A stretch of 64,000 bases of DNA from Octopus vulgaris (lineage: Eukaryota), in NCBI GenBank assembly GCA_951406725.2, contig OX597816.1, forward strand, positions 65,844,001 to 65,908,000. Reading direction: 5' to 3'. The notes under the pieces were generated by a model. It had not been told where the DNA came from. It made no database searches and saw only the letters and a program-made list of their open reading frames with translations. The translations under genes and the position numbers were made by a program. Shown piece after piece: positions 1-64,000 of the stretch. Positions within the stretch are counted from its first letter, which is position 1, and the number at the start of each line of letters is the position of its first letter.

Positions 1-675
1 CAAGGTACCTATCCTAGAACATCCTCATATGAAGCAGACAATTTGGTTTCCACATGTCATTGCATGGTAGCCCTTCTTACTGCTTTTTTTCAGACATAAA
101 ATAATCACTTGGTAATTTGCCAAGTAGAATGTGTCATAGTACTAAACATCAATTAAGCTTTGGATAAAGTCTTGTACAATGCACTTTGTATTAAACTAAA
201 TTTTAAAATGCTTAGAGACACTGCTAAACTCTATGGAAAAATTGAATTTTCTTTTTCCTGTCTGCTTTGATTAGATGACCATTAATCTAATAGATCTATA
301 CTGCTTAATACTTTATTCAGCTGTTTCTAGTCTTCATAGCTGATCTTGTCAATGCCTTTGAAAAATAAGCTAAGCTATATATATACATACAACTTATAAA
401 CAAGGGCAAAAGAAAAAACTTCTAATGCCAAATATGCCAAAAATAGACAAATCGTCAATAACCATATAATTTATCACTATAAGCACACGTCTCGAAGTGA
501 GCCAACAGAAATTTCTAAAAAATTCTGTTATTATCGTATCAGTCCCAATTTCAGAGTTAATTCATAAGAATTTTCTCCTCATCACCGATAAATACGGTAA
601 GAAATAAATGAAATACTTACTTATACCCATGGAAGAATTTTTTAATATGCTGGCCATTGATAGGATTTTTTTTAG

Positions 676-713
<38 letters not shown>

Positions 714-3074
714 TGTTAGCATGACACCATTTGCAGGAGAGAGAAACTTAATGGCAGGTTGTTTGAACAGTATGAAGAAAAAGACTAGATGTCTGGAAGA
801 TAAAATGTAAGTTTTATCTAGAAGACAAAATGTGAGAATATAGAGTTATCCAGAAAAAAAGAATCTTAAAAATTTGGATGGCATTGTGCAAGTTGCTCAT
901 GAAGATCAAGCTTGAGATTTGCAAGTAAGAAAAATATTACAACAAACATTCTTGGGGTGTGTGAAAATAATATAATCCCTGATGATTGGGCAAGTATACT
1001 AGCAGGATATTGCCAATTTATCCAAGCAAAGTAAGCACACAAATGATTGAATGTGTCAAATAACTAATTTGTCACAAATACATATCAAATGATTCTTATA
1101 AATTTATTTAGGAACTAAATTCACACAGGTGTCTCTGTGCACATCCTTGATGAATAGGTGGAAGATAAATTATGAGAACTGATGCTTGTGCCAGTAGCAG
1201 CTCATATGCAATGTCTAGGGGTACCAGGCAGGACTTTAAGCATGAATTTAAAATGTCTGGCTTAATGAGTGAGGTGCATTCAAAATGTGAACACTTTTAA
1301 ACAACTTGTGTATGGCTTTGTGTTTTAAAAAATCCATAAATCTCTAAAACTTTAACAAAAAATGTTCAATAGTAAGTAAGGATTTTAATTAGACAAGCAT
1401 GTAAATGTTTATTTGTCAGCTTGTTATGTAGCACCTATTGAAAAGGAATTGTTTAATTTGTGTTTGTTTTTTCTTTCTTTCTTTTTTCTCCCTGTGTCTT
1501 TTATTTGATACACATGAAGGTGCAGTAGCGAAGCACTACTTTGTTGATTGTAATCAAATTCACATGTAGCCCTATTTCAACTAGTTTACATCTTACTGTG
1601 CTTGTAAAATGGTAGAGTACCAATCAATACTGCTATAATTGCTGCTGCTGATGTGCTATTAAAGAATTGTTTAATAATTAGATCTAGAAGCATACTTCTT
1701 AAAGCACAACTGCACTATATAAAAAAAATTAGAGTACTTTTTGTAACAATTTGTGTTCAGCTTAAATGAAATTAATTTAAGTGAAATCAAAATGTCAGAC
1801 ATGAAATTATTTCTGTCATTAATTTAGGTGTTACACACAGTTAGAGAATACTTTTTAATGTATGAATAATAAAAATCAATGTTCATTATGGTATTACATT
1901 AATGTCATGTCAATGAAACTGTTGTAAGATTCATGTTTGTGTTTTTGCTTTGAAATAGTAGTCCTTGTTAGCTCAAGCGTGAGTGGCTAGTTGATAGAAT
2001 GGCAGAAATAAGAAAACTTAACAAATCAGATTTAGTCTTATTTTGACCGTTTACTTCTCTATGTTACTGGTTACAGAACAATGAAAAACTCAGTTGGTAA
2101 GATTTGGTGTCAAAACTGTTAGCAGCTCAGCTGTTTGTTAAGCAGAACCCAACAATTGAATCATAGCCCTATTTTAAAATTTACCATGCTAAGTTTTATT
2201 TTTCAACTGGCTGCTTCCATACATTCCCTTTTTTTTATCTTGGTGTAGGGGAAATCATGTTTATTGTTACCAATTATTATCCTTTTTGCAATGGACCTAT
2301 TTTCATCAGAAGTAGGTCATACTATGGATGGTCTAAATATTTATGATTATAGGAATATTTTTTATGCTTGATGTGGTTATTAGCAGACTGTTCTTTCTAT
2401 CAGGCATTTCTGAAATCATATGATTAGATTTTCCTGACAGCATAACAAGTTATTGTGATGTCAATTGTGCTGATTTACTCTCTATAAAGATTATTCCTTA
2501 GAAAATTCTTTCTGCAATAATGGTTAACCAGTTGAATCATCAAATGTTTTCTTTTTATTAGTTTTTCTTTTATTACTTCATTAAAGCATTTACCATTTTA
2601 CTCAGAGTGCAAAAAATTACTGTGTGTGTTAATTACAATGTATAATTCTAGGAATATCATTTTCAAATATGCATTTTCAAAAATTTTTTCATTAACAAAA
2701 AGTCAGGAATAAATTAACTTTCCCGCATCATTAGAATGGAAAACATTCTTCTCAGAAGAATAATTATTGATTTCTTTGTCAAATTCAGCTTTATGTAAGG
2801 GAAAATATAGTTTCAACTCCAGTATATTATGGATATTCATTTTATTGCCCCATCTCCTTCATCTTCCACAATGATAAAAGTCAAAGCTGAACTCAGAACC
2901 TTGAGAAATAAAACTTAATATCATAATATATTTAGCACTGCTATCTTTGTTATTCAGAGTAAGAATAATTATTGATTAGAGTATGTCCCAAAATAAATTA
3001 TTTATACTAGATTTATAATTGACTATAACAGTTGGCTGAGCTTAACACAAAATTCTCTCTCTCTCTCTTTGTTA

Positions 3075-3077
<3 letters not shown>

Positions 3078-3125
<48 letters not shown>
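3078..3125. repeat. (ATT)n microsatellite
   Basis: Read directly from the sequence. Confidence 0.95.
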
Positions 3126-3126
<1 letters not shown>

Positions 3127-3572
3127 ACAACCTGCAGAAGTTAACTTGATCTGTTCTGTTTGCTAACTGTTATCCCTATCATTGTTACCATCTTCATAAT
3201 TATTCTTTTGAATTTATGTACCTGAAAATAGAGATTAGTAACATTGGCCTGTCTAGTTGAAAAGTTGTTCAGTGGTTTATAGTACTGAGTATAAATCCTA
3301 CCGAGGCGTCCTTAGTGTTACTGACTGAACTATCAAGAATATTTGACCTTTTGCCAAACATCTAAAGCTTGCACATTGTTGCTTGGTCTGCTAGAAATAT
3401 TTACTGAATTTCTTTCATCTCAAACCTTTCTGTCTTAAAAAGGAAGGACTCTTTAGATAACATATTCTTAGATATATTTTGTCTGAATAAAAGACAGAAC
3501 ATTCATGACTGGAATGCTTTTGATCATAGATCTGCTCTGCTGAGGCTAATCTGGAGATAAACAGCAAAAATA

Positions 3573-3960
3573 ACTCTCTTTACTCTTTTACTTGTTTCAG
3601 TCATTTGACTGTGGCCATGCTGGAGCACTGCCTTTAGTCAAGCAAATCGACCCCAGAACTTATTCGTTGTAAGCCTAGTACTTATTCTATCGGTCATTTT
3701 TTCTGAACTGCTAAGTTACGGGGACGTAAACACACCAGCATTGGTTGTCAAGGGGGGACAAACACAGACCCACAAACATACATACATATGTATATATACA
3801 TATATACGATGGGCTTCTTTCAGTTTCCATCTACCAAATCCACTCACAAGGCTTTGGTCGGCCTGAGGCTATAGTAGAAGACACTTGCCCAAGGTGCCAT
3901 GCAGTGGGACAACCCAATACCATGTGGTTAGGAAGCAAGCTACTTACCACAGAGCCACTT
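3573..3960 (-). mobile_element. tRNA-derived SINE family A
   Basis: Head with A box (tggctgtgtgg) and B box (ggttcagtccc in better copies), internal (TA/TG)n, (AAAAGAGT)n tail; more than 10 copies in the window. Confidence 0.85.
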
Positions 3961-4789
3961 GGTTGTCTTTTAGTGATATATAAGTGATCTTATATATTGG
4001 GATCAATAATACTCAACTGCAAATTATATAATAATTGTTGCTATTTCACACTGTTGTCTGAGAATTCAGTCAAATTTTCTATTTGAACATTGTATGTGTG
4101 AGGTACTCTGAATATTTTTGATTTATATTTCAATGAAAAATGTTTCAGAAAATGGTTATTTAGAAATGTCTGTGTTGAAGTAAAAAATTTTAAAAAACAA
4201 ACTCTGTTAGAAGCAATCTGTACAAAGAAATATTTTGGATAAATCACAGGTTAAACAAAAGGAAAAGAAGCTTTTATGAAGTTCTCAAAAAAGTATTTTC
4301 AAGATATCGAATTGTACTATCATAGTTATCAGCATCTTTTATTTTCCTTATTCTAAATCCAATTTAGTTAAAAGAAACTTTTGTTCTTTTCTCTGCTAAC
4401 TCCATGTGTTTTTTCCCTTCTATTATCGATGTTTCTGAAAGTATTTTTTTCTCAGAAGTGAATCAAAATATTTGAAATTGATACACTTTTAGCATACACT
4501 ATATGGTTTAGTAATTGACTGTTTTATATGATAATCAGCAGCAAAGTGATATGATTCAAGAATGGGAATTGATGTACTTCAAGGCTCTTTTGTTGTAAGG
4601 AACAGAGAAATTTAGGTAAAATAATAGAAAGCTACAGTAAAATAAACTACAGTTTTTAGTTGTGTCCTTGTACATTCAGAGTTCAAGTGCTTTATTAATT
4701 GACTTATATTTTTCAAGCCTAAATGCCAATAATATTCTGAAATACAAGTGAATAATTATATTGCTTAATTACTCCTATATATTAAGTAT

Positions 4790-5110
4790 TTTTTTTTTAT
4801 TTTATGCGCCCTTTTCAAGTCTACCCAGGCTCATGGGCTCGGTTTCCCGGTTTCTGTGACGTATGTGTTCCCCACTAGCTGGATGGGATGCCAGTCTATC
4901 GCAGCGTTACTCAAGAAACAGGAAGAGAGAGTGCGAGAAAGTTGGGGCAAAAGAGTACAGCAGGGATCACCTACACCCCCTGCCAGAGCCTCATGGAGCT
5001 TTAGGTGTTTTCACTCAATAAACACACACAATGCCCGGTCTGGGAATCAAAACCGTGATCCTCCGACCGCGAGTCCGCTGCCCTAACCACTGGGCCATTG
5101 CGCCTCCACA
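4790..5110 (-). mobile_element. tRNA-derived SINE family D
   Basis: Minus strand gtggaggcgcaatggcccagtggttagggcagcggactcgcgg...; A-rich tail; lies about 120 nt upstream of a RIM exon. Confidence 0.85.
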
Positions 5111-5231
5111 TTTAGTATTGTACCAGATTTGTTAAAAACAAATCAATATTACATTTGATAAATTATTAGTTTAGTTCATGTTTTTTACAGATCAATTCTC
5201 ACCTCCTTTTTTTTTTAATTATTTTTTCCAG

Positions 5232-5439
5232 ACAAATGCAAGATGAATTTGATAGCTACCAACAAGCAGTAAAAAAATTAAGTGAGGAAACCAAACAAGT
5301 AACTCCACAAGATGAAGGTGCTGTCTGTCAAATCTGCCATAAAACAAAATTTGCTGATGGTGTTGGGCATAGTTGTCACTACTGTCACCTGAAATCATGT
5401 GCCAGATGTGGTGGCAGAATTACAATGCGTGGGAATAAG
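5232..5439 (+). CDS. RIMS: RIM/RIMS (unc-10-like) internal coding exon: end of Rab-binding helix plus first part of the zinc finger
   Basis: Acceptor ttttttccAG at 5230-5231, donor AAG|GTattt at 5440. Translates QMQDEFDSYQQAVKKLSEETKQ...CQICHKTKFADGVGHSCHYCHLKSCARCGGRITMRGNK, closely matching the vertebrate RIM motif CGICHKTKFADGCGHxCSYCxTKFCARCGGRVSLRSNK. Starts in phase 2, ends in phase 0. Confidence 0.95.
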
Positions 5440-6050
5440 GTATTTGAAATATTAATGAACATTCTTCTTTATATTTACAAAACGTATTTCTCTTTTAATG
5501 AAAGTTTGAATTTACCCAATATTGTTATATGATAAAATATGCCAGGTTAAATATTTTATAGTTTTTAGTTTGAATCTTCTCAATACATTTCTTGTATGGT
5601 ATATTATTGGTATATAACTCTTTGGAGCTAACTTTGTATTTGCCTAACTTTTAATCCTGCTAATTATCATTGTACACTCTTTAACATCATTTTCTCTCAT
5701 CCAATATATCCAACTGTGACATTGTTGGTTCCACTGTTTTCATTTGCTTGAATATCAATCCCGATATCTTAGACACTAGGAAGTTCAAACTTTGTTTTAT
5801 CAATAGTTACAAAATTGAAAAACAAATTTTTGTTTTTTGAAGTGAGGTATTTGTTTAATAAACAACAATCCAACTATATTCGATGTGCCATGTGCTGAGC
5901 TAGTTATAAGTTATGTGACATATACAATAAACTGAGAAAGGTCGTGTACCTTTCTTCTTTTTATGAAATGAAAACTGAAATACAATATAGATACATAGCT
6001 ACATAACAATATAGTTCATGTCAAATTTGGTGGCTCTGATACAAAATATA

Positions 6051-6265
6051 TTCTTTTCTACTCTAGGCACAAAGCCTGAAATTTTGGGGGAGAGGACTAG
6101 TCGATTAGATCGACCCCAGTATGCAACTGGTACTTAATTAATGGACCTCGAATGGGTGAAAGGCAAAGACAACCTCAGCAAAATTTGAACTCAGAATGTA
6201 AAGACAGACGAAATACTGCTAAGCATTTCACCCGGTGTGCTAATGTTTCTGCCAGCTCGCCACCT
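6051..6265 (-). mobile_element. tRNA-derived SINE family B (alternative-tail subfamily)
   Basis: Head ggtggcgagctggcagaaac, B box gagttcaaatt; TSD tctg(a/t)tacaaaatata at 6035-6050 and 6266-6281. Confidence 0.8.
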
Positions 6266-6864
6266 TCTGTTACAAAATATACTAAAGAAAAAAACTGAAC
6301 GAATATGCAGAGAAAATGTTCTGTTTTCAGTCATTAACATTTTGGTTAATATTGGCTTAAAAAAAATTTCTGATTATGTAATCAAATACAAAGTGATGCA
6401 CATCAAACATTGAACCTGGCATTGCAATTAATTATCTGCAGACATTTGCCAATTCTTTTGAAGACATAATTAGCTCTGAGATTAGCACATCTGAAAGGTG
6501 GAATTATTTTCTACATGATAACCTTTAAGAATGGTATGAAATTAGCATAGATTTCACCTCTACCAGTTATCAGTAGTGAACTGCCTTGTCCAATGTTTGG
6601 TATAATCTTCAGAAGCTTTTAATGTCATACTCTTGTGCAACTTTTTTTTCTGAATAAAACTAATAGTATTTGGGAACTTTCAAGAGATAAATAACTACTA
6701 ACTGCACCAGATCAGGGTTTGTCTTTGGCTAAGCTCAAATTACCACATATTTTACAATTGTCTCTGCAGTTGTTGGTGATGCCACATCATTAAAGCTGAT
6801 AAAGCTGATCATAATCCAGCCCTGATTAAGGACTGAACCTACGATTGTATGTAGGACCACATTG

Positions 6865-7130
6865 TTTGGCACGTAAAATGTGCAGGTGGCACGTAAAAAA
6901 ACACCATTTGAGCATGGCTGTTGCCAGTACCGCCTGACTGGCCCTCATGCTGGTGGCACATAAAAGCACTCACTACACTCTTGGAGTGGTTGGCATTAAG
7001 AAGGGCATCCAGCTGTAGAAACTCTACCAGATCAAGACTGGAGTCTGATGCAGCCATCTGGTTCACCAGTCCTCAGTCAAATCATCCAACCCATGCTCGC
7101 ATGGAAAGCGGGTGTTAAACGATGATGATA
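6865..7130 (+). mobile_element. Family C (RTE-like 3'UTR) copy
   Basis: ggcacgtaaaa...gaagggcatccagctgtagaaactct...ttaaacgatgatga terminus. Confidence 0.8.
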
Positions 7131-8242
7131 CAGTTTGATTTGAGAGAAAATTGTTTATAAATCCCAAAGCATGCATTCATTATAAACACACTCAGTTATA
7201 TCCTAAATAATATTGTATATCTGATAGAGAAACTTTTCAAATACCAATACAATGTCCTCTGTTCCCCTAATTTACCAACTTTATGCCTTTTTATTTTATT
7301 TAACTATTGTTGGTCCATTGCTGGATGAAATCTCAGTATGCCATTGCTGATTTATCTATGCTAGTTTTATAGCTCCTTGTCTACACTGGCCTCTTGCATT
7401 TTGGACTGGGTGTTCTTGTTGTTAGGTGTTTAACCTTAATCTTCTGCACATATGTGGAACTTGAAATCAGAATGGAGAGATCTGCAAATAAACATTTCTA
7501 AGTTTCTTGTTCAACACTAATAATTCTATCAGTCCAATGTCCTGAAAAGTACTTTATTTGTCAGTTCTTAAAGGATGAGAGGCAAAATTGACCTCAATAA
7601 TATTTGAACTCAGAGTGCAGGGAGCTAAAATGAATTCTGCAAAGCATTCTATCTGATGCTGTAATGACTCTATCAACTCACCACCTAACTCGTTGCTATT
7701 GACAACAAAATTCACTTAATCAAACCAATGATGGAAACTGTTGGTGGTTACTTGACCTGCTAAAAATAGCAGTAAATCTCTTTCAAGTCATGCATAACAG
7801 TCTTGAAATAAAAAAAAATACATATTGAATAACACAGTTCTGTTGGCACCATGTCTGATAACACGTGGGTTGAGTATAGCTGCCTCTAATCATGAGTCTG
7901 CTTGGTCAAGACTAACTTGAGACTAATCAGCAACAAATCCACTCAATATGTTTTTATTTCCTATTTTTTCTATTATCACCTGCCAGACCTTGTACTGAAC
8001 AATCTTCCTAACAATTTTTGCAGAAATGAATTTGCTTTATAATTCTTTACCTGCACATATTTTCTTCAAACATTAATTTTCAACAAATCCTGTTGAACAT
8101 TAATCACATTAATCTCATTCATGTTCTTTTATTCACAAATTTAAAACTTAAATGTAAGTGAAACAAGTCCTCCTCTTCAGACAATAAAATGAGGAAATAA
8201 AATAATATTGTTCTCTAGTCTTCATTTATTAATATGCTGAGA

Positions 8243-8503
8243 TGGGTTGTGTTCTTGAACAAGACACTCTATTTCACATTGCTCTAGTTCGCTCAGCTCT
8301 AGAAATGTGTTGCAGTGTCACAGGTGCCAAGCAATATCAGCCTTTGCCCCTCCCTTGGATAACATTGGTGTCATGGAGAGGGAAAGCTGGTATTTATGAG
8401 TGACTGCTGGTCTTCCATAAACAACCTTACCCAGACTTGTGCCTCGAGGCGTAACTTTCTAGGTGCAATCCCATGGTCATTCATGATCGATGGGGGGGTC
8501 TTT
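8243..8503 (+). mobile_element. SINE family E (5'-truncated)
   Basis: Matches the 3' three quarters of 33587-33925. Confidence 0.8.
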
Positions 8504-8510
8504 TACTCGT

Positions 8511-8537
<27 letters not shown>

Positions 8538-8541
<4 letters not shown>

Positions 8542-8818
8542 GTAAATGTAATATGTGACAATTATTCAGTAGCCATGATAAAACTCGGAGTTTTGGATGC
8601 CGAGGTGGAAATCCACGCCGCCATCTCTTCAGTTATCCGGCCATCGGAAAAAATGGTATGAAAGAGATGGCAGCGTGGATTTCCACCTCGGCATCCGAAA
8701 CTCGGAGTTTTATCATGGCTACCGAATAATTGTCACATATTACCTTTACAGATAAATTCCTCTATTTACATAATATCAAGGTCGCTTTCATTCTTTTGTT
8801 GTCTTACCATTTTTATCA

Positions 8819-8820
<2 letters not shown>
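8538..8820. mobile_element. Fold-back insertion in (TA)n carrying two damaged copies of the 31.4 kb hammerhead element
   Basis: 8538-8629 is inverted relative to about 8662-8753. 8662-8820 is the reverse complement of about 31299-31446. (TA)n on both sides. Confidence 0.8.
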
Positions 8821-8859
<39 letters not shown>

Positions 8860-8987
8860 TATATATTTTCAGACTCTCTTATATGAGTGAATGATGTTAT
8901 TTTTCCCAACTGAATTTATTTTTCTCTTTTTAAGCTTATCTTCTTATTTTCATCACTCCTTTATCTTTTTCTCATTCATCCTGTCAG

Positions 8988-9041
8988 CCTGTACCTGTGA
9001 GTGGCAAGGAAGTCAAAGATCTCAGTGGTCAAAACGTCACT
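8988..9041 (+). CDS. RIMS: Candidate alternative cassette exon of RIM inside the zinc finger (54 nt, PVPVSGKEVKDLSGQNVT; 9-nt PVP form if the inner donor is used)
   Basis: About 50-nt AG-free pyrimidine tract ending ctgtcAG (8986-8987). GTAAGT donor at 9042 and a second GTGAGT donor at 8997. Both forms are phase 0-0 and stop-free, matching the phase-0 intron. Confidence 0.65.
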
Positions 9042-10810
9042 GTAAGTTTTATGGTCAAATGTAATGGATTAGATGTAGTCTTGCACTTTATTGTTGTCTG
9101 CTTTGAGCTTGTTTTATAAACTGTATTTCTCAAATTGAGCCCTAATACTTTTCTGTTATTTAAAAAATGGAATTTTTTTTATTATTATAAAATCTGTCTT
9201 GTCAGAAGCATGCAAGCATGGAAAATTAGACATTAAAACTATTCAAATAAAAAAAAAAAAAAGAATAATAACATGATCCTAAATTGTCTGAATTCTTAAT
9301 TTTCTGTCACATTGTATCAGACCTAACCATATCTTGTGACCGACCATTAAGGATTATTGAAGAACCTCCTTTGTGGCATTTTGTATTCTAATGGTTATTA
9401 GCATTGTGGCAAGTAGATTTAGGAACAGTTAATGCATGACAAGATACAAACTCACAACCCATCAGCTAAGTGACTGATTCAGTCAGCTGATGCACCTTAT
9501 TCAATGCACCTTGTTCAAACCACTTCATTTCAATCACTGGTTTGATGATAATCAAGTAAGAGATTGTATCTTTGGAGAATAAAAACCAAAAGTACTATGG
9601 TTGATATTTCTTCACTTTAAAGTGTTTTTGATTATTATGTTTGGGTTGATATTTTTTTATTTATTTTGTTATGATTAAGTTATAAGAAAATTCAATTTGG
9701 CTGTTTAAATAATGCTTTTATTGTAAATTTGCACTGCGGCTATCTTTGAAATGGTATTTCAGTTACATGCATTGACACATTTTAAAAGAGACATCAGTTG
9801 ACCAATTCTGTTTTTGGTTTCTTCATAGTCCACACTTGGGCTAAATTTTCTTTTCTTTTTGGTGCTTTAATAAACTGTTGACATTACCTTTCTAAGCAGC
9901 TTAGTAGAGACTTACTAAATAAATCTTGAGATATTTTCTAGCTTGTTGATGCCCTTTTTTTAATTACTCAATTTTTTAAAAAAATTTGTTTAATATCTAA
10001 TATTTTCATGTAGTTAACTAATCTCAGTAATAACCCAATTAGTCATGTTCAATTTCACTTGATTAAGAATTTGAAATGTCATTTCAAAGATATCTCAACA
10101 GACAAAAACAAAAAGTGACATATTAAAAACTGTTTCTTATTTTGATTTTCCAGTTTTTAAATTGAAATGGTTTTTATCATAATTATAATAAAGTCAGTGT
10201 AATTTAGTGGAAAAAAATTCTGTGAAGCACATGGCATGAATTAAATGAATAAACAGCCGACTGGGATCATGTGACTGTTTATAGATTATCAGAAACTAAC
10301 ACACTATCAATTTACATTATTATTATTTGTCATGTTTATAGAGATATTTGCAAATATATTTTATGGAATAGTTCCAAATAAAGATTGTTAAATAGCAGTA
10401 TTTTCTCATAAGGAAGAAAGGAACATATTTATAGTGAACAAGTTCAGTGTAATTACAGTTCGCTTAAATATTTTTATAGCATTATATAAAGTTTTAACTG
10501 ATTCTGGGGCAGTGGAGGATAACATTGACCAGTCATTTATCCAAGCCTATATTGGCTGGTTCTTTCATACTTTTAGACTTAATCACAATATCCTTTTAAA
10601 TTCTGAGAATAAAAAAAAAATCCAAGTTTTGCCCTCGGCAACTAAAGCCTGGAAAGAAACTTAATATCATTACCAAGAATGTGGCAAAGGTGAATGTAAA
10701 AGCTCAGTCTATGGGAGCTTGACAATGCTAATAATAAGAATAATGGTTTCTGTTATTAGCCAGTATGGTGAGAGTAATATATTAAAATGTCATCGATATG
10801 ATTTCATCTT

Positions 10811-11150
10811 ACACTTTACACTTTTACTTGTTTCAGTCATTTGACTGTGGCCATACTGGAGCACTGCCTTTAGTCGAGCAAATCAACCCCAGGACTTATT
10901 ATTTGTAAGCCTAGTACTTATTCTATCGGTCTCTTTTGCCGAACCACTAAGTTACGATGACGTTAACACGTTGGGGGGGGGGCACAAACATATACACACA
11001 CATGCATATATACATATATATACGATGGGCTTCTTTCAGTTTCCGTCGACCAAATCCACTCTCAAAGCTTTGGGTGGCCTGAGGCTATAATAGAATACAC
11101 TTGCCCAAGGTGGTTGGTAAGCAAGCTACTTACCACACAGCCACTCCTAC
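10811..11150 (-). mobile_element. SINE family A (internally deleted)
   Basis: Matches 3573-3960. Confidence 0.85.
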
Positions 11151-11349
11151 ACCTATATAAAAATATTTGGATTAAATACTCTCCTAAATACTAATCACTG
11201 TTTTTAAAATAGTAGTAGCAATTATTAAATGAAGTAAAATGAGTTAGATATTGTTTTGGTGTATTACATTCCACTAAAACATGTCTTTATACTTTTCCCA
11301 AGTTTTCTTGTCTGAAGTTCGTCACTCCAGGTGTCAGCGGTTATGTAGA

Positions 11350-12370
11350 AATCTATATCAGAATGTCTTAAAAGCAGAGCCTTTGTTGACCATATTTGTA
11401 TTTAAGGTACCTTTTGACAACTGCATAATCTATTCAGTAGCATGCCCTGCTAATGAACAGATAATGAATAAGCTGATGACTTAGTTCTTATGGCTGAATT
11501 TGTGGTACGTTTAGTGAAGGAATCTGATGTAGAATCAAAGACTAGAACTGAGAGGCTTCGAAGTAAACTTAGCAAAGACTAAAGTATTAGCAAACAGGAA
11601 AGGAAGCAAGACCTTGCTCCCATCAAGGAAATGGTTCTGCTCAATATATAGTAAAATGTTTATATAAGAATTCCTTGTAGTGTAGTGGCGGACTTTCAGA
11701 GAAAGTAAACTTCATGTGCAGTCAGTGCACAAGGGCCATTAGCACTTGAAGCTCACAGAAAGTTGATTCTCTCAAAGGTATAAAAGGGATTTTTTCAGTA
11801 GTTTATAGCTTTTGTTAACTAGGAAACCTAATTAATAGTGGGGGTTAGTGTTCAATAATACCTTGAATATGAACAGGCTGGAGAAAGTTCAAGGAGCTCT
11901 TAGTTATGTTGGTAACAAAACCATTTTGTCTTGGAACAAAGGGCAAATAAAATGAGACTTTTGATACTGCAAATCTTCAAGTGAGATGTAGGCCTTGAAT
12001 GCAAAGGATTTGTGAAAACTAGAAATAAATGAACTGACCATGCTCTTTTGGATGTGTAATGTTTGTGTGTGGGAATAATGAATTACAAAAACTGAATGTT
12101 TGATAAATCAGATTTTGTGTGTCAGAGAGAAGACTGTTGTCATCAGTATGTGGTGTGTTATGGAGAAGGATAGCTGATCAAGAAGTATTGTATGTTCAAA
12201 GTGAATGAGATTTGTGGAAAAGAAAGACCAGGGAAGACTTGGGACAAACTGAAGAAGACTGATCTAAAGATGCTGCATCTCAGATGAAGATAATGAAAGA
12301 CTATGTCAATTGACAGCAGAGTGCATGAGAAGATCTGTCCATGCATGCAAGCTAAGTGAAATGAGCGTTA
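11350..12370 (+). mobile_element. Old degenerate RTE-like LINE fragment
   Basis: ADDLVLMAE (RT YADD region), VNLAKTKVL and RPGKTWDK remnants with many stops and frameshifts. Confidence 0.6.
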
Positions 12371-13809
12371 AAATTGATAGTAATGGAGAATGGGGGACAT
12401 AACATAAATATTTACTGTCAAGTCTACATCTGCTGCCTCACCAGCCTCTTTGACTTTCTCTCACTTTTCTATCACTCTCTATTTTGCTTATTTTCTATAT
12501 AATCTATTAGTGAAAATAAAGAAAGCAATGATCTCTCCTGTCTGACCTTCTCACCTCTCTAACCCCACTCTTTTTTCCATGCACTGTCCCTTGACCTGTG
12601 TAATAATGATGGATGGTACTGGACCTATGCATATTTCAATCCCCACCTCAATCATCCTTTCTCAGGATTTTTTGAAGAGGATGCACAGTGGGAGGGTGGG
12701 ACACCATTAGAATGTATATTTAACTGAGTGTACTGGAAGTTGTGGAATGTAGTGCTTTCCTTAAGGGCGCTAGGCATTGTCCAGTCTAAGAATTAAAACC
12801 ATGATGTAACAGTCCACACCACTACACTACACACCTTCACTTACACACACACACACAAACACATACATCATACATATATACATTACATACATACATACAA
12901 ACAGGCTCCTCTATAGGGATGAAACATCCAATTTTTCACTGCTGTAAATTTTGAATTCAAAAGGTTGGGCTTCCAACCAGGCCTTTTGTGATACCCCTTA
13001 AAGCCTGCAACTTTTCAGCACCCTCTCATATGTCTATGACCCAATCTGCCTCTATAAAGCCAATCTGCCTCTATAAAACCTTCCCCCACCTGTCACCTTC
13101 TCTCTATTTTCTAACAAGAGTACTATTCAGCTTTCATTTCCTTTTGTGCTACTGCTTATCTTTGTCTTTGGAATCACTTCCTTTTGTCACCCATCTCACA
13201 TTTTCAGCATCATTCTCCCCTATATTATTCTTCACTTTAACATTAGATAACAAGTGGCACAGAATTTTTGTGCCCCTGTTATCTCTCCCATTCCCCTGAA
13301 CTATATCATATAATTGTTATTCCTCATCCTTGACACCCTCTCATATCTACCATGACAGCCCTCCATACCATTGTTCATCAGTATGCATGAATGCATACTG
13401 ACATTGCACATCCAAAATGTTACTCTTAGCAACATGTAGCATATAGAAATAAAGTCATTCTGGTTTGGTATTTGCCATTGCTGTGGTCCAGTCAGATGTG
13501 CTCCAAGACTGCCACTCTGTCCACACGTGCTAGTGATCATTCAATTATATTATTTATTTCAGCATAGCAAGAGCATCTCCCTTCATTGAACTAGCATAAT
13601 AGCACATGATATTCTCTCAGATTGATCTTTTGATCACACTTATACTTTAACAGTTGAAGCATACTCAAGCCCACATGAAGTGCCATACCAATTTAGAAGG
13701 CACTGTTGTTAATGAATAATTAATTAGCAATAGAAGTTATGAGGTTTATATGTAGAAAAATATGTAAGACATCTCCAGTTAACCATTCATCAGACATAGA
13801 ACTAAAATA

Positions 13810-13976
<167 letters not shown>

Positions 13977-14880
13977 CATATATGGGTACAGGATGTCGCC
14001 AACAGTAAATAACGTGAAATACGAAAACAAATGAGTTAAATGCACAAACAACAAGAGAAAAAATGGAAGACAGGACAAGTAACACAAAGAACAACAATAT
14101 GAGTCTTTGAAGACAGTTGCTCCCATAAATACCAAAATAAAATTTGGATTTACAGAGGGTCAAAGTTGGGAACAAAAGTAGGACGGTGGAGACATACAAT
14201 GAAACTGAATAAAAACAAACATGGAGAGTCATTAGACCAAAATAAGAGTAAAATAGAAATCGCTGGAGAAATATTTTCTTTGCAAAGAGAAAAGATAGAT
14301 GAGAGAGATAGATGTCCAGTCATTTGGACGTTCTGGAGGAAAAGAAAGATGGTCACGTGAGGAAAAGAAAAGTGGACGATAGTCACATGTGAGCAAATTT
14401 AAAGGGATTTGTTGTGCAAGAAGGTACAAAGTAAACTACAAAAGAAAAAGAAAGAAAACAAAGTAAAGTTTGAGTTTTACCTTGTATTTCAATATTTTGA
14501 AGTTATAACCCTTTCTTCAGGACATTTCTAAAAAGTGAAGGATGGAAATATCATTGCTCAGATGTGTTAAGAAGAAAGGAGGAAGGAAGAAGGTGACATG
14601 TGCAGACTGGTGTTGCTATAGTAACCAGTCAGCTTTATGTAGTTCCTTCCAGTTGTTAATGGCTGGTCTCAATTTGTTGATAAGGAGGGCTTCCATGATT
14701 CTGAGATTGTTCCTGTTACATTGAGTGACCCTGATGGATACCTTAAAATCCTGGATCTGGCACTTCTTTAGTTGTTCATCTATTGACATGCTAATGTGCT
14801 CTTTTATTTGAATGTGCATTTTTCTGATAGTACTCCCTATATAAGATGCCCTAGTTTTATTGCAGACTACTTTATATACC

Positions 14881-15109
14881 TATTTCTTTATTACCCACAA
14901 GGGGCTAAACACAGAGGGGACAAACTAGGACAGACATAGGTATTAAGTCGATTACATCGACCCCAGTGCGTAACTGGTACTTAATTTATCGACCCCGAAA
15001 GGATGAAAGGCAAAGTCGACCTCGGCGGAATTTGAACTCACAACGTAACGCAAACGAAATACCGCTAAGCATTTCACCCGGCGTGCTAACGTTTCTGCCA
15101 GCTCGCCGC
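14881..15109 (-). mobile_element. SINE family B
   Basis: TSD CTTTATATACC at 14870-14880 and 15110-15120. Confidence 0.9.
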
Positions 15110-15197
15110 CTTTATATACCACATAGGCCCTCAAGTATGTTTTGACTTTATTGATGAGAAATTGGACGGGACACACACACACATACACGTTTCTCAT

Positions 15198-15664
15198 TTC
15201 TTTATTGCCCACAAGGGGCTAAACATAGAGGGAACAAACAAGGACAGACAAACGGATTAAGTCGATTACATCGACCCAGTGCCTAACCGGTACTTAATTT
15301 ATCAAGGCAGCGAGCTGGCAGAAACGTTAGCACACCGGGAGAAATGCTTAGTGGTATTTCATCTGTCGCTACTTTCTGAGTTCAACTTCCACCGAGGTTG
15401 ACTTTGCCTTTCATCCTTTCGGAGTCGATAAATTAAGTACCAGTTACGCACTGGGGTCGATGTAATCGATTTAATCCATTTGTCTGTCCTTGTTTGTCCC
15501 CTCTGTGTTTAGCCCCTTGTGGGTAGTAAAGAAATAGGTACTTAATTTATCGACCCCTAAAGGGATGAAAGGCAAAGTCAACCTCAGCAGAATTTGAACT
15601 CAGAACGAAATACCACTAAGCATTTCGCCCAGTGTGCTAACATTTCTGCCAGTTTGCCGCCTTA
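15198..15664 (-). mobile_element. SINE family B with a second family B copy nested antisense (15304-15536)
   Basis: Outer TSD ACACATACACGTTTCTCAT (15179-15197, 15665-15683); inner TSD GGTACTTAATTTATC (15289-15303, 15537-15551). Confidence 0.9.
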
Positions 15665-16720
15665 ACACATACACGTTTCTCATCTGGTTGAAACAACTAT
15701 CAATTTTATTTCTTACACAAATACATGTTCATATGTTCATCACCTGTTTGTGTTTCTCTACTATCTCACTGAGCTTACATTTCATTGTACTAACATTGAC
15801 TGTAACAGCACTGAAAAGAAAACACAAAAACACATTCCTGATTGATTTGGGGATGGCTGGTTAAGGAGTGAGTGTTCATAATGTTACTGTATGCAGTACT
15901 AAGTAAATAGATGTACATTACTATTAATGTAGTTAGTGTTATACAATTTAGTATTCTGCATATTTGATTTAGCTGTTGTTTTACACTAGATATCCTTTTT
16001 TATCATTGACCATTAGGAAAGTGTACTGGGTATATTTAGAATACTAGCACTAGAATGGTTGTTACACAAAGAAAGGATTACATCCTATATTGATTTTTCT
16101 AAACAGATTACCTTCACTGTAGCATAAGGCATCCTGTTTCTCCTCTATTGTTGTTAGGGAAGTTTCCCTGAACACTCTCATGGGTAACTATATAGATACA
16201 AGTATAAATTATTTATCAAATCAATATCTCTCTCTCTGAGTGATATTGAAAAGTTAAGCCAATCTTGTAATCTTATACATTTATCCATAAAAACCTAAGG
16301 ACAATATCCTTGATATTAATGAATAAAAAGAAGTCATATGATTAGTGATTAGTCTGCTGGTGTTGTTGCAATTTTTATATAATAACAAAATGAAGTAATA
16401 ATTTAAGTAATTAAATTAAAGGGATATATACTGAGTACCATGTAATATGTATTCTTAATATTTTGATATTTCACAGTTGGAGAATGGAAAAAATAGTTTA
16501 CTAGTAATTGCTAACAATTCACACAAAAAAGGGAAGATGATTTGAACAAATTAAGAATTAATTACTCAAGTTATTTTATATACTTAGGGAACAAACATTC
16601 TGACTTTTGTTTGTAGGCAAGAGACAATAATGGCCGTGTATTTTTGCTCTATTTGACCTTCTCAGCATAAAACAGTTTATGCAGACCTTAGCTCATTCAT
16701 TTATATCTAAAAATGTTCAT

Positions 16721-17094
16721 GCATGGCTGTGTGGTAAGAAGCTTGCTTTCCAACCACATGGTTCCAGGTTCAGTCCCACTGCATGGCACCTCGGGCAAGT
16801 GTTGTCTAATTATAGCCTTGGGCCAACCAAAGCCTTATGAGTTGAAACTGAAAGAAGCCTGTTATATATACATGTGTGTGTTTGTGTCTATGTTTATCCC
16901 CTACCACCACTTGACAACTGATCTTGGTGTGTTTACATCCCCTTAACTTAGCAGTTCAGCAAAAGATATCAATAGAATAAGTGCCAGGCTTTAAAAAAAT
17001 GCATTGCGGTCAATTCATTCAACTTAAAATCCTTCAAGGCAGTGCCCCAGCAAGGGCTGCTGTTTAATGACTGAGACAAGTGAAAGGTAAAAGA
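16721..17094 (+). mobile_element. SINE family A (older subfamily)
   Basis: tggctgtgtggtaag...ggttcagtccc...gactgagacaagtgaaagg. Confidence 0.8.
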
Positions 17095-17884
17095 TATCTC
17101 TTTGCTTGTAAAGAAAGATCAGATTTCCCTTCCTTTTCCTTTCCCCTTCTTTTCCCTCTTAATTTCTTAAAATTATCCACCCCTTTCTTTTAAAATTGCT
17201 AACAACTAATGCTATATCTTTTTTTTCATTCTCCAACTTGGAATGAAATTTCAATAAATTTAGATTTTATTGCATACAGCATTCACTACAACAATCTTCA
17301 ACTTAATTAACCAAATTCATCAAGTGGCCCTTTTGAATTATTAATCTTTTAAGTGTTTTTCACTGAAGAAATTCATTCAAACTGGTGAGGTTTTACTCGT
17401 AGATTAATTCTACTGCACAACAGGTCTTGGTTTCATCAGTAGCATAACTCTTACTCTGTCTTCCTCGCCTACTATTACTCCATTCCTCACTAACACACAG
17501 ATAGTTGTACACCTACATATGGATACATGACTGACTGTCATTTGCATCAAGTGGCCAGTTTGCTTTTGTTCACTTGCTATTATCACAGCTTTGATTTTTG
17601 GCTCAGACTGAAATATTCTTTATTGACTGATGACCTTGTTATTTGAATGGAACAGAGAATTGGCTAAATCACATGACTGTTCTTGTAGTTATTTTCAGCC
17701 AATCAGGCTGTTTACTTTTGGCATGTTCTTTTTTCAGCGACTTGATTTTGGAGCCCAGCTTATTAATATAAAGAACCATTTTTGATCAAGAAATTAGATT
17801 CAGTCATTTGCAAGGAGACCCTGCACACTTTGACATAAATAGTTTTTGTACATGCACTCATAGGCTCATCTCAAAAATATAACA

Positions 17885-18453
17885 TTTTACTCTATTCTCT
17901 TATATGTTTCAGTCCAATGACTGTGGCCATGCTGGAGCACCGCCTTTAGTCAAGCAAATCGACCCCAGGACTTATTCCTTGGATGCCTAGTACTTATGCT
18001 ATTGGTCCCTTTTGCTGAACTGCTAGGTTATGGGGACGTAAACACACTAGCATCGGTTGTCAAGCGATGTGGGGGGGACAAACACAGACACACTAACATA
18101 TACACACACATACATATATATAAAAAGCACCCACTACACTCACGGAGTGGTTGGCATTAGGAAGGACATCCAGCTGTAAAAACACTGCCAGATCAGACTG
18201 AAGCCTGGTGCAGCCTCCTCACTTCCCAGACCCCGATCGAACCGTCCAACCCATGGAAAACGGATATTAAACGATGATGATGATATACGTATATACAATG
18301 GGCTTCTTTCAGTTTCCATCTACCAAATCCACTCACAAGACTTTGGTCAACCCGAGGCTATAGTAGAAGACACTTGCCCAAGGTGCCATGGAGTGGGACT
18401 GAACCCACAACCATGTGGTTCGTAAGCAAGCTACTTACCACACAGCCACTCCT
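17885..18453 (-). mobile_element. SINE family A with a family C 3' end nested antisense at 18121-18284
   Basis: Family A halves flank a (GAT)n-tailed insert placed in the internal TA tract. Confidence 0.85.
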
Positions 18454-18489
18454 AGTAAGCAATAATTGATTACAAATTATTTAATCAAA

Positions 18490-18679
18490 TATTAATAGTT
18501 ATCGCCAAGCTAATATGGCAGTCCATAAATATAGGACAAAAGCTGCCGTTGATTTGCTCCAAGAGGCCATCACCTCTAGCTAATCAACGGCAGCTTTCAT
18601 CCTATATTTATGAACTGCTATATTAGTTTGGCGATAACTAGTAATATCTAGTACCAGAGACTTAGAAATAATATTTCTA
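18490..18679. mobile_element. Palindromic insertion (about 70-bp arms) with 12-bp flanking direct repeat
   Basis: 18489-18558 pairs with 18578-18647. TATTTAATCAAA occurs at 18478-18489 and 18680-18691. Confidence 0.65.
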
Positions 18680-19802
18680 TATTTAATCAAAATCATGGTT
18701 GAATTAATAAGCTGCAAATGCTCTATCTTTCAGGCAGTTACATTCTGTCAACACTCTTTACTCCACAACACTTGGTGAACAAAACATCAAGTAGATGATT
18801 TATAATAAATAGTATTTTTGTAAATACAATCCATACTAGTTCTGCATGTATTTATACTTGTACACTGAATGCTTACTATTGTCTTTAATTGTGCAACGTT
18901 CTTCACTGCTATTATTATACATTATACACTGGGTTTAACATATTTCTATTAATGTGATTACTCAATTTCATTTTTTTTAACCTATATGCTTATGCTTTAC
19001 GCATAACAAAATGTAAAATTATGTATCTGATTTTTTTTTTAAGGTTTTAAATGTTAGTTGCTTATATTAAATATTTGCTGATCACTTACATGATTAGTAA
19101 AATGTTTTGAAATATCAGACAATTTCAGTCACTTCTATGAATTATCTATATGATCTTTTCAGCTACAAGACTTAAATGCATGATATTATGTAAAGTTCAT
19201 AAATAGATCCAGTTCTATAGTAACCTTACGTAGTAATTTTCATTTTCAATATTATATCAAAGTAAAATGTCTGCTAAATTTATTTATGGAAACTATTTTC
19301 AGCTTTACATTCTTTCTATAATTAAAATATCATAGATCAAATATTTAATGGTGTCATAAAATTAATTAATAATGTTTAAATTTCCTTTAATTTCAAAACT
19401 TCAAACTACATTTGTATTTATGTTGAATTATCTCACAGTAGGCATCATGATGTTTTTCAAAACCATAAAAATCCAATCTGATGTAATTGTTGAGGATTTA
19501 ATTCTTAATGACAGAATATACAATTTATCTACTGCTATTATTTAGCATAGATGTATATTTTTAGCTCACAGTTGTTTTTTTTCTTTCTTTTTTCTTTTTT
19601 TTTTAAATATTTATGTGATTCTTTTCTATATAGAAATATAATGTCATACGATGTTGAAACTGTGATGACATTTGGTTGTAATTGATGAGGGTTTGAGCAT
19701 GTCCATATTCATTGTATATTTTTTTCCTGCTTTTCTGTATACTTCTTTGTTGTTCCTTTGTGCCACATTTCTGTTATAATATCTTAATATTTTTATTAAC
19801 AG

Positions 19803-20530
19803 GTAATATGGTCATGCAATTTATGTCGTAAAAAGCAAGAGATTTTAGCAAAAACTGGGGCTTGGTATCATGGCGGTATGGCACGACCTGTTGCTCTTGA
19901 TGTCGGTGATACCGCTTCTGGTAGTGAAACAGCTTCTACAAAAACAGATGTCAGCCCACCGAATGAAAAGAAAGCAAAGATTTTAGCAAAACAACAAACT
20001 GACAATGGGGCTAGTTCTGAAAAAGAAAATATTGATAAAAAGTCTGTTTCTCGATCAGGGAGTTTACAAAACCGTGGTTTAAAGCGTCAGTATTCATTGT
20101 CTGAAGTCCAAGGAAATAAGCAAAATGATTTGAAAGATCGACCAACAGATAATACCAGTGGAACTATTGTATCTGAGAAAGAAAAACTTCGAGAAAAAGG
20201 TCAGTTGCAAGACCGTGGCAGAGATGTAGAACGTGGACCATCTGCTCGAGGAAGCAATGTTGAAGGCTCAAAACATCATGATGGAAAAGTACATTCAAGA
20301 GAGGAATCTGCCAGGCGTTATGATAAGCGTTCAGACAGAGATAAATCACACGAAAAAGATGAAAGGATTAGGGAGAAACATCAAGGACGTTTCAGGGAAG
20401 GTTCTACTGATAGATTTAATGATGAAAAACGTGTAGATCATTCTGGACGAGAAACTGGAGATCATTACCATGAAAGAGATCAACGAAAACCTAGGGATTC
20501 ATCTCGAGAACCATCGAGAGATAGATTAAA
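19803..20530 (+). CDS. RIMS: RIM/RIMS internal coding exon: end of zinc finger, GAWY Rab3-binding motif, long charged linker
   Basis: Acceptor ttttattaacAG (19801-19802). Reads VIWSCNLCRKKQEILAKTGAWYHGG (compare RIM VMWVCNLCRKQQEILTKSGAWF) and runs into ORF 19878-20534. Donor AA|GTAAGT at 20531 (phase 2). In frame with exon 5232-5439. Confidence 0.95.
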
Positions 20531-21849
20531 GTAAGTAGCTGCAATTTTCCTTTTTATAATTAAATTTTTTAAATGTTGATTCTGAAATTTCATATTTTAG
20601 TTGTTTTCTGAGTCATTAAAAAAAACAACAGAAATAACACACCAAGATTTCTTACAAATATTAAGGAAATATGTAGTTGATTGCAATGGCCCCAGAAATT
20701 ACTAGGATTTATTTTATTGATGTTGAGTAGAGGAATCGTGAAATCTATGCCTGTGGGATTTTAACTTATAACTTTTTATTTCAATTTTACATAAAAAAGG
20801 AACAATTAAAAAAGGACAAAATTTAATATTTTCTTCATATGTTTCTGTAATCTATTATCTCATTTCTATTACACACTATTATTGTTAAACTTTATTCATA
20901 TATATATTATCTTGGACATTATTTGAAAGAAAGACATTTTTTTTATAACTGTGTTGCAGTTGTTTTTGTTTAAAAATATTTCATGATTAATGAAACAATA
21001 TCATCATCAACACTTTTATGTTCAGTTTTCATTGATGATATGAGTTGGCCAAATTTGTTGGTGTGGTTGTGAACAAATGAAATAATAAGACTGGCACTAT
21101 CTGTGCCAGTCTCCTTGTCTTTGGTCCTGACACCACTTCATCCCACATCTTCACTTTTACTCTGCTTCAGGTACCCTTCACATATTTTGTTGTCATACCC
21201 ATCTTAGACAACTCTCTCTCTTTGATGTAGGCTAATATTTCATTTTCAAATGAAGCATACTTTACACTATCTGAATCTAAAATATATAGTATTTAGATCT
21301 GTATTGCAATATTTTTCTCATTTTCTAGTTTAATTTCTTTTTTTTTTTTTAATTATGAAAAGTTGTTGTCAAAGGAAATTATACAACATTCATGAATTTT
21401 GAAAGCTCTATCTTACTGGTGATGCTGCTTTAGTTTTTGTTCTAAACTTCTGTAGGTTGAAAATTGTAGGAAAGTATAATCCAAGAGGGAGTCCAGTGAG
21501 CTGAAATTTTGGAATTAGAAGACTAGGCAAAGCATTTAGCATGGGGTTTGTTGTGTGAAACTGGCAGTGGAAAAGATAGAGAAATACAGAGAAATGCATG
21601 GCAGTAGTTATAAAATACTTGTGAATAAATGCTTTCCTGTCACCCAGATGACTTTTTTTATGTATGTATCACCATAACCCTCTTAGATATATTAGAAACT
21701 GAACACAGCTGAAGTATTTTCTGGCCTTAACAAGGAAACCTAGTCTTTGAAATGCAGTTTTTGCATATTTTGTATGTACAGTTTGGGTCAGTTTGGCAAA
21801 CTGCAGTTCATAGGCTGCATGTGACCTGCAGGACTTTCTTAGTGACACC

Positions 21850-22291
21850 TTTTACGCTTTTACTTGTTTCAGTCATTTGACTGTAGCCATGCTGGAGCAC
21901 CGCCTTTAGTCAAGTAAATCGACCCCAGGACTTATTCTTTGTAAGCCTAGTACTTATTCTATCGGTCTCTTTTGCCGAACCGCTACGTTACAGGGACGTA
22001 AACACACCAGCATTAGTTGTCAAGTGATGTTGGGGGACAAACACAGACACACAAACACACACACACACGCACGCACACACACACACGCACACACATATAT
22101 ACAATGGGTTTCTTTCAGTTTCTGTCTACCATATCCACTCACAAGGCTTTGGTTGGCCTGAGGCTATAGTAGAAGACACTTGCCCAAGGTGTCATGCAGT
22201 GGGACTGAACGCAGAACCACGTGGTTCGTAAGCAAGCTACTTACCCCACAGCCACTCCTATGCCTACTTACCACACAGCCACTCCTACACC
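21850..22291 (-). mobile_element. SINE family A with duplicated 5' end
   Basis: ctacttacc(c/a)cacagccactccta is repeated twice at 22237-22287. Confidence 0.85.
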
Positions 22292-23532
22292 TAATGAAAA
22301 ATTACCTTGAATTTTTTTAGTAGTGCAGCTCTCCTGGTAAGGAGCTATATCTCGTGTAACCTGCTTCTTGAGAAAAGTTGTCCATGCCTGGCTTAGGTCG
22401 TCATATTATTAACATATATTTTGAATTCTTTACAGAAACAGGGTAAATTTCATGTATCTAGAGTGTGTGTAAATGGCACCTGCATGTGGATGGTTTAGGA
22501 TGAGTGAAAGATTGTTTCATATATGTAATAGAATGTGTTGTAGAAGTAGTGGTGAAACACAGTCAAAGGCTCAAGGGTAGCAGCATTGTTATCATGAAAG
22601 TTCTCAAATCAACAAACCATTGTTTCATGATATAGGAAAATAGATCTCTTGTAAATTTGGGTTCACAGAAACCATACTAGTAATGGTTGAAAAGGGAAAG
22701 AGAGACTTCTCACAAGGAATCTAAAATGGCAAACTAGTAAAAAGAAAAAAATAAATAAATAAAAATTTAAAAATCAGATGATATTTTAATGTTGTTCACA
22801 AAGGCTGCTTTGTTGCAAATACTGATCAGTCAGTCAGTTAAGAGAACTCTTAGATTCTTCATATATTTACTCCCTACCTGTACTGTTATATTGGTGAGAT
22901 GTTCTCTTAGGAACACCTCACCTCGAAATAGTAGCTTTAAGGAGACTTGATCATGTGGAAGGTGAAATTGAAGTCAAAAAGCAAGAGACAAAAATGTTCG
23001 ATTTTGCAATTGGAGTGCATCTGACAGAAGCTGGATTTTCCTGCAGGAAATGCTGCTGAAATAATCATTAAGAAATTAATTAGATCCATCTCAGAGTTAC
23101 CCTCATATTTATACTAAAGTAATATATCAAATTGCAATACTGTTTTAGTGTCTTTACATATGAGAAGAAAGCTTATTTGAATAAGTTCACTAGATTTTTA
23201 ATTTTCCAAACAAATTCCATTTATGATATTTTCTTTATTACTTCCTTTAAAGTACTTTTGTATATATTTAAAAGAGAGAAACGTCTTTTTATTGTTAAAA
23301 CTGGGTTTTAAAATGTTTAAATATAACAAAAAATAAACAGAAACTATACTTTTGTTTGCTGTCAGCTTTGTTTCAGTCTCTGCACAGCATTTACTCAGCT
23401 CAGTAAAACTAATTCAAAAATCTTCTTCACTCCATCACATATACACAGTCACTAAGCACAAAATCTTTTCCAACAAAAATAATCGATAAGCCCAACAAAA
23501 TAATTGATCCCAATCCCAATGGTATCCCTTCT

Positions 23533-23763
23533 TATTTCTTTATTGCCCACAAGGGGCTAAACATAGAGGGGATAAACAAGGATAGACAAAGGGATATATC
23601 GATTACATCGACCCCCAGTGTGTAACTGGTACTTAATTTATCGACCCCGAAAGGATGAAAGGCAAAGTCGACCTCGGCGGAATTTGAACTCAGAACAACG
23701 GCAGACGAAATACTGCTAAGCATTTAGCCCGGCATGCTAACATTTCTGCCAGCTCGCTGCCTT
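23533..23763 (-). mobile_element. SINE family B
   Basis: 19-bp TSD TCCCAATGGTATCCCTTCT at 23514-23532 and 23764-23782. Confidence 0.9.
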
Positions 23764-24564
23764 TCCCAATGGTATCCCTTCTAATACCTCCAAACACTGT
23801 GTTACAGGGTTAATCTTACACACTTATCAAATTCTTTAATCCTTAAGGCTTTATAGTAATCAATTCAAGTTTATGGAAATACACTATAGCTTTCATTCCC
23901 ATAAGGAGCAACCATTCTGACTACCAATTTCATATCTCACTTCTAACCACTCAAAATCCTAAACAATCATCCCTTTCGTTATTTTGTGTTTGTCCAACCT
24001 TATAGACTATCACCAATGGTATTTCACTCTTGAGAACTTTGGTAATGCTGTTGCCTTGACATAGGCAAAACTTTTCTCTGGATCCAGCATAAGAACCTCA
24101 AAGCTTACTAATTTTTCATTGCCTCTCTCTCATTTCTTGGGTCGGTTTTTCTCTGCCAGCATGTACTGATAGAGCTCTTTCCAGCCTAACCATGGAGTAC
24201 AACAGCGGTGTACTCCATAGTTTGGTCATATCTTCTAAATGCATCTTTCTGTAGAACACAATCTGTTTGCAATTAATTCTAACACAACTTAGGCAGATGA
24301 TGCCATTTTTCACTCTCTAATTTTATACGCACAGCTTTCATTTGCATGCTAGACAAGCTCTAACTACTTCCATGAACAGAGCCCTATCCTTCAACGAGGA
24401 CATGACAATCTAATCTTTAAAAGACTGTTGCTACATACTGTGGAAGCAATTCCACAACGTTGCTTTTCTCTACTTGTGAACACAGTGCAAGTGAAATTAC
24501 TGTTGATTACAAATGCTTGGCTCTGGAACATCTGATATATTTAATAGTGGCTACATAGCTATAA

Positions 24565-24869
24565 GTGGAGGCACATGGTCTAGTGGTTAGAGCAGCAGAC
24601 TGATGGTTGAGGGATCGCGGGTTTGAATCTCAGACCAGGCGATGTGTTTGTTTATGAGTGAAACACCTAAGCTCCACATGGCTCCGGCAGAAGGTAATGG
24701 CGAACTTCTGCTGACTCTTTCGCCATAACTTTCTCTCACTCTTTCCTTCTGAATTTTGCAGTTCACCTGCAACGGACCAGCATCCCATCCAGGTGGGGAA
24801 CCTATATGCCAAGGAAACTGAGAAACCAGCCCTTATGAGCCAGGCATGGTTCAAGAAGGGACAAACAAA
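24565..24869 (+). mobile_element. SINE family D
   Basis: TSD ACATAGCTATAA at 24553-24564 and 24870-24881. Confidence 0.85.
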
Positions 24870-27717
24870 ACATAGCTATAACATGGTTAGAATTGCATCT
24901 TAAAGATTAAGTTTCCTCTATAGGGCCAGAAAGTACTTTGCATAAACTCACTTGTTGATCTATTCAAGGCTCAAATAAACATCACATACTGTACTCACTT
25001 AAGACTGCTACTACTATATACACAAAATATAGGCGACCAATATCCAGAAGAGAGTAATCCAGTTGATTGACAAAGATTCACTCACCAACATGCTACAATT
25101 GTTAATTCATAATTATACTGTTTCTTCTCACTGGTTCTTTTATAGCTACTACAATAGTCTCTGCTCTGCTAAATTAGTTATCTACACCCAGGTTAATGTG
25201 AGACATCAGTCTCTTCTCTTAAATTCCATACTGAGCTCTTTACCTTATCAATTCTTCCATTGCCCACGTTTTTCTAGAGACATTAACCTATAGATTTTCA
25301 TCTCATTTTAACCACAGTAATTTCCTGTGTAGGAGGCCTTTCAAAGATGACAAAAACAATTGCTTATCTGTGTCAAACTTACAAAGAAAATTATTTTATT
25401 CAAGTAGAAATGCATGAAGACAATTTTTTAATATCTAAAATGGTTGAAAATTAATGATTGTTTCTTAAATAACATTAACTGCTATGAGACTCTTGAACTG
25501 GAATTAGTGTTGGGAAATTAGTTTGTTAATAAGAATTTTAACAAAAGGTTATACGTTAGTTTGTTTGTATAGGTTTGTTGATTTGTTTGTAAATAATGCA
25601 TAGATATGATGTGATTACTGACCTAATTAATTTTGCAGATTTTAATTCTTTTATATTATAATCAATAGATTTTTCAAAAGCTGATGTGAAGGATTTTATT
25701 TTAAAATTTCCTGATTAGTTTTGTATGCTTTGAATAATTTTGTCATACAATAATTAAAACCCACTAACATCTTTAAAATTATATATGCACATTACTTATG
25801 TCCCTATAAAGTAGTTTTTTATTCTTAAAATGAAGCAGTCATAATGAATATTTGTTTGACTTGAAAACAATTTTAGTTTAATGGTTTCTATAAGAATTTT
25901 TTATGGCAGTCATATCACCTAATAGTAACCTGTTGTCTTAAATGACAATTAACTTAGCCAAATGTCAGTTTTAGGCCTCCATGATTGGTTGCCTGAAATT
26001 GTTAGACTTAATTAGCTTTGCTAATTGTTTCAATCTTTACCTAGAAGTGTGAAATGTACATTGCAAATTATGGTGCTAAAATATCAATTTTCTGTAACTA
26101 ATTATTTGGAAATCTTGGGCCTCTTCAAATTTTAAAAAAGTTGATTAAATGACTTTACTAAACGAGAACACAATTTCCTAATTTTAATATAAACTTGTTC
26201 TTAGATAGCAGAATTGAACTTCTGATTCATCAACATCATTGGATGAAATATTTATATTTAAGTTATTTTTTCTGGCAGTAACTTCAGATATATATATAAG
26301 ATAAAATAAATACTAGAGTGTCATCATCAGTGTTGTTTTTAATGTTTGTTTTATTAAGGTGTTGGAAGTGGTTTTGCAGCATGGCATATTGCCACTCTTG
26401 ATTGTGAATCATTTGCTTATGAAGGCCAACATTCTGAAATCCAATCTTATCACTTCTTTCTTTTGGTCTTCATTTGCTACAAGTACCTTCCACTGTTAGC
26501 ACATCCATACTAATGAAGCTGGTTCTTTTGCATTCTTCCATCACTCTCTCAGATAGTATACAATTTATTTCTCTTCTGATTCCGCAAATCTTTATTAGAT
26601 TAGTCTCACACTATCATACAGCATTATGTCTCTTACTTAAGTTTCATATGGATTGCTGCCTATAACACTAGGAGAGAAACCTTTTGTTGTCAAAATAAGT
26701 GACTCTTAACTGCTTTCACTCCTTTCTTCCTATAGCTACTATAATTACACCCACCTCTTGCACACATCCAAAGAAAAGACACTATTTACTACATCTAGTG
26801 AAACATTTGAATATTTCAATATTTCAATAGTCTTCACTTCATTGGGACCCCTTTAATAACTAATCTTGTATATCTTGCGCAGTCATTGTTCACTACTGGT
26901 CCTACTGCATCTTGAATGTAGCTGTTGCTTGCTCTGAGTAATGATGTCGAGTTTTTACATATTCCCTTTCTCCGTATCATGAAAGGCCAATCCACAGTTG
27001 ATGCTGGCATTTTGTGTTCTCTTGTATAAATGAATATTTAGGTCTTTGTTATGTTAACTTTTCAGCCTTGGAACTGCTTCTGCAGCACTTTGAGTCTGCA
27101 GTGGAAACTGTCTCCTCAGCATATAAAGTTTCTAAGGACATCTGGTCCTAAAGAGACAATAAAGAAAATAAAAAGGAAACTGTCAGCTAAGCTTTGATGA
27201 ATATTCACTTGTACACTAATTTCACCACTTAAGCATTACCATTAATTACTATAATTTTGTAATAGAATTTACTATGGATCCTGAACACAGGTAGAAGTAC
27301 AACAATTGCCCTACTACTTCTACACAATAGATAGATAAAATTAATAACATTGCAGTTAAATTATAAAATTGGCATATGACAGCTTGAAAGCTATTTATGG
27401 TCCCGCACATGTTATATGATGTCTTTATTATTTAAAGCTTTCAATGTTTCCATAATAAGTATTCATTCATATCATGGAGAATATAAAGTTGATGGGTTAA
27501 TACATTTTGTTTCTCTCCAAGTTCTGTGAATCAGTAATTCATTGAGTTTTATTAAATTGACTCCTTTCCTGTAAAAATTTCTATAGAGATTCATAAAATA
27601 AAAATTCAGCATTATGGACATTATACTGCAAGTGCAGCGTTTGTGTGTGTGTGAGAGAGAGAGAGAGGGAGAGATTTGGTTGACTAAAGTTTATGAGTAA
27701 GTACTAATAGTTACATA

Positions 27718-27951
27718 GGTACAGGTGTGGCTGTGTGGTAAGAAGCTTGCTTACCAACTACATGGTTCCGGGTTCAGTCCCGTTGCATGGCACCATGGGC
27801 AAGTGTCTTCTACTATAGCCTCGGGCCGACTAAAGCCTTGTGAGTGGATTTGGTAGGCAGAAACTGAAAGAAGCCCATCGTATATATATATATATATAAC
27901 GGGAAGCTTTATGAAAATAGACAGAAGACGAAGGCAGGTGGAAAACAAACG

Positions 27952-27998
<47 letters not shown>

Positions 27999-28226
27999 GT
28001 GTGTGTATATGTTTGTGTGCCTGTGTTTGTCCCCCCAACATCGCTTGATAACTGATGCTGGTGTGTTTACGTCCCTGTAACTTAGTGGTTTGGCAAAAGA
28101 GACCGATAGAATAAGTACAAGGCTTACAAACAATAAGTCCTGGGGTCGATTTCTTTGACTAAAGGCAGTGCTCCAGCATGGCTGCAGTCAAATGACTGAA
28201 ACAAGTAAAAGAGAGAGTAAAAGAGT
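27718..28226 (+). mobile_element. SINE family A with a 57-nt foreign fragment (27898-27954) in its TA tract
   Basis: Full head and tail; the internal (TA)n is split by aacgggaagctttatgaaaatag...aaacgaac. Confidence 0.85.
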
Positions 28227-28796
28227 ATGATATTCATAAAAGAAATTTATAAAGAGAAGATATGTGGTTTAATAATCTGAAAATCTTTCACTCTCACCTG
28301 TTAATAATAACTGACATTAAAAAATTCTTATATTTGAGTGCACACTGTAATTTGAGCTCTTTGTCACCATAACACTATACTATCCTGCATACATGTGGAC
28401 TGATATTAAAACATTTACAGAACTTTTAGAATTTTAGAACAGTACATAAGTGATTGCAGATGTATATTATTCTAACTCAGTAGTTAATGTTATATTATTA
28501 GAAGCCTATTATTTGGTTTTGATTTTTTTCAGTCACATCACTTTTGTTATCAGTACCAGTGTCTTTGGGAAATATATCAGCACTGTGATTTGTCACTCCT
28601 TTTCTCAAAGGCATGAGTGTGTATAGGTTAGGGTTAGTTTGTGTAGTTAAGAAGCTCACTTTGCAACCATGTGGTTTCAGGTTCAGTTCCACTGCTCAGC
28701 ACCTTGGGCAAGTGTCTTCTGTTATAGCCCTAGTTTGACCAACACCTTGTGAGTGAATTTGGTAGACAGAAACTGTATGGAATCTTATTATATATA

Positions 28797-29374
28797 CACA
28801 GACATACAGGAAGTAAATAGACACCTTTTATTTTCAAAATCTTTTATTTGATATTAATTGGTTGAAGGAGAGGTTTTCTTCTAGCTGCTCGTCCATAATA
28901 CCCAAGCTTATGCAGGTATGTAACACACGTTCTTGAACTAACTTCTAGCCATTTTGCAATGTCAGAAGCCTTCAAATGGGTTTCGTTTACCACAATTCTC
29001 TTCAAACAGCAAATCTTCCTTTCTGAGGGCCCAGGTCAGCTGGGACGAGAATCTGTTGATTCTTTTCCTTAGCTTTTGAATTACATTATAATTCTATTAA
29101 CAGTAGCAAGAGGAATTTGAAGATTTTCGGCAATTTTTCGCTGACTAAGACCAGCCTCAGATTGCCCAACAATATGACCTCTTTGAAAATCTGACAGTTC
29201 TGCTGAATTTTTTGTGCGTAGCATTGTTACTCTTCACAAATGTTTAATATAATGGCACCCAGAATGAAAAAGAATAATCACATTGTAAATTCTACACCAC
29301 TGAAAACATATTAAGATGCTTAGATCAGAAATTTTGAAAATTAATGGTGTCTATTTACTTCCTGCATGTCTGTG
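28797..29374 (-). mobile_element. Internally deleted Tc1-like DNA transposon nested in the TA tract of a SINE
   Basis: 29-bp TIRs CACAGACAT(A/G)CAGGAAGTAAATAGACACC flanked by TA. The minus strand from 29224 reads [46 protein letters not shown]...LHKLGYYGRAARRKPLL (Tc1 HTH region, with stops). No DDE domain. Confidence 0.85.
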
Positions 29375-31298
29375 TATATATAATATCTATCTGTGTGTGT
29401 GTGTGTCTTTGTGAATATGTTTGTCCTCAACCTATCACATGACAACCAGTGTTGGTTTTGTTTGTGTCCCAATAACTTAGTGGTTTGCCAAACGAGACTA
29501 ATAGAATAAGTACTACATTTAAAAATGATAAATAGAGGGATTGATCTGATCAACTGAATCCTTCAGGGTGGTGCACCAGCCTGGCCACAGTCCAATGATT
29601 GAAACAAGTAAAAGATAAAAGAGGCTTCAGAAATAATTATTGCTATTTAGGTAAAGAACTGATATCTAATTGTGTAGGTTTTTATTCATATTTTTAAAAT
29701 GTTTTAGTTATTTTAACTGTTTTAATGATGACAGTTATGAGCAAAAGGAAAACAATAGAGATGGAATGATAATGTCGGGAAGGTCACACAAAATTATATC
29801 TACATCATCATGCTCAAAATATCTGTTTGGAGATATGTGCTCATAATCTTTACATTGTGGTCTTTTAATGAAATACCAAATCATAAAAATTGATAAATTT
29901 CCATTGACATTTGAAAGATCTCTCAGCATATTTTAACATTCATTCTTCTCATTTTACTCAACCATTGATAATTGTCTTTTATTTGTTCCATGGCCGTTTT
30001 AGTTGGGTTTTTTTTTTTTTTTTTTTTTTTTGTTTTCTTTCTGAATTCTGGTGATTTCTGCAGCACAGGTTACTATCTGCACTAACCTATAATTTTCTCT
30101 CATGAATTTTTTCCCCCAATTATGGGTTTGAGCATGACTTACATATAGTTCTACTATTTATTTTTCTCTCAAGCATTATTAATACTTTTAATTCTTTGTT
30201 ACTGAGATTTTATTAATGCATTTAGTAAACCACATATCTCTGTATCTTTACAAATATTCCAACTATTTTGTAAAGTATAGAATAATCTTGTTAATAATAG
30301 TCTAGACTCCTAACAGTGATTACTTGTTCCAAATCTTAAATATTAATTTAACATATTGTTCAAGGAAGAAATACATAAGTTTATGATCAACATGATACTA
30401 GGAAATGTGGATGACCCCCCCCCCCCCACTTCCTTTTCAATACAACATGTAATATTTTATACAGATAGAAAGGAGGGACTTAATATTGTTAGTGAGTTTC
30501 AAATGGCATATAAAACAGATAGTACAAGTATAGCACGTGTGTATGACCCTTTGACATTCAGTAGTTCCATATGAGCTTCTTAGTATACAATGTGAAAGCA
30601 ATAGAAAGCTGCTGATATATGTATAGAGGTTGCATTTGGAAGTCGGTAAAATACCAAGAATGTTTAAAGAATCAATAGCTTAGTCAAGAATAAGCATGGA
30701 AAAGAAAATCAGCTGATGTAAGTTCTTCAAAATAGCACATGATTTTCTCTTTAAACTCATAGAGTTGCCTGGAAGCATTTAAAGTGCCAAGAAAAATTAC
30801 TTGAGAAAGAGGAGAGTTTGGGTTAATATTCTTTATGCAGGATGAGAGATTATTATTTTTTCTTCATTATCATGACCAAACACTCTTTATAAATATAATG
30901 TATTGTTATTTATACAGATTTATTTTCTTAAATTAAATGTTCAAGTTTTCCAGATTATAACGTTTAGCTCACTATTTTAGTACTTGCACTTTATCACTAG
31001 AAGATAAAATACCTAACTTTCACTTAATGATTCCAGTTAACACCATTGGCTTTTGGTAGTACTGATTTTTATATTGATTTAGACTTCAAGATTATATTCT
31101 TTGCAATATTCCTTGCAATCTATTAGTTTTATTTGTTGTCTAGGAAAGTGCCCTAGATAATAAAATGATCACACCTTGGACAAATGTCTTCTACAATACC
31201 CTTAGGCCAACCAATGGTTTATGAGTGTATTTGTTAGACAGAAATTGTATAGAAGCCCATTGCATGTGTGTGTGTGTATGTATATATATACATATATA

Positions 31299-31465
31299 TT
31301 GATAAAAATGGTAAGAATGAAAGTGACCTCGATATTATGTAAATAGAGGAATTTATCTGTAAATGTAATATGTAATAATTATTCGGTAGCCATGATAAAA
31401 CTCTGAGTTTCGGATGCCAAGGTGGAAATCCACGCCGCCATCTCTTCAGTTATCCAGCCATCGGA
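31299..31465 (-). mobile_element. Short hammerhead-bearing element inserted in (TA)n
   Basis: Same sequence family as 8538-8820; bounded by TA repeats. Confidence 0.75.
31394..31454 (-). ncRNA. Type I minimal hammerhead ribozyme motif (intact core) in a (TA)n-inserted element
   Basis: Minus strand reads GATAA CTGAAGA GATGGCGGCGTGGATTTCCACCTTGGCATC C GAAA CTCAGAG TT TTATC: stem I GATAA/TTATC, CUGANGA core, stem II, GAAA, stem III, UH cleavage site. Confidence 0.75.
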
Positions 31466-31731
31466 TATATATATAATGGACTCTCCTGTCTGAGTGCTCA
31501 GCTTGCCTAACGACCTGCACAAATGATTTGTTTATAGTGATCAAGTGTTTATGCTACACATTAGCTCATTCTCTCCATCAAACCACGCGTCAGGTATTGA
31601 AGTGATCGCAGAGGTGAAGTGTTTTGCTCAAGAACACAATGCACCACCCAGTCTAGGAATTGAAACTATAATCTCACAATCGTGAGTACGAAACTCTAAC
31701 CGCTAGGCCATACACCCTCACAGACATGTAT

Positions 31732-32312
31732 ATCATCACCATCATCATTCAATGTCCACTTTCCATGCTGGCATGGATTCAACAGTTTGACTGAGGACTG
31801 GCGAGCCAGATGGCTGCACCAGGCTCCAGTCTGATCTGGCAGAGTTTCTACAGTTGGATGCCCTTCGTAACGCTAACCACTCCGAGAGTGTAGTGGGTGT
31901 ACTTTTATGTGCCACTGGCACGAGGGCCAGTCAGGCAGTATTGGCAACGACCACGCTCAAATGGTGTTTTTATGTGCCACCTGCACAGGAGCCAGCCCAG
32001 CAGTACTGGCAATGACCTCGCTCGAATGTTGTCTTTCATGTGCCAGTAAGGCGATACTGGTAATGATCACACTCGAATGGTGCTTTTATGTGCCACCAGC
32101 ACAGGAGCCAATCAGCAGCCCTGGCAACGATCACACTTGGATGGTGCTCTTTGTGCTCCACTAGCACGGATGCCAGTTAAGTGGTGCTGTCATCGAATTT
32201 GATTTTGATTTCACTTGCTTCAACAGGTCTTTGCAAGCAGAGTTTAGTGTCCAATGAAGGAAAGGTATGCATAAGTGGTCTCACTTGGCTTGCTGGGTCT
32301 TCTCAATTACAG
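31732..32312 (-). mobile_element. Family C copy
   Basis: (CAT)n tail, conserved terminus and tandem units; colinear with 37050-37760. Confidence 0.8.
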
Positions 32313-33586
32313 CATATATATATATCACTGTGACTGACCAGGCTATCAGATGTTGCTACACTTGCTGGTCACAATGTGCTTCGCATTGTTTTAGCCTTCA
32401 AATGACGCCACCCCACTGGCTAAGTGAGCAGGCCAATATATATATATATATATGTGTGTTTGTCCTTCACCACCAATTGACAACTGCTGTTGCTTTGTTT
32501 ATGTCCCCTCTAACTTAGCAGTTCTGGAAAAGAGACAGATACAATAAGTACTAAACTTCAAAATAAAAAATACACTAAGTACTGGAGTCAGTTTGACTAA
32601 ACTCTTCAGGGTGGTGCCCCAGCATGACCACAGTCCAGCAACTGTATCAGTTAAAGTAAGAGAAAAGATTAAATATTCCTCAAAATTTCTGTCTCTGTTA
32701 ATATTATTAAAGTCTTTCTGTTTTTGGTTTAGTGTGGAATCTCTACCAGATTATCAGTTCTTTCAGGTATTCACTTTACTCAGATTTTCTTTCTAAGAAT
32801 TCCATAAAAGAAATATAAGTTTTCATCTCTTTCATCAAATGACCATTAATAGCTTAAAGGGGGAAAAAAATCAATGGACTTTATCTCTGATTATTTTACT
32901 TTCTTAGTCACCAGCTTATTTTCCCTTTGAAGTCATCATATAAACATTCAATAGTAATACATAGGCTATTATAGTTTCTTTACAAAAATACTTAATAAGA
33001 AATGAAACACCTTTGAGAACACTTAAAACATTATCTCCACAACTAAGCTAATAGATAAACAGATACATGACTGAAAAGATATTCAGATGGTACATATTTG
33101 ATCAACTAAAAGAAAATGTCAACAATTATATCGAATATACTGTTTCACTTATTTGAACTAAATGCAGTAACTATTGATTGACATAGATCTTTGTGCCCTG
33201 TAAATCTATGGTTTACCATGTGCACTATGTCTATGACCCAGACATCATTTCTTTTGTGATTGATAATATACATAACAGAGCCTAACAGCTTATTTCTTTT
33301 GAAAATGAAAATGAAATACAAGGCTATTTCACAATAAATTTAATTTTTGGCATATTTGCTCTAATATTTTACATTTACAAATTTTATAAATATTTTAAGA
33401 ACAAACATTCTGAATATCATCATTTCATGTTTGATTTTTCCCTGAGTCAGTCTCCTTATACAGAGTTGTAGCCCTCTTGTATAGGTTATGGAACACATCT
33501 TACTCATATATTCCATTTTTCACATGATTTTTATGGATGCCCTTTTTGTTGCCGACTACTTTTAAGAGTGTAGTAGGTACATTTAG

Positions 33587-33925
33587 GTGAAGGTGCATGG
33601 TTCAGTGGTTAGAGCATCGAGCTTACAATCGCGAGGTTGTGAGCTCGAATCCCAGACTGGGCTGCGTGTTGCATTCTTGAGCAAGACACTTTATTTCACG
33701 TTGCTCCAGTTCACTCAGCTGTAGAAATGAGTTGCGACATCACAGGTGCCAAGCTGTATCAGCCTTTGCCTTTCCCTTGGATAACACTGGTGGCGTGGAG
33801 AGGGGAGGCCGGTATGCATAGGCGACTGCTGGTCTTCCATAAACATCCTTGCCTGGACTTGTGCCTGGGAGGGTAACTTTCTAGGTGCAATCCCATGGTC
33901 TGTGTCATGACCGAAGGGGGTCTCA
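33587..33925 (+). mobile_element. tRNA-derived SINE family E (CORE-like central region)
   Basis: tggttcagtggttagagc...tcgaatccc head followed by cttgagcaagacacttta. Confidence 0.85.
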
Positions 33926-34200
33926 GATGCATTTTATCATGGCACAAGAATTAGATAGGTTATCTTGTCTTCACAAAGCTACAAAGTCCTTTCTATACTA
34001 TATTTATCTGTCAACCACTTTACAGTGTACTGAGTGCATTTTATTGTATCACTAGCAATAGGAATGTGGCCTTGTCTCCAGCAAGACTAAACAGTCTTAC
34101 ATTATTTCTGTATGTTCATCAATATCTTTACAGAGTGTACTTTGTGAAGTTATTGTGCCATCAGTACTAGAGAGATTGTTTTGACCTAGCCAAGACTAAC

Positions 34201-34385
34201 AATGCTTAGCCGTATTTCGTCTGCTGTTACATTCTGAGTTCAAATTCCGCCGAGGTCAACTTTGCCTTTCATCCCTTCGGAGTCAATAAATTAAGCACCA
34301 GTTACACACTGGGGTCGATGTAATCGACTTAATCCCTTTGTCTATCCTTGTTTGTCCCTTTTATGTTTAACCCCTTGTGGGCAAT
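34201..34385 (+). mobile_element. SINE family B (5'-truncated)
   Basis: B box plus gcctttcatcccttcggagtcaataaattaag core. Confidence 0.8.
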
Positions 34386-34779
34386 ACTCTTTTACTCTTT
34401 TACTCTTTTACTTGTTTCAGTCATTTGACTGTGGCCATGCTGGAGCACCACCTTTAATCGAGCAACTCGACCCTGGGACTTATTCTTTTGTAAGCCCAGT
34501 ACTTATTCTATCGGTCTCTTTTGCCGAACCACTAAGTAATGGCGACATAAACACACCAGCATCGGTTGTCAAGCAATGCTAGGGGAACAGACACACAAAC
34601 ACACACACACGCATATATATATATGATGGGCTTCTTTCAGTTTCCATCTACCAAATCCACTCACAAGGCTTTGGTCGGCCCGAGGCTATAGTAGAAGACA
34701 CTTGCCCAAGGTGCCACGCAGTGGGACTGAACCCGGAACCATGTGGTTGGTAAACAAGCTACTTACCACACAGCCACTC
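34385..34779 (-). mobile_element. SINE family A
   Basis: Full-length copy with (ACTCTTTT)n tail. Confidence 0.85.
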
Positions 34780-34804
34780 AGAAATAAGACTAACAAATCC
34801 TTTA

Positions 34805-35452
34805 GAAAAGTTAGGCACAGGAAGAATTCAATGCAGTGTACAAGCGAGAAGACTGCACTGGTTTGGTCATGTGATGCAGATGGATGTAGACAGCTGCATA
34901 AAGAAGTGCTGATCACTTAAAGTGGATGGAACTGGTGGAAGAGGGAAACTCAGGGAGACATGGGACAAAGACTGAAGGCTGATCTCAGGACTCTGAGCCT
35001 TATGGAGATGACAAAGGACCAAGCTATCTAGCACTTTGTTGCAGTCAAAAAGGCCTGCCCACCACAGCAGAACTGTTAATGATACCCGCCTAGCTGAAGG
35101 GGTTTTTGCCAGCAAAAGTCCTGTGCTGGTACTATATAAAAAGCATTCATGCCAGTGCTGTGTAGAAAGCACGTATGCCAACACCATGTACAAAGCACCT
35201 GGCAGGGGCCACGTAAAATCAACCTGTGCCAGGTCACATAAAAAGTACCTGTGCTGGCGTCATGTAAAAAGCACCTCTGTTGGTACCACATAAAAAGCAC
35301 CAAGCACATTCTGTAAGGTTGCTGGTGTTAGGAAACCAGCTGTAGAAACCAAGCCGAATCAGACCGGAACCTGGTGCAGCTCTCCAGCTTGCCAGCTCTT
35401 GCTAAACCGTCCAACCCATGCCAGCATGGAAAACAGACACTGAATGATGCTG
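34805..35452 (+). mobile_element. RTE-like LINE 3' end (family C)
   Basis: EKTALVWS/RLHWFGHVM-type ORF tail, tandem GGCAC units, family C 3' terminus ending gatgctgat. Confidence 0.75.
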
Positions 35453-35896
35453 ATAAAAGGATAAAAGTATAAACAGGCAAAATAACTGGTATCAGGTTAA
35501 ATTATGACATTTATGTCTTTAAATATGATGTTATACGAGTATAGATCATGAGAAGGAAGGAAGTAAATATACTCGTGTAACATCATGTTTAAAGATATAA
35601 ATGTCATCATCTAACCTGATACTAATTGCTTTGTTTGTTTATACTTTTATCATTTTATGCTTGTACACACTCAATTGATAAACTGCTTGTAGCCAGTCAC
35701 CATTATGCAACTATAACATCCTTGCTTTTAGTTATGAAAATATTTTAGTTATGAAAATATTACTCAGATGTGATGTTTCTTAATTATATATCATCATCAT
35801 CATCATCATCTGTTAACGTCCACTTTCCATGGGTTGGACAGTTTGACTGAGGACTGGCAAGCCAGGAGGCTGCATCAGGCTCATATATATATATAT

Positions 35897-36109
35897 ATTC
35901 AAAATGTGACTGCGTGTGTACCGTTGGCGATTTTTTTTTCCTCCGTCTTCCCTTCTCTGGATCTTTCCTTTTCCTGTGTTTCTGACGAAGAGCTCTGCTC
36001 GAAACGTTAAACCCTCCTTCTTCCCTTCCTTCCTGAGCATCCAATAATACTATATTTGTTCCACATCCTCGCGTTGTTGTGTTTTCTCTTTGTGTTTTCA
36101 TGTTTGGAT

Positions 36110-36114
<5 letters not shown>
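35897..36114 (+). mobile_element. Short pyrimidine-rich element in (TA)n containing a hammerhead motif; probable Penelope-like terminal repeat
   Basis: Bounded by (TA)n at 35884-35897 and 36114-36156; hammerhead motif at 35978-36012. Confidence 0.65.
35978..36012 (+). ncRNA. Minimal (Penelope-type) hammerhead ribozyme motif
   Basis: GTTT CTGACGA A GAGC tct GCTC GAAA CGTT AAAC: stem I GUUU/AAAC, stem II GAGC/GCUC, loop-less palindromic stem III ACGU. Confidence 0.7.
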
Positions 36115-36173
<59 letters not shown>

Positions 36174-37049
36174 CGTGTGTATATAGTGTTAATATAAATT
36201 TAGAACTATTGAATAAGTTTTTTAATTTTTTATACTTTAAAAATTTTCACATAAGATTGCTAGTCAGTACATATAGCAATATAAAAACATTAATAATCTT
36301 AAAATGGATGATAAAGACTTGTTTGATAATACATTTCTTTAAATTATTTATCCAAAATCCTCTATGGATTTAAATTCGCCAATTCTGATAAGCTTAAAAT
36401 CATAAATAATAAGTTGCATTTTTTTTTTTTTTTTGCTTTTATTCATAATTCCAATCAAGTTCATAGTTGTGAAACTATAGGTAAAAAAAGTGATTGAGTT
36501 TTGTTCCAACTAAGTGGGTACACATTGTTCCAATGTGTGAAGACGGTGTCTGCTATATGGATATTACTTTGCATCTGAATTATAGTCAATCTTCCTGTAT
36601 AAAGTTGTTTCTGCCTACAGAGACTCTACTGGAAGTTAGAGACCTATGAAGACATTCATTCACAGATTTGTTAGTGACCAGCCCCTCAATGACTGTAGCT
36701 GACATCAGACAATCTGGACGTGCACAGCAGATTCACACTACCATTGAGACAACTGTTTATTGATTGTTCAAATGATTTGGACTAAATCATTCACATGAAT
36801 AAAGAACTGAAAGAAATGTCCTGAACTTGTCAGGGCTCACTTAGATCCCACCCTTGCTAAATGGTTTCATGTGGAATGAACATATGAATCCCAAGTCCAA
36901 CTGATTCTAATCTGATGTCAGGTTATATGAGATTTTGTTCGACTGGGGAACTGAATCTTCTATGTCTCCAGAATGCCATGCAGTGGGAGTAGTGTGATGA
37001 CATGGAGAGGTTTCTCAGTTCAGTTTCTTTGATCTTATTCATTGCATTA

Positions 37050-38256
37050 TCATCAGTATCATCATCATCATCATCATCGTTTAATGTCCGCTTTCCATGC
37101 TAGCATGGGTTGGACAATTTTGACTGAGGGCTGGCGAACCAGACGGCCGCACCAGGCTCCAATCTTGACCTGGCAGAGTTTCAACAGCTGGATGCCCTTC
37201 CTAACGCCAACCACTCCGAGAGTGTAGTGGGTGCTTTTTATGTGCCACCGGCACGGGACCAGTCAGGCGGTACTGGCAATGACCTTGCTCAAATCTTTTT
37301 ACACATGCCACTGGCACAGGTGCCTGTAAGGCGACGTTGCTAAGGATCACGCTCGAATGGTGCCCTTTTACGTGCCATTAGCATGGAAGACAGTTGGCTG
37401 CTCTGGCAACGATCACGCTCAGATGGTGCTCTTGGTACCCTACTAGCACTGGGCACAAGTGCCAGTAAGGTGACGCTGGTAACGATCACACTCAAATGGT
37501 GCCCTTTTATGTGCCACTGGCACAGAAGCCGGTTAGCTGCTCTGTCAACAATCACCCTCGTATGGTGCTCTTTGCACCCTGCACGAATGCCAGTCGTTGA
37601 ATTTGATTTTGATTTCACTTGCCTTAACACGTCTTCGAAAGCAGAGTTTAGTGACCAAAGAAGGAAAAGGTATGCATAAGCAGGCTGGTTACGCTCCTGG
37701 CATAGGCCACAGGTTATGGTCTCATTTGGCTTGTCGGGTCTTCTCAAGCACAGCATATTTCCAAAAGTCTCAGTTGCTAGTCATTTCCTTGGTGAGGCCT
37801 AATGTTCGAAGGTCGTGCTTCACCACTTCATCCCAGGTCTTCCTGGTCTACCTCTTCTACAGGTTCTCTCAACCACTAGGGTGTGGCACTTTTTCACACA
37901 GCTATCCTCATCCGTTCTCGCCACATGACCATACCTATTTCTTTACTACCCACAAGGGGCTAAACACAGAGGGGACAAACAAGGACAGACAACAGATTAA
38001 GTCGATTATATCAACCCCAGTGTGTAACTGGTACTTAATTTATCGACCCTAAAAGGATGAAAAGCAAAGTCGACCTCGGCAGAATTTGAACTCAGAACGT
38101 AATGGCAGACGAAATACAGCTATGTATTTCACCCGGCAGGCTGACCTTTCTGCCACATGACCATACCAGCACAGATGTCTCTCTTGCACACCACATCTAA
38201 TGCTTCTTAGGTCCAACTTTTCTCTCAAGGTACTTATACCCTGTTGAGTATGCACA
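37050..38256 (-). mobile_element. RTE-like LINE 3' end (family C): ORF tail, tandem-repeat 3'UTR and (GAT)n tail, interrupted by a SINE
   Basis: Minus strand reads LREKLDLRSIRCGVQERHLCWYGHVA...CVKKCHTL...GRPGKTWDEVVKHDLRTLGL, then GTGCCA-NN-GGCAC-type repeats and (GAT)n. Confidence 0.85.
37936..38151 (-). mobile_element. SINE family B inserted in an RTE-like LINE
   Basis: 16-bp TSD GCCACATGACCATACC at 37920-37935 and 38152-38167. Confidence 0.9.
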
Positions 38257-39262
38257 CATGGATCAAGAAATGTAGCAAGTAATTTTGAGAGACATCTGTT
38301 GCCCTATTTTAATAATTATCCGTTGCTCATATTGATCCTGATATCTGACAATAATTCAAATCACACCACAAGTTCAGTGAAGCAGTTCATTTCCAATTGT
38401 CAAATTAGGTTAATTTCTCAGTCTGTTCAATCCCTGAGTTTAGTAAGATTGAAAATCTCTGGAATGAAGTTTGTCATGATAGCAAAGCACAGCAGCCACC
38501 AAATCTTAATAATCTGTTAACTGGGATCAAGGATTCTTGGAAACTAATTCTGTTCCTCATTGTAAGTATTTGATTGAGTTCATACTCTACAGATATTGCA
38601 AAGTCATTGATAGAAAAGAGTATCACTTTGGATATTGATCTGTGAATATATTTTCTTTAATAAGAAACTGTTGCTCCTGTTAATAGTAATGTCTTGCTTG
38701 TGGTTCAAAATATTTGGCACCTTGAATTCTAGAAGCTGAAAAAAAATTATGGAAGCACATTGTACACTGATTTCAGAAGGAACCATATTTTAGTTGGCTC
38801 CATTCTCAAAGTTCATACGTATAGCAAATATAGTATTTTTACATTCAAGTATGTGTAGATGTAAAAAATTGGATTTATGATTAGTATATTTGAAAACAAA
38901 TTCTGTTCTCTTTCATATTCTTTGTTTGTGTTTTTGTTAGCATTTTTCTGTGTTTTAGGGATATATAATTCTTTGTTTTGATAGTATATCATACATATTT
39001 TAAATCTTGAATTAGGTGCATATCCAGAGTTAATACAATGCTAGATAAATGTTTTAAAGGATCATGCTTATTACATTTTTTTTACCCTACTGATTATTTG
39101 AAGCATGAAAACTCTGCTTTAAACAATCATGTATGATTTACTTCTCAAGATATTTCTGCAGCATATATATTTGTTAATAGTTATGTTTTAAAATAGTTTT
39201 GTTGTTTATGTATCATTTCTTCTAAAAGAAATCCTGTGGTATTTCTTAATCTTGCTGTTCGA

Positions 39263-39295
<33 letters not shown>

Positions 39296-39300
<5 letters not shown>

Positions 39301-39555
39301 TTTCTCTCTATACACACACACACACACATTTGAAAAAATGAATAAAAATGGCTTTCCAGATAATTTTTCCACTTTAATAATTAGATGTTCATAAGTTTAA
39401 ACACCTAATAACTTATGAACATCTAGCTATTAAAGTGGAAAAATTATCAAAAAAGCCACTTCTATTCATTTTTTCAAATATTTAATACTGTATCAAGGAC
39501 TTTCTATTTCTTATTCTACTCTCTCTTTCTCTCTCTCCTTCTCTCTCTCTCTCTC

Positions 39556-39592
<37 letters not shown>

Positions 39593-39730
39593 ATATATAT
39601 ATATATATATAACAAAGTGGAGTTGTAAGGTACCGCACGAGTGGAATTATATATGAAAGAAGGTTTGAAAATGCAATTTTAAAAGATGTTTATTTACTTT
39701 ACCGGTTTCACTTTTTAGAAAAATGTATGC

Positions 39731-39783
<53 letters not shown>

Positions 39784-39878
39784 TGTTTAAACTTATGAAC
39801 ATCTAATTATTAAAGTGGAAAAATTATCAGGAAACCCATTTCTATTCATTTTTTCAAATGTGTGTGTATAGAGTGAAA

Positions 39879-39882
<4 letters not shown>
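39296..39882. repeat. Nested inverted-repeat cluster between (TA)n tracts
   Basis: 39296-39407 is inverted relative to 39780-39882; there is also a local hairpin of 39328-39397 with 39410-39479. Confidence 0.75.
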
Positions 39883-39920
<38 letters not shown>

Positions 39921-41712
39921 TGCACGTGCATGCACGCACACACATGCACGTGCATGCACGCACACACAGACACACTTGTTTTCTCCATAAATAATTCAAA
40001 TTTTATATCTCTCTTGTATGCTCATTACAAACTTCAAATGGTAATTTTTAAACACATACAGATTTTTGCATCAAAATAGCTGGTAAACTGACAAGGTTTC
40101 TCTTAGAGCGAGTTCACCTAAATGGGATCTATTGATTTATGCGTATGTAACACTCTCTTAATCCATATCCAGCTGCTAATATAAAATAAGTATCAGATTC
40201 TGCTATTAATGATACTCATTTTATTGTTATAAAATCAATATTGGTCTGATATTCATTTACTATTTTATTGATTTTTATTTGGATTGCCTGTCGATATGAT
40301 ATCCTTAACATATACATAAATATAATGTTTATCTTTGTATTTTCCTTCATTGTCAATTTTAGTTCTGTTTTTCTTTTCCTTCAAAGATTGCTCATCTTTC
40401 CTTTTTATATTACTTCCTTAATATTATGGTTTGTCTTTTGAATTTTATTTTCTAAGAATATTAATGGAAATATCTGTTCTTTAAAGCAAGAATGATGATT
40501 TAATAAGATTATGTTCTAGTTCTTTAAATTTAGTTCAATATCTGGAACTAGTTAAAACAGAAATATATTTTATAAATTTCCACTTTTCTACAAATGTCAG
40601 AAAAAAGAAAAAATTAAATACAACTGCTTATGACTGAAAAAATACATTTAACTATTTATCTGAATTTAATAAGATGTTAATGGAATTCTATAAATTAATA
40701 AGGTTCTATCTGTGCGCCTTACACTAGTCTTCATTGTAACATTTTAACAGTACATTAGTTAAATGTTTTTATGTATTTAAGGAAGACTATAGTTATTACA
40801 TTTTCTTGTTACTTCGAAATAGCTTTAGTTATTCAGATGGTAGTTGGTTGTTTGTTGACCTAATTTGTTGTAAATTGCTTTAAAAGTTCATTGATGCTCT
40901 GACAGATGATTTTCTAGAACAATGGGAAGCCCTATGGATTTAGCCATTATTAAAATACTGCTGCAGCCATAATAATGTCTTATGATTTTCCGTATAAATA
41001 CTAGCAAGATCTATTTTATTTAAAGTATTTGTACATTAACAGTGACATTTACATGAATAGATAACATTATATTGGGTGTTGCTGTTGGTGAAGAAATTTA
41101 TAAAAGCTACCCATTTTGAACAAACACATGCGCACAAGTGTATGTGTGTGTGTAATTTCAGTTTCTTAGTGTTGCTGTGAATTTGAATACATTTCAGCAT
41201 AATCATAACAATGGAAAATATAAAAATGAGATCTATAACTTTTGTTTACTAAATGCTTTCTTTTAAGTAAACACTTACAATTGTTCCTTAGCAAAAAAGT
41301 TGTTTATCATATTTATGACAATAATGTTCCTTCTCCTTGTTATTTCGCATCACAATGTTTCAGGTAGTTCAATAACCAAAATTGTGAACTAGAAAGATGT
41401 GGAATTTGAAACGTCATCTTAAAGCTGTTTTTTTTTTTTAATATTTATTGTTAACAGCATGAAAACATTTTGATGAATTCACAGAACTTCTTGCATCTCC
41501 TTTCTCGGTGTGGAGAAGAAAAGATTAAAAACAGATTATAAAACTGAAATTGAATCTGTATTTACAAGCCAGATCAAAGATATGAATTTGCAATAAATAG
41601 TTTAAAGAAAAATTGCCATCATTTGAAGATATAATTACTAGTAATCTCTGCAGAAACTAGTTTCCTTTTTACATTTTTGTCTCACCCTCAGCAAGACTAA
41701 AGAGAGTCCCTT

Positions 41713-42088
41713 CATCATTATCATCGTTTAATGTCCCGTTTTCCATGCTAGCATGGGTCGGACGGTTCAACTGGGGTCTGAGAAGCCAGGAGGCTGCACC
41801 AGGCTCCAGTCTGATCTGGCAGTTTTTCTACAGCTGGATGTCCTTCCTAACATCAACCACTCTGTGAGTGTAGTGGGTCCTTTTTATGTGCCACCGGCAC
41901 AGGTGCCAGGGGAGGCTAGCAGTGGCCACGATCGGTTGGTGTTTTTTATGTGCCACTGGCACAGAAGCCAGTCAAGGTGGTGCTGGTATCGACCACATAC
42001 GGATGTTGCTTTTTACGTGCCACCGGCACAGGTGCCAGGGGAGGCTGGCAACGGCCACGATCAGTTGGTGGTTTTTACGTGCCACCAA
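41713..42088 (-). mobile_element. Family C copy
   Basis: catcatcgtttaatgtcc...cagctggatgtccttcctaa...tandem GTGCCACCGGCAC units. Confidence 0.8.
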
Positions 42089-43025
42089 CCTTTCCTGCAT
42101 TATCTCCTTTCATTTATTCTTTGCTTTTCCACCTGAGTGGCAAGAGATTTAGAGAGGTTGATAGAAGAGTGATTAATGGAAGAGAGAGAAAGAGAGAGAG
42201 AGAGAGAGAATTACAAGGTGGTTGTCGAATAGAAAGCAATATAACAACCAGAGAAAGCAACTGATAAAAAAACAGAATAGGTGGAGAGAGCCAGATTGAA
42301 TGAAGTGAAAGAGTGATAAAAGAAAGAGGAAGAGAGAGAGAGAGAAACAGACAAACAGCTACATGCTGATAAAATGCACCTAATACTCTCTATAATATCA
42401 TTAGTGGTAGGAATAGCATCAGCTGCAAATAAAGCCCATGCCAAAAATGGAACATACAACAAAGATGTGGTTCTCAAGTTATCTAGAAGGGACTAGCAAG
42501 ATAATAACTCTGAATAAGAACTGATTTGAACTGAGATAACTCATCCAACCTGTTTCAGCATAGTGAAGCAATCATTAGATCATGATAATGATGATTTAAT
42601 TATAAAGATCAATTCTTTATCTGCTATATTCTTATAATTTAAGCAAATCAAAATGCTAGTTTATTGCTCTATTTAAAATTGTGCTCATAATTTCTTTTAC
42701 AATCTAGTGAATGTCTGATAATATCATTTTGTTCTAACCGTTTTCAAAACACATTTTTAGCATTTCTGCAAATATAATGTTAAAAGGGTCATTTTGATGA
42801 CTTCAATGGAGAATAATAAACTTTTGTACTTATAAGGTACATGGTCCATCAACTTCATCAATTTGATTCCTAATATTTAGGGCAATGTCTAACAAAAGAA
42901 AAAAGTGGCAGAAATAGTGAAAGATTCAATTTGCTTTTCATCTGTCCTGGATCAATAAAATAAGCAGCAGTCACCTTGGGCAAGTTATAGCCCTGGGCCA
43001 ACATGAACCTATATATATATATATG

Positions 43026-43360
43026 CTGAGACCCCATTCGGTCATGACTGACCATGGGATTGCACCTAGAAAGTTACCCTCCCAGGCACAAGTCTGGGCA
43101 AGTTTGTTTTTATGGAAGACCAGCAGTCACCCATGCATACCGGCCTCCCCTCTCCATGCCACCAGTGTTATCCAAGTGCAAGGCAAAGGCCGATGCAGCT
43201 TGGCACCTGTGACATCGCAACTCATTTCTACAGCTAAGTGAACTGGAGCAACATGAAATAAAGTGTCTTGCTCAAGAACACAACACACAGCCCGGTCCGG
43301 GATTCGAACTGACAACCTCGCGATTGTAAGTTCGATGCTCTAACCACTGAGCCATGCACC

Positions 43361-43365
<5 letters not shown>
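43026..43365 (-). mobile_element. SINE family E
   Basis: Reverse complement of 33587-33925. Confidence 0.85.
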
Positions 43366-43398
<33 letters not shown>

Positions 43399-44430
43399 GC
43401 TGTGTGTGTGTCACTGTTTACTTGCCTTGGCATCACATGACAGTTGTAAGTGAATGTCTGTCAGACATAGAGACAGTGTCCTTCATTTCTAGTCTCCTAT
43501 GAAAACATGTCTGGTTTTTTGAATGATCCTAGGTAGGTGATTTCCTTTTGGGGTGTCTTATTTCTTACATTTTTTTTTGTGTGTCTGATTTTCCTGTCTG
43601 TTTTTGTTTTCTGTAATGAATTTTGTTTAAAACTCACAATGTTTTTTCTAATTTGTCCCAGTGTTATGTTCCCTTCACCCATCCTGTTACAACATTGATA
43701 AAATAAATACCAAGCAATGTAAACACACAAGAGGAAGATTCAGTTCACAATACTTAAATGTAGAGCTAGATCAAAGAAGAGCTAGAGTGAGGAAATTGGG
43801 CCAAGAAAAACCTGACAACATTGAATTTAATAGAATTTAACTAAGTCATTTGGAAGGTTACTGCATTATAAACCTAGTCAATCATGCTAATTATGGAAAA
43901 ACTAGTATCAATGAAGTGATTACATAGGCCAAAACAATTTATCTTTCACACACCTGACTCCAAAATGTCTTTTATTGAATGTCATTCTACTAATTTATGA
44001 AGTCTGCTGTACAACACTTTGTATTTTTCATGTTAATATTTTTGGCTTGTGCATAGATGAGTAACTAATGTAGACAGAGTTTCCTACTTGATATTTACTT
44101 TGGGTAAATAACTTTTTCTATTTTGCTCACAGAAATATCCATTATTTCTTAGATTATAGAATAGTTTATTTGTTTCATTTCAGTGCATATTAATACTTAA
44201 ATTATAATATAATATTCCCTTTCATTATAGCAAATAGAACATGACATTTGATGAAATCAGATTAAAATAGTGCTTAAACTTCATTAATTTATATATTTAC
44301 AAATGTAAATAACTTCTAAATTCCAATAAAATATTTTAAGAATCCATATTTAGTTCTACTTTCAAGGCATGAAGCAGCCAAGAGATATAACTCTGCTTTA
44401 GTAGGATACCAATTTATTGCAGGTAACATT

Positions 44431-44875
44431 CAGCCTCACAGAGGCAAGGTGGCTGAGTATCTTTCGAAGGTTGGGCCTCATGGAGGCAAAGTTACTGAGT
44501 TTCTCTCGAGCAGGCCTCATGGAGACAAGATGGCTGAGTTTCTTTCAAGTGTTAGTTCACATGGAGGTAAAGTGGCTGAGCTCCTTTTGAGTGTTGAGCC
44601 TCACAGAGGCAATAACCAAAACCTTTGGCATTATGTTGTGCTTGAGAAGAAGACCTATCAAGCCAAGCAAAATCGCAGTTGTGGCAGATACCAGTGTCAT
44701 GCAAATGGCACCTGTGCCAGTGACATGTAAAAGCACCCATTACACTTTCAGAGTAGTTGGCATTAGGAAGGGCATCCAGCCATAGAAAACCATGCCAAAT
44801 CAGACTGGATCCTGGTGCAGCCTTCCAGCATACCAGGCCAGTCAAACCGTCCAACTCCTGCTACCATGGACGTTA

Positions 44876-44908
<33 letters not shown>

Positions 44909-44925
44909 AATGTTGATGATGATGA
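44431..44925 (+). mobile_element. Family C variant preceded by about 4.5 copies of a 42-bp unit
   Basis: Unit about GGGCCTCATGGAGGCAAAGTGGCTGAGTTTCTTTCGAGTGTT at 44431-44612, then family C terminus and (GAT)n. Confidence 0.75.
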
Positions 44926-45227
44926 TTCCTACATGATCTAATGCCTATTTCTGAAAGTTTGATGAAGTGGAACAATGTAGAATAAATTCTCTTTCCCAGA
45001 GAAATACAACCATGCACCTGCTGCAAAGTTAAAATTCATGATCTATGAGAAATTAGTCATATCATGATTGTGCCATTATTCTGACTTATATGTATGTGAT
45101 GATAATTAATCCTTTCATTGTTTCAGGGTCATATGTTGGTCATGGTTGCCATGCAGAATCTCCCTTGTGAGGATTAATATTCTTGAGATTGATTTAACTA
45201 CTTTCCAAATTTCCCTCAGACGTTTTC

Positions 45228-45465
45228 ACTTGAGCATGGCCGTTGCCAGTACTGCCTGACTGGCCCCTGTGCCGGTGACACATAAAAGCACCTACTACAC
45301 TCACAGAGTGGTTGGTGTTAGGAAGGGCATCCAGCTGTAGAAACTCTGCCAGATCAGTTGGAGTCTGGTGCAGCCATCTGGTTCGCCAGACCTCAGTCAA
45401 ATTGTCCAACCCATGCTAGCATGGAAAGCGGACATTAAACGATGATGATGATGATAATGATGATG
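45228..45465 (+). mobile_element. Family C copy
   Basis: Conserved terminus plus (GAT)n. Confidence 0.8.
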
Positions 45466-45859
45466 CACTTTTCACCACTATTTCATTGCATATTTTTATG
45501 CAGTATATTTTATTCAATCAAAGATCATGTTTATACATGATGAGAATATCATTTAAACAATGTCTTTTTTTATAATAAGAGAGGTTGATTTCTATAGAGA
45601 TTGGAAAACATTCAAACCTCTTAGCTTATCTCGAAAAGAACTTTTCACAACAATGGTTCGTTGCTGATATTGTTTTACTGTTATAGTCAACTCTGATTTA
45701 ACAAACTTATGGTAGGAAATTACTTGGTTGAGTGTTTAGTGAACAATAGATTAAACATTTCACACTTGGTCTAATTTGTGACCAATTATCACAGTTTATT
45801 GATGTTTAGTTTACTAATACTAAATTATGGTTATGAAAATTTTTGTTTTACAATTCCCA

Positions 45860-46006
45860 AGGAGTGGCTGTGTGGTAAGTAGCTTGCTTACCAACCCTAT
45901 GGTTCCAGGTTCAATCCCACTATGTGGCACCTTGGGCAAGTGTCTTCTACTATAGTCTCGGGTTGATCAAAGTGGATTTGGTACACGGAAACTGAAAGAA
46001 GCCCGT

Positions 46007-46055
<49 letters not shown>

Positions 46056-46274
46056 ATATGTGTGTGTACATGTTCGTGTGTCTGTGTTTGTCCCCCCAAC
46101 ATCGCTTGACAACCAATGCTGGTGTGTTTACATCCCGTAACTTAGCGGTTTGGCAAAAGAGTCCGATAGAATAAGTACTAGGCTTATGAAGAATAAGTCC
46201 TGCGGTCGATTTGCTCAACTAAAGGCGCTGCTTCAGCATGGCCACAGTCAAATGACTGGAACAAGTAAAAGAGT
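45860..46274 (+). mobile_element. SINE family A
   Basis: Full-length copy. Confidence 0.85.
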
Positions 46275-47096
46275 ATATAAAATATTTAAGTCATTGTTAA
46301 CATTAAACCTAAACTGGTAAAAAGCATTTCTTGTGTTTAATGTCCTTCTTTCGGTGAATTTTGGAAAATTTAAAGCATTCAGATGTTTTTGATCTCTTCA
46401 TTAATTTTCAAGAATAATTTAACTATTAAGAGAGATATAATATTGTAGCTTTTGGATATTATTATAAACACATCTGATCTTTTTGCATAAACACCATGCA
46501 TACTATCTGATAAAGTTTGAATTATAATTGTTTCCTTCTAAGAGACCTCCTAGGAATACAGCTGGATTTGCTATTAAAATAGCAAAATTCTAGAGAAGAT
46601 TTGGAACTACTGATACCTTGAATTTTATATTTTATCTTTAGAAAATATCCTCACTTATATAAAAAGAATGTTTAAACTGCTTTCTTGATGATACAATGAC
46701 CTTGGAATTTAGCACACTAATTAGATAAAAATTAATCTTTTCAAAGCTTTTACCAAAAGCCTGTACTCAGTGTTATTTGGAATGATAAAGACATATTAAA
46801 GAAATTTAAAATTGAATTGGTGAATGAAAAATTTACAAAATATTGATGAAATTACATATTTATTACCTATGACTCTTACTTTTTATTCTTGGGCCACGCA
46901 TTTTGATGACCATATTTCACTGTCACGTGATTTTTAGTTCAAGTCCACTGTGCAGCACCTCTAACAGTTGTCATCTACCATAACCTTGAGACCCAAACCT
47001 TGTGAATGAGATTTTTGTAAACAGAAACTGTACAAGAAGCTCATCAGATGAACTGTATTTGTTCTTGGATGGTAAACTTGATCTATTGATTTTTAA

Positions 47097-47288
47097 CCCT
47101 TTCATTACCAACCCGGCTGAAACCGGCTCTGGCTCTGAGTACAAATGTCTTGTTTTCATAAGTTTTGAATTAAAATCTTCCTAACACTAGCTTAATGATA
47201 ACCAAGTTATTTTACTAAATTCTTTGTTATATTTAAAATAATTGAAAGAAACACAGAGCATCTAAACAGAAATACAGTAACAAAAGGG
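47097..47288. mobile_element. piggyBac-type MITE
   Basis: TTAA on both sides (47093-47096, 47289-47292); termini CCCTTTCATTAC and GTAACAAAAGGG. Confidence 0.75.
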
Positions 47289-48297
47289 TTAACACCATTT
47301 GGCACTCAGATGTCCATGCTGTTGTAAGCATTCAAACCAGTTCTAAGGAAACTTGATATCTTAATGTATGATATTCCACAGTAGCAACACAGTCATAGTC
47401 ACTCTCTCTTCTTATCTTGGATGCCCTGTGAAAAGTCTTGAGAGTTGCATGTCTTTTCTTCAGATTAAGCCATAAACATTGCTCTTTTGTAGAAATATAT
47501 TTCTTTATATCTTTTATCATTATTCATTAAATCATAGTCTTTGATATCTTTCATTTCTTCTTTTACTTAGAATTTTAAGGTTTATTTCTTGCCTTCTTCT
47601 TGTAATAAAAATATGCTAAATTAAATGCTATTACATTATTGCTAAGTCTTTACAGAAATGAACCAGACTGAATTGAGAGGCTTTCATTTTGGCAGTACTG
47701 AAAGAAGAATATTGCAATAAAATTATTAATAGAGGAAATTATTACAAAATTCTCTCAGATCATAAGCATTTAGTGTTAGAATATAAACAACACAATTGAT
47801 AAAATAGTACTTTTTGGTAAAGATCCAGAAATTGGATAACATGTTTGTTCAGTTATCATTATCACAGAACTTTCAAACATTTGGAAAATATCCAAACTTA
47901 AAAGAGCAGAAAATAATTGGAATAAATATACATCTGCTGAATAGTATATTGATAACATATTGAATAGCCTTAAGCAAAGATTTTTTTAGTTGAACCAAGT
48001 GCACTTACACTCTATCATCATCATCGTCATCATCATTATCATCAATAAAGCATTTTATTTTATAAAATCACTTTAATCCAGTCATTTATTGTAGTATCAA
48101 ATAGACTATTGGATCATATTGCACAATATCTGTTAAATTTATTATGTACTTTTCCTTATCTATCATAGAGGTCATAATGATTGTAAATTCTCTTATATCA
48201 AAATACTTAAAGGAAGATTGTTTGCACAGCACTTCTCTGGAACAATCTAAAACAAAATATAATGGTAACAGATGAGATAGTTAATTATCACCATACA

Positions 48298-48601
48298 GTG
48301 GAGGCACATGGCCTAGTGATTAGAGCAGCGGACTCGCGGTCGAGGGATCGCGGTTTCGAATCTCAGACTGGGTGATGTGTCTTTATGAGTGAAACACCTT
48401 AGCTTCACGCGGCTCCAGCAGAAGGTAATGGCGAACTTCTGCTGACTCTTTCGCCACAGCTTTCTCTCACTCCTTCCTCCTGCATCTTGCAGCTCACCTG
48501 CAACGGACCAGCATCCAGTCCAGGTGGGGAATCTATACGCCAAGAAACCGGGAAACCGGCCCTTATGAGCCAGGCATGGCTCGAGAAGGAACAAACAACA
48601 A
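48298..48601 (+). mobile_element. SINE family D
   Basis: tRNA-like head; ATACAGT flanking repeat. Confidence 0.85.
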
Positions 48602-50104
48602 ATACAGTTGGTGTTAACTTTATTTTAATATCCAAAAGTGAAGACTATAGGCTACAGCTTCTTGAATTAGAAGAGTAAGGATTATGGATGAGACTAGAAG
48701 GGTTAAAGGCTTTGTATTATAGGAATAAGATTCCAAGGAGTTCTAACTGTAACTTTACATCATATATTATAACCTGAGTCTTCAATTTCAAACCAAGACA
48801 TTTACTATTTAGTGAATGAGTTTGATAAGTTCAGTTACTGTGAGAAGTAATGAATCTAATATTTAGAACTTTGTTTTCATTTGAGAGTGCATTAAGGAGA
48901 GGAAGTAGTGCTGCTATTTAAATTTTTTTTTTTTTTTTCCTGTCAGGTGGGAAGATCATACCCATAATCTGGTGGGAGAGCAAGAGAAAGGTATTCTCAA
49001 ACTAGAGACTTGGCATGACTGCTTGCAACTGAGTAGACTCTGCTAAAGGCACCCAGAGCACCAAGTGATGGTGTTAAACTGCTGGGTGATAAATTAAGTC
49101 TACCATCTAAGTAGGCCATAGTGATATTTGAACTCAGAATGCCAAGAACCATAACAATTTCCACAATGCATACAGTCTGATAGTCTTACAGCTCTGTCAA
49201 TCCACTGTGCTGGACTGATATTTTTCTATTAGCCCTCTAGTAATGATTTCAAATTTTGGTACCAGACTGGCAATTTTGGGGGCAGGAGGCCAGTCAACTA
49301 CATCAACCTCATTACTCACCAGGTACCTTTTTATCAACCCCAAAAGATGAAAGGTGAAATCAACCTCAACAACATTTCAACTCAGGATGTGAAGACAGAT
49401 AAAATGCCACTAAGCATTTTGCTCAGTGTAGTAATGATTCTGCCAGCTTGCCACTTATTTGACCCTGTAATAATGAAAAGCAAGGTTGGCTTTGATGGAA
49501 CTTGAACTCAAAGTGCAGCAAGCTTGAACAAATACTACATAGTATTCCATCTAATGTTCGTGCCAATTTGCTCGGGTCGTGGATGAGTGAAGAAATAAAA
49601 GAAAAACAAGATCATCACTAGTTTCCATAGATTCTGGATTTCATCTGACTATTAAATTAATATTTTTTATTAAAAAAATATTGATAAAATAGATCAATGA
49701 TAGAATATTGGACAGTGAGAGTTATAGCTAAAAATCTGAGTTGTAAAAGCCCATTTTGGTATCTATTGGAAATTATCATATTTTGATGAAATATAATTTA
49801 GTAATGTTAAAAGTTACATCTAATTACTACTGATTAAATGGGATCCATCTAAGAAAAGTATTTTTTTTGCCACTTATGTCATAGTGATTAATTTACTACT
49901 GCCAGTCTTTTGTTAGGGTGGGTATTCTGCCATGTCAGAATATTTTAAGATTTCTAAGATTTCTAAACAATTCTTATTTCAACCATAATGAATGTAGTAA
50001 CTTGTCATTTTGTTCTGTATTATGAAGCAAGTTATATAACTAATTGTTTTTCTTATCTTAAAAATAAAGTAATGCCTGAAATAGAAATTTTTTTTTATAG
50101 AATG

Positions 50105-50401
50105 GTGCCACTGCCTGGTCATTGCCAGTGCCACCTGACTGGCTCCCGTGCCAGTGGAATGTAAAAAACACCATTCAAGAGTGATTGATACCAGTACCGC
50201 CTGACTGGCCCTCATGTCAGTGGCATGTAAAAAGTACCCACTACACTCTCGGAGTGGTTAGTATTAGGCAGGGCATCCAGCTGTAGAAACTTTGCCAGAT
50301 AAGTTTGGAGCCTGGTGCAGCCTTCTGGCTTAACAGTTCCAGTCAAACTGTCTAACCCATGCCAGCATGGAAAGCAGACGTTAAATGATGATGATGATGA
50401 T
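50105..50401 (+). mobile_element. Family C copy
   Basis: Conserved terminus plus (GAT)n. Confidence 0.8.
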
Positions 50402-53400
50402 TGAAGAAATGTAGATTAGGTTGTTGTTTTTTTTATTAATGTTTTTGAAAATTTAGAATCTTTTTGTGATTTAAGTGATTTAGGTGTTGAATTGAAGTTT
50501 GGTTTTTGAAGGAAAATGTCTACTCCTTCTGTTATGCAGATCCCTACATATGCTTCTGCCATTATGTACTTTGAAATTAGTACCTTTTTATCTGCTATCT
50601 CACTTCAATTCATATGCTTTCTATTTTTTTCTTTTAACATTTTAGGCAAATTATTTTTAATTGAATTTGGTATTTTAACAGCAATCAATAAATCTACCAA
50701 GTATAATTGTTAACTTGTTCAGTAAAGTAATTAGTCTGACCTTATGACACTATAAATTATATGTGGCAGGAATTGCATATATCACTTGCTGTCTAGTAAT
50801 TCAGCTAATTATTTTCTTCATACATCTCTAATGTATTTTGAAATGTTATTTGTAACAAAATTAGGTTATTAGTTAAATATGGAAAATAATCTAAGATTTA
50901 ATTTGATTTTATTTAGGATTTGAAATATTAAATATCATTCACTAACTTCATTTTAAACAATGAACATTTCTTTGAGCCTATATAGCATTCCAGAAGGGAA
51001 AAATCACCAGTCTAGGAATGTTTTGTTATGATATCTAACCAAATATTGGAGTAATAAATCAATACATATGAAAGAAGCTTAATAAGTCGAACCTACTCAT
51101 TTCTGCTTTGGTAAGAGTTGTGTGACAAATTGCTTGTAATAACCAATGAAAAGTGAGTATTCAGCTTTTCATGGCAAAATGCTTATTGCAAGATGTTACC
51201 AAGTATTGTTAAACATGTGATTTCGTTTATTTACTGGTGGCAAAGCACTTTATATTTTGTCAATATCTACTCTCAACTATTACGAAAGTATTACACAATA
51301 AGCACCTCATTAGTATTTCATTCTTCTGTCTATCCTGTTTCCTTTACTTTCTGCCTTGATTTTTTTTATTCCAGTTTTAGGTACCTGTATTAAGAGCAGA
51401 GTTAATATTGTCAATGGATCACATGGACGTAGATATTAGCTCAGTTTTGTCATTCTAGAATCTCTGAAAGTTTCTAACTATTTATTTATAATCTGTTACA
51501 TTTTAATATTAATTATTGCAACTACTTTTCTTAAATATTCCCTAGCTAATAAATTTAATTTTAACACTGAATATTGCTGTTGAAAGATGGCACAGTTTTC
51601 CAGTATTGTAGTCATCAGAATTGCTACATTTCTAATTACTGTAGTTGTCAAACTGAATTATTTACTGCTATAAACTAAATGCTCAGATCTTTCCAAAGGC
51701 TTAATTCAACTTTTAGATAAACACGATTGCAGCATCTACTTGTCTGTATTAGTTGTATCATTCAGCTTAGCTTACATGAATAGGCTCACTGTAATGTAAC
51801 TCTGAATATGGTAATATGTCTCATTTACAGTGTAACTAGTCATGGCAGTGTCATAATATATTAATAAACACCAAATAATTTAATAAGAGAGCACCTACCG
51901 GATAGCAGCAGTCAAGGTTTGAGGTTAACGTCCTGTTATCTGGTCAAATGATTTAGCTTGCAATAGCTGAGTGCACCTACCATGAATTGTTGCTGAATAT
52001 GTTGTTGATGAACCCCAGTTCAATTCTGAATAAGCAAACCCATGATCAAAAACATTCCAGCCATGACCATCCTGTGTTTACAGGAGCATATAAAACTACA
52101 TGATCTAATGTATCCTTTCAATTTTAAAACCAGTAAAGTGTGATTTGAGGGAGATTTGACTGCTCTTTATAACATGTTGAGCTATTATATAGGAGCTTCC
52201 TTGGAGTAACATGGGTAGTAAGTAGCATTAGTGTTAAGTTCTGTTCCTCCTAAAGGAGAAGCTATTTGCTTTAAATCAGTGTCGTTTCTCTATCTAGGAA
52301 AAAAATTATCTTTTTTCTGCTTAATGCTATGGAAAACCAGCAATAGTAGACTGCTCCAGTTGATTCTTGTTATTTGAAAAAGATACAATTTGCTTCAATG
52401 AATAGCAACTATGTAGTCTGTAGTCAAGGTTTTAATGCTTTTTAAAATTCAGTAAAGTTATCACTAGCTGATTGGTATAAAGATTGTAGTCCAACTAATA
52501 TTGATTAATGGCATGTTTTTCCATTCAACTAATGAATTAATTAGTCTAATCACATCTGTCTATTAGTACCTAATACATTATACATCCCTGTATTCAATAT
52601 ACCTACTGTAGTGTCATTAAAGATAGCCTAACTGGTGTAGTACAATTAGTGTTTTAGATATCAACTGCATATCTCCTGTATTATCATTACATGCAATATA
52701 ACTTATGATAGTGTGCTTGCAAGCAGTAGTGTCATTACAGATAGCAAACCTACTATACTGTCATTGGAAGCTGAATATCTGTTTCAATTTAATTGTAGAC
52801 AGCTTATTGACTGCAATGTAATTACTGACAACATCTTATTTGTCATTAGAGGCAATTTACTTGTAATGTCAGTGCAGGTAATATAATATAGCTGTTGTAC
52901 CATTTCTGGCTGTATACTTGTGTTGTCATTACAAGCAGCAACTAAACCAGCTGATGATTTTATGACTTATCTATAATTATTTAAATATTTTTCATGATTT
53001 TTTTTCATAGCACATCAGAAAAACAAAATTGAAACCTAAATAGAGAAGCAGTATTCTATGGTTTTTAAAGCCAGATTTAGTGGATTATGCTCACTTATGA
53101 AACAGTTAATGAAAATTTTAACACTCAAGTGGACTCTGTTTAGTAGTCTGTGGTGTTTGGCTGAATTTCTTGCTTAAGTACACATGATACAAACATGTTC
53201 CTCATATGCTAATAAATTTGCAGTTACTTTCCATCATAGACACTCTACAGAAAAGTTTCTTTTTTTTTTTTTTAGTTTCAGTCATTAGCTAGTGGCCGTG
53301 TTGGAACATAAGCTTCAAGAGTTTTTGTCAATCATATCAATTCTAGTACATCTTTCAGACTGGTATTTATTTTAACAATTTTTACTTGTTAACAGTTAAG

Positions 53401-53902
53401 TTACAAAACACAAAGGACCACAGCATAAACAGCACCGGACTTTAGATTGGCATAAACACAAACATGCATGCACAGAAAGAAATGTTTAAAATATTTAAAG
53501 CAAGTTTTAAAATAACAACAGAACATTTACTAATGGCGTAATTCTATATTGAGAGTAAAATCAACACAAACACCCCTGCATATCTTCACCCTTAAAACAA
53601 TATCCACACTTTTAAAAATTAAGAATACTGGTGGAACATTCCAATAAAAACAGCAACCTAGTGTAAGCTTAACAGGCCAGATACAGTTGTAAGGAAGCAA
53701 AAGTCATGCACTGTTGTAGAGATCAACTGCCTGGCAGATGTGAATATCTCTTCAAGAATTGGCAGAAAAGAGAACATCTGTAGAGAACTGATGAAAAGCC
53801 AACAGCTCTTTTTATTCAGGCTATAGAGTTTCATTTGTTCCTGTTATCATAGGCGCACTGGACTGTATAACAATAGATTTACATAGAAACCTAGAAAGGT
53901 TT

Positions 53903-54193
53903 CATTTTGGGATTTGGTTTGCAAGATTCTTTATATTAGTTCGTGTGTTGAAGCATATTCTGTTGTGTCTGGGGAGAGGCATTTTCTTTTTGTGCCTTAT
54001 AATTTAACACACTCACTGGTAAAATTTCCACTTATTTCTTATTTTTATTTTCCTAAAATTTTCATTGCGTCTTGCAACCTTTTCAATAGTCTTGACTCTC
54101 AAGACTATTGAAAAGGTTGCAAGACGCTATGAAAATTTTAGGAAAATAAAAATAAGAAATAAGTGGAAATTTTATCGGTGAGTGTATTAAATT
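53903..54193. mobile_element. Palindromic insertion (95-bp arms, 3-nt loop) with 11-bp TSD and a hammerhead-like motif; probable Penelope-like element terminus
   Basis: 54001-54095 is the reverse complement of 54099-54193 with 4 mismatches. Direct repeat TAGAAAGGTTT at 53892-53902 and 54194-54204. Confidence 0.75.
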
Positions 54194-55034
54194 TAGAAAG
54201 GTTTAGTTCTCCAAAAAGAAAAGAGCAAATTGATTCACATTCTCTGGATAAAATCAATCAGAGGAACAGTGAATAGTTTGTAAAGCATTTCAGGGATTTT
54301 CCATTTGAGCTTCTTGGATGAACATATGCACTCAATCACATATACATAAGGAATACATATGCACACACATGCACATAAACAGTAATAAAGTATACACATT
54401 TGTATTCTCTTGTGATATGCATACCCTGATACAAGTTTATCCACATGCACACATATATATATACACATCAACCAATACAGGTAATCGCAAACCCTAGAAA
54501 TGTTATGATTTAAACAAAAGAGCTTTGCCACTTTGTTAGTGTCTAGCTTGCTTGAATTCCATAAAGGAAAAAAAAAACTTAAAACAAATCCAAAACAAAC
54601 ATGCATGCATACATACATACATTTCATTCCAATGACTTTGGAACAATAGGTTTAGTGGGTACAAGTGCACTCCTTAAAGTTTAGGTGAAGCAATGGAAAC
54701 ACTTTGAGCATCCCCTTGAAAAACGAATGAGTGCAGAAACATTTTCGGACTGATTTGAAACATTACTTTTCCATTATTGGATTCATTTAATTTGATTGAT
54801 GTACAAATATAATTCTGATAATTATTACATACTACTGTTTGTTTTGATATTAAGATTGAAAAAATCGATCTCGTTTGTAAAAAATTGTGGACCCACTAAA
54901 CAAATCTTGTTCTTGCACTTATGATACATTTACACATGCATGCATACGTGTATGCTTGCTTACATACATGCAAGCATGCATATACGCATGTATACATCCA
55001 TCCATGTATCCAAGCATACATACTTGCATGCATA

Positions 55035-55263
55035 TACTCTTTACTCTTTTACTTGTTTCAGTCATGTGACTGTGGCCATGCTGGAGCACCGCCTTTAGTC
55101 GAGCAAATCGACCCCAGGACTTATTCCTTGTAAGCCTAGTACTTATTTATCAGTCTCTTTTGCCGAACTGCTAAGTTACAGGGATGTAAAGACACCAGCA
55201 TCGGTTGTTAAACGATGTTGGGAGGACAAACACAGACACACAAACATATACACACACATACAT

Positions 55264-55312
<49 letters not shown>

Positions 55313-55485
55313 CATATATACGACGGGCTTCTTTCAGTTTCCGTCTACCAAATCCACCCACAAAGCTTTGGTCGGCCTGAGGCTATAGTAAAAGACACTT
55401 GCTCTAGGTGCCATGCAGTGGGACTGAACCCGGAACCATGTGGCTCGTAAGCAAGCTACTTACCATGTAACCACTCCTACGCCTA
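55035..55485 (-). mobile_element. SINE family A
   Basis: Full-length copy. Confidence 0.85.
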
Positions 55486-55640
55486 TAGAGTCACTATATA
55501 AGTGACTCTTTTACATAGTTTTCAAATTCTTGTAAGGTACTGGTTAACTTGAGGCTATAATTGAAGACATTTACCCAAGGTTTTGTGCTGTGGAATCAAA
55601 CTCAGATCTACATGACCACAAAGCAAACTTCTTAATTACA

Positions 55641-56138
55641 GGTCAGCCTGTAATGATATGCATAAGATCTGGTCATCAAATCTAAGTAGAGATTTCAAAC
55701 TTAAAATCTTCAAAGCCACAGTCGAACCAATTCTACTATATGGCTCGGAAACCTGGACATTATCAAAGAAGCTTGAGAGGTGGTTGGATGGAACTTACAC
55801 TCGCCTCCTTATGAGGGCTCAAAATCTCTCGTGGAAGCGTCATTCAACAAAAGTACAAATATATGGGAAACTACCATCTGTATCATCTCTTGTGAAAGGT
55901 AGAAGAGTCCAGTTTGCTGGACATTGTCATAGAGCTGAAAACGATGTAATTTCTACTCTTCTCCTCTAGAAGCCATCTGCTTGCGATACCGAGGGCGCAC
56001 ACTCTCCTACCCTGATGTAATCTCCAGTGATACAGGTATCCAGCAACAGGACCTCCGTAATGCTATGATGGACCGTGAAGTCTGGCGTAACATAGTAAGT
56101 TCCATTGTCTCGACCACGGTCGATCAATGAATGAAATG
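55641..56138 (+). mobile_element. 5'-truncated RTE-like LINE (C-terminal ORF fragment)
   Basis: KLKIFKATVEPILLYGSETWTL...RRVQFAGHCHR is typical of the region after RT in RTE-like LINEs. Short (AATG)-type tail; AATTACA TSD at 55634-55640 and 56139-56145; inserted in an old SINE head. Confidence 0.85.
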
Positions 56139-59100
56139 AATTACACAGTCAGTATATAAAGAATCAAAAGTAGATATTATAAGGCTTTTATACCTGTTAA
56201 TCCCACATTTATGCCAACACAACTACTAACTACTTTGTTTTGATATTAATTTCTAACATTGGCACAAAGTGATAATGTTGTGGAGAGAGTATAGTCTATC
56301 AAATTTACCCCAGTACTTGACTGGTATGTTCTTTAGGATCTCAGAAAGATAAAATGTGAAGTTGAGCTCAGCAGGATATGAACTCTGATTATAAAGAACC
56401 ATAACTAAATACTTCAAGGCATTTTGTTTAATGCTGTATGATTTCTGCCAACTTAGCAACTTTCTTAATATTAGCAAAATGAAAGATATGTTACAAATCA
56501 ATAATTATGTTAGTTCATTGATTTGTTAGTGTGCTGTTAAAATCGTTAAGCATAACTATAAGTATTACTTTTTGAAGATTTCTGTTGATTTGCCTAAATC
56601 TTGAAGTTGTTTCTAAACAAATGTTAATATTGATAAATGTTATTGATCTACATAATCTTCTTAATATGTTTGATTGAATATAAGAAAATGATGACACTAT
56701 TATTAAGTTATTTGACTATATTACATTTACTCAGGTTGTATATTTATCTAGATCATAGGCTGGCTTACAATAAAGCCTTTAATATAAGACATTTCATGAC
56801 TTCATGCATTCCTTCTTGATTTGTAACTGGAAAATATAATTAATTGTGATTGTGATTGGAAATTTTGTTTATAACATCAAAAGGGTTTTATCCCCATTTT
56901 TATCACCTGCAAGAATGAATTCAAGTTAATTGATACTGTCTGATTGCAAAATAGATTTGATGCCTTCTGCAGAAATTTCATTGAGATAATAAGTCTTCAA
57001 TACACTGAAGTTTCTCTCTTTATTGTGATGATTTTTTTTTGATTTTTTTGGCACGTTGTTTAATAGATGCATGTTCATCATATTAGATTTATATGAAAAT
57101 ATCACTTCCATAGTTTTATATCATCTTGTGTATTGTTAAATCAATTGAATAAAAGATGAAGGCTGTATATTATTGAAACCATGGGATGCGTGTAGACAAT
57201 ACTTTGTAGTTTGAAATGTAAAGTGTGGCATTATTAATAAACACACTTTTAGCTTCAATAAGAAAAGTGATTTCACTTCAGGTTTTATCTCTGTATTTGC
57301 ATAAAAATAGTGGGACAAATCTGACCAGTTTTGGGTCTTGTTACATCTTCATTAGAAATATTACCTATCTTCTATCTACAGAGAGAGATTGGTAGCTAAT
57401 AATTTTTTGTAGTGTATACAAACCAGTTTCTAGTCTTGTATATGAATTAGGATTCAGTTAAACAGGTTAGTCTAATTTACATAACAATATGCTTACAACA
57501 TGGATTAATTCATTCATAATGCAGCACAACATAGCATTTTTAGATAATTTGAAATGTAAATTAAACCCTTATTTAATAAACAGATAATTTTAGCCTCAAT
57601 GTCAGACTTTGATCAAAAAACGATTACTCATGTTCCATCTACTTTGTTTACTTTTCACAACAAGGCTAAAAATTTGTTTTAACTCCTAAAATCTTATACT
57701 GCAATCATCTGCAACTATTACCAAGTTCTGAACAGCATGTGACTGCAATTCAAGAAGTTTTGTTATTTGGGGACCAAAAAACAAAACTACTGTTACATGC
57801 AAGAAAACAAAGTTTAGCTTCATTTCAGAAAGAACTTCCTGTTTATACCATATGCATTTATTTTTTAGTGGTTTATTGAGTGAATTTCTTTGGATTTTTT
57901 AATTTTATTTTTCAAGCATCATGGCAGGTAATTTAGACTGCAGTCATATTATTTATTAATGATTTATTTATCAATAATTTAATTAGACTTGGAGAAAATA
58001 ATCATAGTCATATTACAATGTCACCAGTATACATCAGCCATCTCTGTTATTTTGACTGAAATTTATATCGAGGTTATTGATTCTGAGTAGGACTGGAGTG
58101 GCCGTGTAATGGATCATTGCTTCAATGCTTTCATTAGTGATGGAGGCCTTGCAAAACTTTTGAATTTTGAAGCAAAGCCCATTGAGTATTTTCTTTTACT
58201 CTTTCCTGAAGAAATTTTTGTCAGAACGAATGATGAAACCTTGAGGTAGGGACACACCACCTTCATTACATAAATTGAGGAGTGCTTTTTCTGAGGATAC
58301 TTGTATAGCTTCCTAGTTACAAAGATTACAGGAACACAAATTCAGCTCTGTGACAGGAAATCAACACACAAGAATCAATATCTTGTAAATACATGTGAAG
58401 ACACTTCATATGTGTTCATCTCCCCTGTATTCAACCTACTTGAGCTGGTAACATTTACATGGCAACAATTAAAAATCAATAACAAGACTGTGATTCCAGA
58501 ATTCTTTTCATGAAATTATGACGTTCCCTAGAACCCATATTTTCATTTTTTAAATTTCAGTAAAAGATATATTTTAATGAAAAAATTCTGGAGTACTGTG
58601 ACTCCAGAACTTTTTTCATAAAATTATGATATTCCCTAGAACCTACTTTGAGAAATGTTACTATATAATTCAAAAGGATTTCAGAAAGTAATCCAGGAAG
58701 AGATATTGATTTGGTTAATTTTTTTTTCTTTAATAGTTATACTTAATGTACTTATCGTATGTGATGTATTTATTTCCCAGTATGGTAGAATAAAATAATA
58801 TAAATATAGAATATTCAAGATTACCTGAGAAAAATTTGAACTCAACCAGCATTTTAATTCATTCAATTTTCATGGCTACATCTTTTAGCATTGTAAATCT
58901 GACTTTACTTTTTGAATTTATACATTACAATTGTTCCATTCAAGAAACAAAAACAAACCTTGACTGACCATCCAAGATAAACTCAAAACTTTAGATATGG
59001 CCTTGATTTTAGTGAATTATCTTGACATGCTTGTTTACTTTTGCTTGGATTCAAACTCAAAATTGTAATCTACTTAAGAGCATTTTACTAGCACTCTGTA

Positions 59101-59666
59101 CTACTGACCCACCTTTTTAATAGATTTTAATATATTACTTGGTTAAATATTTGGAAGTAAACAGGCTGCTTGTATTGTAGCCTTTAAAATCAGTATTTAC
59201 ACAATTTTCTTAATAATTAAAAAAAAATTCAGCCAATAGAGAAATGTTTAAAAGTGTTATCTAACATAGGTTGAACAACATAATCTGGAGGTGCTTTCAT
59301 TCTTCTGACATATAATGGTTTTATATTCAGAACAAAGTATAGAAGAGTCAATTATTTTAAATGTTAGTCATTTACTTCCAGATATAATATATAATATCAA
59401 CAGGTGGGCATGGATTGTAATATCTATAGAAAGGGCAAAAGTGTTAATGTAGCTTGCTGCTCTTCAAGGGTTGTTCATTAACTGAGCAGCAGAATATATG
59501 TTTATGTAATAAGTTTCTGTTCATAAAGTTCGTTTCTAATTCTCAGTGTTTAACCAATCTTAAAATTAAAATGCATTTGGTTCTGTTTATAGTATTGACA
59601 TAATTTTTAACAGTCATAAGAGCATTTGCAACATCCCTTCTGCTCTGGAAACATTTTTTCTTCTAG

Positions 59667-59694
59667 ATGTCCTTTCTTTGCAATATAATTGCAG
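59667..59694 (+). CDS. Candidate 28-nt small exon (or recursive AG|GT splice site) in the RIM intron
   Basis: ttttttcttctAG|ATGTCCTTTCTTTGCAATATAATTGCAG|GTAAGG: good acceptor and near-consensus donor. No homology support. Confidence 0.35.
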
Positions 59695-59775
59695 GTAAGG
59701 CTTTGTAAATAGGAAGGAGATATGTTATGGATTTTTAGTTTGTGGGTTTATGGTTCCTCTAGATTTGGGGATAAA

Positions 59776-59989
59776 CCCTTTAGTGTTCAAATTACTCTGA
59801 TAAACGTTAAGATTATTTATATTATTTTGAATTAATCATGTATTATCTCATAGATTTGAAATTTTATGATCTTATTGTCTATATTTGGAATGGCATTGTA
59901 GGTAAGTGTGCAAGGCCAGATCTAGTTAGTTTAAACATAAAACAGGAGGCATATTTGGGCTGGATATGGCTAGTTTAAAAGCTATAGGA
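59776..59989. mobile_element. Degenerate piggyBac-type MITE
   Basis: taaa|CCCTTTAGTG ... GCTATAGGA|ttaa; decayed TIRs and TTAA-like flanks. Confidence 0.4.
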
Positions 59990-60049
59990 TTAAAATAGTT
60001 TTTATTTCTGTGAATCATTCAAGCATTGTCTCTGGCTCTGTCAGCATCT

Positions 60050-61085
60050 AGTTGAACTTCTCTATCAGCACTTTATGTCTCCCTATGACTAGATTCATAA
60101 CCAAAAGCTATGAATTCTGTCACCCCTTGGTGCCTTCCTGCTGTTTGATTTTTTGCAGTATTTGGGTTATTTCTATTGTTATTGGTATCCAAGGTTGTTC
60201 AGGTACTCTGTTTGATGTTTTGAAAATTCTTTTCTTACGTGATTCCTTTGCAGTTCCCAAAATTCTTCCACTTCTCTTACTTTTGATGCAGCATTGACTT
60301 CTATTTAATTTTTACCAAGTTCTTTGAAGAATCATTTTGGGTTGAAGTTAAATTGTTTGTTTTGTTCAAAGAAGCATTAGTATTTTTCATATGGACAGAT
60401 TCTTTGTGATTTAGCAAGGATCTCTTTTTTTAGGCATCGTTTTATTTGCTGCTTTAGGCATTTTGCTACTTTATATTTCTGTAGTATTTGTCTCTCTTTC
60501 CTGTTGTTTAGTACTCTTGTTTTGTTTCTGATTTACTTGGCATTGACAGATCCTTTTTCTTATTCTCTATCTTTTTCTGAATATTTGCCATGGTATTTGT
60601 TTGAGTTTTGATATTCCCATTTTGGTGGATCTGAGGAATAACCAATTTTCTTTTGTGATGGCTGCTGTATATACTATTTTATTTAACCTGGTAACGTTGA
60701 GGTTTGCATGTTATAATTAAGTCTGCTGTAGCCAAATTTATTATTATTTCCATTTCACTTTTCAAATCTCTTGATTTCACTTGCTCTGGCTATTTCTGTA
60801 AGAGAGGACAATAACCTGTTGTCAAAGGTCTCACAGGGTCTCTTTCCACAATACTTAATATCCAAGTACCAATCTCAAAATCTTTACTGTCCCAAATGAA
60901 GCAGTTCTCTTAGCATGTTCTACCTTCATGTCAATTCCAATTTCTCCAACAAATTTCTCAAATATGGTTGTTAATACTCCCAGTGGCCCAACACTTACTG
61001 AGATGACAGTTATGGTTTCAATTGCACATATTCATGCAATCTGTTCTTTTAGTTTATGCCTTCTGGTTTATGCTTGTACCATTTT
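60050..61085 (-). mobile_element. Degenerate R4/Dong-like non-LTR retrotransposon fragments
   Basis: Minus strand remnants KWYKHKPEG, VISVSVGPLGV...KRTASFGTVKILRLVL* and EVEEFW...KAPRGDRIHSFWL. Confidence 0.55.
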
Positions 61086-61130
61086 AATGTCCTTTCAAAA
61101 CCATACAATTTCCAGTGAACAACTTAGCTA

Positions 61131-61385
61131 CATCATCATCATCATCATTTAACATCCGTTTTCCATGCTAGCATGGGTTGGACGGTTCAACCAGGGTCTG
61201 GTAAGCCATGGAGGCTGCACCAGGCTCTAGTCTGATTTGGCAGTGTTTCTACAGCTGGGTGCCCTTCCTAATGCCAACCACTCTGTGAGTGTAGTGGATG
61301 TTTTTTACGTGCCACCGGCACAGGGGCCAGAGCAGGCTGGCAAATGGCCATGATTGGTTGGTGCTTCTACGTGTCACCAACACGG
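61131..61385 (-). mobile_element. Family C copy
   Basis: (CAT)n plus conserved terminus. Confidence 0.8.
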
Positions 61386-61386
61386 A

Positions 61387-61428
<42 letters not shown>

Positions 61429-61429
61429 A

Positions 61430-61850
61430 GAAGGCAGTGAGCTGACAGAATTGTTAGCATGCTGGATGAAATGCTTAGTGGCATTTCGTTTGTCTTTACA
61501 TTCTGAGTTCAAATTCCGTCAAGGTCGACATTGCCTTTCATCCTCTCAGGTTCAATAAATTAAATACCAGTGAAACACTGGGGTCAATGTAATTGACTAG
61601 TCTACTCCACCAAAATTTCAGGCCTTGTGCCTTTAGAAAAAAGGATTACTATTTTTATTATTATTAAGGTGGTGGGTTGGCAGAATCACTAATGTTGAAC
61701 AAAATGTCTTGCAGCATTTAGTTATGGTCTTTTACATTCTGAGATCAAATCCTGCTGAAGTTTACTTTGCCTTTTATTTTTCCAGAGAACTGATGAGATA
61801 AGTACCAGTCGGGTGCAAAGGTCAATTTATTCAATCATACTCCTCTCCTA
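61430..61850 (+). mobile_element. Two tandem older SINE family B copies after (ATT)n
   Basis: Heads at about 61432 and 61666, each with B box and core. Confidence 0.7.
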
Positions 61851-62729
61851 TATTTTTTGCATAAGAAATTGTTATTTGCATTGCTGCAATAGGATGTGTT
61901 CTTTACTTTCAGTATTTTGGATATTTTATGGGTGAAATTATAGAAAACTATATTCTATACATACCTTCAACATAGAGTGGTAAAAAGGTATATTTTGCTT
62001 CATTTCCCAATTTGGGAGGTCAAAGGCTAATTTGTAAAATTAAAAAAATTTCTTCCTCATAATTTGATATGGCTATTCAGTATAGAAATACCTACAAAAA
62101 TACACATAAAAAAACATTCTACAGGACCTCATCATCATAGTTTTAGTGTCTACTTTTCTATGCTTGCATGGGTCAGACAGAGTTTATTGAGGCAGGTATT
62201 CTACAGCCAGATACCCTTCCTGTCACCAACCCTCATCTGTATCACCATTTTTCGGTGTATTTCAAATGGAAAAATGTTCACTTAAAGAGAATAAGAAGTT
62301 GCATAATGCAAAATTTTTACTTTTCAAAAATTCCAATTCTAAAGGGTTGGAACAAACCCAAGCAACACTGGACGATACTGCTAGTAAAGGAAATTCTTAT
62401 TTATTTTGGTGTATTTAAAATAATTCATAAAATTTCTTTCAATATTTTCTCTGTAAGCAATGAACGATTACCTTCATTAAGCTTTAATGTCTACTTAAAT
62501 ATGAAATATGTTTCCCATGTTAGAGGTGTTTCTCTTTATTTTAATATTGTGATACTTAACTAATTTCTCACTTGTAGGTGGGTTCATTTAGTTCATTTTA
62601 ATAAAAGATTAGGTTGTTTCTGTTTCATGAACTCGTTTACACTATTTAATCTCCATTTAGTGGATTAAGAGATGCTAATAATAAGGTTACAGAATATATA
62701 TGTATATATTCTGTCTATCTATCTATCTA

Positions 62730-62776
<47 letters not shown>

Positions 62777-63644
62777 ATGGATGAATGGATGGATGGACGG
62801 ACGGACGGACGGACTGACAGAGAAAGAGAGACACACACACACATTCGCTTATTATTTGATTATTGACTAGTTTCTTAATAGCATTCTGTAAAGTTTTAGC
62901 TGTTTATGTTCCAAATATTTGACCATTTTAAAATATTCCTCTTAGGTCTGATTAGTAAGGAAGCTGGAGATACATTTAATGTATTTTTATAATACATTTA
63001 ATAATAACAATAATAATTTCATTATTTAAATATTTGTCAGAATGTAAATTAAGTGAGAAAGTTTGTCTGAGCTGGATTGGGCTGATTAAAATGGCCTGTT
63101 ACAAAATACTAGTTCACATACTATGAATCTTGTTGCATTTAGTCAGTATTGATTTTTAGAGGGTTAATTTGTCTTAACACAAGAGTGTATGCTCCAGTCT
63201 TTGGGTATTTTCAATTGGGAGAAAGAAAAGGGAAAGAATAATCAGCAGAGAAAATAACTCTTACTTGATGTTGGGGTATAAATATACAAAGATGTTCATT
63301 ATCTCATCTAATTTTTTGAGAAAAATTGAAAGGTATTCACCATATAACATGATAATTGCTATTGTACATCATTTGGCAGGTTGATTTTATGCAGGCAAAC
63401 TTTAGAAATTTGTGTGTGTGTGTATCTCTCTTTATAAGAATGTTTCAAAGGACATAATAGATGAAAGGTACATACTGTGAGTGTTCAGACCAAACCAAGC
63501 GCCTATATTCAAACATTAACTGCAGGGATGCAGGATCTGCAGAAATGTTGGTTGTCTATAGGCAATGTAATGGTCAAGCTAAAGTAGGTATATGAGAACA
63601 AAATATGAACAGTCAGTTGCAAGGCATCAAACAGTTTCAGCTTC

Positions 63645-64000
63645 GCATTACTGGCACTTGTGCCCTGTGCTAGTAGGGTGCTAAAAGCACCATCTGAGCG
63701 TGATTGTTGCCAGAGCCGCTAACTGGCTTCTGTGCCGGTGGCATGTAGGAGGCACCATTCAAGTGGGATTGTTACCAGCATCGCCTTACTGGCACCTGTG
63801 CTGTTGGCATGTGTAAAAAAAAAAACAAATTCGAGTGAAGTCGTTGCCAGTACCACCTGACTGGCCCCCATGTCGGTGGCACGTAAAAGCACCTTACTAG
63901 CATAGGGCACAAGTGCTAGTAAGGCGACGCTGGTAACGATCACACTCGAAAAGTGCCTTTTATGTCCCACTGGCACGGAAGCCGGTTAGCCACTCTGTTA
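63645..64000. mobile_element. Family C tandem 3'UTR region with an internal inversion; runs off the window
   Basis: 63648-63682 is the reverse complement of about 63889-63921; unit orientation flips near 63890. Confidence 0.7.

Follow-up and report, generated by a model that had tools for sequence, protein, structure and literature searches.

Evidence for a mostly included 54-nucleotide cassette exon within the zinc finger of Octopus vulgaris RIM

The contact between RIM and Munc13 sets synaptic vesicle priming. In the Munc13-1/RIM2 crystal structure, the Munc13 C2A domain is bound by N-terminal loops (K97, K99 and R118), and hairpin 3/4 together with helix a2 opens a crevice that holds the helix following C2A, whose conservation in invertebrates is doubted in that 2006 paper (PMC1472246). 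The structure 2cjs was solved with an insert-free RIM2 finger, and inserts are found in most cephalopod records, in many from other molluscs and in some of fish RIM2. Alternative splicing of the N-terminal Rab3/Munc13 module has a precedent in rat RIM1, whose N83-W105 exon reportedly affects Rab3A binding, a result attributed to Fukuda in 2004. This exon likewise lies within the module, but at a different position from the one described here, upstream of the zinc-finger cysteines (10.64898/2026.10.23.761409).

A related case is the vertebrate RIM1/RIM2 insert EDKV, which follows the loop Lys/Asn at the same junction and in the same phase as the octopus exon, but comprises 4 aa (12 nt) compared to 18 aa in octopus. 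A 12-nt mouse Rims2 exon, MmuEX0039865, the most 5′ of five listed, is eMIC-sensitive (PMC8797185); its length and 5′ position make it likely that it encodes EDKV, a string absent from the papers listed in one literature search. At a broader scale, recurrent neural exons are reported to be common, with different exons affecting the same protein region in orthologous synaptic genes across bilaterians (bioRxiv 10.64898/2026.09.05.749416). Octopus RIM resembles the Type I cases of that study in its region-level recurrence; it differs in that the main text does not name RIM, that any neural specificity of the octopus exon is conjectural, and that shared ancestry is possible. The annotated cephalopod RIM isoforms contain the same exon, the same 18 residues (with 2 changes in Argonauta) and the same skip alternative, but no 3-aa form in 20 proteins; these models carry no functional description.

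We analysed a 64,000-nt stretch of the Octopus vulgaris genome, referred to here as the window, whose RIM exons match the O. vulgaris model CAI9719396.1, the downstream 728-nt exon at 100%. The identity of the protein is supported by the domains PF02318, PF00595 and PF00168 and by a match to 2a20/2cjs at E 2e-15; it shows the eight-Cys FYVE-like finger, flanking helices and (S/T)GAW motif of a RIM N-terminal zinc finger within a PDZ-C2-C2 protein. The relevant features are as follows.

5232-5439, forward strand: upstream RIM exon, encoding the end of helix a1 and the zinc finger to ...CARCGGRITMRGNK, with the phase-0 donor AAG/GTATTT; placed by tblastn to the O. vulgaris model.
8910-8987, forward strand: acceptor region, with a branch-point-like CTGAATT at 8910, a 51-nt AG-free pyrimidine tract and four YCAY words.
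8988-9041, forward strand: 54-nt cassette exon encoding PVPVSGKEVKDLSGQNVT, with the donor ACT/GTAAGT; seen in run contigs and cephalopod proteins.
8997-9002, forward strand: internal donor-like GTGAGT within Val-Ser codons, predicting a 9-nt PVP exon from sequence only.
9208-9438, forward strand: three GCATG words downstream of the exon, one of them TGCATG at 9433, in a predicted Rbfox-type enhancer position.
19803-20530, forward strand: downstream RIM exon of 728 nt, encoding VIWSC, the last CxxC, helix a2, the TGAWYH motif and linker, and ending in phase 2.

RGNK closes the upstream exon at 5439, VIWSC opens the downstream one at 19803, and the 54-nt exon lies between them in a phase-0 intron of 14.4 kb (5440-19802). 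Its acceptor (cag/8988) is preceded by a 51-nt AG-free zone that is 83% pyrimidine, and is followed by two in-frame donors, CCT/GTGAGT after 8996 and ACT/GTAAGT after 9041; reading through to the proximal donor yields PVP, and to the distal donor PVPVSGKEVKDLSGQNVT. On recheck, the initial annotation was correct in every one of these statements about the pyrimidine tract, acceptor, donor hexamers, intron phase and frames. Of the three strong acceptors on the forward strand of the intron, a donor-like site lies within 150 nt of 8988 only; this acceptor is also followed by two of the intron's four GTRAGT hexamers, an arrangement that exceeds chance. The branch-point-like element and the YCAY words may have a functional role, as judged from their position and composition. 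A search of the 14.4-kb intron returned no other cassette candidate. Beyond the downstream exon, the last 43 kb of the window (20531-64000) contain no further RIM exon and belong to a very long intron, in which one weak 69-nt in-frame cassette candidate was seen at 34421-34489. The same region holds a 117-aa stop-free frame (55616-55969, forward strand), which resembles a C-terminal fragment of a LINE reverse transcriptase.

Use of the exon was examined in contigs from sequencing runs that are probably RNA. Four runs were compared over the stretch 5150-9600, out of 24 listed (14 of them guessed to be RNA), representing at most four studies, with the RNA type guessed and the tissue not recorded. 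In all four, the main RIM contig carries a joint at 5437>8986, which is equivalent to 5439>8988 with GT..AG ends when the cut is moved by +2, at depths of 122, 15, 17 and 15; the junction proposed initially is thus present in 4/4 runs. The short side of the joint has 60 aligned letters, made up of 2 ambiguous bases, 54 exon bases and 4 trailing bases (GTAA) that are common to the exon donor and the start of the downstream exon. Contigs begin at 5232 in three of the four runs, and arithmetic on the depth table shows that bin depths over both exons equal those of one contig covering 8986-9045. Acceptor 8988 and the donor at 9042 are therefore used; the joint 9041>19803, which lies outside the compared stretch, is deduced from protein records. 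Neither a skip contig nor a 9-nt contig was seen in the four runs over 5150-9600, bearing in mind that contigs drop rare forms. Within the same intron, high-copy repeats at 6044-6341, 6789-7235 and 8130-8874 are heavily represented in the RNA-type runs, and repeats dominate the loose-end entries; the differences in these three repeats include many A>G and T>C changes mixed with C>T and G>A, as could arise from paralogous copies or editing.

These data bear on the possibility that the exon is chance intronic sequence or a misplaced copy. The segment is a single copy in a genome-wide match, and records exist in four named octopod species as well as in cuttlefish-like transcripts. Such an artefact is refuted because spliced contigs carry the 5439>8988 joint, and we give it almost no weight. 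A search for a processed retrocopy of the spliced junction gave 0 matches.

To place the exon among annotated proteins, we considered 20 cephalopod proteins whose sequences cross the junction, drawn from the cluster members listed (15/29 and 15/19 of two clusters). The exon is included in 19 and skipped in 1, and none contains PVP alone; 18 of the 19 inclusion records carry PVPVSGKEVKDLSGQNVT, and the Argonauta hians record carries PVPVTGKDVKDLSGQNVT. The exon had been described as hidden, which is wrong: it is known to annotation, being already part of RefSeq/GenBank models of O. bimaculoides (XP_052821978.1), O. sinensis (XP_036356910.1), O. vulgaris (CAI9719396.1) and Argonauta hians (GAB1600238.1). 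The O. sinensis RIM models begin at MRGNK and lack most of the zinc finger, probably owing to an assembly or annotation gap. The literature searched gave no paper on the 54-nt exon or its function, and an earlier description in older subscription papers is possible.

Conservation in other cephalopods was borne out. The insert is 18/18 identical between octopus and four cuttlefish-like transcript proteins, whose overall identity is 99% to fragments from Sepia pharaonis and 89% to octopus. As the flanking exons are equally invariant (69/69 and 60/60), the insert looks like constrained coding sequence. In Argonauta the insert matches at 16/18 positions, compared to 69/69, 60/60 and 80/80 elsewhere, and is the sole place of change in the 227 N-terminal residues compared. 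The skip form is a single RefSeq model, O. bimaculoides XP_052821982.1, and is absent from the contigs of O. vulgaris in the four runs. Together, these records uphold the reading of a cassette within RIM's zinc finger, with the 18-aa form in 19/20 proteins and the skip form in one, and support a frame-preserving cassette that is mostly included and two-way rather than three-way; as skipping is represented by one model from a sister species, the exon may be nearly constitutive.

A three-way switch of 0, 3 or 18 residues had been suggested, in which a regulated 9-nt microexon (PVP) would exist beside the skip and 54-nt forms. The internal donor is in frame with a consensus hexamer, its U1 pairing ranks in the top 3% of 738 GT sites across the intron, Haliotis has three forms (0/15/29 aa) at the same junction, and 9-nt exons are easily missed by annotation and contigs. 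Low-level use of this donor is possible because its U1 pairing at least equals that of the used donor (duplex energies of -6.6 versus -5.4 kcal/mol). Against regulated use, the PVP-only form occurs in 0/20 cephalopod proteins, a count with low sensitivity for rare 9-nt forms, and no second contig appears in the four runs. Moreover, Argonauta has Val-Thr at the donor codons (VS>VT), which cannot encode GTRAGT, so that the donor is lost there; cuttlefish-like proteins keep Val-Ser at the protein level. With the local codon usage, estimated from a small sample, a Val-Ser pair would give an in-frame GTRAGT in about 9% of cases. Hence, of the dual-donor cassette, the acceptor and distal 54-nt donor are confirmed in use, and the proximal donor is found in none of the 20 proteins. 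We regard a three-way switch as improbable, and the internal GTGAGT most likely just reflects the Val-Ser codons that it spans, giving minor noise at most.

The flanking signals also differ from those of neural microexons, which, according to three studies, need UGC or GC near the acceptor when controlled by Srrm4/eMIC (PMC3464207, PMC4387716, PMC8797185). No GC dinucleotide occurs in the 50 nt upstream of the octopus acceptor, the nearest being at 8934, 54 nt upstream, and the used form of 54 nt exceeds the microexon length of at most about 27-30 nt; the long AG-free zone and pyrimidine tract that accompany such exons are present. The eMIC-sensitive mouse exon contrasts with an octopus exon that has no UGC signal, and the absence of a microexon enhancer further weakens the three-way proposal. 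Instead, four YCAY words and no (U)GC microexon signal lie upstream, and GCATG reaches 3 per 500 nt downstream compared to an intron mean of 0.59, a count attained in 11 of 278 overlapping scan windows, among which this cluster itself was not separated out. The YCAY and GCATG words are presumably candidate Nova- and Rbfox-type sites. Separately, the downstream exon starts cag/GTAATA, and cassette skipping rebuilds a donor, AAG/GTAATA, at 19800-19810, with a U1 duplex of -6.6 compared to -5.7 for the real upstream donor and -1.4 after cassette inclusion. Re-splicing at the rebuilt donor would remove the 728-nt, frame-shifting exon, and a recursive-splicing effect favouring cassette inclusion is possible.

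We then compared the junction across other animals. Pairs of proteins with and without an insert after the same loop lysine occur in 10 taxa: octopus, Haliotis, Argopecten, two oysters, Mytilus, Lineus, Acanthaster, Ptychodera and Synchiropus. Of the 15 Synchiropus RIM2 members listed, 8 read RSNK-EDKV-VMWVC and 7 have the short form; four other fish sets show the short form only among members listed, with a query that favoured the short form. RIM1-like proteins with RSNN-EDKV also exist, so that the EDKV insert named in the initial annotation is confirmed at exactly this junction in both RIM1-like and RIM2 proteins. The octopus exon matches EDKV in intron position and phase, and no sequence similarity was detected (shuffle p 0.87); short loops may lose such signal. 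Insert length varies between 4 and 29 aa, no motif is common to all, and the two oysters are the sole pair to align in 45 pairwise shuffling tests. A 'PVPV' similarity between octopus and oyster (p 0.025 in 1 of 45 tests) was rejected as homology, and an insect-like record with 36 extra residues was set aside as it looks like intron sequence. No comparable insert was present in the amphioxus and lepidopteran records seen, one amphioxus set having escaped the search pattern. Limpets, caenogastropods and heterobranchs have a loop that is 5-8 residues longer, and their records contain no shorter isoform as far as seen; judging by read-through records, the additional residues sit in the upstream exon through a donor shift rather than in a cassette.

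Among 118 unspliced or truncated homologues, grouped by sequence only, Val follows the loop residue in 88, as expected of read-through into a phase-0 GT, which indicates that the intron is old. Convergence with vertebrates, as first proposed, stands as one option; given nine other non-cephalopod taxa with optional inserts at this site, an old splice slot is as plausible, because optional, unalignable inserts follow the same lysine in many groups. The best explanation, which as a whole we consider reasonably probable, includes an old splice slot that different lineages filled with fast-diverging loop exons.

The structural setting suggests what such a loop might do. When the protein is aligned to 2a20/2cjs, the insert coincides with a break between chain residues 49 and 50, which by our own numbering from K97/K99/R118 corresponds to rat RIM2 K129 and V130. 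The insert thus lies at the tip of hairpin 3/4, the last beta-hairpin of the zinc finger, beside the Munc13-helix crevice, and adjoins one of the two Munc13-binding surfaces of the RIM finger. The eight Zn-binding cysteines and the equivalents of K97/K99/R118 are untouched, and the Rab3 contacts (helix a1 and the SGAWFY-like motif) are not interrupted. In a model built from 63 sequences, the finger has pLDDT 88-94, and the insert forms a loop of pLDDT 53-57 that joins the strands 105-111 and 131-137; a single-sequence fold was unusable (pLDDT 47). As for the partner, snail Unc-13 aligns to 2cjs through the post-C2A helix. The octopus unc-13 locus (C22 27.44-27.87 Mb, minus strand, about 430 kb) contains collinear C2A exons and a helix exon with AG/GT ends, the latter reaching only E 1.4 alone, and the partner surface is likely to exist in octopus. 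The insert may affect Munc13 binding, and the suggested tuning of the Munc13/Rab3-binding module would concern the secondary Munc13-helix site, which the insert borders, rather than the main Munc13 or Rab3 contacts.

With moderate confidence, we favour a mostly included, two-state 54-nt cassette with a loop that would modulate the secondary contact with Unc-13. Inclusion would add 18 residues at the hairpin tip, where a flexible Pro/Lys-rich loop could alter access to the Munc13-helix crevice or provide a short docking surface; the insert would likely adjust rather than abolish Unc-13/Munc13 binding, and the level of inclusion could shift priming strength between cell types. The main competitor, which we judge unlikely yet worth keeping in mind, is a functionally near-neutral filler: the exon would be included almost constitutively, in a surface turn where any insert is tolerated, and skipping would be splicing noise. 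Inclusion in 19/20 records, inserts of 4 to 29 aa without a common motif, the low model confidence of the insert, and the longer gastropod loops without a shorter isoform, apparently within the upstream exon, all suit such a filler, and the change in the Argonauta insert together with inserts unalignable between classes would fit a tolerant loop. This reading sits poorly, however, with an insert kept at 18/18 between octopus and cuttlefish-like proteins of 89% whole-protein identity, with both forms being kept in 10 taxa, and with the eMIC sensitivity reported for the 12-nt mouse Rims2 exon (PMC8797185).

On a wider and more tentative reading, which we consider doubtful, the RIM hairpin by the Munc13-helix crevice acts throughout the bilaterians as a splice rheostat of vesicle priming, built on one ancestral slot. 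This slot would hold EDKV in vertebrates and Pro/Lys-rich loops of 9-29 residues in molluscs, nemerteans and ambulacrarians; amphioxus and lepidopterans would have lost it, some snails would have fixed it within the upstream exon, and cell types would set RIM-Unc13 affinity through inclusion; that a rare PVP form in octopus adds a further step to this rheostat is more doubtful still. The remaining point of note is a cross-bilaterian splice slot beside a Munc13 contact. If the insert leaves affinity unchanged, the exon is one more annotated exon of the usual kind, placed in a loop that tolerates it. If the insert does change affinity, the exon would belong to a bilaterian-wide control of release by splicing.
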